A stretch of 64,000 nt of DNA. It comes from an uncultured Balneolaceae bacterium. GTDB lineage: Bacteria; Bacteroidota; Rhodothermia; Balneolales; Balneolaceae. Within the stretch, counting starts at the first letter, position 1. Each line of letters begins with the position of its first letter. The notes beneath the pieces were generated by a model. It searched no databases. It was not told where the DNA came from and saw nothing but the letters and a program-made list of their open reading frames with translations. The position numbers and the translations under genes are program-made. Below, in pieces: positions 1-64,000 of this stretch. Location of the stretch: assembly GCA_964490705.1 (NCBI GenBank), contig CAZBCG010000011.1:8834-72833 (forward strand), given 5' to 3'.

Positions 1-1
1 G

Positions 2-100
2 CAATTTGGGTGCATTGAGATTCCGGCTGACGAATACGAAAAAAGGCTCAACTCAGCAATACGCAAACAAGCAACGTTCGAAGCGGTGGAGGTACAGTAA
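2..100 (+). CDS. aat: 3' end of probable leucyl/phenylalanyl-tRNA--protein transferase (partial, runs off window start)
   Basis: Frame 2 reads QFGCIEIPADEYEKRLNSAIRKQATFEAVEVQ*, resembling the Aat C-terminal 'FGAxEIxRxEYxxRL' segment; only 32 codons visible. Confidence 0.55.
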   Translation, partial: QFGCIEIPADEYEKRLNSAIRKQATFEAVEVQ

Positions 101-166
101 ACAGTTACCAGTTAACAATAGTGGGTTTGCCAACTGATAAATGAAGACTGTTGAACTGTTAACTGT
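94..166. repeat. Inverted pair of degenerate heptamer arrays (ACAGTTA / TAACTGT)
   Basis: Left ACAGTAA ACAGTTA CCAGTTA ACAATAG; right CAACTGA TAAATGA AGACTGT t GAACTGT TAACTGT; lies between convergent stop codons. Confidence 0.8.
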
Positions 167-168
167 AA

Positions 169-1374
169 TTAGTATTCCTGAACCTGAATTTGATCCATCA
201 CTTGGTTGCGACTCATGCTGCCCTTGTCCATAGCATCAAGCTGCGATTTCCGAATTTGCAGATCCAATCGCTCGGGTATCTCATTATATCGGCTGGGCAG
301 GTTGACGGACACCAAAATATGCTGGCTGGATTCGATCGAGCTGAGCGTGCGACCGTAATCAACAAGATATCCTTTTAGATCTTTAACAAATTGATTGTAG
401 GCTATAAGAGTTTTTTTCCTGGCCTTTTTTTGATTATCGAAATCAGTACTATCTAAGGTCTGTTTAATTTCAATTTTGTTTATCTTGATACTGTCGCTTA
501 GAGCAGTGAGATCTTCCCTAAGCTTGTTGAGCTGGAGGTCAAGGCCTGAAATATTCCAGTCATTTTGCTGAGCGTACCGCGCTTTGAAGGAAAAGAGCAC
601 GCCAAAGTTATCCAGTTTTAGATAGTCGACCGATCCTGCAATGCGGAATGTTTCGGAGTCAGAGTCTTCGAAGGCCGATTCAAAAATGCCGGCCATGACC
701 TTCAGGTCTTTGTGTGTTTGCTTGTTGCCCTCAGTAGTGCTGATGTCCAGCCGATTGTGAAACTGCTCATCACTCAAATCACCGGAACGAAAGGCTTGCA
801 GGTCAGACTTTTTTGCAACTACAGAAATAGTCGGGATGTTGTGCTTTTCTGCTTTTTCATCGTTACCATCTGGATGAAAAATTCCGAATCTACGGTCGGG
901 AGTGTTTGAGTTGTAGATCACCATTACTCTATCTGAGTTTGAGAGCTGTCCAATACTAGAGCCATAATCGCGCAAAAATCCGACAATCCTAGCAGTGATT
1001 GATTCCTCATCTATGTTTTTACCGTTGCTGTCTCCATACTGGAAGGAGTAGGCGAAACCTTTGCCATCGGCATCTGTTTCCATTACAAAAGCAGGTGATC
1101 CACCGGGAATGTTAAAAATGACTCCATATTCAGGGAGATATGTTCCGCGAATGTTGTCATTGCGTCCGAAAGAAAATCCCCCAGAACGAACGCGAACGTT
1201 ATTTCCACGGGCCTGCCAACGGGTTTTGAACATCTCTTCCAGGATATTTTCCATGATGTTGATATCGCGCTGCATGCGGTTGGTATCAATGTTGGATTGG
1301 CCGCTGGCGGGTTGCAGGCAGAACATTAGCAAAAGTACTGCAGCAAATGATGTAATTTTTGATAGGTAATTCAT
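169..1374 (-). CDS. Exported hypothetical protein with internal two-fold domain duplication
   Basis: 401 aa ORF, N-terminal signal peptide (..PASG/Q), third gene of the ECF sigma operon. Confidence 0.85.
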   Translation of the reverse strand: MNYLSKITSFAAVLLLMFCLQPASGQSNIDTNRMQRDINIMENILEEMFKTRWQARGNNVRVRSGGFSFGRNDNIRGTYLPEYGVIFNIPGGSPAFVMETDADGKGFAYSFQYGDSNGKNIDEESITARIVGFLRDYGSSIGQLSNSDRVMVIYNSNTPDRRFGIFHPDGNDEKAEKHNIPTISVVAKKSDLQAFRSGDLSDEQFHNRLDISTTEGNKQTHKDLKVMAGIFESAFEDSDSETFRIAGSVDYLKLDNFGVLFSFKARYAQQNDWNISGLDLQLNKLREDLTALSDSIKINKIEIKQTLDSTDFDNQKKARKKTLIAYNQFVKDLKGYLVDYGRTLSSIESSQHILVSVNLPSRYNEIPERLDLQIRKSQLDAMDKGSMSRNQVMDQIQVQEY

Positions 1375-1391
1375 AGCAATCGTTGTTTTCG

Positions 1392-2060
1392 TTAGTTTTG
1401 ATTTTGATAGCTGACGGTTTGCAACACTTCGCCCAGGTATTGGTTGGTCCGGCGCAATTTGTAGTTGGTATTTTCCTGCAGTTCATCCAGCGTTTGATTG
1501 ACGAGCTGCAGATCGTTCATGCGCTGCTCTTGAAAGTAGGTCACCACTTTTTGCAGCTGTTGTTGGTTTTGTTGATTGATGGATTCGGCATATTCTGAGA
1601 GCATTGCTGCATTTTCTTCCCGAATTTGACTCACAAGCGCATCCGCCTGTTCGGCAGAAAGCCCCTCGTTTACCGTGGGACTATATCCCAGGCTTACCGC
1701 AATGCCGTTTCCACTGGTATCAACATGGAGTTGAGCCGCCGATCCGATAAACAGAAACAGGATGAGTCCCGCTGCGGCGACAACGGCCGTTTTCCCGATG
1801 AAAGAATGCGGGAGTAGATTTTTGGCTTCTTGCCACCACTGTGAAAAGGTGCGTTCGCGGGGTTCCATCATCAGCAATTGCTGACTTGGTTCGGCCTCGG
1901 GCATTTGTTGCAGCAGCGACCGGGTTTGTTTGAGTTTGGTCAGCTCTTGCTCCAGCTCCGGGTTCTGTGCCAGGTAGGTTTCCAGTTTTGATTTTTCGGT
2001 GTCGGATATCTCGTCGTAGAGATAGTCCATAAAAAGTGAGCGGGCCAGTTGATCATTCAT
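1392..2060 (-). CDS. Probable membrane anti-sigma factor
   Basis: Start MNDQLARSLF overlaps the sigma factor stop (ATGAATGA); N-terminal 'DYLYDEISDTEKSKLETYL' anti-sigma-like helices without Cys/His ligands; one TM helix; coiled-coil C-terminus. Confidence 0.75.
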   Translation of the reverse strand: MNDQLARSLFMDYLYDEISDTEKSKLETYLAQNPELEQELTKLKQTRSLLQQMPEAEPSQQLLMMEPRERTFSQWWQEAKNLLPHSFIGKTAVVAAAGLILFLFIGSAAQLHVDTSGNGIAVSLGYSPTVNEGLSAEQADALVSQIREENAAMLSEYAESINQQNQQQLQKVVTYFQEQRMNDLQLVNQTLDELQENTNYKLRRTNQYLGEVLQTVSYQNQN

Positions 2061-2625
2061 AACGTAAAGTCTCCAGTTCGATATTCCATTGTTCAAAACA
2101 ATTGCGCAGCTTCGTTAATCCATAGTAGAGCCGCGATTTTACCGTGTTTTCGGGTTCGTCCAGGATTTCGGCAATTTCCCGGAACTTGAGTTCTTCATAC
2201 TCTTTCATGATTACCACAATGCGCTGCTCGGCCGGCAGTTGATTGAGGGCAACTTGCAGGATCGATCCCAGTTCGCTTTGCTGCACTTGCTGGTCGGGAT
2301 TGGCCGCCAGGCTTTCCGCAACGGGATGGTTGGGCAGCGCCTCCATTGAAGCCGATCGCCGACGTCCGGCGCGCTTGGTTTCATCCAGACACAAGTTATT
2401 GGCAATGCGGTAGATCCAGGCCGGGAATTTTTCGGCATCTTCCAGCGTATTGAGTTTTTTATACGCCCTGATGAAGGTCTTTTGCGTGATTTCCGTGGCC
2501 TCATCATGGCTGGAAAAGTAGCGATACGCAAAGCGGTGAATGCGCTGCTGCCATCGGTTTACGAGGTGATTAAACGCCTCGATGTCGCCGTTTCTAAAAT
2601 TCTTAACTAATTTTGCATCTGTCAT
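2053..2625 (-). CDS. ECF RNA polymerase sigma factor
   Basis: Region 2 (AFNHLVNRWQ, EITQKTFIRAY, FPAWIYRIANNLCLD) and region 4 (LPAEQRIVV, FREIAEILDEPENTVKSRL); start placed at MTDAK, exact start uncertain. Confidence 0.95.
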   Translation of the reverse strand: MTDAKLVKNFRNGDIEAFNHLVNRWQQRIHRFAYRYFSSHDEATEITQKTFIRAYKKLNTLEDAEKFPAWIYRIANNLCLDETKRAGRRRSASMEALPNHPVAESLAANPDQQVQQSELGSILQVALNQLPAEQRIVVIMKEYEELKFREIAEILDEPENTVKSRLYYGLTKLRNCFEQWNIELETLRYE

Positions 2626-2745
2626 TAATGAACTCCCGGGAGTATCACTGAGGAGCACCACACTGCAGAAGTGTATTGCTCCTGCCAACCTTAGGTTAAT
2701 ACTCTGTGATTGACACAGAGCATGTTGCGAACCATACATCAAAAT

Positions 2746-2770
2746 GACGAGACAGCCCGGCAAAAAGTTT
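2746..2770 (-). promoter_or_regulatory. Candidate autoregulatory ECF promoter AAAC-N17-CGTC
   Basis: Minus strand AAAC tttttgccgggctgtct CGTC, about 120 nt upstream of the ECF gene; matches the generic ECF AAC...CGT layout. Confidence 0.55.
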
Positions 2771-2939
2771 TAATTTTTTTACGGTTTTGAACAGCAGTAA
2801 TTATAGGCCGTGGAATTCTGAAACTTATTTGCATTTTGGCGCCCCAACTACTTGTTTCTATTATGTGATGCCAACAATTTAACTCCCTATTCTAAGGCTC
2901 GGCAAGCGAATCCCAAGAATAGAGAATATCATTCACTTG

Positions 2940-3827
2940 ATGAAGCTCCTAAAATTTTTACAGCACACAGCATTAAGTTCCTTGGTTTTGGCGATTGGGG
3001 CGGTCATGTTGTTAAGTAGTTGTGAGCCTTCCTTTTCTCCCATCAAAGAAAATGATCGCTATTATTCAATTTACGGATTTTTGAATGCCTCGGCCGACAC
3101 GCAGTTTATTCGTGTGGAAAAATTGCGCGACAGCCTCTTTTCAGATACGCCTGCCGATCTCGATGCACAGGTTCGATTAACTAATGTTACCACTGGACAG
3201 AGCCAAGTGATGCAAGACTCAATTTTTGAATATTCAGTGGGCAAAGCTCATAATTATTATGCAACGCTGGATATTAATCCCACAGAAACGTATTTGCTAG
3301 AAGTAAGCAACGATGACGAGACCGCAAGTGCAGAGGTCGATATTCCTGAGAGTTTCCCCGAGCCAAACCTGATAAATATGACAACTGTTGAAACAAGGGA
3401 TATCGATCGGTTGATAACATTAAAGGCCCTTTACTATGCTTCTGCAGTTTGTGTGCAGGGTGGTCCCAACGATCCCCCGTGTCCGGATAATCCCACCGTA
3501 TTTACATACGAGTATCAACATTTGCAAGACACGGTACACAGGGGCAATGGTGTTGTTCATACACGGATTGATACAACCGGTGACCTTGAAGAAGTGGCAC
3601 TGAGATTTTCAGAATCGGGATTTAATCTCCACAAAATTGAAATAGTAGTGGCAGCAGGAACCCAGGACTGGCCCGACTTTTTAAACCTCGATATAGAGGC
3701 TGCTGCCTTGCCTGATGTAGCCTCTAACGTTGAGGGAGGCGTTGGATTACTTGGAGGAGTGATAACTGATACCATTGCTATTCCACTGTCAGAGGGAAAT
3801 CTGCCGGAAAACAACATAAACAGATGA
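2940..3827 (+). CDS. Lipoprotein partner of TonB-dependent receptor (DUF4249-like)
   Basis: Lipobox LLSS-C; 'SNVEGGVGLLG' C-terminal motif; ATGA overlap with the receptor gene. Confidence 0.75.
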   Translation: MKLLKFLQHTALSSLVLAIGAVMLLSSCEPSFSPIKENDRYYSIYGFLNASADTQFIRVEKLRDSLFSDTPADLDAQVRLTNVTTGQSQVMQDSIFEYSVGKAHNYYATLDINPTETYLLEVSNDDETASAEVDIPESFPEPNLINMTTVETRDIDRLITLKALYYASAVCVQGGPNDPPCPDNPTVFTYEYQHLQDTVHRGNGVVHTRIDTTGDLEEVALRFSESGFNLHKIEIVVAAGTQDWPDFLNLDIEAAALPDVASNVEGGVGLLGGVITDTIAIPLSEGNLPENNINR

Positions 3828-6088
3828 GAAAGCGAAGTACTCATATCGGTATCGCTGGAGTTTGTGTTATTTTCCTGTATCTCTGTTTGCCGGCCTATAC
3901 CGTTGCCCAGCCAGAAGGGGTGACTCTGCACGGGTTTATTCGTGATGCCGAAAGTGCAGAATCTCTTAACGGGGCTAATGTGGTGGTCACAAACTTGGCT
4001 GATACCACCGAAACAAGGGGTACTGTAGCGGGCTCAAACGGCTATTATTATTTCAATAATCTGGAGTCCGGATCGTATGCCATACATGTAAGTTATGTGG
4101 GATATAACTCTTCGGATGATACCTTGAGCATTACCGGTGGAAAGGATAAGGTTACTCACACTGTTGAATTAACTCCCTCGGAACGGGAGTTGGACGAGGT
4201 GGTGGTAACAGGCACAAAAGGTGGGGCTACCACACTCGAAGCAGGCCGGCAACGGATAACGTCACAGGATTTATCCCGGATATCAACACCATCTGTAAGT
4301 GGTGATCTGGCTGACTATTTGCAAACGTTGCCCAGTGTAGTATCGATGGGCGACCGGGGTGGTCAGCTATTTATACGCGGCGGAGCGCCCGACCAAAACA
4401 TGGTGTTTATGGACAGGATTTTGGTCTATAGGCCGTTTCACATTTCGGGATTTTATTCTGCATTTCCCCAGGAAATTATTTCCAGCGCTGATGTATATGC
4501 GGGAGGATTCCCCGCGAAATACAGCGGCCGTATTTCATCAGTAATTGATGTACGCATGCGCGGGGGCGATCAAAAGAAAATTGCCGGCAGTGGAACGCTC
4601 GGTCCCTTTTTAAGTGGTATTACTGTTGAAGGTCCTGTTAACAATAATGGGTTGTCGTTTATAGCCTCTGGACGTTTTTCGCAGATCGAACGAACGTCGC
4701 CTGTACTGTTGGGACAAGAGCAACCGCTCAGATTTGAAGATCAGTTTATAAAGCTACAGCATGTAGGGGACCAAAGCCGATGTGGTGTTACGGGCTTGCA
4801 CACATACGACCGGGGTAAAATTGATGCCAACAGAGGTGATGTTTTTCGCTGGACCAATTATGGATTTGGAGGTCGTTGCGTGTCTCTTACGACGGGATCA
4901 TCCTCGATTATGGATGTGAGTGTTAGTACAAGTTACACCGAAAATTCGGTGGGCGACAGTGATGATCCCGAGCGGGTGTCGAAGATCTGGAATGTGAGTA
5001 CCAATGTTGAGCTGGAAGGTCCGTTGAAAGGGGGGCATCAGCTGAGCGGTGGATTTCAGGGACGAGTAGAAAAGGCGTTCTATTCACTGGATGAGAAATT
5101 CAATGCTGCCGAAAATGGAGAGCACTTTGTTACGAATTTCACTGGCTATTTTACCTTGGATCTGGATTTACATGAAAACCTGGATATAGAACCCGGCCTT
5201 TCGGCGGGGGGTTCTCCCGACTATGGTTTTCGGTTCGAGCCCCGTTTTCGTTTTGCGTGGCGGCCATTTGGCAGCGAAGACGAAGAGCTGAATGCGTCCT
5301 TTGGCATCTTTCAGCAAAACCTGGTAGCCCTTTCCGATGAACGTGATCTGGGTTCTGCATTTAAAGCCTGGATGGCACCACCCGCGGATCAAGGACGTCC
5401 CCGTGCTGTGCATGCTATTCTGGGATGGCGACAAGAGATTGGTAACTTTAGCCTTACCGCCGAAGGATATCACAAAGAGATACAAAATTTAGCGGTGCCC
5501 ATCTGGAGTAATTTTGCCCGATTTACAACCGAAGTAACCCCGGCAGAAGGAACCGTATGGGGATTCGATCTCCGTGGTGAATTTAAGAAGGGTCCCATTT
5601 ATGCCTATCTGGGTTATGGCTTTAGCTGGACCGAATATACTACCTCTCAGGAACTCTTTGGCATCGGCAACCAGTCTTACCATCCACCACATGACCAGCG
5701 CCATAGTTTGAACGCTATTGTAAGCTCGGATCTTGGTTTTGCAAAGCTTGATGTACGCTGGCAATTTGGATCGGGAACCCCTTATACACGTCCCTTTGGC
5801 TTCGACAGTATGATACCGCTGCGTGATCTCCAGGATCCACGTGAAGAATACGGTATGTCCCGCCTGTTATTTGATGAGCCGTATGAAGCTCGGCTGCCCG
5901 TTTCTCACCGGCTGGATGTGAGTATGAAGCGCAAATTTGAGTTCAAGTTGGCGAACCTGACCGCCAAGGCCGGCGTTATCAATGCGTACAATCGGCGTAA
6001 CTTATTTTATTATGATTTGTTTTCATTCCGCCGTATTGATCAGTTGCCTATCATCCCGTTTGCAGCTATCGAAATTGCGACAAACTAA
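3824..6088 (+). CDS. TonB-dependent outer membrane receptor
   Basis: Signal peptide, carboxypeptidase-regulatory-like N-domain, 'LDEVVVTG', plug motifs 'LFIRGGAPDQN' and 'GGFPAKYSGRISSV', beta-barrel periodicity. Confidence 0.93.
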   Translation: MRKRSTHIGIAGVCVIFLYLCLPAYTVAQPEGVTLHGFIRDAESAESLNGANVVVTNLADTTETRGTVAGSNGYYYFNNLESGSYAIHVSYVGYNSSDDTLSITGGKDKVTHTVELTPSERELDEVVVTGTKGGATTLEAGRQRITSQDLSRISTPSVSGDLADYLQTLPSVVSMGDRGGQLFIRGGAPDQNMVFMDRILVYRPFHISGFYSAFPQEIISSADVYAGGFPAKYSGRISSVIDVRMRGGDQKKIAGSGTLGPFLSGITVEGPVNNNGLSFIASGRFSQIERTSPVLLGQEQPLRFEDQFIKLQHVGDQSRCGVTGLHTYDRGKIDANRGDVFRWTNYGFGGRCVSLTTGSSSIMDVSVSTSYTENSVGDSDDPERVSKIWNVSTNVELEGPLKGGHQLSGGFQGRVEKAFYSLDEKFNAAENGEHFVTNFTGYFTLDLDLHENLDIEPGLSAGGSPDYGFRFEPRFRFAWRPFGSEDEELNASFGIFQQNLVALSDERDLGSAFKAWMAPPADQGRPRAVHAILGWRQEIGNFSLTAEGYHKEIQNLAVPIWSNFARFTTEVTPAEGTVWGFDLRGEFKKGPIYAYLGYGFSWTEYTTSQELFGIGNQSYHPPHDQRHSLNAIVSSDLGFAKLDVRWQFGSGTPYTRPFGFDSMIPLRDLQDPREEYGMSRLLFDEPYEARLPVSHRLDVSMKRKFEFKLANLTAKAGVINAYNRRNLFYYDLFSFRRIDQLPIIPFAAIEIATN

Positions 6089-6100
6089 TTTGATGATTAG

Positions 6101-6823
6101 CTAAGGCGTTTTTTTGAGCTTTGTAAAGATAGTCTCACACTTTTCCCACAAGTCTTTCAGGTGATCGGGCAGGGAATCAGCTTTAGGTTCATAGGGTTTG
6201 AATCCCGTGGAATTATGCACATTGTAATACCAATGCTTGGCCCACACACCATCTTCGGGACGCGGACCTTTTTCCCAGCTGAGCATTGCTTCATCAAACG
6301 GAATGCCTAAATAAGCACACAGATCGGTGAGCTTAACTTCAGGATCCATAAGAATCTCTTTCGAGTCCAAAACCATGGGCTGCTGACCGATATCTGTGAG
6401 ATGGTTATAGAGCTCAAGTTGTTTGGCATAGCCCACATCGCGCATTGTCGGCTGCTCAACCTTTTTGGAGTAGGAGAGTAGCATGTCTTTGGGATCGCGC
6501 GTTAAAATCACGTTCACAGTGTCCTCTAAAAAATCCCAGTCCAGATCTACGAGATGGTGGGTCATCTGCTTAAAGAAAACGACCGGAGTGTCATAGGATC
6601 CAAAAATGATTTTTTTGATTACTTCATCGGCAGTGTTGGCTTGATTGGCAATTACCTCATCCGCACCGGGATGATACTCACGGGCATCCGTCGAAGTTAA
6701 GTAGTGGGCATAGAGCGGTTCATCAACGACAGTTGTATCGTTGCGCTGGGCGAAGGAGTACATCAGCGCGGTGGAGATATTTCGCGGGCCGCTCCACAGG
6801 CATATGCGCTTGGTATTAGGCAT
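6101..6823 (-). CDS. Sulfotransferase-like P-loop protein
   Basis: N-terminal 'LWSGPRNISTALMYSF', 'ILTRDP', 'LCAYLGIPFDEAMLSW'; overlaps the upstream aminotransferase stop. Confidence 0.8.
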   Translation of the reverse strand: MPNTKRICLWSGPRNISTALMYSFAQRNDTTVVDEPLYAHYLTSTDAREYHPGADEVIANQANTADEVIKKIIFGSYDTPVVFFKQMTHHLVDLDWDFLEDTVNVILTRDPKDMLLSYSKKVEQPTMRDVGYAKQLELYNHLTDIGQQPMVLDSKEILMDPEVKLTDLCAYLGIPFDEAMLSWEKGPRPEDGVWAKHWYYNVHNSTGFKPYEPKADSLPDHLKDLWEKCETIFTKLKKTP

Positions 6824-7745
6824 TGGCAGAATGTTCAGCGATTGCTTTGTCGATACGATCCTGATAAAGCTCCCGCAATTTCTTGGTTAGTTCGCCCGGC
6901 ACTTTTTGGCTGATGGTTCGTCCATCGACTTCTGTGACAGGTGTTAATCCCCCAAAACTGCCGGTGACAAATGCTTCATCAGCTCCATATACATCATAAA
7001 GCGAAAAGTTCTTTTGGTAGCAGGGAATTCCTTCATTCTCACAGACTTCGATAATTTTGCCGCGGGTGATGCCGTTCATGCAATACTGTCCGGTGGATGT
7101 CCACACTTCCCCATCTTTGACCATAAAAAAGTTGGTGGCGTTGCAGGTGCTCACAAAGCCATTAATATCGAGCATCAGCGCCTCATCAGCACCGGCTTCG
7201 AGTGCCTGAATAAGCGCTTGCACCTCATGCTGTTTGCTGTGGCAGTTGAGCCGGGGATCAAGATAATCGGGCGAACCCCGGCGAATAGTACTGGTAAAAA
7301 GGATAACGCCCTTGGTACTGCTTTCGGGATCAGCTTTTTTGTACTCAGGAATGATTACTAAGTTGGGACCTGAAATCGTAAGACGCGGGTCTTGGCTGGG
7401 GGTCTTTTTGATGCCCCGGGTGAGCATAATACGAACGTGCACATGATCGTGCATGTCGTTGGCATCCAGCGTTTTGCGAACTTTCGCGGTAAGTTCAGAG
7501 CGACTCATCCCAATGTCGAGTCCGATATTAGAAGCGCCATTCCAGAGTCGATCGAGGTGTTCATCCAGAAAAACGAGCACGTCGTCATGCAGTCGAAGTG
7601 CCTCCCAGACGCCATCACCGACTAAATAACCGCTGTCGAATACAGAAATTTTGGCTTTTTCTCGTGGCAGTAGCTCCCCGTTAATATAGATAAGTATTTC
7701 TTCGTTTCGGGGATCTTCAATCGCATTGTGCGTTCCGTGAGTCAC
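6816..7745 (-). CDS. Aminotransferase class IV (branched-chain/D-amino acid aminotransferase-like)
   Basis: 'GDGVWEALR', 'HLDRL', 'ADEALMLD', 'GITR', 'ADEAFVTGSFGGLTPV' fold-type IV PLP motifs. Confidence 0.92.
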   Translation of the reverse strand: MTHGTHNAIEDPRNEEILIYINGELLPREKAKISVFDSGYLVGDGVWEALRLHDDVLVFLDEHLDRLWNGASNIGLDIGMSRSELTAKVRKTLDANDMHDHVHVRIMLTRGIKKTPSQDPRLTISGPNLVIIPEYKKADPESSTKGVILFTSTIRRGSPDYLDPRLNCHSKQHEVQALIQALEAGADEALMLDINGFVSTCNATNFFMVKDGEVWTSTGQYCMNGITRGKIIEVCENEGIPCYQKNFSLYDVYGADEAFVTGSFGGLTPVTEVDGRTISQKVPGELTKKLRELYQDRIDKAIAEHSANA

Positions 7746-7780
7746 GACCGGATGTATTTTAGAAAATGAATGCTATTACC

Positions 7781-9703
7781 TTAGGCATTAAGTGATTTTG
7801 CGTGCATCACCTCTTTCACTTTTGCCTTAATGCCATCAGGATCGAGGCCTACCTCGGCATGGAGTTCTTCCTGCGTACCGTGTTCTACCACACGATCGGG
7901 CACTCCCATGATAGTGGTGGGAATGTGATGCGGTTTGTCAGCCAAATATTCCGTTACCGCACTGCCGAATCCTCCGAGCTTGGTACCATCTTCGACAGTG
8001 ATGATCTGCTCGTAGGTGCGACAAATTTCATCAACTAGATCGGTGTCCAGCGGCTTGGCAAAGCGCATATTAAAATGACCGATGTTGATGCCTTCTTCGG
8101 CCAGATCATCTGCTACTTCCATCACATAGTTGCCAAATGGACCGAAGCTCAAGACAGCAATGTCATCGCCATCTCTCAATTTTTCTCCTTTGCCGATTTC
8201 CATCGATTTAAAACCTTCGGGATAATCCATGCCGGTTGCGCGCCCCCGTGGGTAGCGGATGGCCCAAGCCGACTCGTCGTACTTGGAGGCCGTGTACATC
8301 ATATCGCGTAGTTCTTCTTCGTTCATGGGCGATGAAACGATCATATTAGGCACATTGCGCAGGTATGAAATATCGTACAACCCGTGATGGGTGGGACCGT
8401 CAGCGCCCACAAGTCCTGCGCGATCAATGCAAAAGACCACCGGCAGCTTTTGGATGGCTACATCGTGAATAACCTGATCGTAAGCACGCTGCAAAAAGGT
8501 GGAGTAGATAGCAGCAAACGCTTTTTTACCTTCGGCAGCCAGTCCAGCGGCAAAGGTAATGGAGTGTTGTTCAGCGATCCCCACATCAAAAGCGCGGTCA
8601 GGATATTTTTCCATGAGCGGCCAAAGACTAGAACCGCTGGGCATGGCCGGCGTAATGCCGACGATATCTTCATTTTCATCAGCAAGCTCGACAACCGCTT
8701 CCCCAAACACATGCTGGTATTTCGGCGGCTTGGGTTCGGTATCAGGATCAAGCTGTTTGCCGGTAATTTTATCGAATGGACTGCTTTGCGCATGCCATTT
8801 GGTTTGCTCGCGTTCGGCTGGTGCAAATCCTTTGCCTTTTACGGTAACGGCATGCAATAATTTAGGTCCGGGAATATCTTTGAGATCCTCGAGATGGCGG
8901 CGCATAGTATCCACATTGTGCCCGTCAACGGGACCATAATATTTGAAGCCGAGCGCCTGAAACAATCCACCCGGTGTAATAGCAGTGGTCACCGCTTTTT
9001 CGAGCCGCGATGCGACCTTGCGCATCTTTTCGCCGGCCGATTTAAAATGGCCGAGCATGTCGTAGATCTCATCCCGCAGCTTATTAAACGTTTTGCTGGT
9101 GGTAATCTCGGTCAAATACTCCTTGAGGGCTCCTACATTGGGATCAATCGACATGTTGTTGTCGTTGAGAATCACCAGGATGTCGGATTCCAGAAATCCG
9201 GCGTTGTTCATGGCCTCAAACGCCAGCCCGGCGGTCATGGCGCCATCGCCGGTGATGGTCACCACTTTCTTATCGCTTTGATCCAAATCGCGGGCAATCG
9301 CCATACCCAATCCGGCAGAAATAGAGGTGCTGGAGTGTCCTACGCCAAAGGTATCGTATTTGCTTTCACTGCGCTTGGGGAAGCCAGAAAGTCCGCCGTA
9401 CTTCCGGTTGGTGTGAAAGTTATCGCGGCGGCCGGTCAAAATTTTGTGCCCGTAGGCTTGGTGACCTACATCCCAAACCAAACGATCTTTCGGTGTATTA
9501 TACACATAATGCAGGGCCACCGTCATTTCGACTACGCCCAGACTGGCGCCAAAGTGTCCGCCGTGGATCGAAACGATATCGATGATGAAGTCGCGCAGCT
9601 CATCACAGACATCAACAAGCTGGTCGGGGTCTAGCTTTTTCAGGTCATCCGGTGAATCAATATCAGCCAGTAACGGGCCGGGCGTAATCTCTTCGAATTC
9701 CAT
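7781..9703 (-). CDS. dxs: 1-deoxy-D-xylulose-5-phosphate synthase
   Basis: 'GGHFGASLG', 'WDVGHQAYGHK', TPP motif GDGAMTAG..NDN, 'DVGIAEQH', 'DRAGLVGADGPTH'. Confidence 0.98.
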   Translation of the reverse strand: MEFEEITPGPLLADIDSPDDLKKLDPDQLVDVCDELRDFIIDIVSIHGGHFGASLGVVEMTVALHYVYNTPKDRLVWDVGHQAYGHKILTGRRDNFHTNRKYGGLSGFPKRSESKYDTFGVGHSSTSISAGLGMAIARDLDQSDKKVVTITGDGAMTAGLAFEAMNNAGFLESDILVILNDNNMSIDPNVGALKEYLTEITTSKTFNKLRDEIYDMLGHFKSAGEKMRKVASRLEKAVTTAITPGGLFQALGFKYYGPVDGHNVDTMRRHLEDLKDIPGPKLLHAVTVKGKGFAPAEREQTKWHAQSSPFDKITGKQLDPDTEPKPPKYQHVFGEAVVELADENEDIVGITPAMPSGSSLWPLMEKYPDRAFDVGIAEQHSITFAAGLAAEGKKAFAAIYSTFLQRAYDQVIHDVAIQKLPVVFCIDRAGLVGADGPTHHGLYDISYLRNVPNMIVSSPMNEEELRDMMYTASKYDESAWAIRYPRGRATGMDYPEGFKSMEIGKGEKLRDGDDIAVLSFGPFGNYVMEVADDLAEEGINIGHFNMRFAKPLDTDLVDEICRTYEQIITVEDGTKLGGFGSAVTEYLADKPHHIPTTIMGVPDRVVEHGTQEELHAEVGLDPDGIKAKVKEVMHAKSLNA

Positions 9704-9709
9704 AATTAC

Positions 9710-9928
9710 TTATTCGTTTTCATTTTCGTCGCCATGTTGCTCAGCTACATTTTCGATGCGCAACTCTGCCTCTTCAAGCGTTTGCGTGCATAATTTTGAT
9801 AGTTTGATGCCTTCTTCGTACAGCTCGATGGATTTTTCCAGTGATATGGATTCATCTTCGAGCTCTTGTACTATCGCTTCGAGTCTTGACAAAGCCTCTT
9901 CGAAGCTTGGTCGTTCCTTTTCACTCAT
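9710..9928 (-). CDS. xseB: Exodeoxyribonuclease VII small subunit
   Basis: 'SFEEALSRLEAIVQELE..LEKSIELYEEGIKLSKLC..L..AE'; typical position upstream of dxs. Confidence 0.96.
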   Translation of the reverse strand: MSEKERPSFEEALSRLEAIVQELEDESISLEKSIELYEEGIKLSKLCTQTLEEAELRIENVAEQHGDENENE

Positions 9929-9979
9929 AAAATGGATAATTGAAAAATTGCATGGCAGAAACCATAAAAATAAAAAGGT

Positions 9980-11296
9980 TTAGGTGTCGGAATCCAATTC
10001 TTTTTCCATCTGTCGTTTTTTCTTTTGTTTCTGTTTTTGGGATTCCCGATCAAACTGTTGAATAAAATTGTCGAGCTCGCTGCCGCTCAAGAACGAAATC
10101 TTCTGCGTTTCTTTGTATTGCTGATAAAACACCGAAATGAGTGCTGCCGAAGGTACGGCAATGAGCAGTCCCAAAAAGCCAAACATAAATCCAAAAAGCA
10201 ATAGAGAAACCATGATGAGCAGCGGATGCAGCCCCACATGGCGACCCACAACATGGGGGACGATAAATCCTGATTCGAGCACCTGCTCAATGGCAAATAC
10301 AATATAGATGCCCGGCAGAAATTCGTACCAGGGCTGACCAGTCGAAATTCCCACAATGGTACAGAACGTGACGCTAAGCCATAGCCCAAAGGTGGGAATA
10401 AAGTTTGTCAATCCCGCAATAATTCCCAGCACGAGGGGATATGGCACGCCCACTAGGTAAAAACCGATACTGAGGTTTGTGGCACTAATCAGCACAACGA
10501 TAAACTGACCGCGAATATAGGACCCTACGATACGACTAATTTCTGTTGTATAATCGGTAGAGACATCAGATGGTGTGATAAGTGAGCGGACAAACACCCC
10601 GATTTTTTCATAGTCACGGATCATAAAAAAGCAGAGAAACGGCATCAGGATGATGAAAAATATGACGGCCACAATATTGCCGATCCCCGAGAGATAGGTT
10701 GCTGACAGTGATGTCATGTTTCGGTAAAATTCTCCGGTGAGTACCTTGACCTGTGTTACAAGTTGTGTCTTAACAGACCCCGTATCGAATCCCAAGCGTT
10801 CAAAGACGGCTAAAATGCCCGAGTTTTCCACCATGGTTTCAGTATTGTTGGACATCTCATAAAACAGGGAGCCCAACTTGGATAGCTGTTCTATAAGTGT
10901 TGGCACAGTAAGAAAAAGAACAAGTGCTAACAGCCCCAGACTACCGGCAGTAAAAATAGTGGCAATGGCACCCCGCGGAATGCGTCGCCGCTCCAGGATC
11001 TCAACAAGAGGATTAATCAGGAAAGCAATAATGTACGCCAGCACAAAGGGGATCAGCAGGTGCCCCGAATCATAAATAAGCCACAGCCCCGCCGAAAAAA
11101 AGGTAGCATAGATTAGCGCCCGAGCTACCGGTTGCTTTCTGATGGGATACAGCACAATGCCGATAATCAATCCATAGGCCAGCGGATTAAAGAGATGATT
11201 CAGCTTGTACATCAAAAAAAGCAGTCCGGCTACACCGCCGCCCATCAATATTAATTGTCCGCGCTCATTTAGCCATGATTGGGGATGTTTGGTCAT
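9980..11296 (-). CDS. AI-2E family (PerM-like) transporter
   Basis: Multi-TM protein, 'YIRGQ', 'NFIPTFG', 'GLHPLLIMVSLL..GFLGLLIAVP'. Confidence 0.9.
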   Translation of the reverse strand: MTKHPQSWLNERGQLILMGGGVAGLLFLMYKLNHLFNPLAYGLIIGIVLYPIRKQPVARALIYATFFSAGLWLIYDSGHLLIPFVLAYIIAFLINPLVEILERRRIPRGAIATIFTAGSLGLLALVLFLTVPTLIEQLSKLGSLFYEMSNNTETMVENSGILAVFERLGFDTGSVKTQLVTQVKVLTGEFYRNMTSLSATYLSGIGNIVAVIFFIILMPFLCFFMIRDYEKIGVFVRSLITPSDVSTDYTTEISRIVGSYIRGQFIVVLISATNLSIGFYLVGVPYPLVLGIIAGLTNFIPTFGLWLSVTFCTIVGISTGQPWYEFLPGIYIVFAIEQVLESGFIVPHVVGRHVGLHPLLIMVSLLLFGFMFGFLGLLIAVPSAALISVFYQQYKETQKISFLSGSELDNFIQQFDRESQKQKQKKKRQMEKELDSDT

Positions 11297-11433
11297 ATAC
11301 GAGCTAAGTCAAATGCTTTGAAATCGTTGGATTTTAATGCTACAACAAGAGTACCCTAATATATTGATTAAGCAAAAAAGCTAAAGAGAATTTTATTGAA
11401 ATGGTAACCAGCTAAATTGTAGGCAGAATGTAT

Positions 11434-13851
11434 CTATTTCTTTTGATAGATGTGATGACCATTGGAATAATACCGGATGGCCCCGTCGAGGCTGGTGAAC
11501 TGAATATTTGGGATAGATTTCCTCAGTCTTTTAACGGCCGCGGGATGAGGATGCCGAAACTGGTTTTCCCTGGCTAGTGATACGACACCTATTTGTGCGG
11601 TGGTTTGTTGTAGCAGGTTTGAGCTCGAGCTGGTTTTGCTACCGTGGTGCGGCACCTTCAGAAAATCGGTATCGACAAGCGTGGGAAAGTTGTGGATAAG
11701 TTGCCGTTCCTGACTTTGTTCCGCATCGCCTGTAAACAGGAATTCCGTTTCGCCATAAATAAGTTCAAGAATCAGAGAGCGATTATTGACGTTAGAGCTT
11801 GTGTTTTGCGGATCCGGTCCATAGGCAAAAATTCGGATGGCCGGATCCAGTGAGATTTGGTCGCCGGAAGAAAGTGATACAATCGGTATCTGTTTTTGGG
11901 CGGCTTTCTGTTGATAGGTTTGATACAGCTTAGAATCATATTGTGCCCCTGAATTATAAATGGTATCGATGGGAATTTGGGCGATAAGTTCGAGCATTCC
12001 GCCGATATGATCAGCATGCGGGTGCGAAAGAAAAACGGCATCCAGCTTGTCGATACCTTCTTCTTTGAGATGCGGGATGATGATATATTTGGCGCTGTTG
12101 TAATCGGGTTGCCAGCGCCCGGCATCCACCAGAAAGTGCTTGTTGTTGGGTGTTTTCACGAGCGCCGCATCGCCCTGGCCAACATCAAATACGGTCAGCT
12201 CTAGCCGTGCCGGCTGTAGTTTTTGGATAATTTTCGTACCCTGATTAACGCAGAGAAGCATCAGCAACACCGCCAGTACCTTCCAGCGCATTTTGGGGAT
12301 GGGTAGAGCGGCAATTAAAAAGATGATGGTTGTCCAGATGGCAAAAAAGAGCAGGCTCTCGATGTGGACTTGCACCCAGCTCCACGGCCAATTGGCGGCC
12401 ATATCCACAAACCAGTCGAGTGCTTGCAAGAAATATTCAATGGGGATATTGAGCGTTTGGGCGATATTCGGAAATGCCATGCCGAAAGGAAGCAAGACAA
12501 GTGCCAGGGGCACGGCCAATCCCAAAACGGGGACAACGAAGGCGTTGGCCAGCGGACCGACGATCGAAAATTCGCCAAAGTGGTAGGCCAGCAGCGGGAA
12601 AAGTCCCAGCTGCACGATAAAAGAGATCACCACGACCATCAGCGGCTGACCGTACCACCGGTATTGAATCCAAGCAGGCAATTGACGCGAGATCACGGGC
12701 GCGGTTAACAAAATAACATAGACGGCTGCGAATGAAAGCTGAAAGCCGATAGTAAATAGGTCGCCGGGATTAATGAGTAGAATGATTAACGCGGCAACGG
12801 CCGTCAGGTTTTTCGAATCGCGGACTTTGTGAAAAAGCTTGCCGTATGCCAGCAGTCCGCCGACCAGCGATGCGCGCGTGACCGAGGCTGGAAAGCCTGT
12901 CAATCCCGCATAGAAAAACAGAAAGCCAATGAGCAGAGCCAGTCCAATTTGTTTACCGTAGCGAAATGTCCAGAAAAATGGGATGGCCAGCCAGAATGGG
13001 GCAAGGATAAAGCCCACGTGTAATCCCGAAACCGCCATGATGTGAGACAACCCGGCTCGTGAAAACGCAATTTTATCTTCGCGTCCCAATTCATTTTTAT
13101 GGCCGATGAGTAAAGCTTTTGCCAATGGCGCAGTTTGTGGGCTAAAATTATTGTTGATGGCATTGAGTACGTGTTGACGATAAAAGCTCCAGCTCAAAAA
13201 TCGGGTTGTTTGATCTTCAATGGCATTGATTCGGACGATGCCCACTTGTGTGTAAATCCCGATGGAGGCCAGGTAATTTTTGTAATCGAACTGCGAGGGA
13301 TTTCGGGGTTCTTCCAATGGATATACAGTGGCTCGGAACGTCATATGATCACCCAGCGTAAGATTATCAGGCAAGGATAAATCATCGGGATTGAGCACGG
13401 CGCGCAGCTGATATGATTTTGACCAGGAAATGTCGCCGGGAAAGACGGTCGAATCCACCGTTACATCAATCTGATATTTACCCGTGCTTGTTTCTTTAAT
13501 TTGATGAACCTTGCCCGAAAAGGTGAGTTCTTGCCAAGTGTAGCTGTTAAGAACAGTGGCTTTTGGTGGGGGTTCCCGGTAATCAAAAAAGGAGTGCCAG
13601 GCGCTGCCAAAGGCAAGGATCAATCCTAGGTAGCAGGCGATGGCCGATCGTGACAGGCTGGGTCGGAAGTAGTGTTGGTGCAGCAGTTCAAATCCCACAT
13701 ACAACAAGGCAAATGATGCAACGATGGCAATCCATATGGGCGTCGAAAGATCAAAATGATAGTCCGCCAGAATGCCCGCGACCATCAGCAGCGCCAACCT
13801 GACGGCGGGATACGAAGCAAAGGGGAATCGATATTTTTGATGGATATCCAC
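11434..13851 (-). CDS. comEC: DNA uptake competence protein ComEC/Rec2
   Basis: 'GLSHIMAVSGLHVG', 'GFQLSF', metallo-beta-lactamase domain 'DVGQGDA', 'SHPHADH', 'KVPHHGS'. Confidence 0.96.
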   Translation of the reverse strand: MDIHQKYRFPFASYPAVRLALLMVAGILADYHFDLSTPIWIAIVASFALLYVGFELLHQHYFRPSLSRSAIACYLGLILAFGSAWHSFFDYREPPPKATVLNSYTWQELTFSGKVHQIKETSTGKYQIDVTVDSTVFPGDISWSKSYQLRAVLNPDDLSLPDNLTLGDHMTFRATVYPLEEPRNPSQFDYKNYLASIGIYTQVGIVRINAIEDQTTRFLSWSFYRQHVLNAINNNFSPQTAPLAKALLIGHKNELGREDKIAFSRAGLSHIMAVSGLHVGFILAPFWLAIPFFWTFRYGKQIGLALLIGFLFFYAGLTGFPASVTRASLVGGLLAYGKLFHKVRDSKNLTAVAALIILLINPGDLFTIGFQLSFAAVYVILLTAPVISRQLPAWIQYRWYGQPLMVVVISFIVQLGLFPLLAYHFGEFSIVGPLANAFVVPVLGLAVPLALVLLPFGMAFPNIAQTLNIPIEYFLQALDWFVDMAANWPWSWVQVHIESLLFFAIWTTIIFLIAALPIPKMRWKVLAVLLMLLCVNQGTKIIQKLQPARLELTVFDVGQGDAALVKTPNNKHFLVDAGRWQPDYNSAKYIIIPHLKEEGIDKLDAVFLSHPHADHIGGMLELIAQIPIDTIYNSGAQYDSKLYQTYQQKAAQKQIPIVSLSSGDQISLDPAIRIFAYGPDPQNTSSNVNNRSLILELIYGETEFLFTGDAEQSQERQLIHNFPTLVDTDFLKVPHHGSKTSSSSNLLQQTTAQIGVVSLARENQFRHPHPAAVKRLRKSIPNIQFTSLDGAIRYYSNGHHIYQKK

Positions 13852-14018
13852 ATAGGTATGACCGTTGAGCAGCCTAATCCTTACTTATTAAATTATGTTT
13901 CAGTAAAAAGATACGCTTTGAAATGGCGTTGTCGGTGCTTATAATTTTATCGCAGATCAGAATTGACAACTTTTCTGTGGATTAACAGAGCTGAAAACCG
14001 CAATTAAATGCTAAGAAT

Positions 14019-15041
14019 ATGAAATTCGGGAAGTCGCTAATTTTTGCATTGGTAATGGGATTGATGCTGGGCTGTTCAAGTACGGCAGACCAGCAGGATA
14101 CGACGAAAAAAGACTGGGCACTGGTGATTCACGGCGGTGCCGGAACGATCTCGAAAGATAAGCCGGATTCGGTTATCACGGCCTATCAAAATGATCTGAA
14201 TGAGGCGCTTTCGATTGGCGAAGAAATTCTTGCTGATGGTGGTTCTGCATTGGATGCGGTGGAACAGGCGATCAACTATATGGAAGATAATCCCAGGTTT
14301 AATGCCGGCAAGGGCGCCGTTTTTACCCATGACGGCGGACACGAACTGGATGCGGCGATTATGGTGGGTAACAGTCGCAAAGCCGGAACTATTACGGGTG
14401 TTAAAACCGTGAAAAATCCCATTTCACTGGCCCGAATTGTGATGGAAAATTCAAAGCACGTGATGTTTGCCGGAGATGGTGCTGAAGAATATGCCAATCA
14501 ATTTGATCTGGAACGGGTAAATCAGGATTATTTTTACACCGAACAGCGCTACAAAGCTTGGAAGCGTGCACTGCAGGAAGAAAGTCAGTCTGGTGTGTCG
14601 GAGCAAGAAGATACAGGCAAATATTATATAAAGGATAAGTACGGTACCGTTGGAGCTGTTGCTATTGATAAAGACGGACAAATTGTAGCGGGGACCTCTA
14701 CCGGCGGCATGACAAACAAGAAATTTGGTCGCGTTGGTGATGTACCCATTGTCGGGGCCGGGACCTATGCGAGTGATGTGGTTGCTGTTTCGATGACCGG
14801 CTGGGGCGAAAAGATTATGCGTGCTGTATCGGGACATACAATCAGCGCCTATATGAAACACAAACCGGCAACGATTGAAGAGGCCGGCAGTTATCTGCTG
14901 GAGGATGTACTAAATGAAGGCGAAGCCGGAATGATTGCTGTGGATAAATATGGCAATACCTACATGGGGATGAATACAACGGGCATGTTTCGTGGGACTG
15001 TTGACTCGGAAGGGAATCGGGAAGTCGCCATCTGGGAATAA
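14019..15041 (+). CDS. iaaA: Isoaspartyl peptidase/L-asparaginase (Ntn hydrolase), lipoprotein
   Basis: 'VIHGGAG', 'FNAGKG', autocleavage 'GTVGAVA', 'TSTGG', 'GRVGD'; lipobox LGC. Confidence 0.92.
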   Translation: MKFGKSLIFALVMGLMLGCSSTADQQDTTKKDWALVIHGGAGTISKDKPDSVITAYQNDLNEALSIGEEILADGGSALDAVEQAINYMEDNPRFNAGKGAVFTHDGGHELDAAIMVGNSRKAGTITGVKTVKNPISLARIVMENSKHVMFAGDGAEEYANQFDLERVNQDYFYTEQRYKAWKRALQEESQSGVSEQEDTGKYYIKDKYGTVGAVAIDKDGQIVAGTSTGGMTNKKFGRVGDVPIVGAGTYASDVVAVSMTGWGEKIMRAVSGHTISAYMKHKPATIEEAGSYLLEDVLNEGEAGMIAVDKYGNTYMGMNTTGMFRGTVDSEGNREVAIWE

Positions 15042-15043
15042 CA

Positions 15044-15128
15044 AAGTGTTAATGCTAGGAACGTGTTAATGTGTTAAGGAACAACCAAAAATGACTTAAT
15101 AGTAAAACGTTAACACATAAACACGTTT
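15044..15128. repeat. Inverted pair of degenerate octamer arrays (ACGTGTTA / TAACACGT), empty copy
   Basis: Left AACGTGTTAATGTGTTA pairs 16/17 with right TAACACATAAACACGTT; between convergent genes. Confidence 0.85.
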
Positions 15129-15132
15129 ACCC

Positions 15133-15883
15133 TTAAAAGTTGTTATAAAACTGTTCCCGTAACTCTTGAATATAGATGCCGATACTGTTGCGGAGCTCAA
15201 AAAGCTGCTCGTGGAAATAGATGTATTGGTTTTGGGTGATGTAGGGAGCGCCTTTTAAATCACGCTGAAGAATGGTAAGCGCATCATTAGCGCAGTGCAA
15301 CGCTTTTTTGGTGTAGGCAATATTACCACCCAGAAATTCTCGATCGAAGCCAAAAGAGTATCCGCCCGTAATTTTAGCACTCACTTTGAGTACGTTGCCG
15401 ATAAAGCTGTTGTACTCCGGTGTAAAAAAACTTGGGATTGATACTTTCCGCCCATTGCAGGATAATGGCAGCCAGCTCCCGGGCATCATTGTAGATATCA
15501 AAAGTGTCGATGGAGCCGTTTTCAGAAAGGGCAAAATCGGAGCTTAACTCTTTCCACTCTTCCCCGTCATCGTAGTCGTCGTCATCTTCCAGTTCATCGA
15601 AAAAGAAATCATCGAGGTCGCCATCCCAATCCTCATCAAAATCTTCGTCATCTTCATCCGGGAAGTAGGCCTCATCAATCTGTAGCTCTTCTTCGATAAA
15701 CGCATCCACAGCATCTAGCTCATCGGAACTTTCTTGCAACAGAATTAGCCATCGCGGAGTATTCTGCGAGTAATCGGGAGCAATAAACTGTCGCAAATGA
15801 GAGCTCTGTTTTTCTATTTCGTTTAGGTGAGCTTCCCAGTCGTGCTCATCCCAAATATCATCATGGAAATCACCGTTAAACAT
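15133..15883 (-). pseudogene. Acidic hypothetical protein split by a 1-nt frameshift in a T7 tract
   Basis: ORFs 15374..15883 and 15133..15534 join into one 249-aa frame if one A of 15424-15430 is removed (..INPKFF|TPEYNSF..). Confidence 0.65.
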
Positions 15884-16069
15884 AAAAATGGATATTAGAT
15901 GATGCGATTAATTAGTGTCGTGACTACCACCCAAATGGATCAGTCACGCACCAGATAAGTAACGCTTTTTAGAGATAAATTGGTATAGAAATTTTTTGGG
16001 ATGTTAAGTCGCACCAGAACGGTGTTGCCCAATACTGTACGGCAAACAAAATGAAAAGGCTTGAGCGAA

Positions 16070-16906
16070 TTACAGTCGCTCCAACACGCCCTTAATAATC
16101 TGCGACATTTTAGGCTCGGCCATACCCGCTGCTGCGACGACTTCCTCAATATTTACCGGTTCCAGCGCATCGGGGAAGCATTCATCCGTAATCACTGAAA
16201 TGCCGAGAACTTCCATGCCCATGTGCACGGCCGCAATTACTTCGGGGACGGTACTCATTCCCACCACATCGGCGCCGATCATGCGCAGAAAGCGATATTC
16301 GGCTTTGGTTTCCATGGTGGGTCCGCTGAGCGCAAGATAGACGCCTTCGTGCATTTTGATGCTGTTGTCCAGCGCTACCTGCTCGGCTACATCGCGGAGC
16401 CGCTCGGTGTAAGGGTCGCTCATATCCGGAAATCGAGGCCCGAGTTCATCATCATTGGGACCAATCAGCGGGTTGTCGCCAAACATGTTGATATGATCGT
16501 TGATCAGCATGATATCGCCGCGCTCAAAATTGGGATTCATCCCGCCGCAGGCGTTGCTGACAATAAGGGTGCTGGCACTGAGCGCTTTAATTACGCGGAT
16601 CGGGAAAGCAATCTCCTGCATCGAATATCCTTCGTAATAATGAAAGCGCCCCTGCATAGCCACGACATTTTTACCGCTTAGCGTGCCAAAAAGCAGTTCT
16701 CCAGCATGACTTTCGACCGTGGAAACGGGGAAGTGTGGGATATCGGAATACGAGATGCTATTATCTACTTCAATTTCGTCTCCCAGATTTCCAAGTCCTG
16801 TGCCCAGGATAATGAGATAATCGGGACGTTCATCGGTTTGGTCTTTGAGAAAGTTAAGCGCTTCTTGTCGCTTGTTGCGGAATTCTTCTACAGATTCACG
16901 GTCCAT
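16070..16906 (-). CDS. punA: Purine-nucleoside phosphorylase (trimeric type)
   Basis: 'ILGTGLG', 'MQGRFHYYEGY', 'NACGG', 'GPTMET', 'VGMSTVPE'. Confidence 0.95.
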   Translation of the reverse strand: MDRESVEEFRNKRQEALNFLKDQTDERPDYLIILGTGLGNLGDEIEVDNSISYSDIPHFPVSTVESHAGELLFGTLSGKNVVAMQGRFHYYEGYSMQEIAFPIRVIKALSASTLIVSNACGGMNPNFERGDIMLINDHINMFGDNPLIGPNDDELGPRFPDMSDPYTERLRDVAEQVALDNSIKMHEGVYLALSGPTMETKAEYRFLRMIGADVVGMSTVPEVIAAVHMGMEVLGISVITDECFPDALEPVNIEEVVAAAGMAEPKMSQIIKGVLERL

Positions 16907-17040
16907 GTGGTAAAAGCTACTTTTTGGTTAAATGGCTTAAAAAAATAGTGAAAGCAGAGCAAAAAATATATTGTTTGGAGATGGCAGGGATGAGAAATAG
17001 CAAAGGGAAAATAAGAAATGAAGGTCCTATGCTCTTATAC

Positions 17041-17670
17041 CTAGTCTAACTCGTCGATGATATCGTCCATGTCTTCGGCGCCGGGTGGCAGCGGCTGGGC
17101 TTCATCCTCAAAATCTTCGGAGTCCTGATCATCAGTTAATTTCTTTTTGCGGCGCTCGGCTTTTTCGTTGAGCTTATCAGAGAATTTGTCATCATCAGCG
17201 GGCAGATCAAAGAGGGCGGCCTCATCCTTGGAGAACTGTTCCAGCGATTCCTGGGCCATTTCCAGATACGAGCGAATGCCGCCGATGATTTCTTTGCGCC
17301 GGTCGAGCAGGCGAATAATACTTTGGCGTACCTGCTGGCGCTGTTGCGTAGCCTCGCGGATGATCGATTCGGCCTCCATTTCCGCCTTTTCGATTTTGTT
17401 GCGGGCATCTTTGCGGGCCCCGGTCAGCTTTTGTTCGGCTGATTCTTTAGCCGTTTGCAGCGTTTCGTGGAGGGCTTCCTCAACGCGCTCGTAATGCTTG
17501 AGTTTTTCTTCCAGCTCATCAATACGTTCTTCAAGCTCCCGATTTTTAGCGACAAGATGTTCCCATTCGTTGGACATCAGGTTAAGAAAAGCCTGTACCT
17601 CTGCCTTGTCATATCCGCGAAGCGATTTCTCAAACTCCTGTTGCTTAATTTCAAGTGCTGTAAGTTTCAT
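17041..17670 (-). CDS. divIVA: DivIVA domain protein
   Basis: 'LTALEIKQQEFEKSLRGYDKAEVQAFL' followed by long coiled coil. Confidence 0.93.
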   Translation of the reverse strand: MKLTALEIKQQEFEKSLRGYDKAEVQAFLNLMSNEWEHLVAKNRELEERIDELEEKLKHYERVEEALHETLQTAKESAEQKLTGARKDARNKIEKAEMEAESIIREATQQRQQVRQSIIRLLDRRKEIIGGIRSYLEMAQESLEQFSKDEAALFDLPADDDKFSDKLNEKAERRKKKLTDDQDSEDFEDEAQPLPPGAEDMDDIIDELD

Positions 17671-17714
17671 ATCGGTTGCCCTAAATACTCAGGAAAATTG
17701 GTGAAAGTTGACGC

Positions 17715-18086
17715 TTATTCTTGAAGCATGTTTTGTAGATTGTTATCGCCACTCGAGCTGGATTGTTCCTGCTCAGTTTCGCGATCCTCTATTTCGATGT
17801 TTTGTTTTGGGGCCTCAATCTGTTTGGTACTTTTTGAGGATTCCGTTTTGGTGCCCTCATCCTCATTGGCAATAATAGCCTCGAGGTTCTGCAATCGGCT
17901 TTCGGTATCTTTTTTGTATTGCATAAATGCCTTCGCCAGCCGATCGAACTGCTCTTCTTCAATTGAACTGTTATTCCTGTTGATCCATGCTTTTATCAAC
18001 CCAAAAGTCTTAGCGGCTAAGTAACCAACAAGAGCAAAAGCTCCAATTGAGCCAACTAATGCAACTACCATCTCTTCAAAACTCAT
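17715..18086 (-). CDS. Small membrane-anchored coiled-coil protein (PspB-like), paralog 3
   Basis: N-terminal TM, 'GLIKAWINR', 'RLQNLEAIIA', acidic tail; ATGA overlap with upstream gene. Confidence 0.75.
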   Translation of the reverse strand: MSFEEMVVALVGSIGAFALVGYLAAKTFGLIKAWINRNNSSIEEEQFDRLAKAFMQYKKDTESRLQNLEAIIANEDEGTKTESSKSTKQIEAPKQNIEIEDRETEQEQSSSSGDNNLQNMLQE

Positions 18087-18373
18087 GGTCGAACCTGGTC
18101 TTTAGATTTTAAATCATTGCTCAAACTACTATCGTTTCTGGGAGCCTCAATTTGCGAAAAATCATTACCCCGATCCTCATCTTCAGCGATAATAGTTTCA
18201 AGGTGTTGAACTCGTTCGGTCATCTCTTTTTTGTGTTCTACAAATGCCCGAGCTAACCGATCAAAATTTTCTCCGATTTCACTATTGCCGGAATCCCTGT
18301 TAATCCAGGCTTTGATCAATCCTGTAGCACAGGCAATAGCTACAATGGTGACAACAAAGATTTCTCCTTCCAT
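18083..18373 (-). CDS. Small membrane-anchored coiled-coil protein (PspB-like), paralog 2
   Basis: N-terminal TM, 'GLIKAWINR', 'RVQHLETIIA'; TAATG overlap with upstream gene. Confidence 0.75.
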   Translation of the reverse strand: MEGEIFVVTIVAIACATGLIKAWINRDSGNSEIGENFDRLARAFVEHKKEMTERVQHLETIIAEDEDRGNDFSQIEAPRNDSSLSNDLKSKDQVRP

Positions 18374-18687
18374 TACTTGCTCCTCCGTTTATTTGCGATA
18401 TCAGAGACTTCCTGCTGATTTTCTTCCTTGATGGAGTCATCATCAATCTCAATTTCTTCCATGCCGCGTCCTGCACCGGTCGAAAAATCCTCGGGTTCAC
18501 CGGCCGCAATAGCTTCAAGGTTTTCAATGCGACCCTTCAGCGAATTGACGAGCTTGCGCAGATCCTCGACCTCTTCCTCATTTTGGCGACTGCGGTTCAT
18601 CATCGACATCTTATTTTTTTGATATTCGATGATAAAGCCACCGATAATTGCCACGAGCGGTATGAGAACCCAGATCCAAGCTGCCAT
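18373..18687 (-). CDS. Small membrane-anchored coiled-coil protein (PspB-like), paralog 1
   Basis: N-terminal TM 'WIWVLIPLVAIIGGFII', 'RIENLEAIAA', acidic tail. Confidence 0.75.
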   Translation of the reverse strand: MAAWIWVLIPLVAIIGGFIIEYQKNKMSMMNRSRQNEEEVEDLRKLVNSLKGRIENLEAIAAGEPEDFSTGAGRGMEEIEIDDDSIKEENQQEVSDIANKRRSK

Positions 18688-18768
18688 GTTATTTAAATTC
18701 TTTAGTTGTGATTATGTAATGTACTAAATTGTAACAATATTGAAAGGATGGTATAACGATAATTTCGG

Positions 18769-19473
18769 TTAGTAGTTACGTTCGCCAAAGATGGCGCGTC
18801 CCACGCGTACCATGGTCGAACCCTCCTCGATAGCTATTTCCATATCATTGGTCATACCCATCGAAAGTTCATCGAGCTGAACATTGTCGGATTCAAATTT
18901 CCGGTGATTGTCACGGATTTCGCGCAGCTTTTGAAATTCCGGACGCACGCTTTCCACTTCATCGGCATCGACAAACGTGGCCATTCCCATCAGCCCTCGA
19001 ACGCGGACGTGATCGAGCCCTTGCGCATACTCCAGAATTCCTTTCAGATCACTGGCCTCGCAGCCGCTCTTTTGGTCTTCGCCGCTGATGTTGATCTGCA
19101 CCAGCGTATTAATGACGCGGTCGATACGGGAGGCTCGTTTCTCAATTTCTCTCAGGTATTTCGATTTTGATATCGAATGAATCCAGTTTACCCGCTGCAC
19201 CATATATTTGATCTTATTGGTCTGCAGGTTGCCTACCATATGCCACTGGATTTGCTGCTCCTCGTATTCATCCATTTTGTCCTGCAGTTCCCTGGCGCGG
19301 TTTTCCCCAAAGTGAATCTGTCCGCAATCAAAGGCTTTTTTGATGTCATCCAGCGGCTTCATCTTGCTTACGGCCACCAGTGTAATTTCATTGGGATCTC
19401 GACCCGCTTTTTCACAGGCATTGGCAATTCGGTCTTTGAGATTAACAATGTTTTGACAAATATCTTCGGCCAT
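18769..19473 (-). CDS. yggS: PLP homeostasis protein (YggS family)
   Basis: 'LVAVSK', 'FGEN', '[11 protein letters not shown]', 'LSMGMTND', '[13 protein letters not shown]'. Confidence 0.97.
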
Positions 19474-19738
19474 GGAGCAGTCGGTTATTTGGGTTCAAAG
19501 GTGTAGCTAATATGATAACGGAAATTCAACAGTAGATAATTAAGCAAGTCATCAATCCGGTTAAAAATAAGCTTTTAAGAAAGCTATTAAAATGGTATTT
19601 TATGAGTCTGAAACAAAGAATCGAACATACTTTGATCACTCACACACTGAGTATTTTTTATTTCGAATCTGATATAATCGCTTTTCACCTCAGGTGCGAT
19701 TCAACCGCAATGCCAAAGCACGGGGGGCGATAGCCAGA

Positions 19739-20794
19739 ATGAATATTCAGGTTCGGCATATTTCCACCTTTCTGCACCAATGGGCGCCCCCCAATACCAA
19801 ACTCGATTATGACAACGTCGGTCTTCTCATCGGCGATCCCAACCAAGAAATTTCACGCGTTTTAACCTGCCTCGATGTTACGCTGGATGTTGTTGGCGAA
19901 GCCATCCAGAATGATTGTGATCTTATCGTTGCCCACCATCCGCTCATTTTTAACAGTATTGATCGCATTAATCCCACCAATGAGCAGGGTAAAATTATTT
20001 TCAAGCTGATTAAAAATGATATTGCGCTCATCGCTGCGCATACGAATCTCGATGCGGCGCTCGATGGCGTCTCATTTGTGCTGGGCCAAAAGTTGGGATT
20101 AGAAAACCTGAAATTCCTGGATAATAATTATAATATCAGCCGAAAAATTGTGCTGACAACCAGCCATTCCGACAGTGAATCGGTGCTAAAGTTATTGAAC
20201 TACTACTCAGCTGAAGAAGCGCATTATTATAAGGTGGAGGGCAAAAAAGACGGGCAATATACTTATGAGGCGATTATGGATGAACACAACGTCTCGGATC
20301 TGAAGAAAGGGCTTGAGAAAAACGGGCTGCTCCATCGCGGTAGTTTTCAGGTGATGGATGTTGCCAGTCCGTCGAATAATGTAGGCATGGGCGTTGTAGG
20401 ATTTTATCGCGACAAGGGATTAACGCAACAGCAGTTTTTGGATACCGTTGCCGATGCACTGAATGTGAAGGCGGTGCGATTTTCGGGCTCGGTTGATCGC
20501 ATCAAAAAAGTGGCTGTGTGTGGTGGTGCCGGTGTATCGCTGGCTCGCAAGGCGATCGGGCAGGGCGCACAGGCCTTTGTGACATCAGATATTAAGTACC
20601 ACGATTATTTTACTGACACTGAAGATTTTTTACTGGTCGATGTAGGCCATTACGAAAGCGAAGTGCCCATGGTGGCGGCGCTTCAGCAGGAATTGTCGGA
20701 AGCTTTTGAACAGCTTGACGTAATTGAAACCGAAATAACCACCAATCCAATGCAGGTTTTTATACCTGATCATAAACAAAATCCGCAGGAATAA
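19739..20794 (+). CDS. Nif3-like dinuclear metal centre protein
   Basis: 'DNVGLLIGD', 'AHHPLIF', 'HTNLD', 'VAVCGGAG', 'DVGHYESE'; start placed at MNIQV. Confidence 0.95.
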   Translation: MNIQVRHISTFLHQWAPPNTKLDYDNVGLLIGDPNQEISRVLTCLDVTLDVVGEAIQNDCDLIVAHHPLIFNSIDRINPTNEQGKIIFKLIKNDIALIAAHTNLDAALDGVSFVLGQKLGLENLKFLDNNYNISRKIVLTTSHSDSESVLKLLNYYSAEEAHYYKVEGKKDGQYTYEAIMDEHNVSDLKKGLEKNGLLHRGSFQVMDVASPSNNVGMGVVGFYRDKGLTQQQFLDTVADALNVKAVRFSGSVDRIKKVAVCGGAGVSLARKAIGQGAQAFVTSDIKYHDYFTDTEDFLLVDVGHYESEVPMVAALQQELSEAFEQLDVIETEITTNPMQVFIPDHKQNPQE

Positions 20795-20814
20795 ACGACG
20801 ATACCCTAAAATCT

Positions 20815-21549
20815 ATGGAAGAAGTACTTCAACAATTAGCTAATCTTCAATATATCGACAGCAGAATCGACGAGCTAAAACAGTTGCGGGGCGATCTGCC
20901 AGAAGAAATCCTCGATATTGAGACCGATATCAATCGGTATGAAGCCAAGATTGAGCGCCTGGAAGAGGAAAAGAAAGAGCTGAAGGTTGAGCGCGATAAC
21001 CTGGAGCTTGAGATCAAGGACGCTCAAAATAAGATGGATAAATACGAGGAGCAGCAGATGTCGGTGCGCAATAACCGCGAATACGATGCTCTGACGAAAG
21101 AGATTGAGTCTCAAAAGCAGATTATCGAAAACTCGGAGTCGCGCAAGGAGGAGATCGAGAAGCGCCTGGAAGAGATCGATCCCGAGATGGAAAAGCTGCA
21201 GGAAGAGCTCGACGATACCCAAGAGCTCTATGAAGAGAAGCAAGAAAATCTCGAAGAGGTGAAAAAAGACACCCAAAAAGAGGAAGATATGCTTGAGGAA
21301 AAGCGCGAAGAGGTCGAAAAAAATATCGACGATCGCTATCTGAAAAGCTATAATCGTCTTCGCAATGGACTTTCTAACGGTTTGGCGGTAGTACCAATGG
21401 AAAAAGGTGCTGCGCTGGGCATGGCATTGCCTCCCCAAACACAGGTCGAAGTTCGTCATAAGAATAAGATCATTATTGACGAAAACAGCGGACGCATTGT
21501 TGTGCATCCGTCATTCTTTGAGAAGGCTGAAGAGCAGCTGTCGCTCTAA
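20815..21549 (+). CDS. Coiled-coil protein of the C4 zinc-ribbon (CT398/HP0958-like) family, lacking cysteines
   Basis: 'LQYIDSRI', 'VRNNREYDALTKEIE', 'YNRLR..GLAVVP', 'PPQ', 'GRI'; typical position after a Nif3-like gene. Confidence 0.88.
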   Translation: MEEVLQQLANLQYIDSRIDELKQLRGDLPEEILDIETDINRYEAKIERLEEEKKELKVERDNLELEIKDAQNKMDKYEEQQMSVRNNREYDALTKEIESQKQIIENSESRKEEIEKRLEEIDPEMEKLQEELDDTQELYEEKQENLEEVKKDTQKEEDMLEEKREEVEKNIDDRYLKSYNRLRNGLSNGLAVVPMEKGAALGMALPPQTQVEVRHKNKIIIDENSGRIVVHPSFFEKAEEQLSL

Positions 21550-21573
21550 CACGTTTTACTAGATTTACAAAAG

Positions 21574-21612
21574 AAAGATGTACGCATCGGGATTGATGTA
21601 GTACATCTTTTT
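21574..21612 (+). terminator. Probable intrinsic terminator
   Basis: AAAGATGTAC..GTACATCTTT stem followed by T-rich run, after the coiled-coil gene. Confidence 0.6.
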
Positions 21613-21646
21613 GTTTTTTGGAAGGATTCAAGTTTCGTATCTTTAT

Positions 21647-21994
21647 ATGGGATGATCGGGCAATCGCCTCCCGACTTTTCGGGAAGAGGAAAGTCCGAAC
21701 ACCAACGAGCACCGTGCTTCCTAACGGGAAGATCCCGAATGCTTTCGGGATAGCCAGTGCCACAGAAAACAGACTACCCCCGAGCAATCGGGGGAAAAGG
21801 TGAAAAGGTGAGGTAAGAGCTCACCGTCCCGCACCGTAAGGTCGGGAGCTAGGTAAACCTCACGGGGTGCAAGCTCACGCAGGTCGTGCGCCGCTCGTCG
21901 CCATACGGCCGGGTGGAGTGCTCAAGTCCCGGGGCGACTCGGGAATAAGATAAATGATTGCCCTTGACAGAATTCGGCTTACAGGTCATCCCAT
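21647..21994 (+). ncRNA. rnpB: RNase P RNA (bacterial type A)
   Basis: GAGGAAAGTCCG, AGTGCCACAGAAA, GGTAAACC..GGTGCAAG, ACAGAATTCGGCTTA universal motifs; P1 ATGGGATGA/TCATCCCAT. Confidence 0.98.
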
Positions 21995-22005
21995 GAATTT
22001 ATATG

Positions 22006-22034
22006 AAAAGGCCGTCCGAGTAGGGCGGCCTTTT
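22006..22034. terminator. Bidirectional intrinsic terminator
   Basis: AAAAGGCCGTCC-gagta-GGGCGGCCTTTT between rnpB and a convergent gene. Confidence 0.88.
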
Positions 22035-22058
22035 GTTGTTTTCAGTCCTATGGCTTTT

Positions 22059-23189
22059 TTATTTTGCCCAAATACGCTTATTCAGGTTAAAGTCTTCAAC
22101 AATACCCAGTAGAAAGTTTAGATCTTTGTAAAAAGTGAAGATCTTTTCCCGGTCCAACACATTGTCCAGATCTTGCTCATTCATCAAATAATCCTGGCTG
22201 ATATCCGGCTCCAACAGGTCGCGGTCGTAGGGAATGGCCAAGTGCATTTTGGAGTCCCAGAAACAGAGAAATATCATTTTACCAGTACGTCCGGAAAATT
22301 CTTTGATGCGTTCCATCATGGTTGTTGAAAGCACGTATCGCGCCTGCTGCTGATCGTTGCTATAGACATTGTAAGCTTTCTCCAGTTCAACGTCTTCAAG
22401 ATGCACTTGCTCAAGGTCGTCAATACGATCATCGGGGTGATATTTGCTTCCCACTTTTGTCTTGGTCTTTCCTCGGCGATCTTCTTTTTTGTAGTCGTTC
22501 CATTGATAAGCAGTCGGGCGGACGAGCGTTTTGGCCTGGAACCGTTTGTGAAAGTCAGCGCGGAAGTAGATCCCTCGGAAAAAGTTGTCGCTGGTGTTGG
22601 CAAATTTTTCAACCATGTGTTTCATGTCTTCCATCTTTTCGCGCTGCTCTTCGTTAAGGTTGGAGCCGCCCAGCTGCTTTACATCCGATGTGGAGGCCAC
22701 GATTTCGCAGAATGCGATATCGGTATCCCCCACTTTGCCGGATACAAAATCTTCTGCGGTTAGTCCTCCGGCTTCACGCGACAGTATCAGGCTGTCATTA
22801 ATATCTTCTTTTGAAAAGCCCTCCCGTGGTTTGTAGGAAAAATCATCATCAAAAAAGTGCACAATTTTTTTGATGAGTTTCTGCTTAAACTTTTTGCTAA
22901 ACTTTGCCCCTTTTCGGAAGTAATTCCCGAATTTTTTGGAGATGGAATATCCGGCAATTGCTATGACAGCAGTCCAGAAAAAGGGAAAACTTCCGGTGCT
23001 GTACCATATCCAGATGAGAACAGGAGAGGAGATCAAAATGAAAACACCCGCGACTTTAAAGAGATCGAACCGTTCTTTACTGCTCAACGATTGCTCACCG
23101 TAAATTTCACGTGCCTCTTCCTGGAGTTCTTCGATAGATGATTTGAGTTCATTGTTATAGAACGCAGTGAATGCTTCCTCTGATTTCAT
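22059..23189 (-). CDS. DUF3137-like membrane protein
   Basis: Two N-terminal TMs, 'FRGIYFRADFHKRF', 'YSNDQQQARYVLSTTMMERI'; downstream of lemA. Confidence 0.85.
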   Translation of the reverse strand: MKSEEAFTAFYNNELKSSIEELQEEAREIYGEQSLSSKERFDLFKVAGVFILISSPVLIWIWYSTGSFPFFWTAVIAIAGYSISKKFGNYFRKGAKFSKKFKQKLIKKIVHFFDDDFSYKPREGFSKEDINDSLILSREAGGLTAEDFVSGKVGDTDIAFCEIVASTSDVKQLGGSNLNEEQREKMEDMKHMVEKFANTSDNFFRGIYFRADFHKRFQAKTLVRPTAYQWNDYKKEDRRGKTKTKVGSKYHPDDRIDDLEQVHLEDVELEKAYNVYSNDQQQARYVLSTTMMERIKEFSGRTGKMIFLCFWDSKMHLAIPYDRDLLEPDISQDYLMNEQDLDNVLDREKIFTFYKDLNFLLGIVEDFNLNKRIWAK

Positions 23190-23331
23190 AACGCTGTTTT
23201 TTTGAGTGTTCTTGATGAAGAATATATTTCTTTTGCAGCGGACTACAGCTGTTGGTACTAGACTTTTGAGGCGAATGAAGTTGTTCTTTTATGCTTCTTA
23301 CACATGTTTTCCATCGCTTGATCTTTAAGAA

Positions 23332-23910
23332 TCAGGAGTTGAACATTTCACCCACATCCGGCGTCTTGTGTTCATGGACTTCGGCTTCAAAAACTTCGCG
23401 GGAGTTGAATCCGAATTGACTGGCAATAATATTACCGGGGAACGTCTCGATACTGTCGTTGTACCCTTTAACGGCAGAATTAAAAAAGCGGCGGGAAGCC
23501 GAAAGCTGTTCTTCCACTTCATTGAGCGATCGTTGCAGCTGCATAAAGTTTTCGCTGGCTTTCAGATCAGGATAATCTTCGACCTGCACCATAAGCGTGT
23601 CCAATGCTTGGGTCATCTCGCTTTCGACCTGCTCACGTTCCTTGCGAGAAAGATCGCCCGATTGCGCCTTGTTGCGCAAATCTACGATTTGGCTAAGGGT
23701 TTCGTTTTCATAATCCATATACTCCTTGGCGGCGGAGACAAGGTTGGGAATCAGGTCATGCCGCTTTTTGAGGTTCGCCTGAATACTGCCGTAGGATTCG
23801 TCGATCTGGTTTTCGCTTCGAATAATGCGGTTGTACAGGCTGGCACCATATCCTACAAGTGCAACAACGAGCGCTATAGCAATAATGAGTACTATTGTTG
23901 ATAAAAGCAT
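23332..23910 (-). CDS. lemA: LemA family protein
   Basis: 'LKKRHDLIPNLV', 'EDYPDLKASENF', 'SRRFFNSAV..YN..FP'. Confidence 0.95.
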   Translation of the reverse strand: MLLSTIVLIIAIALVVALVGYGASLYNRIIRSENQIDESYGSIQANLKKRHDLIPNLVSAAKEYMDYENETLSQIVDLRNKAQSGDLSRKEREQVESEMTQALDTLMVQVEDYPDLKASENFMQLQRSLNEVEEQLSASRRFFNSAVKGYNDSIETFPGNIIASQFGFNSREVFEAEVHEHKTPDVGEMFNS

Positions 23911-24187
23911 AAAAGCTGATAGTTATGATTGGGATGAGACTCTACAGAGTAGAAATAAGAGTTGGGCTTGTGTTCTCTTAATGTTTGTTGATTTTTCATC
24001 TTATTCTCTACTTGAATCAATTTGCTATAATCTTTCCAATAATTTTCCAAACTTCAACTTTGGGAATATGGTCTTGTAGATCAGTTTTTACAGTCGGTTT
24101 AGAAAAGCGGTATCTTGTAAGTTGAATGATTCTGTACGAAACTTCATTACTAACTTCTCTTGAAAAAGCTAACGTTACATTGATAGA

Positions 24188-24694
24188 ATGAACTCAAAAG
24201 AACTCCGCGCATTACAGGCCCCACTAAAAGATAAATACAAAGAATATCCCGAAGAAGCGGAATGGATGCTCCATGCCGAAGGCACTCTGGGATCAGAAAT
24301 ATCATGTACTGTTCCCACTGATATCGGTGATGTGGAAGCAGGATTGCATCCCGCTACCGGCGGCGATGGGTCACAGGCTTGCTCGGGTGATATGCTGCTG
24401 GAGGCCTTGGTGGCGTGTGCGGGCGTAACGCTCAAATCGGTGGCTACGACTATGGATATTGATATCCAAAAAGGGAAAGTAAAAGCTGAGGGACTGCTCG
24501 ATTTTAAAGGTACGCTGGGCGTCACCCGGGAGGCACCGGTGGGATTCAAAGAAATTGATCTTCACTTTGAGCTTGATACGGATGCAGATCAGCAAAAGGT
24601 ATCGAAGCTTATTGAGCTGACCGAGCGCTACTGCGTGATCTATCAGACGCTGAAAAACAGTCCGGAGCTGAATACCGATTTTTCGATTAGCTAA
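24188..24694 (+). CDS. OsmC/Ohr family protein
   Basis: 'LLEALVACAGVT' and 'TERYCVIYQTL' two-Cys pattern. Confidence 0.9.
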   Translation: MNSKELRALQAPLKDKYKEYPEEAEWMLHAEGTLGSEISCTVPTDIGDVEAGLHPATGGDGSQACSGDMLLEALVACAGVTLKSVATTMDIDIQKGKVKAEGLLDFKGTLGVTREAPVGFKEIDLHFELDTDADQQKVSKLIELTERYCVIYQTLKNSPELNTDFSIS

Positions 24695-25938
24695 TCTAAC
24701 GGTTTGCCGCTATAGCTAAACAGGGTGGTGTCGCGACATACGGTTTCGGGCATATGGCGATATACAAGCCAAGCGCCGATAATTGTAGCAAAGCCAATGA
24801 TGAAAAAGGGCAGCTCGAATGAAAATACGGCCAACAGCCCTGCCAACAGTGGACCTACGGCAATGCCGAGTCCAAAGCCCATGGTGACGACACTCATTTG
24901 ACGCCCTTCGCCGCCTGTTTTAGATAAGTCGGCAGCAAGGGCAAAAGCAGGTGATGCTACTCCGGCAGCAGCAATGCCCTGGAATAGGCGAACCACCACC
25001 ATTTGTCCCATGGTTTGTACTTCTGCTAATAAAATGGTGGTTATTGCCATCAGAATAAGACCGCCCAGGATAAACGGTTTGCGGCCAAATTTGTCAGAAA
25101 AATGTCCCAGCGGCACCTGAAAGATAAGTCGGCCGACCATCAGCATACTAAAGGCGATACTGAAACCGATGGCGGTCATGCCGAGTCGGGCGTTAAACTC
25201 ATTTTCGAGTGTCGTCACCATCGAAAAGCAGCAGGCCATGGCAAAAGTGGCCAGGGCAGCGGTGAGAATACCATCCCCGTAAAGCGATAAATCAAACACT
25301 TTGAGGCGGCGTGTAACTTCTTCTTTGACCTCAATTTTGACCTCTTTGACCCAGCTTTGCACGAGTAGCATTGAGAGAAAAATGAATCCCGATCCCACAT
25401 AAAAAGCGGCATCAAAGCCGTAGTGGACCTGCAGGAATCCCCCGATAACGGGACCAATGGCGAAGCCGATAATCCGAAAAGTGCTATAGACGCCCATCGA
25501 CCCGCCGCGGGTACTTCGTTCGGTGATGGCAGTCATCAGCGAAAGTACTGCGGGGATGGTGATGGCTACGCCCAATCCCTGTAGGGTACGTAAAATGAGC
25601 AGGTGGATAAAATTATCTGCGAAGATAAAAAAGAGGGTGCTTACGCCGATAAGTCCCAGCCCGGTCTGAATGAGCTTTTTCCGCATGTTGAGTTTGTCGC
25701 TGAGTGCGCCCATCAGCGGTTGGAAAATGGCGGCAATAAATCCGAACAGCGAAATTAAGATGCCCACCAGCACCGGGGTCGCAAAATCAACGTGCTCCTT
25801 GGGAAGTTTGGCAACGTAGAGGGGAATCAGAATAAACAGGATGCTGTTGCCCATTGCATCAGCCATCCGCGCAATGGATAGCGCCAGTATGCTTTTGTTG
25901 ATGCCGAGAGTTTCGACTAGTTTTTCTTTAAGTGACAA
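24691..25938 (-). CDS. MFS transporter
   Basis: About 12 TMs, motif A 'GALSDKLNMRK' and 'GHFSDKFGRK'; TTG start at 25938 assumed. Confidence 0.92.
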   Translation of the reverse strand: MSLKEKLVETLGINKSILALSIARMADAMGNSILFILIPLYVAKLPKEHVDFATPVLVGILISLFGFIAAIFQPLMGALSDKLNMRKKLIQTGLGLIGVSTLFFIFADNFIHLLILRTLQGLGVAITIPAVLSLMTAITERSTRGGSMGVYSTFRIIGFAIGPVIGGFLQVHYGFDAAFYVGSGFIFLSMLLVQSWVKEVKIEVKEEVTRRLKVFDLSLYGDGILTAALATFAMACCFSMVTTLENEFNARLGMTAIGFSIAFSMLMVGRLIFQVPLGHFSDKFGRKPFILGGLILMAITTILLAEVQTMGQMVVVRLFQGIAAAGVASPAFALAADLSKTGGEGRQMSVVTMGFGLGIAVGPLLAGLLAVFSFELPFFIIGFATIIGAWLVYRHMPETVCRDTTLFSYSGKPLD

Positions 25939-26033
25939 ACAGGGATTTTTCGTTTTAATGATTATAGAATAGCAACGCTTTTGCGGATGAATCGTTCCGC
26001 TCAACTGAAGTTGGCAAATATACCAACTGGATA

Positions 26034-26810
26034 TTAAGATTTGATGTAATCGGCGGGGTCTTGCTTGTAAAATTCCTGTAGCTGTTGGTACAGCTTTGGG
26101 TGTTGGGTTTTAAGTTCTTGGGGTCGCTCAAAAAAGCATTCAGTAATCACGGCAAAAAATTCGGCCAGGTTTGTGGCTCCGTATTCATCAATAAGTGTTT
26201 GCTGGTGTTGCTGGATCGATTGCAGAAACTTCTGATATTCGTCCCCAATCACCCGGGCCCACGACAAATATGTTGAATCGTCGTAATTTTCCTCGACCTG
26301 ATTGGTGGCTCCGTATTCGTAATCCAGCTGGTGGGCAAACTCGTGAAATACCAGGTTTTGTCCGTCGTGGATGTCCGAGGCTCCCTGCTGGACTTCATCC
26401 CAGGCCAGCACCACATTGCCGTGCGACCAGGCTTCGCCGTGGCGTTGCTGAAACCCCTCTTCCACAAAAAAGCTGTTGTTTTGATTTTTGACTTTCGCTA
26501 CATACTGTTCGGGATATACGAGCACCGAACGCAGATCATCATAAAAGAAAGAGAGGTCGTCGATGCCGAGCATTAAAATACAGGCTTGGGCCGCAATCGT
26601 CACGCGAATTTCATCGGTTATTTTAAGTCCGGCGCAGCCTTCAAACGTTTTTTCATGCAGGAATATCGCGATCAATCCCTTCAGCTTCGATTGCAGCTCG
26701 TCGGGCAGGTACTGTACATATGGTACATTTTGATGAAGAATCTGCTCCCACTCATTGGGAAATGGTTTCTTCATCCGGCGGTTGCGGCGCCACTTTTTAA
26801 ACCCAAACAT
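26034..26810 (-). CDS. Zinc-dependent peptidase, M90/MtfA family
   Basis: 'IAAQACIL', 'GEAW', 'HEFAHQLD', 'YGATNLAEFFAV.TE.FFE'. Confidence 0.92.
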   Translation of the reverse strand: MFGFKKWRRNRRMKKPFPNEWEQILHQNVPYVQYLPDELQSKLKGLIAIFLHEKTFEGCAGLKITDEIRVTIAAQACILMLGIDDLSFFYDDLRSVLVYPEQYVAKVKNQNNSFFVEEGFQQRHGEAWSHGNVVLAWDEVQQGASDIHDGQNLVFHEFAHQLDYEYGATNQVEENYDDSTYLSWARVIGDEYQKFLQSIQQHQQTLIDEYGATNLAEFFAVITECFFERPQELKTQHPKLYQQLQEFYKQDPADYIKS

Positions 26811-26820
26811 GGCTTCTCGA

Positions 26821-27282
26821 TTACATATTCACTTTATAGGTGCCTTTATGTTTGCGGTCGAGTTCGCGCTTCATGTCGCGCTCTTTGATGTCCTGTCGCT
26901 TGTCGTGCTGTTGTTTACCTTTAGCGATGCCGACCAGCACTTTGGCATATCCCTTTTTGAAATAAAGTTTGAGGGGTGCCAGGGTGTATCCCTTTTTGTT
27001 GACTGCCTTATTCATGTCGGCAATCTCTCGTTTGTTGAGCAGCAGCTTGCGTTCACGGCGTTCATCGTGGTTGCCGTACGAGGCGTGTTTATACGGCTTG
27101 ATATACATATCCTTGAGCCACACTTCGCCATCTTTAAGGTAGGCAAATGCTTCATTGAGGCTGGCGTTGCCTTCCCGTAGCGATTTTACCTCGGTGCCTT
27201 TAAGTACCAATCCCGCTTCATAGGTTTCTTCTATATGATACTCGTGCCGGGCCTTTCGATTTTTTATGGTGGGAGTGGACAT
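26821..27282 (-). CDS. smpB: SsrA-binding protein
   Basis: 'NRKARHEY', 'EAGLVLKGTEVKSLR', 'RKLLL', 'GK..HDKR'. Confidence 0.98.
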   Translation of the reverse strand: MSTPTIKNRKARHEYHIEETYEAGLVLKGTEVKSLREGNASLNEAFAYLKDGEVWLKDMYIKPYKHASYGNHDERRERKLLLNKREIADMNKAVNKKGYTLAPLKLYFKKGYAKVLVGIAKGKQQHDKRQDIKERDMKRELDRKHKGTYKVNM

Positions 27283-27351
27283 AGCTGAAAGTTGTGATTA
27301 AAAAAATGCTGTAACTAAAATATACGCTTTAAATAATTAACTGCCATTTGC

Positions 27352-27439
27352 AGTAAAAAGTGAGAAGGCAGAAGTGAAAAAGTTTTTATCTCTGCCGTTT
27401 TACTTTTCACGTCTCACTTTTTGCTTCTCACTTTTTACT
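27352..27439. repeat. Inverted pair of degenerate heptamer arrays (AGTGAGA / TCTCACT)
   Basis: Left AGTAAAA AGTGAGA AGGCAGA AGTGAAA; right TCTGCCG TTTTACT TTTCACG TCTCACT TTTTGCT TCTCACT TTTTACT; outer 15 bp perfectly complementary. Confidence 0.88.
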
Positions 27440-27440
27440 T

Positions 27441-27854
27441 TTAGTAGTCGAAGCCCAATTCTCGCAGGTCAGCCAAAATATCTTCGCCGGGCGATTTGTC
27501 GGGCATAGTGTTGTAAATCCCCATAATCTGATTAATCTCAGAACGTGCCTTCTGGTTTTTAGGATTAATGTTCAACACTTTGATATACTGTTCCAGGGCC
27601 GAGGTCATGCGGTCGCGCATAGTGCTGTCTTCCGGGCCGCGATATTCAAGATACAAGCCATAATTCAAATAGGTTTTCTCTTTCAGGCGATCGAGGTTTT
27701 CGACTTCGCTGGCATCGGTGTTGTTGAGCAATTCGATGGCTTGCGTATAGCTGTCTTCGGCAATCAGCTGGTCGATCCGTTTGGGAACATCTTCTACAGA
27801 CTCACTGCAAGAGATAAAAAGCGTAACGAGAAATATCAGGGAAAGATAGCGCAT
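27441..27854 (-). CDS. Lipoprotein with TPR-like helices
   Basis: Lipobox FIS-C; 'ALEQYIKVLNINPKNQKA'. Confidence 0.8.
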   Translation of the reverse strand: MRYLSLIFLVTLFISCSESVEDVPKRIDQLIAEDSYTQAIELLNNTDASEVENLDRLKEKTYLNYGLYLEYRGPEDSTMRDRMTSALEQYIKVLNINPKNQKARSEINQIMGIYNTMPDKSPGEDILADLRELGFDY

Positions 27855-27913
27855 GAAATGGTACAGTTTACGGTATTGTGTTTAACGATGAGCTAAAGAT
27901 AAGCAAAAGATTG

Positions 27914-29143
27914 CTAGATTAAATATAGCGGATTGAGGCTGATGCACAGCACAAAGATGGCCATGCTCAGCCATCCCAGGAATTTACGAGTGGGAGTGAG
28001 TTCTCGTTCGTGCAGGGCCGGGGGATGTTCGATCCCGACAAAATAGGTGACAAAGGCCGACCAAAAGACCCAAATTAGCGAACCGGATGTTGTGATATTT
28101 CCGACATAGAGATATAGAAATCCTGCCGATAATGCTATGCTGGCACCGAGAGTGGGTAAAATCCATTCTAACTCTTCGTGAAAAGCCTTGCGGAGCAGCG
28201 TATAGCTAATCCCCGCCCAGATGATCCAGCTTAAAATACCATAGGCATTATCGTACTCCCCAAGCGAGAGGTGAATAAAGGGGATTGCTTCGATGCCGGC
28301 CATGGCAAGCAATCCGCCATAAAAAATGCGGGCTACCTTTTTGTGATTTTCAAATCCGATGAGGGAATATAAAATATGCCCCCCGTCGAGCTGACCGATC
28401 GGCATCAGGTTGAGAGCCGTGAAAAACAGTCCGAGCCATCCGGCAAATAGAAAGGGATAGTGGTACATCTCCCACATGGGCGGCACATTTTCAAAGAAGG
28501 AAGCCAGAAATCCATACAAGACGGTGTTGCCTACAGTCAGTAATTGCCCGTCGGTTTCTTGGGGCGGCGCATCGGGATAAGTGCCATTTTGTGCAACATA
28601 TTCTTTTACAGTCTCGTGACCCTGAAAATTTTGGATGTAAGAAGCGTCGGGCAGGGCCGAAAATCCATAAAGTAAGATAGCCAACGAAACCACAAATCCT
28701 GCGCTGGGACCCGAGGCACCGACGTCGAACATCTTATAGGTGTCGTTAATTTTTTGTTTGATGCGGATGACGGCTCCCACGGTTCCGATCCCCAGGGGAA
28801 TGGGGATAAAGTAGGGTAGGGTCACTTTGATTTTGTGATAGACAGCCGCAAAATAGTGGCCGAACTCGTGCACGCCCAAAAAGCCGAGCAAAAGTCCCGC
28901 AAAAAGGAGGCCGCGATAAAAGTCGGGCAGAGTCGGTAATCCTAATGGAAAGAGCGTGGGCTGAAACCCCACAAAACCGGCACCTGCCAGCGATACGGTA
29001 ATCACGGTAGCCAAGAACAGCCCCAGGTGTTTAAGAATAGTTTTGGGATCTAAATCTTGCCGGGCCTGCTTGGGTATGGCTTGTTGTGTTGACGTCTGCT
29101 CGAATTGAAAATTTTTGGTATCTGTAGAAGTGTTGTTATCCAA
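27914..29143 (-). CDS. Site-2 protease family (M50) membrane metalloprotease
   Basis: 'HEFGH', 'NLMPIGQLDGGH'; TTG start at 29143 assumed (ORF open to 29173). Confidence 0.93.
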   Translation of the reverse strand: MDNNTSTDTKNFQFEQTSTQQAIPKQARQDLDPKTILKHLGLFLATVITVSLAGAGFVGFQPTLFPLGLPTLPDFYRGLLFAGLLLGFLGVHEFGHYFAAVYHKIKVTLPYFIPIPLGIGTVGAVIRIKQKINDTYKMFDVGASGPSAGFVVSLAILLYGFSALPDASYIQNFQGHETVKEYVAQNGTYPDAPPQETDGQLLTVGNTVLYGFLASFFENVPPMWEMYHYPFLFAGWLGLFFTALNLMPIGQLDGGHILYSLIGFENHKKVARIFYGGLLAMAGIEAIPFIHLSLGEYDNAYGILSWIIWAGISYTLLRKAFHEELEWILPTLGASIALSAGFLYLYVGNITTSGSLIWVFWSAFVTYFVGIEHPPALHERELTPTRKFLGWLSMAIFVLCISLNPLYLI

Positions 29144-29156
29144 AAGTAAAAATAGG

Positions 29157-30380
29157 TTATGTTGCTCTTGCAATGGGCATGGTCATACATCGGGCGCCGC
29201 CGCGTCCGCGGCAGAGTTCGTGACCTAAAAAGCTGATTGCGATTTTCTTGTCGGAGGGGTCGAAGGGTGTATCTTTGTATTTTTCAATAAATTCGTATTG
29301 GTTCATAAGTTGATATCCGTGGTTTTTCAACTCCCGAAAGGTGTTTGTGTTTCGTTCATATCCCACAATAATGCCGGGTGCTATTGCAAAAACGTTTGCA
29401 CCGTCGGTCCATTGTTCACGGAATTGATTAGTTCGAATTTCGCCCCCGCATTTAATAAACGTAAAGTCGCGTCCCATCAGTTCTTGCAATGCTTTTTGCA
29501 GTGAGGGCATCGATTCCGTCGAAACCGATCCGTTTTCTGATCGCAGTGCCACCACGTTATTTTGGCGCTCGTTGATGGCTGGCGGAAAGGCGATACATTC
29601 GTTTTCGCTGGTAAAAGTGAAAATGGTATCTAGATGCATGGAGGAACGCTGTTTGGGTATATCTACGGCCAGCACATGCTTTACGCCGTGCTCAAGCAAT
29701 CCTTCGGTGGCAGTCATCAATCCGCTGAACGAGGTGCGTTCGCTCATGCCGATGAGTACTACTTCATCGGATGCAACCAGCACGTCGCCGCCCTCAATCG
29801 ATTCCTGATCGCCAATTTTGATAATGCGATCACGATTTTGCTCGAACATCGGGTGAAAATTGAGCATCGTTTCGGTAAGGATGGCCTCGCGAAGCCGGGC
29901 TTTTTTGGCGGGACGTGAAAGTAGGATACTGTCATTGACGACGGCAGCCAAATCGCGAGTAAATAGCATATTGGGGGTAGGATGCATCGTAAATTCGCGG
30001 ATAGCAGGTGTTGCTCCGTCAATCACAAAGCGAAGTAGATCGTACGGTTCCAGTTGCAGCAGTTCTTCTTCGATGGTGTGCAGATTTTGTTCGGCAAGCT
30101 GTGTAATCAGCTTCTCAACAAAAAAGGTGCGGGCCTCTTCGGTTTGCAGGCACTCCAGAAATAGATCCGTAATTTCATGGATTTCGCCATCTTCCGGCAT
30201 AGCGGCTTTGAAAATTTTGAGCATATCCAGATGCTCCTGGCGGGCGTCTTCTTCGAAAATGATATCATCAAAAAGTAGTTCGTCTTTAAGCTCGGGATTG
30301 ACGAGCGACACTTCATTGCCCGGGGTGTGAACAATTACGCTTTTTAGGTGACCGATCTCGGATGTAACGGATAAATTCAT
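29157..30380 (-). CDS. arcA: Arginine deiminase
   Basis: 'SEIGHL', 'LLFDD', 'FTRD', 'EGGD', 'MHLDT', 'GRGGARCMTMP' catalytic motifs. Confidence 0.93.
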   Translation of the reverse strand: MNLSVTSEIGHLKSVIVHTPGNEVSLVNPELKDELLFDDIIFEEDARQEHLDMLKIFKAAMPEDGEIHEITDLFLECLQTEEARTFFVEKLITQLAEQNLHTIEEELLQLEPYDLLRFVIDGATPAIREFTMHPTPNMLFTRDLAAVVNDSILLSRPAKKARLREAILTETMLNFHPMFEQNRDRIIKIGDQESIEGGDVLVASDEVVLIGMSERTSFSGLMTATEGLLEHGVKHVLAVDIPKQRSSMHLDTIFTFTSENECIAFPPAINERQNNVVALRSENGSVSTESMPSLQKALQELMGRDFTFIKCGGEIRTNQFREQWTDGANVFAIAPGIIVGYERNTNTFRELKNHGYQLMNQYEFIEKYKDTPFDPSDKKIAISFLGHELCRGRGGARCMTMPIARAT

Positions 30381-30391
30381 GAAAATCTATT

Positions 30392-30472
30392 CAGTTTGCA
30401 GTGAGCAGTGAACAGTAAACAGCAAGTCAAATCAACCAATCCTAAAATTGTTAATTGCTCACTGAATACTGC
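30392..30472. repeat. Inverted pair of degenerate heptamer arrays (CAGTGAG / CTCACTG)
   Basis: Left CAGTTTG CAGTGAG CAGTGAA CAGTAAA CAGCAAG; right AAAATTG TTAATTG CTCACTG AATACTG; 11 nt upstream of the arcA start. Confidence 0.8.
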
Positions 30473-30626
30473 CTTCAAATATACGTTTTGAATACCCAAT
30501 ATTTAAATCATCATTTCGGTGGAGAAATCGGTGAAAAATTATCTATATTTTCGCACGATTTGTGTTGCAACGCTGTTGTCTAACGCAAGCGCATTATCGA
30601 TGTAACTTTTGAATATGTAATAGACA

Positions 30627-31487
30627 ATGTCTTCAAAATCAGAAATAGAGTCTCTTGTTTATTTGCTGGATGATCCCGACCCCTATGTGCAAAGCGAGGT
30701 GAAGAATCGCTTGTTTGAGTTGGGGGAGCAGGCCGTTCCGCTGCTGGATCAACAAAAGAGCCAGACAACAAGTGACGAAGAACGCGAGCTCATTCACGAG
30801 ATCATCCAGTGGATTACCTACAGCAGTGTCGAGGAAGATTTTTTGGATGTGCTGGAGGGCGGACTCAATAACCTGAAGCAGCTCGAGGATGCCGTCTTTA
30901 TTTTATCCCGATTTGAAAACCCCACCCTGCGCGAAAGTGAGTACAAACAAAAGCTCGACCGTTTTGCAGAAATGATTGGCGACGAAGTGCGTTACTCACT
31001 TGATGACAGCCAGAAAATGCATGCCGTGCTCGACTTCGTGTTTTCGGAGCTCGGTTTTTCGGGCAGTACCAGTGATTATTACAATCCCGAAAATTCGTAT
31101 TTAAATCGTGTTATTGATCGACGTCAGGGGTTGCCGATTTCGCTGGCGCTTGTTGTATTATTTATCGGCCAGCGACTGAATTTGCCGTTCCACGGCGTGA
31201 ACATGCCGATCCATTTTATGCTCAAATACAAAGGCGAAATAGAGGATGTAATGATCGATCCCTTTGATCACGGCAAGTTGGTGAATTACAATCAGTGTTA
31301 TTATTTCTTAAAACAGAACGGTGTAGAGCCGAAAAGCAAGCATTTCAAAACGGCCGATGAAGTTCAGGTTTTGGCGCGGTGCATTCGCAATTTGATCAAC
31401 AGTTATGAAAAGCTGGATCGGCTGGATACGGCCGAAAGTCTCAAAAAATTGCTCAATACCGTTGAAATGATGGTTCAGCAGTCGTAG
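30627..31487 (+). CDS. SirB1/transglutaminase-like domain protein
   Basis: 'GFSG...YYNPENSYLNRVIDRRQGLPISL', 'GVNMPIHF', 'IDPF'. Confidence 0.9.
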   Translation: MSSKSEIESLVYLLDDPDPYVQSEVKNRLFELGEQAVPLLDQQKSQTTSDEERELIHEIIQWITYSSVEEDFLDVLEGGLNNLKQLEDAVFILSRFENPTLRESEYKQKLDRFAEMIGDEVRYSLDDSQKMHAVLDFVFSELGFSGSTSDYYNPENSYLNRVIDRRQGLPISLALVVLFIGQRLNLPFHGVNMPIHFMLKYKGEIEDVMIDPFDHGKLVNYNQCYYFLKQNGVEPKSKHFKTADEVQVLARCIRNLINSYEKLDRLDTAESLKKLLNTVEMMVQQS

Positions 31488-31569
31488 AGGCCGATTGCAG
31501 ATTTTGAAGTTCAGTTTGTTATGGGCATCTTGTAATGCGCCTTAAATGGCGTCTCTCTTGATGAATAGT

Positions 31570-31607
31570 GGAGGCCTCGCTTTGATCGGTGGGGCCTTCC
31601 CTTTTTT
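31570..31607 (+). terminator. Probable intrinsic terminator
   Basis: GGAGGCCTCGC / GTGGGGCCTTC stem (with G-U pairs) followed by T6, between convergent genes. Confidence 0.65.
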
Positions 31608-31652
31608 GGGATGTTCATCAAGGAGAAGCTTTTCTTTTAGGCAATGGATTTG

Positions 31653-33923
31653 CTACAGCTCGAAGCCGAAGGCATCTTTTTGTTCATTGGCATACTCAAA
31701 CGGATTGATCTGCTCGGCCAGATCGTAAAATGAATGGGCCTCTTCTTCGTTGCCGCTGAACTTGTGGATGTCTCCCGCCAGCTTGTACAGCATAGGATTG
31801 GCCGGCGCGTGTTCCATCAGATCTTTGAGTCTGGGAATGGCCTGATCCAGATCCTTATTTTCTACGTTAATGGCCAGCCGGTAGAGGTCGGCCCGGAGGG
31901 ATTCGTTTTGTGCTTTCAGCTGGTCGAGATAATGCATACAGCGGGAGTAGATATTGCGATTATAGTAAAAACGCACCAGCTGATAGATCAGCGAAGCAGG
32001 CAATTCAATATCATCGAGTCGATCTTCAAGTCGTCGCATTACTTCGCGCTCATCCATCACCATAAACAAATGCACCAGCTTGCATAGTGTTTCGGGATCG
32101 TGATCCGTTTTCAGAATTTCAGTTTTCAGCTCATCGGTAAAGAGCTTTTGAAATTGTTCTTCGATCTCCGGCTCGGGGAAGATCGGGTTTACGAGATCGT
32201 CCAGTGCCAGCAGCTGGTCGAAGGTATTCAGTGATTTGAGCTGCTCTTTCGAGAATACCTCCACATCCCACTTTTCATTAAAATAAGATACATTTTTCCA
32301 ATATTGTTCACTTTCGGTATCCAGATCGAGAGAAAAAGTCGTAGTGCCAAAATAATGCTTAACGCTCACATGGGGGGCTATGCCCACTTTGTATCCCTCT
32401 TTGCGTGCCTGAAAACAGAGATCGATATCCTCGAAAAAGGCCAGCTGATATTGCTCATCCATCCGCAGGTTGGCATTCGTGCGAACCATCATGCAGAAAC
32501 TGTCGAGATATTCGGCGTGCATTAATTTGGGATCGGAATCCTCAATATTGCGTTCAGCCTGGTCGGGATTCAGCGTTTTATTTGTTGAGGGCCCTACAAT
32601 GGCGAAACCCGGATGATTGTCCATTAAATTTTTGAGCTGCGAAAGGGCATCACCGGTAAATTCAATATCGTTGTGGATGATGCAGGCGTAGTCGCTGCTG
32701 GCTTTTTCCAATCCCTGGTTGATGGAGGTCGCAAATCCCGCATTCTTTTTATTGGTGATGACATGGCAGTTCAGAAATTTTTTTTCCTTCAGTTCTTCCA
32801 GGTAGTCGTGGGTATCATCGAGGCTGGCATTGTCGATGACGATCAGCTCCAGCGCCGAAGTATCGCAGTGCTCAGAAATAGAGAGCAGACAGTGTTCCAG
32901 GGCCGGTTTGCCATGCGTAGTTGTTGGAATAATCAGGCTGATATCTGATTCGCCGGGTGGAGTGGCCGGTTCCTGCGTGTCTTGCTTTGCCGTTTTGCTA
33001 ACTGTGTGCTTGAGCTCCGACGCTTCCACAAAACGTCGCTTCTTTTCCAGGATTTCAATTTTAAGCTGTTGCGCTTTGGTGTGGTCGGGGGTGTTTTCAA
33101 GTACATCATCAATTAGCTCCAGCGCAGAATTGAAGCGCCCGTCTTTTTTCATTTGTAGGGCTTCATTGAGCAGATCGTTGTCAAACTCTTTTTGCGAAAC
33201 GCGAGATTCATCTTCGCTGAGTGCACCCAGGTGTTCCAAAATAGTTGACCGACTTTGGCTCGCAATATCCGCCTGCCGCAAGACCGTCATAAGTAGTTCT
33301 TGACGAGTACGAAGGTCCACTTGGGGAGCTTCTACAAAACTGCTCGGCTTATACCAGTTACTCGCAATGCGCTGATACGAGAGGTCGCCCAGCCGGGCCG
33401 CCAACTCCAATCCGTGATATTGCTGCAGGTAAGGATTAAAAAAGTGATTGGCGGATGAGATGGACGACAGGTTCCAGATAAAATGGCCGTCGGCAGGCCA
33501 GTTGTTTTCTTGAATAAGATCAACCCATTGCCGGTGACTCGAGGGTAATTCATTTTGATGAATCAATGCCGCATCATTTGATTCTGCAAGTTTAGGCAGG
33601 CATTTTTTGAGCTCTGTTTCATCAATATCACCAATAGTTTCAGGCGCCCAAAACAGCGAACTGTTGCATTGCAGGATGGCTTCGTTTAGCGAATTGCCGC
33701 GGCCCACCGGTTTGGAATGGGGAAAGTAAAAGGTGTGCTCATGCTGGTGGTAATCCAACAGTGAGTGAATAGCATCGGCGCTGCCGTCCGTAGAACCATC
33801 GTCAATCAAAAACAACTCAAAGGGAATGTCGGACAGCTCGTAGAGCGAAGTAAGAGTCGATTCAACAATATCCCGTTGATTATGAACGACAATCGCAACC
33901 GAAAGCAGCGGTTTTTTTGACAT
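31653..33923 (-). CDS. Glycosyltransferase family 2 protein with two GT-A domains and TPR repeats
   Basis: 'LIDDGSTDGS' and 'VIDNASLDDT..NAGFATSINQG..FEDIDLCFQA' domains separated and followed by TPR-like helices. Confidence 0.88.
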   Translation of the reverse strand: MSKKPLLSVAIVVHNQRDIVESTLTSLYELSDIPFELFLIDDGSTDGSADAIHSLLDYHQHEHTFYFPHSKPVGRGNSLNEAILQCNSSLFWAPETIGDIDETELKKCLPKLAESNDAALIHQNELPSSHRQWVDLIQENNWPADGHFIWNLSSISSANHFFNPYLQQYHGLELAARLGDLSYQRIASNWYKPSSFVEAPQVDLRTRQELLMTVLRQADIASQSRSTILEHLGALSEDESRVSQKEFDNDLLNEALQMKKDGRFNSALELIDDVLENTPDHTKAQQLKIEILEKKRRFVEASELKHTVSKTAKQDTQEPATPPGESDISLIIPTTTHGKPALEHCLLSISEHCDTSALELIVIDNASLDDTHDYLEELKEKKFLNCHVITNKKNAGFATSINQGLEKASSDYACIIHNDIEFTGDALSQLKNLMDNHPGFAIVGPSTNKTLNPDQAERNIEDSDPKLMHAEYLDSFCMMVRTNANLRMDEQYQLAFFEDIDLCFQARKEGYKVGIAPHVSVKHYFGTTTFSLDLDTESEQYWKNVSYFNEKWDVEVFSKEQLKSLNTFDQLLALDDLVNPIFPEPEIEEQFQKLFTDELKTEILKTDHDPETLCKLVHLFMVMDEREVMRRLEDRLDDIELPASLIYQLVRFYYNRNIYSRCMHYLDQLKAQNESLRADLYRLAINVENKDLDQAIPRLKDLMEHAPANPMLYKLAGDIHKFSGNEEEAHSFYDLAEQINPFEYANEQKDAFGFEL

Positions 33924-34171
33924 AAATTCGCATCCCGAATGAAGCAGTTAGTTCACCGAAATATACGAGGTGAAACGAAAAAGGCGAAAATAATTAAGAT
34001 GTAGCTTTATATTACAGATCCTTAATTTTAGAAGTAACATTTTTATGCTATGGAATTTGATTGTGATAACCGTTTACTATTTTAGCAATAAGATCGCAGT
34101 GCAACATTACTGTTTAAATTTCATATAATGATTTACGCAATTAAACCGACAAAAATATAATTTCAGTTTTT

Positions 34172-34582
34172 ATGAATATGTTACAGAAAGGAATGCTCTT
34201 GGGACTTCTTGTTATTGCTGTACTTCTGCAAGGTTGTGTTTCATCAGGTTCGGTAGCGGAACAGTCGAATGTATATAATCAGGGATTTAATAAAATGGTA
34301 GATGTAGTCCATCGTGCGGCACGTGGCAGTTCGCTAGAGATCAGGTATTCTGAGCCATCCAGAAATGGTACAACACATACCGTCAAGTTTAATAAGAAGG
34401 AATATGCTAATACGCAGTCTTTACAAGGTGAGCAGGGGACAGCTTTTATTGAAAAATTGGAGGATGGTAAAACACGAGTTACGATTGAAAATCCTGAGTA
34501 TTCCTATTCAGTTCCCCACAGCGATCGAATAGATTACAAAAGTATTCTCACAAAAAAGATTAATGAAATCTTAAATGGGTAG
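34172..34582 (+). CDS. Hypothetical lipoprotein, paralog 1
   Basis: Lipobox LQG-C; shares 'EQG..IEK..D..TR...ENPEY...VP.....DY' with the next gene. Confidence 0.8.
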   Translation: MNMLQKGMLLGLLVIAVLLQGCVSSGSVAEQSNVYNQGFNKMVDVVHRAARGSSLEIRYSEPSRNGTTHTVKFNKKEYANTQSLQGEQGTAFIEKLEDGKTRVTIENPEYSYSVPHSDRIDYKSILTKKINEILNG

Positions 34583-34636
34583 CTGTTTTGTTCTAACTTC
34601 ACAGCAATTTTTAACTCTCTAGTGGATTAACATTTT

Positions 34637-35074
34637 ATGTTAAAGATTAAGTTATTTTCTAAGGTAATTGCAGCGATTTTTATTACAACGTTTCTATTCC
34701 AGGGGTGTGCTAATACGGGTAGTTCCAGAACCTCCTATGGTGATACTAGAGTGTATGCCGAAAGTTTTGAAGACGCCAGGGAGAAGGTGAAGCAAGGAAT
34801 ATCGCAGACCAACCTGGGAATTGAAGGGATAAGTGAAGCCGATGACGGCAATGCAGTAACATTTTTGGTTTCAAATAAAGTGAGCCGGAATAAAGATCAT
34901 GTGCAGCAGGAACAGGGAGAGGTCAGAATCGAAAAGGTATCGGATAGTGAAACGCGCATATCTGTCGAAAATCCGGAGTATCATTTTACGGTGCCTGAAT
35001 ATGAAAAAGAAGATTACCAGCGTACCCTGTTTCAGGCATTTGATGAGATAATGACGATAAAGAAAGATTCTTGA
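34637..35074 (+). CDS. Hypothetical lipoprotein, paralog 2
   Basis: Lipobox FQG-C; same C-terminal motif as the preceding gene. Confidence 0.8.
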   Translation: MLKIKLFSKVIAAIFITTFLFQGCANTGSSRTSYGDTRVYAESFEDAREKVKQGISQTNLGIEGISEADDGNAVTFLVSNKVSRNKDHVQQEQGEVRIEKVSDSETRISVENPEYHFTVPEYEKEDYQRTLFQAFDEIMTIKKDS

Positions 35075-36442
35075 TTAAAATCGGAGGGTAAACGTTGTCC
35101 CGGAATCTTCATCAGAAGTGACGGTAAGAGCCCCTCGATGTTTGCGCATAATTTGCCGCGACAGGCTCAGTCCAATTCCGGATCCGCCTCGGGATGTGGG
35201 CTGGCTGGTGCTGTAGAACGGAATAAAAATCTTCTGCTGGTTTTCCTCCTTGATGCCCGGTCCGTTATCGGAAACCTCAATAATAGGACGGCCTTCACTA
35301 TCAAACCGACCGGTGAGCGTTACAGTGGCATCAGCGGTATCTTCGAGTGCCCGAAAGGCATTTTTGGTTAAATTGATTAGTACCTGTTCAATGAGATCCG
35401 GGTCGGCAGTAATTTCCAGGGTTTCCGGATCGGTGCGGATGTTGACTGTTATATCTTGTGATTCGGCCTCTCCTTTATTGAGATTTTTAATCCTGCGCAA
35501 CATGTCGTCAACGCGGAAAAGCTCAAACTCGGGATCGGGAATCTGGGTAAAATCCCGATAGGAATTAACAAAGCGCATAAGTCCGTGGCTGCGATTATTG
35601 ATCGTTTCCAGGGCCTCTTTAACATCATCCAGCGATTCGGAATCAATATGATATTCCTCGTCGTTGTGCATCGCGCGCTGATTCAAGAGCATGCGAACGG
35701 TTTCAGAAAGCGAGGCAATGGGCGTAATCGAATTCATGATTTCGTGGGCCAGTACCTGCGTTAGATTTTGCCAGGCCTCCATTTCCTTTTCTTCGAGCTC
35801 GGTATGAATATTTTGAAACGAAACCAGCTTATAGTGCTCGTCATGCATCCGAAATTCGGTGGCCGAGATAGACAGTTGTAGCGTTTCATCATTGACGGAT
35901 ATCTGTGTGAGGGTCCGGTTGCCCCCCTCCAGTTCGGTGACTGTGTTGAACAGGGGCGCACTTATCTTTTTAAGGGCTGATACATTGCGAAGCGTGGGCA
36001 CATCAAACAGTCGTTTGGCAGCGGTATTAATCAGTTCAATCTCTCCATGGTGATTAAAAGAAATGAGTCCTACGCCTATATGCTGCACGACGGTTTGCAG
36101 GTAGCGGTAATTTTGATGCTTCTCGGCCCGTTCTTTCTTGAACTCATCAATAACCCGGTTAAAAGCATCATTCAATTCTTCGAACGAAGCTCCCAACCCG
36201 TGATCGGGAAATGCGCGCGAAAAATCGGAGTAGCGGATGGAGTTAAGGAAACGGCTGAGTTTTGCGTTTGTCTGTTCAACATAGCGGATGAGGTGCACAA
36301 CCAGCCCGATAATGACACCTGCAAGAATGGTTAGCGTGATATAATAGCTGGTTTGGAATAGCAGATACATCCACAGCGCCAGGCAGATGCTGAGCAGAAC
36401 TACGCGCCATATAACCCCGATGCGAAAGTGTTTAAAGATCAT
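35075..36442 (-). CDS. PAS-domain sensor histidine kinase (NtrY-like)
   Basis: Two TMs, H-box 'LAHEIMNSITPI', N-box 'QVLINLTKNA', 'DNGPGI', 'GSGIGLSL'. Confidence 0.95.
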   Translation of the reverse strand: MIFKHFRIGVIWRVVLLSICLALWMYLLFQTSYYITLTILAGVIIGLVVHLIRYVEQTNAKLSRFLNSIRYSDFSRAFPDHGLGASFEELNDAFNRVIDEFKKERAEKHQNYRYLQTVVQHIGVGLISFNHHGEIELINTAAKRLFDVPTLRNVSALKKISAPLFNTVTELEGGNRTLTQISVNDETLQLSISATEFRMHDEHYKLVSFQNIHTELEEKEMEAWQNLTQVLAHEIMNSITPIASLSETVRMLLNQRAMHNDEEYHIDSESLDDVKEALETINNRSHGLMRFVNSYRDFTQIPDPEFELFRVDDMLRRIKNLNKGEAESQDITVNIRTDPETLEITADPDLIEQVLINLTKNAFRALEDTADATVTLTGRFDSEGRPIIEVSDNGPGIKEENQQKIFIPFYSTSQPTSRGGSGIGLSLSRQIMRKHRGALTVTSDEDSGTTFTLRF

Positions 36443-37811
36443 ATTTTTCCATTCGTCGATATAATGATGCCCGGCTCAGGCCGAGTTCATCAGCAGATTT
36501 AGAAATATTCCGATCATGCTTGTCCAGTGCTTTGCGGATGACGATCTTCTCAACCTCTTCCAAATTATAGTCATCGAATGCCAGGCTCGATTGATCACCC
36601 TCAACCGAAGTCAATAGGAAATCATCCGCCTGCAATACATTGTGCTCGGTCATAATTACCGCGCGTTCTACCGCATGCTGAAGTTCGCGCACGTTGCCCG
36701 GCCACCGGTAGGTTTCCAGTTTATTGATGGCAGGTTCGGCCAGTGCTTGAATCTCTTTGTCGTATTTTTGGGCGTACTCATCCAGAAAGTGGTCGGCAAG
36801 CAGGGGAATGTCCACGGTGCGTTCGCGGAGGGGCGGTAAATGGATTTCGATGGTATTGATCCGATAGAGCAGATCCTGGCGGAATTCTTGATTCTGCACC
36901 ATCTGCTGTATGGGTTCGTTGGTGGCGCAGATCAGGCGGATATCGACCTCTCTGGATTTGTTTGAACCCACTCGCGTAATTGTTCGGGTTTCGATGGCCG
37001 ACAGTAATTTGGGTTGTAGCTGCAGGGGTAGATTCCCGATTTCATCCAGAAAAAGAGTGCCGCCCGAAGCCACTTCGAATCGTCCTGCGCGCGTTTCTTT
37101 GGCATCGGTGAAGGCACCCTTTTCGTGCCCAAAGAGCTCGCTTTCAAATAGATTTTCTGATATCGCTCCCATATCCACGCTGATGAATACTTCTTCGCTC
37201 CGGTCTGATCGTCGGTGCAGTGCGCGGGCCACCAGCTCTTTGCCGGTTCCGTTTTCGCCGGTGATAAGTACATTGGCATCGGTCTTGGCTACCTTTTCGA
37301 TGGTTTCAAACACTTCGGTCATAGCCGCACTCTTGCCGATTATATCCTGATAATGCTGGTCGATATCGGCACTGAGCTGCTTTTGTTGCGACTTGAGGAC
37401 CTCTACTTGCCGACGAGACTGGCTTAGATTTAGTGCGGAGTTGACCGTAGCAAGCAGTTTTTCGTTTTGCCAGGGCTTGAGCACAAAATTGGTGGCGCCC
37501 ATCTTAATTGCTTTCACGGCTTTTTCGACATCCCCATAAGCAGTAATAAGTACCACGGCAATGGACGAATCTATCTCTAATATTTTTTGCAGCCACTGGA
37601 ATCCTTCTTTGCCGCTGCTTACATCTTCAGTGAAATTCATATCCAGCAGCACTACATCGTAGCTGTTATTTTTTAACAGGTTGGGGATAGAACGAGGGTT
37701 CTGCTCAGTATCAACTTTGGCGACGTGCTGTTTTAAAAATAGGTTGGCGGCTTGTAGCACATCGTGGTCATCATCTACCACTAAAATATGTCCTTTATTT
37801 TTGTTGCTCAT
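36432..37811 (-). CDS. Sigma-54-dependent response regulator (NtrC family)
   Basis: Receiver 'VVDDD..LLDMNF', Walker A 'GENGTGKE', 'GAFTDA', 'LFLDEIG', 'WPGNVREL', Fis-type HTH. Confidence 0.97.
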   Translation of the reverse strand: MSNKNKGHILVVDDDHDVLQAANLFLKQHVAKVDTEQNPRSIPNLLKNNSYDVVLLDMNFTEDVSSGKEGFQWLQKILEIDSSIAVVLITAYGDVEKAVKAIKMGATNFVLKPWQNEKLLATVNSALNLSQSRRQVEVLKSQQKQLSADIDQHYQDIIGKSAAMTEVFETIEKVAKTDANVLITGENGTGKELVARALHRRSDRSEEVFISVDMGAISENLFESELFGHEKGAFTDAKETRAGRFEVASGGTLFLDEIGNLPLQLQPKLLSAIETRTITRVGSNKSREVDIRLICATNEPIQQMVQNQEFRQDLLYRINTIEIHLPPLRERTVDIPLLADHFLDEYAQKYDKEIQALAEPAINKLETYRWPGNVRELQHAVERAVIMTEHNVLQADDFLLTSVEGDQSSLAFDDYNLEEVEKIVIRKALDKHDRNISKSADELGLSRASLYRRMEKYDL

Positions 37812-37861
37812 CAGTTTTGGTTACATCAATTGTTACTTTTTGCGCTGAATGGTATATATCC

Positions 37862-37877
37862 TTCAAATATTGTACCA
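37862..37877 (-). promoter_or_regulatory. Candidate sigma-54 -24/-12 promoter for the regulator operon
   Basis: Minus strand TGGTACAATATTTGAA fits TGG-N8-TTG spacing, 50 nt upstream of the start. Confidence 0.55.
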
Positions 37878-37936
37878 TCAATTTTAGTGTCTTGTATCGC
37901 TTAGAACCACGCAGAAAACTATAATACGGAATAACC

Positions 37937-37973
37937 TGTTCGATTTCGAACACTTCCTGCACGGCCTTGCACA
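37937..37973. promoter_or_regulatory. Tandem enhancer-binding-protein sites (TGT-N10-ACA)
   Basis: Palindromic TGTTCGATTTCGAACA and degenerate TGCACGGCCTTGCACA starting 21 bp apart; same layout at 40757. Confidence 0.75.
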
Positions 37974-38025
37974 TGTTGTATATGGACTGATGCCTTTACA
38001 GTAGTATAATTGCTGATTTTGTGTT

Positions 38026-38041
38026 TGGCATAATCATTGTG
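38026..38041 (+). promoter_or_regulatory. Candidate sigma-54 -24/-12 promoter of the exporter operon
   Basis: TGGCATAATCATTGTG vs consensus TGGCAC-N5-TTGC; 89 bp from the first enhancer site. Confidence 0.7.
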
Positions 38042-38084
38042 TAATTCAAAGTGAACGAATCAGAGAAAAATTTAACAACGTCGA

Positions 38085-39374
38085 ATGTCACAAAGTGATG
38101 ACGGTCGCATTTCCAGTAAGGGAATGGACAAAAAAATTGAAAAGAAAACCTGGACCACAAAGCATATTGCCATGGCGGTAGGCGGGGTGGCCATTTTAGC
38201 AGTGTTGTTATATGGTTTCATTTTTATGGATACCCGCTCTACACTGAATGTCGATCGGGATAAAATTACAGTGAGCACCGTACAGGAAGATTCTTTTCAG
38301 AAGTTTATTCAGGTGACCGGAACCATCCAGCCGATTCAAACGATCTATCTGGATGCCATCGAAGGCGGCGTTGTGGAAGAGATTTACAAAGAATCGGGTA
38401 CGATGGTGAATCAAGGGGATACTGTGCTTACGCTTTCCAATTCGGATCTGCGACTGCGGGTGCTGCAGCAGAGCTCGGCTATTTATGATCAGATCAATCA
38501 AACAAGGAATTCGCGGCTCAATATTGAACAAAACTCCCTGAGTTTAAAAGAGCGGCTGGCGAATGCAAAAAACCAGCTGGAGATTACAAGATCGACATAT
38601 CAGCGACAGAAGAAACTGCATGAACAAAACCTGGTTGCCGAGCAGGCCTTTTTGGAAGCGAAAGAGAATTATGAATATCAGAAAAAGCGTCATTCACTGA
38701 TTTATGAGTCCTTTAAGCAAGATTCGCTGCAGTCCAGTCAGCAGCTTCAGCAGATCGATCGGTCGCTCGATCGCATGTGGCGGAGTCTCGAGGCCGTGCA
38801 GGGTATTTTGGATCGCCTGATCGTGACGGCACCCATATCGGGACAGCTTTCTACCATTGAGCTTAATCCGGGGCAGTCGATATCATCCGGAGAGCGCATC
38901 GGCCAAGTAGATATTCTGGACAGTTACAAAGTTCGGGTGGGGATTGACGAGTATCATCTGTCACGCATTACAACCGGACTTCGCGGCTCTTTCGATTTTA
39001 ACGGACAAACCCACGAGCTGGAGATTACAAAAGTGTATCCCGTAGTAGAAAATGGACAATTCGAGGTAGATATGGAATTTGTTAGTGAAGCACCATCCGG
39101 ATTAACGCGCGGACAAACGGTCCGTATTCGCCTGGAGCTGGGTGGTTCTTCGAAAGCCGTATTGCTGGCACGCGGTGGATTTTATCAGGCTACAGGGGGT
39201 AACTGGGTGTATCGCCTGAGTGATGACGGAGAACGTGCAGTCAGGCACCAAGTGCAGCTGGGGCGACAAAATCCCGATTATTTTGAAGTACTTTCGGGCC
39301 TGCAGCCGGGTGACAAAATTATCACCAGCAGCTATGATACGTTTGGGGGTAACGAGGTCTTGAATCTGGAGTGA
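38085..39374 (+). CDS. Periplasmic adaptor (HlyD/MacA-like) of ABC exporter
   Basis: N-terminal TM, lipoyl halves 'EGGVVEEI..G..V..GD' and 'TAPISGQL', helical hairpin, 'EVLSGLQPGDKII'. Confidence 0.93.
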   Translation: MSQSDDGRISSKGMDKKIEKKTWTTKHIAMAVGGVAILAVLLYGFIFMDTRSTLNVDRDKITVSTVQEDSFQKFIQVTGTIQPIQTIYLDAIEGGVVEEIYKESGTMVNQGDTVLTLSNSDLRLRVLQQSSAIYDQINQTRNSRLNIEQNSLSLKERLANAKNQLEITRSTYQRQKKLHEQNLVAEQAFLEAKENYEYQKKRHSLIYESFKQDSLQSSQQLQQIDRSLDRMWRSLEAVQGILDRLIVTAPISGQLSTIELNPGQSISSGERIGQVDILDSYKVRVGIDEYHLSRITTGLRGSFDFNGQTHELEITKVYPVVENGQFEVDMEFVSEAPSGLTRGQTVRIRLELGGSSKAVLLARGGFYQATGGNWVYRLSDDGERAVRHQVQLGRQNPDYFEVLSGLQPGDKIITSSYDTFGGNEVLNLE

Positions 39375-39384
39375 GTTTTGGGAT

Positions 39385-39424
39385 GAGTGTGGAAGTGTTT
39401 AAGTGTTAACGTGTTAATGTTCTA
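39385..39424. repeat. Left octamer array flanking the four-helix-bundle gene
   Basis: GAGTGTGG AAGTGTTT AAGTGTTA ACGTGTTA ATGTTCTA. Confidence 0.88.
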
Positions 39425-39428
39425 GGTA

Positions 39429-39863
39429 ATGGCCAAGATTGATAAATATGAAGATCTGCAATGCTGGCAGAAATCTCGGAAGTTAGTCAATTGTGTTTTT
39501 GATTTAATAGAAACACCGAGCATGAAAAATGAATATGCGTTAGCGGATCAGTTAAAACGGGCAAGTATTTCTGTTATGACAAATATAGCAGAAGGGTTCA
39601 ACAGGTATCACAAAAAGGATTTTATTCGTTTTTTAGATTATGCCCAGAGTTCAGCCCAGGAAGTCAAAAGTTTGTTATACATTGTTGCTGACAGAAAGAT
39701 GGCTGACAATGGCAAAGTGGAGGAAATACAGAATGATTGTGATCACTGCCAAGCATTGATACTGGCATTATTAAAACACATCAAAAGTACATTGAATAAA
39801 AATTCGGGCAAGACCAGGGAATCAGATGTTTATTATCTGGCTGAAGAACTGGTCGCGAAATAG
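39429..39863 (+). CDS. Four-helix-bundle protein (23S rRNA IVS protein / Avd-like family)
   Basis: 'YEDLQCWQKS', 'LADQLKRASISVMTNIAEGF', 'FIRFLDYAQSSAQEV' family signature. Confidence 0.93.
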   Translation: MAKIDKYEDLQCWQKSRKLVNCVFDLIETPSMKNEYALADQLKRASISVMTNIAEGFNRYHKKDFIRFLDYAQSSAQEVKSLLYIVADRKMADNGKVEEIQNDCDHCQALILALLKHIKSTLNKNSGKTRESDVYYLAEELVAK

Positions 39864-39868
39864 CAACT

Positions 39869-39908
39869 TGTTACGTAAACACGTTAACACTTACACACAT
39901 TAAAAACG
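39869..39908. repeat. Right (inverted) octamer array flanking the four-helix-bundle gene
   Basis: TGTTACGT AAACACGT TAACACTT ACACACAT; 39878-39893 is the exact reverse complement of 39400-39415. Confidence 0.88.
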
Positions 39909-39915
39909 TCACGCT

Positions 39916-40605
39916 ATGATTAAAACGAAAAACCTCAAGAAGATATATACGACTGATGAAGTTGAGACCACAGCGCTAAACAACGTCAATCTCGAGATCA
40001 GCGAAGGAGAATTTTGTGCGATTATGGGCCCTTCGGGATGCGGGAAGTCAACATTGCTAAACGTGTTGGGCCTGCTCGATAATCCCACCGAGGGAGAATA
40101 TCACTTTATGGATTACGAGGTCTCAAACAAATCCGAACGCGAGCGTGCCCAACTTCGGAAAGGCAATATCGGTTTCGTTTTTCAGAGCTTTAATCTTATT
40201 GATGAGCTGACCGTGTTTGAAAATGTAGAGCTGCCCTTATTGTATTTGGGAGCACCGGCCCAAGAGCGTAAAGAAAAAGCAGAAGCGGCGCTTGAGCGCA
40301 TGAGTATGATGCACCGACGCAATCACTTTCCGCAGCAGCTTTCCGGCGGACAGCAACAGCGGGTGGCGATTGCAAGAGCGGTCGTAGCCGATGCAAAATT
40401 AATTCTGGCCGATGAGCCGACGGGTAATCTCGATTCCGATCACGGTGATGAAGTGATGAAACTGCTGGCCGAACTCAACGAGCAGGGCACCACCATCGTA
40501 ATGGTAACACACTCTCCGCACGATGCCGATTACGCCCGCCGCGTTATTCATCTCTTTGATGGCAATATTGTGACGGAAAATATGCAGGAAGGATTTCACG
40601 TTTGA
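39916..40605 (+). CDS. ABC transporter ATP-binding protein (MacB/LolD-like)
   Basis: 'GPSGCGKST', 'GFVFQSFNL', '[14 protein letters not shown]', '[10 protein letters not shown]', 'VTH'. Confidence 0.97.
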
Positions 40606-40617
40606 TTTCTGAGCTTT

Positions 40618-40697
40618 TAACGTGTTAAGGTACCTGATGTGTTAACGTGTAGATGTGTTTGGCAACCAACTTTAACACACAAGCACGTTAACACTTT
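40618..40697. repeat. Inverted pair of degenerate octamer arrays (ACGTGTTA / TAACACGT), empty copy
   Basis: Left ACGTGTTA..ATGTGTTA ACGTGTAG ATGTGTTT; right TAACACAC AAGCACGT TAACACTT. Confidence 0.85.
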
Positions 40698-40756
40698 GAT
40701 AGTGGGTATTATTTATTTCATCAAGACAAAGCCTGCGCTTAGTTATCAAAATAAGG

Positions 40757-40793
40757 TGTTCGATTTCGCACATCCCTTGTTTTGAATCGGACA
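40757..40793. promoter_or_regulatory. Tandem enhancer-binding-protein sites (TGT-N10-ACA)
   Basis: TGTTCGATTTCGCACA (15/16 identical to the 37937 site) and TGTTTTGAATCGGACA starting 21 bp apart. Confidence 0.78.
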
Positions 40794-40844
40794 GCGCACC
40801 GTACTTAACCCTCTCCCAAAAGATTATAAGGCCATTTCTAAACT

Positions 40845-40860
40845 TGGTATGGTTATTGGA
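40845..40860 (+). promoter_or_regulatory. Candidate sigma-54 -24/-12 promoter of the permease genes
   Basis: TGGTATGGTTATTGGA; 88 bp from the first enhancer site. Confidence 0.62.
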
Positions 40861-40925
40861 TTACATAACAACAGAATGGATGAAGAAATAAGCAGTCCAA
40901 TATAAAGCATTACGAAATCCATCTT

Positions 40926-43304
40926 ATGCTAAAGAATTACCTGAAAGTTGCCTGGCGGAATCTCTTTAAGAACAAAGGCTATACGTTTATCAATATTCTT
41001 GGGTTGGCCGTAGGCATTGCGGTATGTGTGATGATCTTCAGTTTTGTATCGCATGAACTCTCTTATGATACCTTTCATAAAAAATCGGATCGCACCTATC
41101 GTGTAACGTTATCCCTAGATCAGCACGATTTAGCTGTTAGTCCATCCATGGTTTTCCCGACGATGCGCCAGCGATATCCCTCGGTTGAAACGGGAGTGCG
41201 GATGTATGCCGCCGGTCGATTTAGCCCGGTTGTGGTAAGTCACGAAGACAAGGTATTTGAAGAGCAGAAGTTTGCCTATGCCGATTCTACCTTTTTTAAG
41301 GTATTCAGCTTTGATCTGATAGACGGAAATCGGGAAACAGCACTCGATCGGCCCAATACGGTGGTGATAAGCCGATCAATGGCACAGAAATATTTTGGGG
41401 ATACAAACCCGCTAGGAAAAACCTTGACGCTTAATAACGAGAGAACATTTGAGGTGACCGGGGTAGTGCAGAACATGCCCGATAACAGTCACTTTACCAT
41501 GGATTTCATCTGTTCTCTGAGCACACTTTCCTCGTGGGGAGAGCTGCAGGACAATGAACTTCGCGGCGCACAATTCTTCACCTACATGGTGCTGCAAGAA
41601 AATGCATCAGCAGATGAGGTGATATCCAAAGTGAATGAGTACATGCAGGAATTGTACCCTGATAACAAAAATGTAAGCCTTGGACTGCAGCCGCTGACCG
41701 ATATCCATCTGTATTCCGATTTTGAATCCGAGATACAGCCCCAGAGTGATATTGCATACGTTTGGGCCGCCTCTGCGATTGCGCTACTGATCTTGATTAT
41801 TGCTTGTATCAACTATATGAATTTGGCTACCGCCCGATCGGCTCGTCGTTCGCAGGAGGTGGGTATCCGCAAGGTATTGGGCTCCAGTCGCAAGCGGTTG
41901 GTGATGCAGTTTTACGGAGAATCAGCCTTTATTACCATGCTGGCTATTGTGTGTTCGGTATTGTTGATCGAGCTATTCAATCCGTGGTTTAGTCAGCTAG
42001 TAGGCCAACAAGTTGATATTGCATTGACCAACCCCACCACCTTGGGAATGTTGGCAGCAATTGGATTACTTATTACGCTGATGGCTGGCAGCTATCCGGC
42101 AATACTGTTGTCTTCGTTTAGTCCCGTTGCGGTGCTAAAAGGAAGTCAATCAAAAAGCAGAAGCAGCACCCTGCGAAAAGCATTGGTGGTGTTCCAGTTT
42201 GCGATGTCGGTGATACTGATCATCGGGACGCTCGTGATCTATCAGCAGATCGATTTTGTGCAGCAGAAAGAGCTGGGATATCAGAAAGAAAATGTGCTGG
42301 TGCTTACGTCGTATCCGGAGGTGGAGCGTCGCTTCGATACGTTTAAATCACTGCTTCAGCAGCGCAGAGGCATTGAACAGGCGACAATGGTGAGCGAAAC
42401 GCCTACTAATATTAGCGGTGGTTATACCATCCAGGTGGAGGGTATTCCAGACAGCGAACGCAATGTCATTACGGGGCTGCGGGCGGATCACAATTTTACC
42501 GAGACGCTGGATATCCCGGTTAAAGTGGGAGACTCATTTACAAAATCGGATTATGAGCAAACGAATCCCGAGGAAGGAGAACCCCGCTACAGTTTCTTGA
42601 TTAACGAGGCGATGGTTGATTATCTGGGCGAATCTGCCGAGGATCTCATAGGCCGCCGGGCAGAAGTCAATGGGCGCGTGGGCACGATAACGGGAGTCGC
42701 AGAGAACTTTCATTTTGCTCCGCTGCATAAATCAATAAGTCCGCTCGTTATTTTTCCGGAGGATGGGTTCAATAAGATGCTGGTACGGTTTAATACAGAG
42801 GATACCAGGCAGGCTCTAAATGAGAGCCAAGAGGTTTGGGAGAACCTTTTCCCGCAATATCCCATGGAATATCAGTTTTTGGACCAAGAGTATGAGGCGC
42901 TTTATCAGCAAGAAAGCCGCGCGGGTAATATGTTCGGTCAGTTTGCTTTTCTGGCCATTTTTATTGCTTGCCTGGGACTGCTGGGACTGTCGGCCTATAC
43001 CGCCGAGCAGCGAACCAAAGAGATCGGCGTTCGCAAAGTGTTAGGTGCTTCGGTGTCGCAGTTGGTTCTTCTGATGTCGAGAGATTTTACCAAACTGGTG
43101 CTTATCGCTATTGGAGTTGGAATTCCTGTTGGCTGGTGGGTGATGAGTGCCTGGCTGCAGGATTACGCTTACCGCATCAATTTACAAATATGGCATTTTG
43201 CGGCTGCGGGAGGAATCTCCCTGCTCATTGCCTGGATCACCGTGAGTTGGCAAGCACTCAAAGCAGCAACCGTAAATCCTGTAAATAGTTTGCGCAGTGA
43301 ATAG
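40926..43304 (+). CDS. ABC transporter permease (MacB/FtsX-like, duplicated), paralog 1
   Basis: 'MLKNYLKVAWRNL', 'ACINYMNL', 'EVGIRKVLG', 'RTKEIGVRKVLGAS', 'NPVNSLRSE'. Confidence 0.95.
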   Translation: MLKNYLKVAWRNLFKNKGYTFINILGLAVGIAVCVMIFSFVSHELSYDTFHKKSDRTYRVTLSLDQHDLAVSPSMVFPTMRQRYPSVETGVRMYAAGRFSPVVVSHEDKVFEEQKFAYADSTFFKVFSFDLIDGNRETALDRPNTVVISRSMAQKYFGDTNPLGKTLTLNNERTFEVTGVVQNMPDNSHFTMDFICSLSTLSSWGELQDNELRGAQFFTYMVLQENASADEVISKVNEYMQELYPDNKNVSLGLQPLTDIHLYSDFESEIQPQSDIAYVWAASAIALLILIIACINYMNLATARSARRSQEVGIRKVLGSSRKRLVMQFYGESAFITMLAIVCSVLLIELFNPWFSQLVGQQVDIALTNPTTLGMLAAIGLLITLMAGSYPAILLSSFSPVAVLKGSQSKSRSSTLRKALVVFQFAMSVILIIGTLVIYQQIDFVQQKELGYQKENVLVLTSYPEVERRFDTFKSLLQQRRGIEQATMVSETPTNISGGYTIQVEGIPDSERNVITGLRADHNFTETLDIPVKVGDSFTKSDYEQTNPEEGEPRYSFLINEAMVDYLGESAEDLIGRRAEVNGRVGTITGVAENFHFAPLHKSISPLVIFPEDGFNKMLVRFNTEDTRQALNESQEVWENLFPQYPMEYQFLDQEYEALYQQESRAGNMFGQFAFLAIFIACLGLLGLSAYTAEQRTKEIGVRKVLGASVSQLVLLMSRDFTKLVLIAIGVGIPVGWWVMSAWLQDYAYRINLQIWHFAAAGGISLLIAWITVSWQALKAATVNPVNSLRSE

Positions 43305-43355
43305 TCTTTGAATTTCCAAGGGAGATAAGTACAGCTATCAACAAAAAAATATGCT

Positions 43356-45731
43356 ATGCTCAGTAACTATATCAAAATTGCCTGGCGGAATATCATTAGA
43401 AACAAGGGCTATGCTCTGATTAATATTCTTGGACTAGCAGTAGGATTAGCCTGCTGTATCCTCATTGCTCAGTATGTTCAGGATGAGTTAAGCTACGACA
43501 ACTTCCATGAAAAGTCCGTTTATTTCGTCGGCAAAGAGAGTACGTTCGGAGGCAATTCGAGGAGAAGCATGTCCACTTCGCTGCCACTGGGGCAGGCGCT
43601 GGTCAATGAGATTCCCGAAGTGGAAAGCTATGTACAGATGACATGGCCGAGTAGTGGAGAAGTGAGCAAAAATAGCCAGGATTTTACGGAAGAGGGTCGA
43701 ATTCTAAATGCCACTTCTTCGTTTTTTGAGGTCTTCAATTTTTCATTGAAGGTGGGTAATCCCGAGAACGTTCTGGATCAGCCGAACTCAGTGGTAATTA
43801 CCGAAGAGATGATGAAGAAATATTTCCCGGGCGAAGATCCCATCGGCCAGTCGCTAACTATTCAGAGATACGGCGAAAATACTTATACAGTGACCGGAGT
43901 AGCCAGGAATGTAACCCAGAACAGCTACCTGGATTTTGATATGGTCACGACATTGGGCTCGCTGCAAACTGTGAAGGATAAACGGGGGCAGGGTGCGTGG
44001 GGTGCCAGCATGTTTCACACTTATGCTTCGCTTCAAGAGGGTGCCGATTCTGATTTTGTAGAGTCAAAACTGGCTGACATTGCCGACAATCATTTTGAGG
44101 AAGAGCGAGAGGTATCCTTTTTCTTTGTTCCCGTTTCTGATTTGTATATCTCAGATCTGGTATCCCGGGATGGGTTTAAAGGGGATATGAAATACATTTA
44201 TATCTTCGGTGCCATCTCTCTGTTTATTCTGATTATTGCCTGTATCAACTATATGAATTTGGCTACGGCGCGGGCAGCCCAGCGTTCGCAGGAAGTGGGT
44301 ATCCGCAAAACGGTGGGAGCCGACCGCTGGCAGGTAGCGCGACAGTTTTTGGGAGAGGCCGTACTCATTAGCCTGTTTTCGTTTGTCGTTGGATTACTGA
44401 TTGCCGAACTGGCGCTGCCGGTTTTCAACCAGATTTTTGATAAAGAGCTGGAGTTGTACTTTCGTGAGAATATAGGATTTCTGTTTTCACTGGGCGGGCT
44501 GGCCATGGTGGTGGGATTGATATCCGGCAGTTATCCCGCATTCTACCTTTCTGGTTTTCAGCCGCACCGCATTATGAGTGGGCAGCTTTTTGGTCGCAAG
44601 CCATCCGCGGGACTTCGAAAAACACTCGTGGTGTTTCAGTATACCGTAACCGTGGCTCTGCTGATCGGTACCATCGTGGTTTTCAAACAGCTGCAATTTA
44701 CGCAAACCAAAGATCTTGGATTTAATGAAGAGCAGGTCATTGTGATACCAATGCCGGGCGAATTGTCATCAAAGCACGAGATACTAAAGCAAGAGCTTCA
44801 AAAAAATCCGGATATCCTGAGTGTTTCGGCAGCATCGGCTGCACCTTCGGGATTTAATACCCGTTATGGTTTGGCTTTTGATCCCGATCAGCCGGATCGT
44901 GAGGTTAGTTTTTACGGTTTATTTGCTGATCCAAACTATGTGAAAACACTGGGTCTGGAGATGGCTGCCGGACGCTTTTTTGAAGAGGAGCGAACCGAAG
45001 ACAGTACGGTGGTCTTAAACGAAGCTGCCGTGGAAAAACTGGGATGGGAGTCTCCGCAAAAGACCATTGGAAGGGAACTTACACACGGAGAGGTAATCGG
45101 TGTTATAAAAGATTTTCACTTTGCTTCGTTAAGGCAACAGATTGATGGAGTTTACATCAGGTCCCAACGCCCGGAAAGTTCTTCGTATGCATCCTATGAT
45201 CAGATTGTGGCACGATTACATCCCGAAAATATTAATGAGTCTATTGATTACATCAGAAATAAGTGGGAGTCGCTTGCAGGTGACCAAACGTTCACTTATT
45301 CATTTCTGGATCAAAAATTCGAAGAAATGTATCGAACCGAGCAGCGGTTGAGTAAGGTATTTACAACCTTTTCGATTATTGCGATAGTGATTGCCTGCCT
45401 TGGGCTGCTCGGGCTGGCGGCGTATTCCGCCGAGCGCCGCACCAAAGAGATCGGCATCAGAAAAGTGATGGGCGCGACGGTAACAAACGTCGTAACATTG
45501 TTGAGCAAGGATTTTCTAAAATTGGTTGCGTTAGGATTTGTGATTGCCGTGCCCATTGCCTGGTATGTTATGAACCGGTGGCTGCAGGAGTTTGCCTACC
45601 GCATCGAAATTGGCCCGGAAATTTTTGCCATGGCCGGTGGCGCAGCGCTGCTGATTGCACTGGCCACCGTCAGCTGGCAGTCGGTGCGGGCGGCAGTTGC
45701 AAATCCGGTGGATAGCTTGCGCAGTGAATGA
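43356..45731 (+). CDS. ABC transporter permease (MacB/FtsX-like, duplicated), paralog 2
   Basis: Same motif set as paralog 1; ends 'NPVDSLRSE'. Confidence 0.95.
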   Translation: MLSNYIKIAWRNIIRNKGYALINILGLAVGLACCILIAQYVQDELSYDNFHEKSVYFVGKESTFGGNSRRSMSTSLPLGQALVNEIPEVESYVQMTWPSSGEVSKNSQDFTEEGRILNATSSFFEVFNFSLKVGNPENVLDQPNSVVITEEMMKKYFPGEDPIGQSLTIQRYGENTYTVTGVARNVTQNSYLDFDMVTTLGSLQTVKDKRGQGAWGASMFHTYASLQEGADSDFVESKLADIADNHFEEEREVSFFFVPVSDLYISDLVSRDGFKGDMKYIYIFGAISLFILIIACINYMNLATARAAQRSQEVGIRKTVGADRWQVARQFLGEAVLISLFSFVVGLLIAELALPVFNQIFDKELELYFRENIGFLFSLGGLAMVVGLISGSYPAFYLSGFQPHRIMSGQLFGRKPSAGLRKTLVVFQYTVTVALLIGTIVVFKQLQFTQTKDLGFNEEQVIVIPMPGELSSKHEILKQELQKNPDILSVSAASAAPSGFNTRYGLAFDPDQPDREVSFYGLFADPNYVKTLGLEMAAGRFFEEERTEDSTVVLNEAAVEKLGWESPQKTIGRELTHGEVIGVIKDFHFASLRQQIDGVYIRSQRPESSSYASYDQIVARLHPENINESIDYIRNKWESLAGDQTFTYSFLDQKFEEMYRTEQRLSKVFTTFSIIAIVIACLGLLGLAAYSAERRTKEIGIRKVMGATVTNVVTLLSKDFLKLVALGFVIAVPIAWYVMNRWLQEFAYRIEIGPEIFAMAGGAALLIALATVSWQSVRAAVANPVDSLRSE

Positions 45732-45757
45732 CAACTGATTACGAAGACGATATTGGA

Positions 45758-46642
45758 TTAATGATCACGGTCATGATTTCGTTTTCGGCTTTTTCCGCGT
45801 TTTGATCGCTCTTTCGTTTGGCTTCGTTGTTTCTTGACCTTTCCGCGATTGTCAGATCCACGGTTGCGGTTCTTGTGCACTTTTTCTTTATGATCTTTGG
45901 TCCTGCGTTCTACAGAATGCCGTTTCCGTTTGTCGGAGCGATCGCCTTGGATTTTTATCCGGGGACGACTCATGTTATCCGACCGATAGTGCTTGCGACT
46001 AATTCGGCTGCGGTCATCAGCAATGCGACTCCGATTTCTCTTTTTGGCTTTATCCAGCCGCTGTCGATAGTCGCGAATTCGTTTGTGAAACCTGCGCTCA
46101 ACGTTGGATGAGCTGTAATAATCATCATGCCCCTGATGGTGCGATCGCTTGGCCATCCATTTACGATATTTTTTGATCCGGGGATGGGCACGGTGTCGCC
46201 ATTGGGATGGGAGTTGATGGGCAGGAGCTTGCAAAAATGCCAGCGATAACCGCTCCAGCCAGATTTGAACAGCGTATCTCGGTGCATAATAGTCATCATA
46301 GGCAAAGCGGTGTCGATTGTACCAGCGGTGACCGCGCAGTCGAATAAGCAGCCTTCGATCTCGGTATCCATCGCGAAAACCGGCTCGGTAGGCCTTGATG
46401 TCAATGGGGCGATCAACAAAAAGGATGCCCGCAAAATACTTATCATTGACTCCGTCCATATATCCCGTCAGATAGGTCGATTTGTAGGAATCGTAATGCC
46501 GGTTATAGTTATCAATATTTATTTGAAAATGGATAAACGGTTGAAACGATTGGTAACTTAATTCAATATGCGCATGCTGTGCTTGCGATGGCATATTAAA
46601 CAACAACAAAAAACCGAATATGATGGGTAGCTTTTTTAACAT
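45758..46642 (-). CDS. Exported hypothetical protein with aromatic core and long Arg/Lys/His-rich tail
   Basis: Signal peptide (..SQA/Q), 'YLTGYMDG', 'YRAGFRDGY', SD-like GAGG upstream. Confidence 0.7.
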   Translation of the reverse strand: MLKKLPIIFGFLLLFNMPSQAQHAHIELSYQSFQPFIHFQINIDNYNRHYDSYKSTYLTGYMDGVNDKYFAGILFVDRPIDIKAYRAGFRDGYRDRRLLIRLRGHRWYNRHRFAYDDYYAPRYAVQIWLERLSLAFLQAPAHQLPSQWRHRAHPRIKKYRKWMAKRSHHQGHDDYYSSSNVERRFHKRIRDYRQRLDKAKKRNRSRIADDRSRISRKHYRSDNMSRPRIKIQGDRSDKRKRHSVERRTKDHKEKVHKNRNRGSDNRGKVKKQRSQTKERSKRGKSRKRNHDRDH

Positions 46643-46843
46643 GATGACCTCCTCGGGATTCGTTATAGAAACTATTTGCTAGATATAGTTTCTGGTGGGG
46701 TCTCGAAATAACATAACCATGTGTGGCATGATCATGTTAGAGATGTTATTATTTTCAATTGGGATGGGGAACGCTATCACGCCGGAAGGTCTTTAAATCA
46801 AACAATCCCAAGAACCATTAATACAAACCTAATTGCTGATATT

Positions 46844-47875
46844 ATGCACCATCGATACGTTTGGATTATGATAATATTGGCTGGAATTTTGTTCGGTCAC
46901 AGCCAGAATTCGGACGCTCATCCGCGTGCCGATTCATTATCTCTTCAGCAAATTGAACGCAAAGCTTCGTCCATCAACTCAGTGACGAGTTTGCTTATTC
47001 AGCAGAATGGTAAGCTGCTTACCGAACGCTACTTCAATGGGATGGAAGCTAGCGAAACCACGAATATCAAGTCGGCCTCAAAAAGTATTATTTCGTTGCT
47101 GGTGGGGATTGCCGTTGATCAAGGTCATATCAAAAGTGTGGAGCAATCCATCCGTCCATATTTTGAGGATTATTTTCGGGCGAATCCGGATTCTATCAAA
47201 GAACAGATTACGATCAAAGATCTGCTTACGATGCGGTCGGGGTTGGAAACGACCAGCTTTCATAACTATGGGCGTTGGGTAGTCAGTGATAACTGGGTTC
47301 GGTTTGCGCTGGATCAACCGATGGAGGCACGTCCCGGCGGTGACATGGTATATAGCACCGGCACATCGCATCTGCTGTCGGTCATCCTCACAAAATCCAC
47401 CGGCATGAGCACCAAAGTATTTGCCAAGCAGCACCTATTTGATCCCATGGATATCAGGGTCGGCGGCTGGGATCGCGATCCGCAGGGATATTATATGGGC
47501 GGCAATAATATGGCACTGCGTCCCGCAGATATGCTGAAAATTGGGCAGATGGTGCTCAATGGTGGAACGTACAATGGTGACCGCATTATTTCTGAGCACT
47601 GGTTGCAGCACTCTTTACAGACCTATACCCGCAGCAATTACAATCCCTATAACTTTGGATATATGTGGTGGAAGAAACCGGTAGCGGGCTATCAGGTTCA
47701 CTTTGCCTGGGGATATGGCGGGCAGTATATTTTTATGATTCCCAATCTTAATGCGGTTGTAGTTGTGACCGGTGCTCTGCAAAATGCCACCCAGTCCCGT
47801 TCCTACAAAGAGCCTGTTTTTACCCTGCTTGGTGAAACGGTTATCCCTTTCCTGAAAACCACATTGCAGGAGTAA
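46844..47875 (+). CDS. Serine hydrolase, beta-lactamase class C-like family
   Basis: SxxK 'SASK', 'LLTMRSG', 'PG..MVYST', 'GYMWW', 'AWGYGGQ'; start placed at MHHRY. Confidence 0.92.
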   Translation: MHHRYVWIMIILAGILFGHSQNSDAHPRADSLSLQQIERKASSINSVTSLLIQQNGKLLTERYFNGMEASETTNIKSASKSIISLLVGIAVDQGHIKSVEQSIRPYFEDYFRANPDSIKEQITIKDLLTMRSGLETTSFHNYGRWVVSDNWVRFALDQPMEARPGGDMVYSTGTSHLLSVILTKSTGMSTKVFAKQHLFDPMDIRVGGWDRDPQGYYMGGNNMALRPADMLKIGQMVLNGGTYNGDRIISEHWLQHSLQTYTRSNYNPYNFGYMWWKKPVAGYQVHFAWGYGGQYIFMIPNLNAVVVVTGALQNATQSRSYKEPVFTLLGETVIPFLKTTLQE

Positions 47876-47983
47876 GATTAAATTCTTTTAATATGGTAAC
47901 AATATTGTAACATAAGGTGGTTGCAATCTTCTTGATTACTACATCATAAAGCACAAAAAATGTGCGATTTGTAAAGGGTTCTG

Positions 47984-50431
47984 ATGCTTAAAAACTATCT
48001 CAAAGTTGCCTTCCGCAGCTTAAAAAAACGTCCGAGTTTTACCGTTATAAATATTCTTGGGTTGGCCATTGGTATTGCCTGTTGTCTGCTCATTGCCATC
48101 TATGTACTCAATGAGCTCAGCTACGACCAGTTTCACAACAAGGCCGATCGCATTTACCGGGTGACCCAAAAAACGGTAACCTCTGCTAAAGAAGAAGTTG
48201 GTGCCTCCACGCCTTTCCCGGTTGGGCCTACACTTAAAAACGACTATCCCGGACAGATTGCCCAAACCGTTCGCTTTTTTGATATGCAGGAAGAGGTGCG
48301 TACGATCATCAACACCAAGACTGACGAGCCCTTCCGGGTGGATCATTTTTATGTGACGGACTCCACATTTTTCGATGTGTTTAACGCCGAGTTGATTCAG
48401 GGTAACCCTGATGAAGTGCTCGACAATCCCATGTCAGCTGTAATAACCCAAGAGCAAGCCCGCCGCTTTTTTGGGGATGAAAATCCTGTTGGCAAATCGC
48501 TGACATTTAAAGGCACGGCCGATTTTACCGTCACCGGAGTAATGAAAGAGCTGCCGCCCAACTCTCACATGAAAATTGATATGCTGGTGTCGTTTAACAG
48601 CCTCAAAGAGCTATACGGCAGCGGGGAATTTATGGAGCGCTGGTTTTGGAATCCCTGCTGGACCTACGTGCTGCTCGAAGAGGATGCGTCAGCCGCCGAC
48701 CTAAAGCGTGAACTTCCTAATTTTGTGGATAAAAACTATACCAATCGCGAAGAGGGGGAAACCGTTTCGCTTGATCTACAACCGCTGACCGATATTCACT
48801 TGCACTCGAATCTGGATCAGGAGATGGAGCCCAACGGCTCAATTTTTTACGTCTATCTGTTTTCGGCCGTAGCCGTACTGATTTTGCTCATTGCCTGTAT
48901 CAACTTTACCAATCTGAGTACTGCCCGTTCAACCGAGCGTGCCCGCGAAGTGGGCATGCGCAAAGTGCTGGGCGCCGATCGGCGCCAGCTGTTTTCGCAG
49001 TTTATGGGCGAATCTTTTTTGATGACATTTCTCAGCTTTGCGCTCGCACTGGGATTGGTATATGCCGCTCTGCCCTGGTTCAGCAGTTTTGTCGGCAAAC
49101 AGTTAAGCTTCAGCTTTTTGGGCACCGGCTCGATGATTCTTGCATTGCTCGGCCTATTTCTATTTGTAGTGTTGCTTTCGGGCATGTATCCCGCACTTTA
49201 CCTATCGGGATTTAATCCCATAACCATCATGCGCGGTGCCGATGCAAAGAACGGCGGGGGAACGTTATTTCGAAAGGGTCTGGTGGTGTTTCAATTCACA
49301 CTTTCAGTAATATTGATTATCGGTACCGTGGTGGTCTATCTGCAACTGCAGCATATGCAGAATAAAGAGCTCGGGTTTGATGAAGATCAGGTTATCGTCA
49401 TGCCGATTACTCAAACGCTTATTGCGTGGGAATTTCAGCAGTTTAAAGAAAAGGCGCTTGCGAATTCCAATGTTCGTAATGTGGCGGGTAGCAGCAAACT
49501 ATTGGCTTCGGATGCTCAGTTTTTCTCAAAATATTCGCCCGCTAACCAGCCCGGTGCACCGCCCACAAATATGTCGCTTGATGTTACATATGACTTTTTG
49601 GACACCTATAATATTGACCTGTTGGCCGGCCGTACTTTTTCGCGAGAGCGATCAACCGATTCTGAGCAGGCCATTATCATTAACGAGTCGATGCTCAAGC
49701 AGATTGATGCCGACACCCCCCGCGATGCACTGGGTAAGGTTTTCCACTATACCACAGCTGATGACGAACAGGAGTCGTATAATGTGATTGGCGTGGTTGA
49801 GGATTTCAATTATACCTCCATCAAAAAAGAGATTTCTCCGCTGGTGATTAAAGTGATTGAGGGCGTGCGTCCCACCGTTCGTAACATCGAGTTTGCCTCT
49901 GTACGCTTGTCTAAAAATGGTGTTGAAGATGGACTGGCCCATATTCAAAAAGTCTGGAAAGAGGTGAATCGAATCGATCCCTTTACGTACTTTTTTCACG
50001 ACGAAGAGTTGGCAGAAATTTATGCTTCAGAGCGGAAAATGAGTAATGTGGCAGCTTTGTTTTCTATATTATGTGTGTTTGTAGCCTGTTTGGGATTGTT
50101 TGGGTTAGCCTCTTTTACCGCATCACTTCGCACCAAAGAGATCGGTATCCGCAAAGCGCTTGGGGCTACCATTCCAGGTATTGTTAGATTGCTCTCGAAA
50201 GACTATATCAAATTGGTGGTGCTGGCGAACATTATTGCGTGGCCCATCAGCTACTATCTGGTGGTACAGTGGCTGCAGGATTTTCCCTCCCGCATTGCAA
50301 TGGGATGGAATCTGGTGGCCGTTTTTCTTGGTGTAGGTGTAATCAGCCTGCTGATCTGCATGGCCACCGTTAGTTATCAGTCGGTTCGTGCAGCACTGAT
50401 CAATCCAGTGGATAGTATTCGTCAAGAGTAG
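47984..50431 (+). CDS. ABC transporter permease (MacB/FtsX-like, duplicated), paralog 3
   Basis: Same motif set; ends 'NPVDSIRQE'. Confidence 0.95.
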   Translation: MLKNYLKVAFRSLKKRPSFTVINILGLAIGIACCLLIAIYVLNELSYDQFHNKADRIYRVTQKTVTSAKEEVGASTPFPVGPTLKNDYPGQIAQTVRFFDMQEEVRTIINTKTDEPFRVDHFYVTDSTFFDVFNAELIQGNPDEVLDNPMSAVITQEQARRFFGDENPVGKSLTFKGTADFTVTGVMKELPPNSHMKIDMLVSFNSLKELYGSGEFMERWFWNPCWTYVLLEEDASAADLKRELPNFVDKNYTNREEGETVSLDLQPLTDIHLHSNLDQEMEPNGSIFYVYLFSAVAVLILLIACINFTNLSTARSTERAREVGMRKVLGADRRQLFSQFMGESFLMTFLSFALALGLVYAALPWFSSFVGKQLSFSFLGTGSMILALLGLFLFVVLLSGMYPALYLSGFNPITIMRGADAKNGGGTLFRKGLVVFQFTLSVILIIGTVVVYLQLQHMQNKELGFDEDQVIVMPITQTLIAWEFQQFKEKALANSNVRNVAGSSKLLASDAQFFSKYSPANQPGAPPTNMSLDVTYDFLDTYNIDLLAGRTFSRERSTDSEQAIIINESMLKQIDADTPRDALGKVFHYTTADDEQESYNVIGVVEDFNYTSIKKEISPLVIKVIEGVRPTVRNIEFASVRLSKNGVEDGLAHIQKVWKEVNRIDPFTYFFHDEELAEIYASERKMSNVAALFSILCVFVACLGLFGLASFTASLRTKEIGIRKALGATIPGIVRLLSKDYIKLVVLANIIAWPISYYLVVQWLQDFPSRIAMGWNLVAVFLGVGVISLLICMATVSYQSVRAALINPVDSIRQE

Positions 50432-50444
50432 GGGTTGTTTTCTT

Positions 50445-50459
50445 ACACCCGCAGGTTTT
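50445..50459. repeat. Degenerate single REP-like copy
   Basis: ACACCCGCAGGTTTT, 13/15 to AAACCCGCAGGGTTT, just after a stop codon. Confidence 0.5.
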
Positions 50460-50542
50460 GATCAAAAATGATGCCTGAAATAATCATCAAAAAATGGTAT
50501 CTAAAATAGTTGTCGAATCCTCTTAATTAAGATACTACTGCG

Positions 50543-52393
50543 ATGAAAAAGTTGTGTTACCTGTTCCTGATTGGAATGTTCTTAGTGGGATGTGAACCCA
50601 AATCCGAACATCAGCCTTCCATTCATTATGATGTACAATTTCCCAATGCAGTTCACAATGAAGCGGATATCACATTGACGGTAACGGACTTGCTGCCCGG
50701 ACCGATGACCATTTCGATGAGCCGAACATCTCCCGGACGGTATGCGCTCCATGAATTTGCTAAAAATGTATATGACGTTACGGCTGTGGATGGCAACGGC
50801 GACACGCTCGAAATTGATCGCCCTGATCTTCATAACTGGACGGTGAGTGGGCACGATGGCACCATCAAATTTAACTATACCCTCTACGGCCGGCACGCTG
50901 ATGGTACCTACACCGGCATCAATGAGGAGCATGCGCATCTGAACATGCCGGTGACGTTTGCTTGGGTATCGAGCTTGCCGAGTGCCCCGGTTACGGTGCA
51001 GTTTCATCCACCCGAAGACAGCAACTGGAAAGTGGCGACCCAGCTGGAGAAAATGGACGAGCAGTTCACATTCAGGGCACCGGATACGTATTACTTCCTG
51101 GACAGTCCCACTGAGCTCAGCAATTTTGATATGACATCCTGGGAGGCTCCGGCCGACACCACCGGGAAAACGATTCAGCTGGCCGTGCATCATAACGGAA
51201 GCGAAGACGATGTAAATCGCTATGCCGATATGGCCCAGAAAGTAGTGGCCGAGCAGGTAGCGATCTATGGTTCGCCTGCAGATTTCGATTATGGCCGATA
51301 TACCTTTATTGCTGATTATCTGCCCTACGTCTATGGGGATGGCATGGAGCATCGCAACTCCACTATTTTAACCAGCACTACGCCGCTCGAAGGCGACGGC
51401 GCAATGCAAAATATCTATACCTTGTCGCACGAGTTTTTTCACAGCTGGAATGTAGAACGCCTGCGTCCCGAGTCGCTTGAGCCGTTCAATTTTATGGAGG
51501 CGAATGTGTCCGGCGCGCTGTGGTTTGCCGAGGGATTTACCAGCTATTACGACGATCTGACGATACGCCGTGCAGGATTAATATCCAACGAGACCTATGC
51601 CGCGGACTGGGCCGGGACGCTCAATTATGTGCTCAACTCGGCCGGCAATCAGTATTACAGTCCCATCGAGATGAGCAAGCAGGCCCCTTTTGTAGATGCG
51701 GCTACCTCGGTGGATGAGCAAAATAAATCGAATACCTTTATTTCATATTATTCCTGGGGTGCTGTAATAGGACTCGGGCTCGACTTAACGCTGCGCACGA
51801 CCTTCGATGATATTTCCCTGGATGATTATATGCGGGCGGTTTGGCAACAGTACGGCGTCCCCGAAGAACCTTATACCATTGATAACCTTGAACAAACCCT
51901 GGCCGAGGTCACCGACAGCACGGAATTTGCGCAAAATTTCTTTGACAACTATATCCGCAGCGGTAATCAAGTGGATCTGAAACCATTGTTGGCCAAAGCC
52001 GGATTTGTATTGCAGCAGGCCCATCCCGAGCAGGCGGTGATCAGTTTTGGTGGATCAAAAATAGATTACCAAGATGGTACTGCCACTATTTCCAGCAACA
52101 CGCAAATAGACAGCCCGTTGTATAATGCCGGCTTGGATGTCGGAGATGAAATTCAATCCATCGATGGACAATCGATTAACAATGCGCGTGATATGCAGCG
52201 GTTGTTGGCAGCGCATCAGCCCGGTGATGAGTTGTCGGTCACATACAGTTCGCTTGGTGATTCGTATGAGACGATGATTACGCTGGCAGCCAATCCCGAG
52301 CTGGAGGTCCGGACCTTTGAGCAAGTCGGCAAGTCGGTGACGGATGAGATTGCCCGGTTTCGACAAAACTGGTTGGGCAGCAAGGCAATGTGA
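50543..52393 (+). CDS. M61 family metallopeptidase with PDZ domain, lipoprotein
   Basis: Lipobox LVG-C, 'GMEHRNST', 'HEFFHSWN', 'LWFAEGFTSYY', PDZ 'AGLDVGDEIQSIDG'. Confidence 0.94.
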   Translation: MKKLCYLFLIGMFLVGCEPKSEHQPSIHYDVQFPNAVHNEADITLTVTDLLPGPMTISMSRTSPGRYALHEFAKNVYDVTAVDGNGDTLEIDRPDLHNWTVSGHDGTIKFNYTLYGRHADGTYTGINEEHAHLNMPVTFAWVSSLPSAPVTVQFHPPEDSNWKVATQLEKMDEQFTFRAPDTYYFLDSPTELSNFDMTSWEAPADTTGKTIQLAVHHNGSEDDVNRYADMAQKVVAEQVAIYGSPADFDYGRYTFIADYLPYVYGDGMEHRNSTILTSTTPLEGDGAMQNIYTLSHEFFHSWNVERLRPESLEPFNFMEANVSGALWFAEGFTSYYDDLTIRRAGLISNETYAADWAGTLNYVLNSAGNQYYSPIEMSKQAPFVDAATSVDEQNKSNTFISYYSWGAVIGLGLDLTLRTTFDDISLDDYMRAVWQQYGVPEEPYTIDNLEQTLAEVTDSTEFAQNFFDNYIRSGNQVDLKPLLAKAGFVLQQAHPEQAVISFGGSKIDYQDGTATISSNTQIDSPLYNAGLDVGDEIQSIDGQSINNARDMQRLLAAHQPGDELSVTYSSLGDSYETMITLAANPELEVRTFEQVGKSVTDEIARFRQNWLGSKAM

Positions 52394-52468
52394 TCCAGCA
52401 TAGGAGGAAAACTTGAACGATTAGCTCTTTTTGCCGATTCTTATTAGAAAGTAACTTATGATCGGAGC

Positions 52469-53332
52469 ATGCCTATTCGAAAATATCATATCGGCTGTAC
52501 AGGATGGAGCCTGAAAGAGTGGGTCGGCAATTTCTTTACCGATGATGCAAAGCAGAGCGATTTTCTGAAGCAGTATGCATCGGTCTTTAATGCGGTTGAA
52601 GGCAATACCACCTTTTATAACATCCCCTCTAAAAGTACGCTTGAGAAATGGGGACGGGCTACGCCCGATGGATTCAAATTCTGTTTTAAATTCCACCGCT
52701 CCATCACCCACAAAAAGCGGTTGGAAAATGTGGAAGATGACATTCTGCGTTTTTTGGAGACGTTTGATCCTATTGCCGAACGGTTGGGGCCGTTTATGAT
52801 TCAGCTGCCGCCACAGTTTTCGCCCGAGAGCTTTTCACGTTTAGAAACGATGATAGAAATATTGCCCAGCTCATATAGATATGCCGTTGAGGTGCGCCAT
52901 TCCGATTTTTACCAGGGGCGAGCCCAGCAGCGATTCAACCGCTTGTTGAGTAGTTACAATATTGATCGCATCATTTTTGATACGCGCAAGCTGCATTCCA
53001 TGAAATCCGATGATCCAACGGTAAGAGAAGCGCAACAGAAAAAGCCCAATTCGCCGGTGCGATTTAATAATACGGGTTCGCGTCCCATGGTGCGTTTTGT
53101 GGGATCCAACGATCCTGTGGGTAACGAATCGTATCTCAAAGAGTGGGCCATTGTTATTGCCGACTGGATAAAAGAAGGACTGCATCCGTACTTTTTTCCG
53201 CATTCGCCTGATAGGGTGAGTCAACCGGCCCATGCCCGTAAATTTCATCAGTTTTTATCGAGCATGATCGATATGGATCCCATGCCGGCCTGGCCCAAAG
53301 AGCGCCAAAACGAGCAGATGGACTTGTTTTAA
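52469..53332 (+). CDS. DUF72 (YecE-like) protein
   Basis: 'IGCTGW', 'AVEGNTTFY', 'FCFKF..ITH', 'QLPP.F', 'AVEVRH'. Confidence 0.93.
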   Translation: MPIRKYHIGCTGWSLKEWVGNFFTDDAKQSDFLKQYASVFNAVEGNTTFYNIPSKSTLEKWGRATPDGFKFCFKFHRSITHKKRLENVEDDILRFLETFDPIAERLGPFMIQLPPQFSPESFSRLETMIEILPSSYRYAVEVRHSDFYQGRAQQRFNRLLSSYNIDRIIFDTRKLHSMKSDDPTVREAQQKKPNSPVRFNNTGSRPMVRFVGSNDPVGNESYLKEWAIVIADWIKEGLHPYFFPHSPDRVSQPAHARKFHQFLSSMIDMDPMPAWPKERQNEQMDLF

Positions 53333-53358
53333 GTTGTGGGAGTGGAAAGCAACTTTTG

Positions 53359-53426
53359 AAACCCGCAGGGTTTGGCGTAATTCATTTTGAAAGCAAATAG
53401 TGTATGCTGTTAAACCCTGCGGATTT
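53359..53426. repeat. REP-like inverted doublet
   Basis: AAACCCGCAGGGTTT (53359-73) and AAACCCTGCGGATTT (53412-26). Confidence 0.8.
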
Positions 53427-53630
53427 AGAATCTATTTTTACTGGTTGTGAGAGTTTTGGCAATTGTCGGGCGGCTGGTTTTCTCGTCCGGCGAATTTGTA
53501 TTTCAAAGACTTGCCAAGTCTCTATATGTAGTTGATAAATGTTTGTAATCTATCTTGTGACGATGTTCCGCGTCGCCGCGTACAATACTTTGGGTTGCAA
53601 CAAAGAGCACTGTAGCCAAAGATATTTGTG

Positions 53631-53954
53631 TTAGTTTTTCTCCTCTTTGGGATCAACGAGATTTTTATCATTAATGAAATAGATCTCACATTCCTCTTCT
53701 ATTTTATAGGGAATGCGTCGTCCTTTGCACTGGAATAACGCCTGTTCTTTGGCTCTTTCAATAGAATCGTACCCATATCCATATCCCCAAACAGCTCGTC
53801 CATTCTTCCCTTTGGCAAATGCAAAAGCTTTATTCAGTTCTAGCTGGCTGTATTTTTCATATGCTTTGGGATATTGTTCTTGAAAAGACATTGCGCAACC
53901 CTGTACTCCCCAGAAGATGATTCCAAAAATTGTAACTTGTATGATAGTTTTCAT
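53631..53954 (-). CDS. Small hypothetical lipoprotein, AT-rich
   Basis: Lipobox VQG-C; 'AFAFA..WGYGY..AKEQALFQC..C' pattern. Confidence 0.75.
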   Translation of the reverse strand: MKTIIQVTIFGIIFWGVQGCAMSFQEQYPKAYEKYSQLELNKAFAFAKGKNGRAVWGYGYGYDSIERAKEQALFQCKGRRIPYKIEEECEIYFINDKNLVDPKEEKN

Positions 53955-54143
53955 GATGAGCAGATGATTTTGAAAACAAATATTATAGTTCTTAGCTGTT
54001 TTGAATGCAAAACATTTTCATATCTAAATAAGAGTAATATGTAGCATGCATTTGATTGATCTGTGTTCTATTCCAAAAGTGAAAAATCATTCGAATTTCC
54101 TTATCTTTACAGGCTTTTGAATTCCCAACGTTGATAACTCTCC

Positions 54144-55760
54144 ATGTCCCAACAGGATACTGTTACTAAATCTCAAAATAAGATCGAAGAAGAGGCCAAG
54201 CGGCGCAGGACCTTTGCAATTATTTCGCATCCCGATGCCGGAAAAACGACCCTCACCGAAAAGCTGCTTTTGTATGGAGGCGCAATTCACGAGGCCGGTT
54301 CCATTCGTCAGCGTAAGGCCAATCGGTATGCGGCCTCCGACTGGATGGCTATCGAGAAAGAGCGCGGAATTTCGGTGACCTCATCTGTGCTCCGGTTTGA
54401 GAAAGACAACATCAAGTTTAACCTGTTGGATACGCCCGGCCACAAAGATTTTTCTGAGGATACACTCCGAACACTCGTTGCCGCCGATACGGCCCTGATG
54501 GTGATCGACGTTGCCAAAGGCGTTGAGGAACAGACCGAGAAGCTTTTCGAAGTTTGCAAAATGCGTGAAATTCCTATTATCACTTTTGTAAACAAGTGCG
54601 ACCGTCCGGGTTTGGAGCCGTTGGAAATCATTAGCAACATCGAAAATCAGCTGGGAATTGAAGCCATTCCCGCATCGTGGCCGCTGGGGTATGGAAAGGA
54701 TTTCCAGGGCATTTACGATCTGATCGGCAAGAAACTGCATCTGCAGAAAAAGGAAGAGCACGGGGCCAAGAAAGCCGAAACCGAGCTCTACGATCTGGAA
54801 GAAGGTATTGAGCAAGCACGTTTGTCGGATTTTGATAAAGAGAAGTTTCGCGAAGAAGTGCTGCTGACCGAAGATATGATGGAGATGATGGACGAAGAGG
54901 CCTTTCTGGATGGAAAGGCTACGCCCGTATTTTTCGGATCGGCGCTCAACAACTTCGGGCTCGATGTATTTCTGGATTACTTTTCAGAGTTGGCGAATCC
55001 TCCGCAGCGTTACCATGATGAAAACGATAACCCGCGGGATCTCGATAAGGGATTTTCGGGCTTCGTCTTTAAGATGCAGGCAAATATGAATCCCGATCAC
55101 CGTGACTGTGCAGCGTTTATTCGTATTACATCGGGTAAGTTCGAGCGCGGCATTGAAGTGACTGAAAGTAATACGGGCAAAAAGGTGAAGATGTCCACTC
55201 CTCACACGCTGATGGGGGATGAGCGAAATATCCTCGAGGAAGCCTATCCCGGGGATGTGGTTTCGCTGTTTAATCCCGGCTCGTTTCGCATCGGGACGAC
55301 GATTTATAGTGAGGATCCCGTCAAATTTGATGTGATTCCGCTTTTTACGCCCGAGCACTTTATGAAAGTAGCGACCAAAGATCCCTTTAAGCGAAAACAG
55401 TTGCGTGAAGGACTCAAGCAGCTGGCCGAAGAAGGGGTGGTTCATGTATTTGAGGTGCCAGGCGGTGTGGGGAATGAACTGCTGCTGGGAACCGTCGGGG
55501 CGTTGCAGTTTGATGTAGTGGAGCATCGGATGAAAACCGAATATAATACCGAGTTGCATATGAATTCGGTGTCCTACCATGCGGCGCGCTGGCTCGGCGA
55601 TGATCAGGAGGTGACTGAGAAGCTGGAAAGCAGCTATTCAACGCATGTGACCAAAGATATGGAAGGTAATCCCATTGTGTTGTTTGACAGTGGTTATGCC
55701 CTCAATCAGGCTGAAGAGAAGGTGGGTGCCGAAAACCTCTTCAAATTCAAGCAAAGCTGA
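54144..55760 (+). CDS. prfC: Peptide chain release factor 3
   Basis: 'RRTFAIISHPDAGKTTLTEKLLL', 'DTPGHKDFSEDT', 'FGSALNNFG', 'QANMNPDHRD'. Confidence 0.98.
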   Translation: MSQQDTVTKSQNKIEEEAKRRRTFAIISHPDAGKTTLTEKLLLYGGAIHEAGSIRQRKANRYAASDWMAIEKERGISVTSSVLRFEKDNIKFNLLDTPGHKDFSEDTLRTLVAADTALMVIDVAKGVEEQTEKLFEVCKMREIPIITFVNKCDRPGLEPLEIISNIENQLGIEAIPASWPLGYGKDFQGIYDLIGKKLHLQKKEEHGAKKAETELYDLEEGIEQARLSDFDKEKFREEVLLTEDMMEMMDEEAFLDGKATPVFFGSALNNFGLDVFLDYFSELANPPQRYHDENDNPRDLDKGFSGFVFKMQANMNPDHRDCAAFIRITSGKFERGIEVTESNTGKKVKMSTPHTLMGDERNILEEAYPGDVVSLFNPGSFRIGTTIYSEDPVKFDVIPLFTPEHFMKVATKDPFKRKQLREGLKQLAEEGVVHVFEVPGGVGNELLLGTVGALQFDVVEHRMKTEYNTELHMNSVSYHAARWLGDDQEVTEKLESSYSTHVTKDMEGNPIVLFDSGYALNQAEEKVGAENLFKFKQS

Positions 55761-55762
55761 TT

Positions 55763-55846
55763 TTAGTAGTGAGAAATAAGTCCTGAGCATTAAGTCATGG
55801 GCAGGATAGCGATGAATTTTACTCACTACTCATGACTCAGAAGTCA
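55763..55846. repeat. Inverted pair of degenerate heptamer arrays (TGAGTAG / CTACTCA)
   Basis: Left TTAGTAG TGAGAAA TAAGTCC TGAGCAT TAAGTCA TGGGCAG; right TTACTCA CTACTCA TGACTCA GAAGTCA; fills the prfC-cupin spacer. Confidence 0.75.
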
Positions 55847-55856
55847 ATACTTTTTT

Positions 55857-56345
55857 ATGTCAGAGGTAACAACGTCCGAAATTATTGAGCAGCTGGATCT
55901 CGAAGAACATCCTGAAGGAGGGTATTTTCGTGAGACTTATCGTGCAAAAGAAGTAGTATATGGTGAGGATGAGAAAAACAGAGCAGCCGGCACGGGCATT
56001 TATTTTCTGTTGACAGAAGGTATCTGTACAAATTGGCACCGCGTGAGCTCGGATGAGCTTTGGCATTTTTATAAGGGCGAAAAACTGGTTCTTGAAGTCA
56101 TTGACAGTCAAGGGAATTTTAATAGACTGTTTTTGAATGACGAACTTTCGGATGAGGGCAAGTTTCAGCAGTTAATCCCTAAGCATTGCTGGCAGCGGGC
56201 TTACAGCACAGGAAGTTATACCTTGGTGGGATGTACGGTAAATCCCGGCTTTGAGTTCAAGGATTTCGAGATGATTGAAATAGATGAACTGACCAACAAG
56301 TTTCCCGATATCAGCGCAAAAATTAAAAGAGATCCCTTTGCTTAG
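55857..56345 (+). CDS. Cupin domain protein (DUF985-like)
   Basis: 'HPEGGYFRETY', 'IYFLL', 'WHRV.SDELWHFY.G', 'LVGCTV.PGFEF.DF'. Confidence 0.93.
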   Translation: MSEVTTSEIIEQLDLEEHPEGGYFRETYRAKEVVYGEDEKNRAAGTGIYFLLTEGICTNWHRVSSDELWHFYKGEKLVLEVIDSQGNFNRLFLNDELSDEGKFQQLIPKHCWQRAYSTGSYTLVGCTVNPGFEFKDFEMIEIDELTNKFPDISAKIKRDPFA

Positions 56346-56423
56346 CAAAATAAGCAGGCCTGATGTTTTAAGTTTTTAAAGGTGTAGGAGTGTCGGATGG
56401 CTCTGTAACTTCAGGTAAGATTC

Positions 56424-56490
56424 GTAGAAGGTTAAAAGGTAGAAAGTAGCAAGAAAAGTATCTCACTACTTTCTACTTGTATCTTTTTAC
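56424..56490. repeat. Inverted pair of degenerate heptamer arrays (GTAGAAA / TTTCTAC)
   Basis: GTAGAAAGTAG (56439-49) pairs perfectly with CTACTTTCTAC (56466-76); further degenerate units outside. Confidence 0.72.
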
Positions 56491-56496
56491 TAAGAA

Positions 56497-57279
56497 TTAT
56501 TTCCCGCCGTTGGCCTGCAGGTCTTCAATACAAAGTGGATCCAGGTCTGGAATATCGCCACTGAACGTATTTTCAAAGAAGTTGCCGGTTTCTACAGCTG
56601 GTAGCATCAGACATCCATCAACAGAGCAGTGAGATTCTCCGTTTTGATGATCTTCTTGTCCTGAGGGATGAGGGGACCCGTTTCCTGTTAATCCCATATT
56701 ATGACCAAACTCATGACGGAAAACAGTACCCTCAATTTTTTGTTCGGATGGAGCACCGATACCTGAACTTACTTCCTCAATTGTTTGACCAAAGAATGCT
56801 ACCGAGGTATTCCAGTAGGCGATACCCAGCACATTCGATTGTTCATACTCTCCATCCACCATCAAAAAGTAAACGTGAAGTGTATTATCGCCGGCCTCTG
56901 TGTAATTATCTCGATGTTCTTCTTCGATGGCTCGAATATTTTCGGCCGTATAACTGGATTGGCTTTCGGCCGATATTTCATTGGGCGTTCCCAGTGAGAT
57001 ATTTTGTTTATTAAGCCGCTGTTCTAAAAACAGGCGCAGGCTATCCAGCCCTTCTTGGGTGGGTTCATGGTTAGGCATGTAATCAATTTCGACTTGCAAG
57101 CTGGAATATTGATCGTCTTTGAGAAATAGTTCGGCAGAACTACCCGAAGCGGCTTGGCTGTTAAACTCAGGCTGGTTGTTGTCCGGACCTGTGGTTGTAT
57201 CGGAACAGCCGACAATAAGAAATGCCAGTGAACAGAAAGCAATCAAAAAAGAAAATCGGTTATCTAAATACATAGTCAA
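56497..57279 (-). CDS. Lipoprotein zinc metalloprotease (metzincin-like), paralog 2
   Basis: Lipobox IVG-C, 'HEFGHNMGL', 'HCSVDGCLM', ends 'DLQANGGK'. Confidence 0.85.
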   Translation of the reverse strand: MTMYLDNRFSFLIAFCSLAFLIVGCSDTTTGPDNNQPEFNSQAASGSSAELFLKDDQYSSLQVEIDYMPNHEPTQEGLDSLRLFLEQRLNKQNISLGTPNEISAESQSSYTAENIRAIEEEHRDNYTEAGDNTLHVYFLMVDGEYEQSNVLGIAYWNTSVAFFGQTIEEVSSGIGAPSEQKIEGTVFRHEFGHNMGLTGNGSPHPSGQEDHQNGESHCSVDGCLMLPAVETGNFFENTFSGDIPDLDPLCIEDLQANGGK

Positions 57280-57348
57280 TAATAATTGCAGTTATTAGTC
57301 GGGATGTTATCAAGTTGATAGTGTATTAAGAACTCTTTAAGCCAATAT

Positions 57349-58134
57349 TTATTTCCCGCCATTGGCTTGTAGATCTGCGATACAGTTTGCATCCAGCGGG
57401 GGTATTTCTTCTCCCAGCGTATTGCCAACGATATCAGTCGTTTCCATTGCATAATACATCAGGCACTGGTCATTGTCGCAATGGTCGGGATGGTCCGGAT
57501 CTTGATGGGGATCCTGCATTTCGGTGCCAGAACCTTCAATATTTACGAGCCCAAAGAGATGTCCGAATTCATGACGAAAAGAGGTGGCTTCAATCAGATA
57601 ACGCGACGGGGATCCTACACCACTGCTGGCTTCTTCGTAAGCGGGACCAAAGAATGCATTAGAAGTATTATAATAAGCAATACCCAGCAGGTTTTCTCCT
57701 TCGTATTTTGCATCCACAATCATCATGTATGCTGCCAGCGTATCGCCCTCGGTAAAAGTAGAACGTCGGTTTTGTTCAATTTCGCGAATTTCCTGAGCAC
57801 TGTATCGATCTTGTTCTCCCGAAGGAATGGAAGTCGGTTCTTTTATCGTGATGGAGGTCTTATTCAACCGCTGTTCAAAAAAGTCCTTCAGGCTGTCAAG
57901 AGCTTCTTCATTGGGCGCATAGCCGGGCATATAGTCAACTTCCACAATAAGGTTTGTAAAGTTTGAATCAGCCAGAAAATCATTGGCCGATGTGCCCGGA
58001 TCTCTTCCATGAGAATAGACCTCTTCATTGGGATTTTGATCCTGAGGTCCCGTGGAATCGAGACAAGATTGCAGTAAAAATGCTAATAAAACAACGCTAA
58101 ATATTGCTGGTAAATAGTAGCGAAATAATTTCAT
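57349..58134 (-). CDS. Lipoprotein zinc metalloprotease (metzincin-like), paralog 1
   Basis: Lipobox LQS-C, 'HEFGHLFGL', 'HCDNDQCLM', ends 'DLQANGGK'. Confidence 0.85.
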   Translation of the reverse strand: MKLFRYYLPAIFSVVLLAFLLQSCLDSTGPQDQNPNEEVYSHGRDPGTSANDFLADSNFTNLIVEVDYMPGYAPNEEALDSLKDFFEQRLNKTSITIKEPTSIPSGEQDRYSAQEIREIEQNRRSTFTEGDTLAAYMMIVDAKYEGENLLGIAYYNTSNAFFGPAYEEASSGVGSPSRYLIEATSFRHEFGHLFGLVNIEGSGTEMQDPHQDPDHPDHCDNDQCLMYYAMETTDIVGNTLGEEIPPLDANCIADLQANGGK

Positions 58135-58274
58135 GATCCGGTAATACCTTATTCACATTTCGTGAACGTGTGTTATAAACCAGATCAATAGTAAAAAGTT
58201 TCATGATATCCGTTTTCTTAATATGATTTAATCTGAGCGAATATTACTGCATATCTTGGAGGCAATAACTTCTG

Positions 58275-59579
58275 TCATTTTTCGATCCGCTCTTTGGGTG
58301 ACAGGGGTATTGGCGGGGGCGGCGGTGGATCTTGTGTGTGGATTTCCTTTTGGAGCTTATCGATCTCATTATGGAGGCTCATCGCCCGTTCATACAAGGT
58401 ATTGAGCCGTTGTTTGTTTTCCGGGATCGCGGAAATGTTGTTATAGGTTCGAATATGATCCTGATATGATTGTAAGACCGCTTCCAGTGCAGCCTTGGGA
58501 TCGTTTTTGGGTACCGGAGGCGGAGGGGGTGGATTCTTGGGTTTGTCAACCTGCATTAACTTTTGCTGCATCTGTTCAATCAGATGCTGCAGCTTTTGTT
58601 TTTCGTCGCCGGACAGTGATTTCGTTGTTTCCATTTTGGCATGGATGGCATCCATCAGTTCGGTAATGGAAAGGTCATCAACCTTCTGGGCCTGAGCATT
58701 GGCAGTACTGAACATGAACACCAAGCCCGCCAAAAGGGGAATGAGTGTGAACTGTTTGCATACCGTCCGGAGTCGAGTTGATTGTTTCGTTATCATAACG
58801 ATTCGCTTTTTGGTTATTGAGTATTGAATGCTGCTGGCAAGAGAAAGATTCATTGGTTGCGATTTCATTCTCAGTAATAATTGCTGGTAGCTGGCAATAT
58901 CTTGGGATTGTGCAGTTACAGCATTATCCGCCAAAAATTCGTGATTGAGTTGTATCGCTTTTTTGTAGAAATAGATGGCCGGATTAAACCAGAGCACAAT
59001 TTTCAACAGTTCGATAAAGAGAATGTCCAGAGAATGTTTTTGCCGGACGTGTGCCAGCTCGTGAGAAAGAATTCTGCTATCAATATTCCCCGATTTAAAC
59101 TCTTGCTTATCCACAAAGATATAGCTGAAAAAACTGTGAGGGATGGAGCAGTTTTCAACCAGAACAAGATTGGCACCCTCCCACTCACGTTGATCATTTT
59201 GGCGGATGGTGGAGTACAACGAATACAGGTTCCGCAAAAACCTGGCTGCAAAAGCTAATGTAACAACCAAATATCCGGATAACAGTAGCCAGTAGTGATT
59301 ACCGGATGAGCTGGTTGTATTTTTTGTCGCTGATACCGCTGGGCTGTCGAAAGAAGTGGTCCGCTGTTGGATTTCCTGCAGATAGCTTGATAGCTGAAAA
59401 TCCGAAACAGTGGGTGTACCGATTTGGAAAGTCAGCAGGGGAATGGTGAGTCCAAAGACCAGGCTGAAAAGCAGAAAAAAGCGGTTAAAGCGGTGCATTT
59501 TCTCCCGCTCCAGCAACAGGTGATAAACCAGCAGGAGTATCACCATACAAGCAAGCGATTTAAGCAGATAGCTAATCAT
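58275..59579 (-). CDS. BlaR1/MecR1-like M56 membrane metallopeptidase
   Basis: 'FNRFFLL', 'HELAHVRQKHSLD', 'WFNP', 'HEFLAD', 'KKRIVM'; Pro-rich C-terminal region. Confidence 0.93.
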   Translation of the reverse strand: MISYLLKSLACMVILLLVYHLLLEREKMHRFNRFFLLFSLVFGLTIPLLTFQIGTPTVSDFQLSSYLQEIQQRTTSFDSPAVSATKNTTSSSGNHYWLLLSGYLVVTLAFAARFLRNLYSLYSTIRQNDQREWEGANLVLVENCSIPHSFFSYIFVDKQEFKSGNIDSRILSHELAHVRQKHSLDILFIELLKIVLWFNPAIYFYKKAIQLNHEFLADNAVTAQSQDIASYQQLLLRMKSQPMNLSLASSIQYSITKKRIVMITKQSTRLRTVCKQFTLIPLLAGLVFMFSTANAQAQKVDDLSITELMDAIHAKMETTKSLSGDEKQKLQHLIEQMQQKLMQVDKPKNPPPPPPVPKNDPKAALEAVLQSYQDHIRTYNNISAIPENKQRLNTLYERAMSLHNEIDKLQKEIHTQDPPPPPPIPLSPKERIEK

Positions 59580-59943
59580 CCTTTTTGTCGATTTCGTTGT
59601 CGATAATTTCTTTCAGCTCTTCGAGCTCCGACCGCGACAAGTCAGTCTCCGAGGCAAAGAAGGAGGCGAACTGAGCTGTCGAATCATCAAAAAAGTTGCT
59701 GATGAGTTCGCTGAATTTATCACCAAAATATTCCGACTTGGGTACTGCCGGATAATACTCCCGGGATCGGCCCCGCTTGTTGTAATCCACATAGCCCTTG
59801 TCAATCATCCGCTTAAGCAGAGTAGCGACGGTGGTTTTGGCGGGTTTGGGATCTGGATACATATCTACCAGATCACCCAGAAAGCCGTTTTCGAGTTCCC
59901 AGAGATGCTGCATCAATTGTTCTTCGGAATCTGAAAGCTTCAT
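59572..59943 (-). CDS. BlaI/MecI/CopY family repressor
   Basis: 'LSDSEEQLMQHLW', 'TTVATLLKRMIDKGYV', 'GRSREYYP', 'ELEELKEII'; start placed at MKLSD. Confidence 0.95.
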   Translation of the reverse strand: MKLSDSEEQLMQHLWELENGFLGDLVDMYPDPKPAKTTVATLLKRMIDKGYVDYNKRGRSREYYPAVPKSEYFGDKFSELISNFFDDSTAQFASFFASETDLSRSELEELKEIIDNEIDKKDD

Positions 59944-59946
59944 ATA

Positions 59947-59983
59947 TTCTATATTTGTAGAACTATTTTCTACAATTGTAGAA
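59947..59983. promoter_or_regulatory. Two tandem BlaI/CopY-type operator palindromes
   Basis: TTCTATATTTGTAGAA (59947-62) and perfect TTCTACAATTGTAGAA (59968-83); core TACAnnTGTA. Confidence 0.85.
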
Positions 59984-60003
59984 TAAAAATTACAGAGTGT
60001 CAA
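59975..60003 (-). promoter_or_regulatory. Sigma-70 promoter of the blaI-blaR-like operon
   Basis: Minus strand TTGACA-N17-TACAAT; the -10 lies inside the operator. Confidence 0.8.
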
Positions 60004-60186
60004 ATATTTATTGAAGTGATTTTGTCAAGGTTCGTGTTCAAATAGCCGGAGTACTTATAACTCTCTGTTAAAAACACTATATTAACGTCCATTTTTTGAT
60101 GGATATAATTTCCTGTTCTCAGGCGGTTGGTTATGGCAGGAGACGAACACAATGTGTAACTATTAATTTATTACTGATAGAGTATC

Positions 60187-61593
60187 ATGGCTAAAGAATT
60201 TGATGTCTGCGTAATTGGATCCGGCCCCGGTGGATATGTGGCTGCGATTCGTGCATCACAACTCGGTTTTAACACGGCAATTATTGAAAAGCGTCACCTT
60301 GGCGGCGTCTGCTTGAACATTGGATGTATCCCCACAAAAGCACTGCTGCGTTCGGCGGAAGTGTTTGAAAGTATTGAACATGCCGGGGATTACGGCGTAA
60401 ATGTGGATGATTATTCTGCGGATTTTGAAGGAATGATCGGTCGAAGCCGCAATGTGGCCAACAAAATGAGCAAGGGCGTGCAGTTTTTGATGAAGGCCAA
60501 TAAAATTGAGGTCTTCGATGGCAAGGGTGTATTTGCATCTAAGGACCAGGTGAATGTATTGAATGATGACGACGAGGTTCAGGATGAGATTAAGGCCGAT
60601 AACTTTATTATTGCTACCGGCGCCCATCCGCGTGAGCTGCCTAATATTCCCATCGACGGTGAAATGGTGATTGATTCTGAACGTGCTATGCAGCTCGAAG
60701 AGCAGCCCGAAAAAATGGTTGTCATTGGTGCCGGAGCAATCGGCGTTGAATTTGCCTATTTCTACAATACCATCGGTACCGATGTGACGATCGTGGAACT
60801 TCAGGATTCACTGGTACCTGTCGAGGATAAGGATATCGGCAAAGAGCTCGGCAAGATTTATAAGAAAAAAGGCATGGATATCCGCACCGGCAGTACTGTG
60901 GAGAAAGTTGAAAAAGACGGCGATGGTGTGAAGGTTACGATAAAATCCGGCGACGATGAGGAAGTTGTTGATGCCGATGTGGTACTTTCGGCCGTTGGTG
61001 TGGCTGGAAATGTCGAAGGCATTGGTCTTGATGACATCGGTGTTGAGTACGAAAAAGGCGCTATCCAGGTTGACAAGGAAACCTATCAGACCAATGTTGA
61101 AGGCATTTATGCGATTGGTGATGTAGCCGGTGGGCCCTGGCTGGCACACAAGGCATCGCACGAAGGCATTGTCTGTGTAGAAAATCTGGCCGGTGAAGAT
61201 CCGCAGCTGATCAACTACAATAATATTCCGGGCTGTACGTATTGCGAGCCGCAAATTGCATCCGTTGGATATACTGAGCAGCAGGCCAAGGATGAAGGTT
61301 ATGATGTGAAGGTTGGCAGGTTTCCGTTTTCTGCAAGTGGTAAGGCATCGGGACTTGGTCACGAAGAAGGCTTCGTGAAGGTGGTCTTTGATGAAAAATA
61401 CGGCGAATGGCTGGGTTGCCACATGATTGGTTCTCACGTTACCGAACTGATTGCAGAAGCAGTAGTAGCCCGTGATCTCGAAACAACGGGTCACGAAATT
61501 ATTAGTGCCGTGCATCCGCATCCAACGATGTCTGAAGCCGTAATGGAAGCCGTCGCAGAAGCGTACGGCGAAGGCGTGCATCTGGGATCATAA
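60187..61593 (+). CDS. lpdA: Dihydrolipoyl dehydrogenase
   Basis: 'GSGPGG', 'GGVCLNIGCIPTK', 'GAGAIG', 'HPHPTMSE'. Confidence 0.98.
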   Translation: MAKEFDVCVIGSGPGGYVAAIRASQLGFNTAIIEKRHLGGVCLNIGCIPTKALLRSAEVFESIEHAGDYGVNVDDYSADFEGMIGRSRNVANKMSKGVQFLMKANKIEVFDGKGVFASKDQVNVLNDDDEVQDEIKADNFIIATGAHPRELPNIPIDGEMVIDSERAMQLEEQPEKMVVIGAGAIGVEFAYFYNTIGTDVTIVELQDSLVPVEDKDIGKELGKIYKKKGMDIRTGSTVEKVEKDGDGVKVTIKSGDDEEVVDADVVLSAVGVAGNVEGIGLDDIGVEYEKGAIQVDKETYQTNVEGIYAIGDVAGGPWLAHKASHEGIVCVENLAGEDPQLINYNNIPGCTYCEPQIASVGYTEQQAKDEGYDVKVGRFPFSASGKASGLGHEEGFVKVVFDEKYGEWLGCHMIGSHVTELIAEAVVARDLETTGHEIISAVHPHPTMSEAVMEAVAEAYGEGVHLGS

Positions 61594-61614
61594 GTTTTAA
61601 TTTAAAAGACGTTC

Positions 61615-61683
61615 AAACCCGCAGGGTTTTTCAAATAGCAGTAAATCTATAATTTTTTGTCTGCTGTGAAACCCTGCGGGTTT
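61615..61683. repeat. REP-like inverted doublet
   Basis: AAACCCGCAGGGTTT (61615-29) and its exact reverse complement AAACCCTGCGGGTTT (61669-83). Confidence 0.85.
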
Positions 61684-61732
61684 TATTTTGATTGTATTTG
61701 GTACCGAATAGCTTTTGTAACTTATCCGCGTT

Positions 61733-62497
61733 ATGAATAAGGTAGAATTATACGATCTCGGTCACGCACCCTACCGACCGGTATGGGATCTGCAGACCGC
61801 TATTCAGCAGCGCCTGGTGGATGAAAAGCTGGCCCGCCGCAAAGAGCAGAAGCTCTACAAGCCCGGGGAAGAAAGTAATGACGTGCTGCTGTTTGTGGAG
61901 CATCCCCACGTTTATACGCTGGGCAAAAGTGGCGACAAAGCCAATATGCTCAAAGGCATGGCAGAATTATCTGATATCGACGCCGAATTCATCGAAATAG
62001 ACCGCGGCGGCGATATTACCTATCACGGTCCGGGACAAATTGTGGGCTATCCAATCTTCGATATGGATCGTCACTTTACCGACATCCACAAGTACTTGCG
62101 CTACCTCGAAGAAGTCATCATAAAAACATGTGCCGAGTACGAGATCGAAGCGGGTCGAATCGAAGGATTAACCGGCGTTTGGGTTGGGGACAAAAAGATT
62201 TGTGCCATGGGCATTCGGTGTTCCCGCTGGGTGACCATGCATGGATTTGCACTCAATGTGAATACCGATTTGAGCTATTTTAACCACATCGTGCCGTGCG
62301 GAATTTCGAATAAAGAAGTGACCAGCCTGCAAGATTTGCTGGGTCACAAAATTGACGAAGCTGAAGTTAAAGCACATTTGGTAAATCACTTCGAAGAAGT
62401 GTTCGATATATCCATATCAAAGGTTGATTCACTGCCTGAACTGGACAATCAATTTTCGTATCTTACCCAATCAGATACACAAGCAGCACCCCATTAA
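61733..62497 (+). CDS. lipB: Lipoyl(octanoyl) transferase
   Basis: 'EHPHVYTLG', 'RGGDITYHGPGQ', 'KICAMG', 'HGFALN', 'IVPCG'. Confidence 0.97.
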   Translation: MNKVELYDLGHAPYRPVWDLQTAIQQRLVDEKLARRKEQKLYKPGEESNDVLLFVEHPHVYTLGKSGDKANMLKGMAELSDIDAEFIEIDRGGDITYHGPGQIVGYPIFDMDRHFTDIHKYLRYLEEVIIKTCAEYEIEAGRIEGLTGVWVGDKKICAMGIRCSRWVTMHGFALNVNTDLSYFNHIVPCGISNKEVTSLQDLLGHKIDEAEVKAHLVNHFEEVFDISISKVDSLPELDNQFSYLTQSDTQAAPH

Positions 62498-62516
62498 CTT
62501 TTTGATTTTTTGAGTT

Positions 62517-63395
62517 ATGATTAAAGAACTGAACGTTGTTGACCGAAACGAAACCACCCAGCGCCGCCCCGACTGGCTGCGCGTAAAGCTACCATCCGGC
62601 GAAAAATTTAAGGAAGTGTCGGAGACTGTTCAGAAGAATTCGCTGAACACCGTGTGTTCCGAAGCCCGATGCCCTAATATGGGTGAATGCTGGGGACGCG
62701 GTACGGCAACGTTTATGATTCTAGGAGATGTCTGTACACGCTCTTGCTCATTTTGTGCAGTCAAAACCGGTCGCCCCGTGCAGGGACTTGATTGGGATGA
62801 GCCCCGCCGCGTTACCGAAGCTGCCAAAGAGATGGGGCTCAAGCACGTAGTGTTAACTTCCGTCAATCGTGATGAACGTGATGACGGCGGTGCTCCTATT
62901 TTTGCCGAAACACACCGGCAGCTTCGAGAAGCTATTGACGGTGTGACGATCGAGTCGCTTATTCCCGATTTTCGCGGAGAATGGGAAGCCCTGCAAATTG
63001 TGATTGATACTCCGCCCGATGTATTGAGTCACAACCTGGAAACAGTGCCCGATCTCTACAGAACTATTCGTCCGCAAGCCAAGTACGAGCGATCACTGGA
63101 ACTCTTGCAGCGCGTGAAAGATCAAGGCATTAAATCCAAAACCGGAATTATGGTTGGGTTTGGCGAAACACGCGAACAGGTTATTGAACTGATGCAGGAT
63201 TGTGTCGATCACGATGTGGATGTATTGACCATCGGCCAGTATATGCAGCCTACTAAAATGCACCAGCCGGTCGAAGAGTGGGTGCACCCCGATCAGTTTG
63301 CCGAATACAAAGAAATTGGCGAAGAGCTGGGCCTGGAGCACGTAGAGAGCGGTCCGCTGGTTCGCTCTTCCTATCATGCCGAAGAGCACGTGTAG
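62517..63395 (+). CDS. lipA: Lipoyl synthase
   Basis: 'CSEARCPNMGEC', radical SAM 'CTRSCSFC', 'HNLETV', 'RSSYHA'. Confidence 0.98.
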   Translation: MIKELNVVDRNETTQRRPDWLRVKLPSGEKFKEVSETVQKNSLNTVCSEARCPNMGECWGRGTATFMILGDVCTRSCSFCAVKTGRPVQGLDWDEPRRVTEAAKEMGLKHVVLTSVNRDERDDGGAPIFAETHRQLREAIDGVTIESLIPDFRGEWEALQIVIDTPPDVLSHNLETVPDLYRTIRPQAKYERSLELLQRVKDQGIKSKTGIMVGFGETREQVIELMQDCVDHDVDVLTIGQYMQPTKMHQPVEEWVHPDQFAEYKEIGEELGLEHVESGPLVRSSYHAEEHV

Positions 63396-63490
63396 AAACG
63401 CTTTAGAGATTCCATCAAAAATAATCATCGAGATTTTGCTCTGATCTTTTATATTTCAGGTGATCAGCTTTTCTCAATTAATCAACACAT

Positions 63491-64000
63491 ATGCTAGCAC
63501 TTGGAGTCGTCTTATTATTAAGTTATCTGGTTGGATCAATCCCCTCGTCTATCTGGGTGGGGAAACTTGTAAAAGGGGTTGATATCCGCAATCACGGGAG
63601 CGGCAATGCCGGTGCTACAAATACGTTTCGCCTGCTGGGATGGCCATCCGGTGTGGCTGTATTGCTGATTGACTTTTTTAAAGGATTTGCCACCTCACTT
63701 TGGATTAGCCAGCTTGCTTATCACATAGGATCGGGCCCGGTAGCACTATTTGAATTTTGGAGCGTAGATCCATTTTTGAGCATCACTTGTGGCATGGCCG
63801 CTATTATCGGGCATATGTTTCCGCTTTATGCGAAGTTTGACGGTGGCAAAGGAATGGCCACCGCTGCCGGTATGTTGTGCGGAATCGAACCTGTTTCGGT
63901 AGGTATCGCCGCTGTTTTTTTTGCTGTTGTGATGTTTGCCAGCCGGTATGTTTCCCTGGCCTCACTGGTGGCTGCTTTTGTGTATCCGTTGGTTCTGGTG
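63491..64000 (+). CDS. plsY: Glycerol-3-phosphate acyltransferase (partial, runs off window end)
   Basis: Hand translation: MLALGVVLLLSYLVGSIP..DIRNHGSGNAGATN..DFFKG..GHMFP..GGKGMAT; absent from the ORF track because there is no stop in the window. Confidence 0.95.
   Translation, partial: MLALGVVLLLSYLVGSIPSSIWVGKLVKGVDIRNHGSGNAGATNTFRLLGWPSGVAVLLIDFFKGFATSLWISQLAYHIGSGPVALFEFWSVDPFLSITCGMAAIIGHMFPLYAKFDGGKGMATAAGMLCGIEPVSVGIAAVFFAVVMFASRYVSLASLVAAFVYPLVLV

Follow-up and report, generated by a model that had tools for sequence, protein, structure and literature searches.

A repeat-bracketed four-helix-bundle gene in an exporter operon of an uncultured Balneolaceae bacterium, a cassette likely exchanged between host alleles as DNA

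The window, meaning the whole 64,000-nt stretch of DNA analysed here, derives from an uncultured Balneolaceae bacterium and carries an exporter operon in which profile matches identify an MFP adaptor, a MacB-type ATPase and FtsX/MacB permeases (Table 1). The original prediction, made from the letters alone, had placed a 144-aa gene between the adaptor and ATPase genes, enclosed by tandem 8-mer arrays in opposite orientation with a perfect 16-bp inverted repeat, and all of this was confirmed: TRF reports period-8 arrays on both sides (39393-39417 and 39873-39903), and the two 16-bp cores are exact reverse complements. The gene is also more AT-rich than its neighbours, as had been proposed, with a GC of 0.37 (GC3 0.39) against 0.48-0.49 (GC3 0.51-0.53). 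Two figures needed correction. The arrays do lie close on both sides, but the distance is not about 6 nt, the extended arms being separated from the ATG by 8 nt and from the stop by 9 nt, with the 16-bp core 13-14 nt away; similarly, the inverted repeat extends beyond its core, with a best ungapped match of 20/21 or 23/26 rather than 20/22. The extended arms (39395-39420 and 39873-39898) are 26 nt long and 88% complementary, and the arm score of the cassette at 39385-39908 is 18.5, a value matched by 0 of 400 ordinary genes and by 0.3% of 600 cross-locus pairs. The site is the adaptor/ATPase junction of a protein-coding operon and not a 23S rRNA gene. No transposase is encoded in the cassette, the sole ORF being TIGR02436, and the absence of transposase and reverse transcriptase genes noted for the window extends, for the two families searched, to the whole 96.5%-complete genome, which gives no RVT_1 or Y1 transposase match. 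No direct repeat of at least 10 nt brackets the cassette, and the empty alleles described below are too diverged to define an insertion site. Elsewhere in the window, heptamer arrays of other unit families occur at 30390-30471, a gene-less hairpin, and at 27398-27442, and matching palindromic GTTCGATTTCG boxes precede the adaptor gene and the first permease gene (approximately 37937-37953 and 40757-40772) and might be bound by the neighbouring sigma-54-type response regulator (36432-37811).

Table 1. Features of the window that bear on the cassette
Feature	Position	Strand	Basis
comEC, DNA uptake channel, in the gene set of the motif	11434-13851	-	TIGR00361 above cut-off
TGTAAGG-N16-GGTC(T/A)TAC motif, 22 bits, directly upstream of comEC	13853-13888	-	matrix
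Second gene-less hairpin in the window, same octamer family	15045-15130	.	array search
Periplasmic adaptor (MFP) gene, upstream host flank	38085-39374	+	TIGR01730 above cut-off
Left arm, tandem GTGTT-core octamers; 16-bp core 39400-39415	39386-39420	+	repeat analysis
Four-helix-bundle gene, lineage A, 144 aa, without internal promoter motif	39429-39863	+	TIGR02436/PF05635
Right arm, inverted octamer array; 16-bp core 39878-39893	39873-39903	-	repeat analysis
ABC ATPase gene (MacB-type), downstream host flank	39916-40605	+	profile match
Gene-less hairpin, same octamer family, ATPase-permease junction	40614-40697	.	array search

The 144-aa protein belongs to a family that is common among relatives of the host, TIGR02436 genes being present in 38 of 41 related genomes with up to 22 copies. 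It scores 105 bits against TIGR02436 (cut-off 24) and 108 bits against PF05635 (cut-off 33.8), the latter being its only Pfam match, and a GIY-YIG nuclease domain is absent. The predicted model (pLDDT 88.8) consists of four long helices in an Xcc0516-like fold, superposing on Xcc0516 (2GSC) with a Z of 18.6 and an rmsd of 1.2 over 112 residues, and on BT_0352 with a Z of 15.5. A relation to Avd had been proposed as well. Here the fold match to Xcc0516 is clear, whereas that to Avd (PDB 4DWL, 8UB7) is weaker, its Z of 12.9-13.6 at 7-8% identity lying near the 12.6-12.8 given by unrelated helical bundles, and a profile search of PDB sequences with the 144-aa protein did not reach Avd. Avd is a nucleic-acid-binding protein of ring form, and 2GSC and 2RLD list five chains each; the 144-aa protein is a putative Avd-like ring that would likely recognize the repeat unit of its own cassette. 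Purifying selection acts on the gene among lineage A orthologues (see below), with a dN/dS of 0.06-0.10 in four unsaturated pairs, the three pairs that include the window copy being saturated.

Flanking arrays turned out to be a trait of the family. The host genome holds seven TIGR02436 genes, each of which is flanked on both sides, by eye, by its own 7-/8-mer unit, and five of which reach the arm-score threshold of 12. A broader set of 118 family loci was composed of these seven genes, the junction loci and the top-scoring of 271 TIGR02436 matches, with one locus containing N dropped; loci were picked by HMM score and not by repeats, and the orthologues among them are not independent. Inverted arms scoring at least 12 were found at 91 of the 118, but at only 1.25% of 400 ordinary genes and in 3.2% of 600 cross-locus pairs, and arrays in direct orientation reached that score at 12 of the 118, in agreement with the expectation that the paralogues would be surrounded by inverted 7/8-mer arrays. 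The period is 7 in 65 of the armed loci, 8 in 24 and 6 in two. At four loci (L134, L140, L116, L123) direct orientation gives the flanking arrays a better score than inverted orientation does, or each side of the gene bears a full hairpin. There is no terminal sequence conserved across copies, the unit being different for each of the seven paralogues and between lineages. The repeat unit follows the protein clade across different sites. Among different-site pairs, as called by a rough k-mer test, arm similarity is 0.50 at a protein identity of at least 60% versus 0.04-0.05 below 50%, and 0 of 2000 permutations reach the value obtained for pairs of at least 50% identity, although p-values throughout are overstated given that family loci are related by descent. 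Moreover, the two arms of one cassette resemble each other more than they resemble the arms of orthologues at 17 of 22 loci of lineage B (p 0.002) and 8 of 9 loci of lineage A (p 0.098), indicating that pairing or copying between arms continues, whether on RNA or on single-stranded DNA. Hairpins of the same build also occur without a gene, 37 of them in the host genome (one array pair, C20, with a span of 293 nt, was excluded), none within a long open frame and 33 with the G-rich arm first, while the 108 and 80 arrays of block-shuffled genomes formed no inverted pair.

The allele history of the adaptor-ATPase junction was reconstructed from 96 junctions, namely 28, a further 8 recruited through the 144-aa protein, which inflates lineage A, and 60 of the 119 listed. 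Two further related loci (L036 and L037) belong to the 118-locus set and stand outside this count as possible duplicates, and L038 is a weak partial match. Empty and filled alleles both exist, as the junction alignment suggested in the original prediction had been meant to reveal: 53 junctions lack an intact family gene, among them short spacers, remnants (e.g., G007, G016), gene-less hairpins and two unrelated 1.4-kb inserts, and the other 43 carry family genes of five unrelated cassette lineages, in either orientation and in some cases stacked (B antisense 24, A 10, E 4, C 2, D 1, a C+A stack 1, an E+A stack 1). Lineage A, to which the window copy belongs, is sense and built from GTGTT-core octamers, and lineage B is antisense with a TCAGC heptamer. 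A host tree built by a quick method from 94 rows, without G029 and G251, requires 28 state changes, and 11 if only A versus not-A is scored. Nearly identical host alleles can carry different cassettes, as do G097, with A, and G101, with B: their adaptor DNA is identical over 600 nt and falls to 91% beside the junction (100, 100, 100, 100, 97, 97, 98 and 91% per 150-nt bin), and their ATPase genes are 92-98% identical, where most other pairs of the group show approximately 76-92%. Mosaic alleles are also present in the assemblies. In G118, more than 50 nt of a B allele are followed by a switch, at a microhomology of approximately 16/20, to a second adaptor 3′ end plus an A cassette; and in G108, a B cassette is terminated by an A right arm. 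G119 corresponds to G105 without its gene, which was deleted between repeat units so that a hairpin and a motif remnant stay. Compared as sequences, the mosaics and the A/B swap look as if alleles had been replaced through recombination that found its anchor in the flanking genes and now and then ended in an illegitimate join. Conjugation or transduction could also account for the swaps, as could a stacked ancestor that lost different cassettes in different descendants. In G002 and G006, B-lineage cassettes (L039, L045) lie approximately 7 kb upstream of the adaptor and not at the junction, suggesting local moves within the neighbourhood. Repeats that look similar to those beside the GxxExxY genes (see below) form gene-less hairpins at the same junction in G021, G098, G099, G111 and G143. 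An association between an A cassette and an A-type hairpin after the ATPase gene (7 of 11 versus 2 of 80; for B, 5 of 23 versus 4 of 68) was tried and rejected; independent pairs gave 3.9 against 0.1 with a median p of 0.125, the patterns had been set after the data were seen, and linkage alone could explain it.

The homologues of lineage A point to a long residence at the junction. They amount to 38 matches in 283 genomes, and among the 30 that were read, the seven closest (64-69%) and four others (46-52%) sit at the adaptor-ATPase junction, and 18 (42-51%) sit at another site with arms of GTGTT-core octamers. The seven closest diverge much as the adaptor does (64-77%), which, together with their common position, fits a long vertical residence; by these divergences, lineage A is old at the junction. 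It might be asked whether the gene is simply an ordinary, vertically inherited and often-lost host gene, whose arrays arose by slippage and hairpin correction and have no role of their own. The purifying selection, the host-like divergence of lineage A and the remnant alleles would all suit such a gene, but five unrelated lineages in two orientations alternate at one junction between near-identical hosts, the unit tracks the protein across sites and the shuffled genomes contain no inverted array pairs, so that we regard this explanation as very unlikely. The reading of the locus as a cassette, on the other hand, gained support from the coexistence of empty and filled alleles, from the inverted arrays at paralogues and from the joint occurrence of protein clade and unit at different sites.

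Many cassettes are further distinguished by a two-box motif upstream of the gene. Written as TGTAAG-N17-GTCTTA, it has 17 exact occurrences in the host genome at spacing 17 and 0-1 at the other spacings between 10 and 25. A matrix trained on 43 sites taken only from the cassettes of other genomes finds 21 sites of at least 22 bits and 25 of at least 15 bits in the host genome, compared to 0-8 of at least 15 bits for column-shuffled matrices. Four of the 21 sites precede family genes, and with a fifth paralogue scoring 17, five of the seven paralogues bear the motif; one paralogue (G000:C6:138467-138880) has an internal stop codon with its motif intact. Among the 17 other motif-led genes, 12 are comEC, comEA, a comF-like gene (below cut-off), comM/YifB, radC, ssb, recN, an integron integrase and a fragment of one, a GIY-YIG gene and two GxxExxY genes, and the remaining five are unnamed or unrelated to DNA uptake. 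The pattern TGTAAGG-N16-GGTCTTACT would be a competence/recombination regulon motif that is apparently undescribed. Several members of this set have repeats of their own: the GIY-YIG gene (G000:C12:31256-31564, L160) has palindromic repeat flanks and is an Ssn-like element, the GxxExxY genes (G000:C10:86376-86735, C13:10788-11155 and C1:341995-342357) are led by the motif or directly follow radC and carry short inverted repeats of their own, the one on C13 being broken, and at G000:C4:232320-233745 (L157, L162) the integron integrase is followed by a second motif-led, N-terminal integrase fragment. As a phylum-wide signal the motif was rejected, since its strict form occurred in 6 of the 61 genomes of a phylum-wide draw, all in the host's own family. 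It was also absent before dprA and upstream of all 16 Sigma70_r2 genes, and one cassette, read from sequence, stands between the motif and a recA-like gene.

Within the family, the motif precedes 51 of the 118 cassettes as against 7 of 1552 long ORFs, it accompanies 12 of 12 cassettes antisense to both neighbours versus 9 of 32 co-oriented ones, and in 29 of 36 motif-bearing cassettes it is located inside the left arm. Neither the window copy nor its operon has it (best 2 bits and -6 bits), and the link to competence therefore holds by family and not by locus. The seven closest orthologues likewise lack it, except for one loose pattern match inside an array, and the four more distant orthologues at the junction retain the TGTAAGG half, two of the four passing the pattern, which suggests that the motif was likely lost in the sub-lineage of the window copy. 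The two-box layout with a 16-17-nt spacer presumably points to an ECF-type promoter, with a palindromic regulator site as the alternative. From its sequence and gene set, we infer that the motif may be an alternative-sigma promoter switched on with competence; a set including recN, ssb, radC and an integrase could fit an SOS-like regulon as well.

A rival proposal has the cassette act at the RNA level. According to it, the gene would be an mRNA intervening sequence: RNase III would cut the arm stem and release the gene, thereby splitting, rather than splicing, the message and tuning the adaptor relative to the ATPase. Indeed, in the predicted fold of the sense RNA, MFE and centroid alike, the arms pair and enclose the ORF (z -2.7), the arm duplex is more stable in the sense strand than in the opposite one (-39.8 versus -30.0 kcal/mol), the arms end 8 and 12 nt from the two start codons, and the host genome contains an RNase III gene, for whose product cleavage of a 16-bp stem is possible. 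A precedent is Coxiella's intervening sequence (IVS), whose 28-bp stem has heptamer repeats and undergoes RNase III cleavage in vitro according to the consulted part of its description (PMC4990558). The arms, however, show no significant excess of the mismatches tolerated in RNA, with 79 G·U versus 61 A·C (p 0.15) overall and 17 versus 12, at low power, in co-oriented cassettes. Antisense cassettes occupy the same junction, some family loci have direct instead of inverted arrays (12 of the 118 score at least 12 in direct orientation), and a gene whose motif falls within the left arm would be transcribed without that arm. Excision from mRNA or self-regulation, as proposed in the original prediction, finds no support as the main function, and we consider the intervening-sequence account unlikely. 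It is likely instead that the cassette moves as DNA by host recombination.

Mobility as DNA would call for a function supplied in trans, a part of the earlier idea that is retained, but a transposase is a less likely candidate than host recombination. An element of the MITE or integron type, moved by a transposase or by an integron integrase acting on a single-stranded hairpin, would explain why terminal inverted arms enclose both gene and motif, why one lineage is found at two sites, and why gene-less hairpins are numerous; furthermore, an integron integrase above cut-off belongs to the motif-led set. It is at odds with the lack of RVT_1 and Y1_Tnp matches in the genome and of direct repeats of at least 10 nt around the cassette, with arm units that differ by lineage and hence provide no common end sequence, with the long site fidelity of the 11 other junction loci among the closest homologues, and with the location of the integrase on a different contig, and we judge it quite unlikely.

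We therefore favour, by a modest degree of confidence, the view that the window copy is an old, promoter-less representative of a widespread cassette which is exchanged between host alleles as DNA by host recombination, probably during natural transformation. In this scenario, the motif would serve as an alternative-sigma promoter active during competence; incoming single-stranded DNA would find a homologous anchor in the adaptor or the ATPase gene, both of them conserved; and the anchored DNA would insert into, replace or partly replace the junction, sometimes ending at a microhomology. The arms would pair in single-stranded DNA and in this way stay matched, the predicted Avd-like ring protein would bind its own repeat unit, and deletion between repeat units would leave gene-less hairpins. 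The window copy, having lost the motif, would be expressed by read-through from the promoter of the exporter operon. Several observations speak against this scenario: the motif is missing from the window copy, before dprA and before the sigma-factor genes, five motif-led genes have no tie to DNA uptake, the closest homologues have the look of vertical inheritance, and contigs from 4 of the 8 listed sequencing runs show no joint that skips the cassette, although this shows presence only and the best of these runs may itself be the source of the window DNA. A more tentative and rather doubtful extension is that the cassettes are selfish passengers of natural transformation, in which a ring protein made during competence would recognize the 7/8-base unit of its cassette on single-stranded DNA entering the cell and tilt recombination toward that cassette, rival lineages competing for operon junctions and seeding cognate gene-less hairpins nearby.

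In a literature search covering openly accessible main texts, neither the cassette class outside rRNA nor its link to competence turned up in any paper. What the adaptor-ATPase locus adds is direct evidence of allele swap and mosaics, and of motif loss inside an operon. No function is known for the common TIGR02436 genes, and there is no agreement on where bacterial heptamer arrays come from. The junction amounts to a natural experiment within one bacterial family, with two alternative cassettes, empties, stacks and mosaics between near-identical flanks, and protein-repeat specificity (the A protein on A versus B repeats) as well as transformation bias are directly testable. If exchange as DNA is correct, these are mobile cassettes without a transposase or integrase of their own; if the selfish extension is also correct, a very large orphan family would gain a function, and the origin of bacterial heptamer/octamer arrays and of ORF-bearing rRNA intervening sequences would be explained.

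Compared with known systems, the cassette resembles an IVS in build and Ssn/NTS elements in logic, and it is a member of neither, nor of DGRs (diversity-generating retroelements) or IS/MITE elements. With the 23S IVS of Coxiella burnetii that encodes S23p, as characterized in the portion of PMC4990558 consulted, it shares the protein family, a terminal inverted stem, tandem short repeats by the ORF, low GC and patchy presence. In contrast to that IVS, it is placed between protein-coding genes, its units are octamers, its ORF is conserved, and it has relatives in both orientations with a motif of their own, and a role of RNase III is known for the IVS alone. The predicted protein fold resembles the four-helix bundle of the Avd of DGRs at a Z near the helical-bundle background, and Avd is related to PF05635 according to the relevant part of PMC10053308; unlike a DGR, the host genome, 96.5% complete, has 0 PF00078 (reverse transcriptase) matches. 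The arms are intergenic and tandem like the heptamer repeats of Xanthomonas, Nostoc and Beggiatoaceae, which in Xanthomonas often form convergent pairs (PMC4692102, PMC4679880), and the main texts of these two papers mention neither a four-helix protein nor an intervening sequence. Closer in logic are the repeat-gene-repeat Ssn (SsnA/NTS) elements, which, in the sections of PMC11893778 consulted, combine a small single-domain gene with its own hairpin repeats and gene-less copies elsewhere and are tied to single-stranded DNA in natural transformation; the GIY-YIG gene with palindromic flanks in the motif-led set of the host genome provides a link to them. The cassette differs from Ssn in that its protein is an all-helical bundle without known nuclease fold, that its arms are lineage-specific tandem 7/8-mers, and that it is known from sequence alone. 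Finally, homology-facilitated illegitimate recombination in natural transformation, a process of the host and not an element, joins one homologous anchor to a microhomology, as set out in the part of PMC6382021 consulted, and the G118 mosaic follows this pattern of anchor plus microhomology; two alleles suggest that the process may have acted at the junction.
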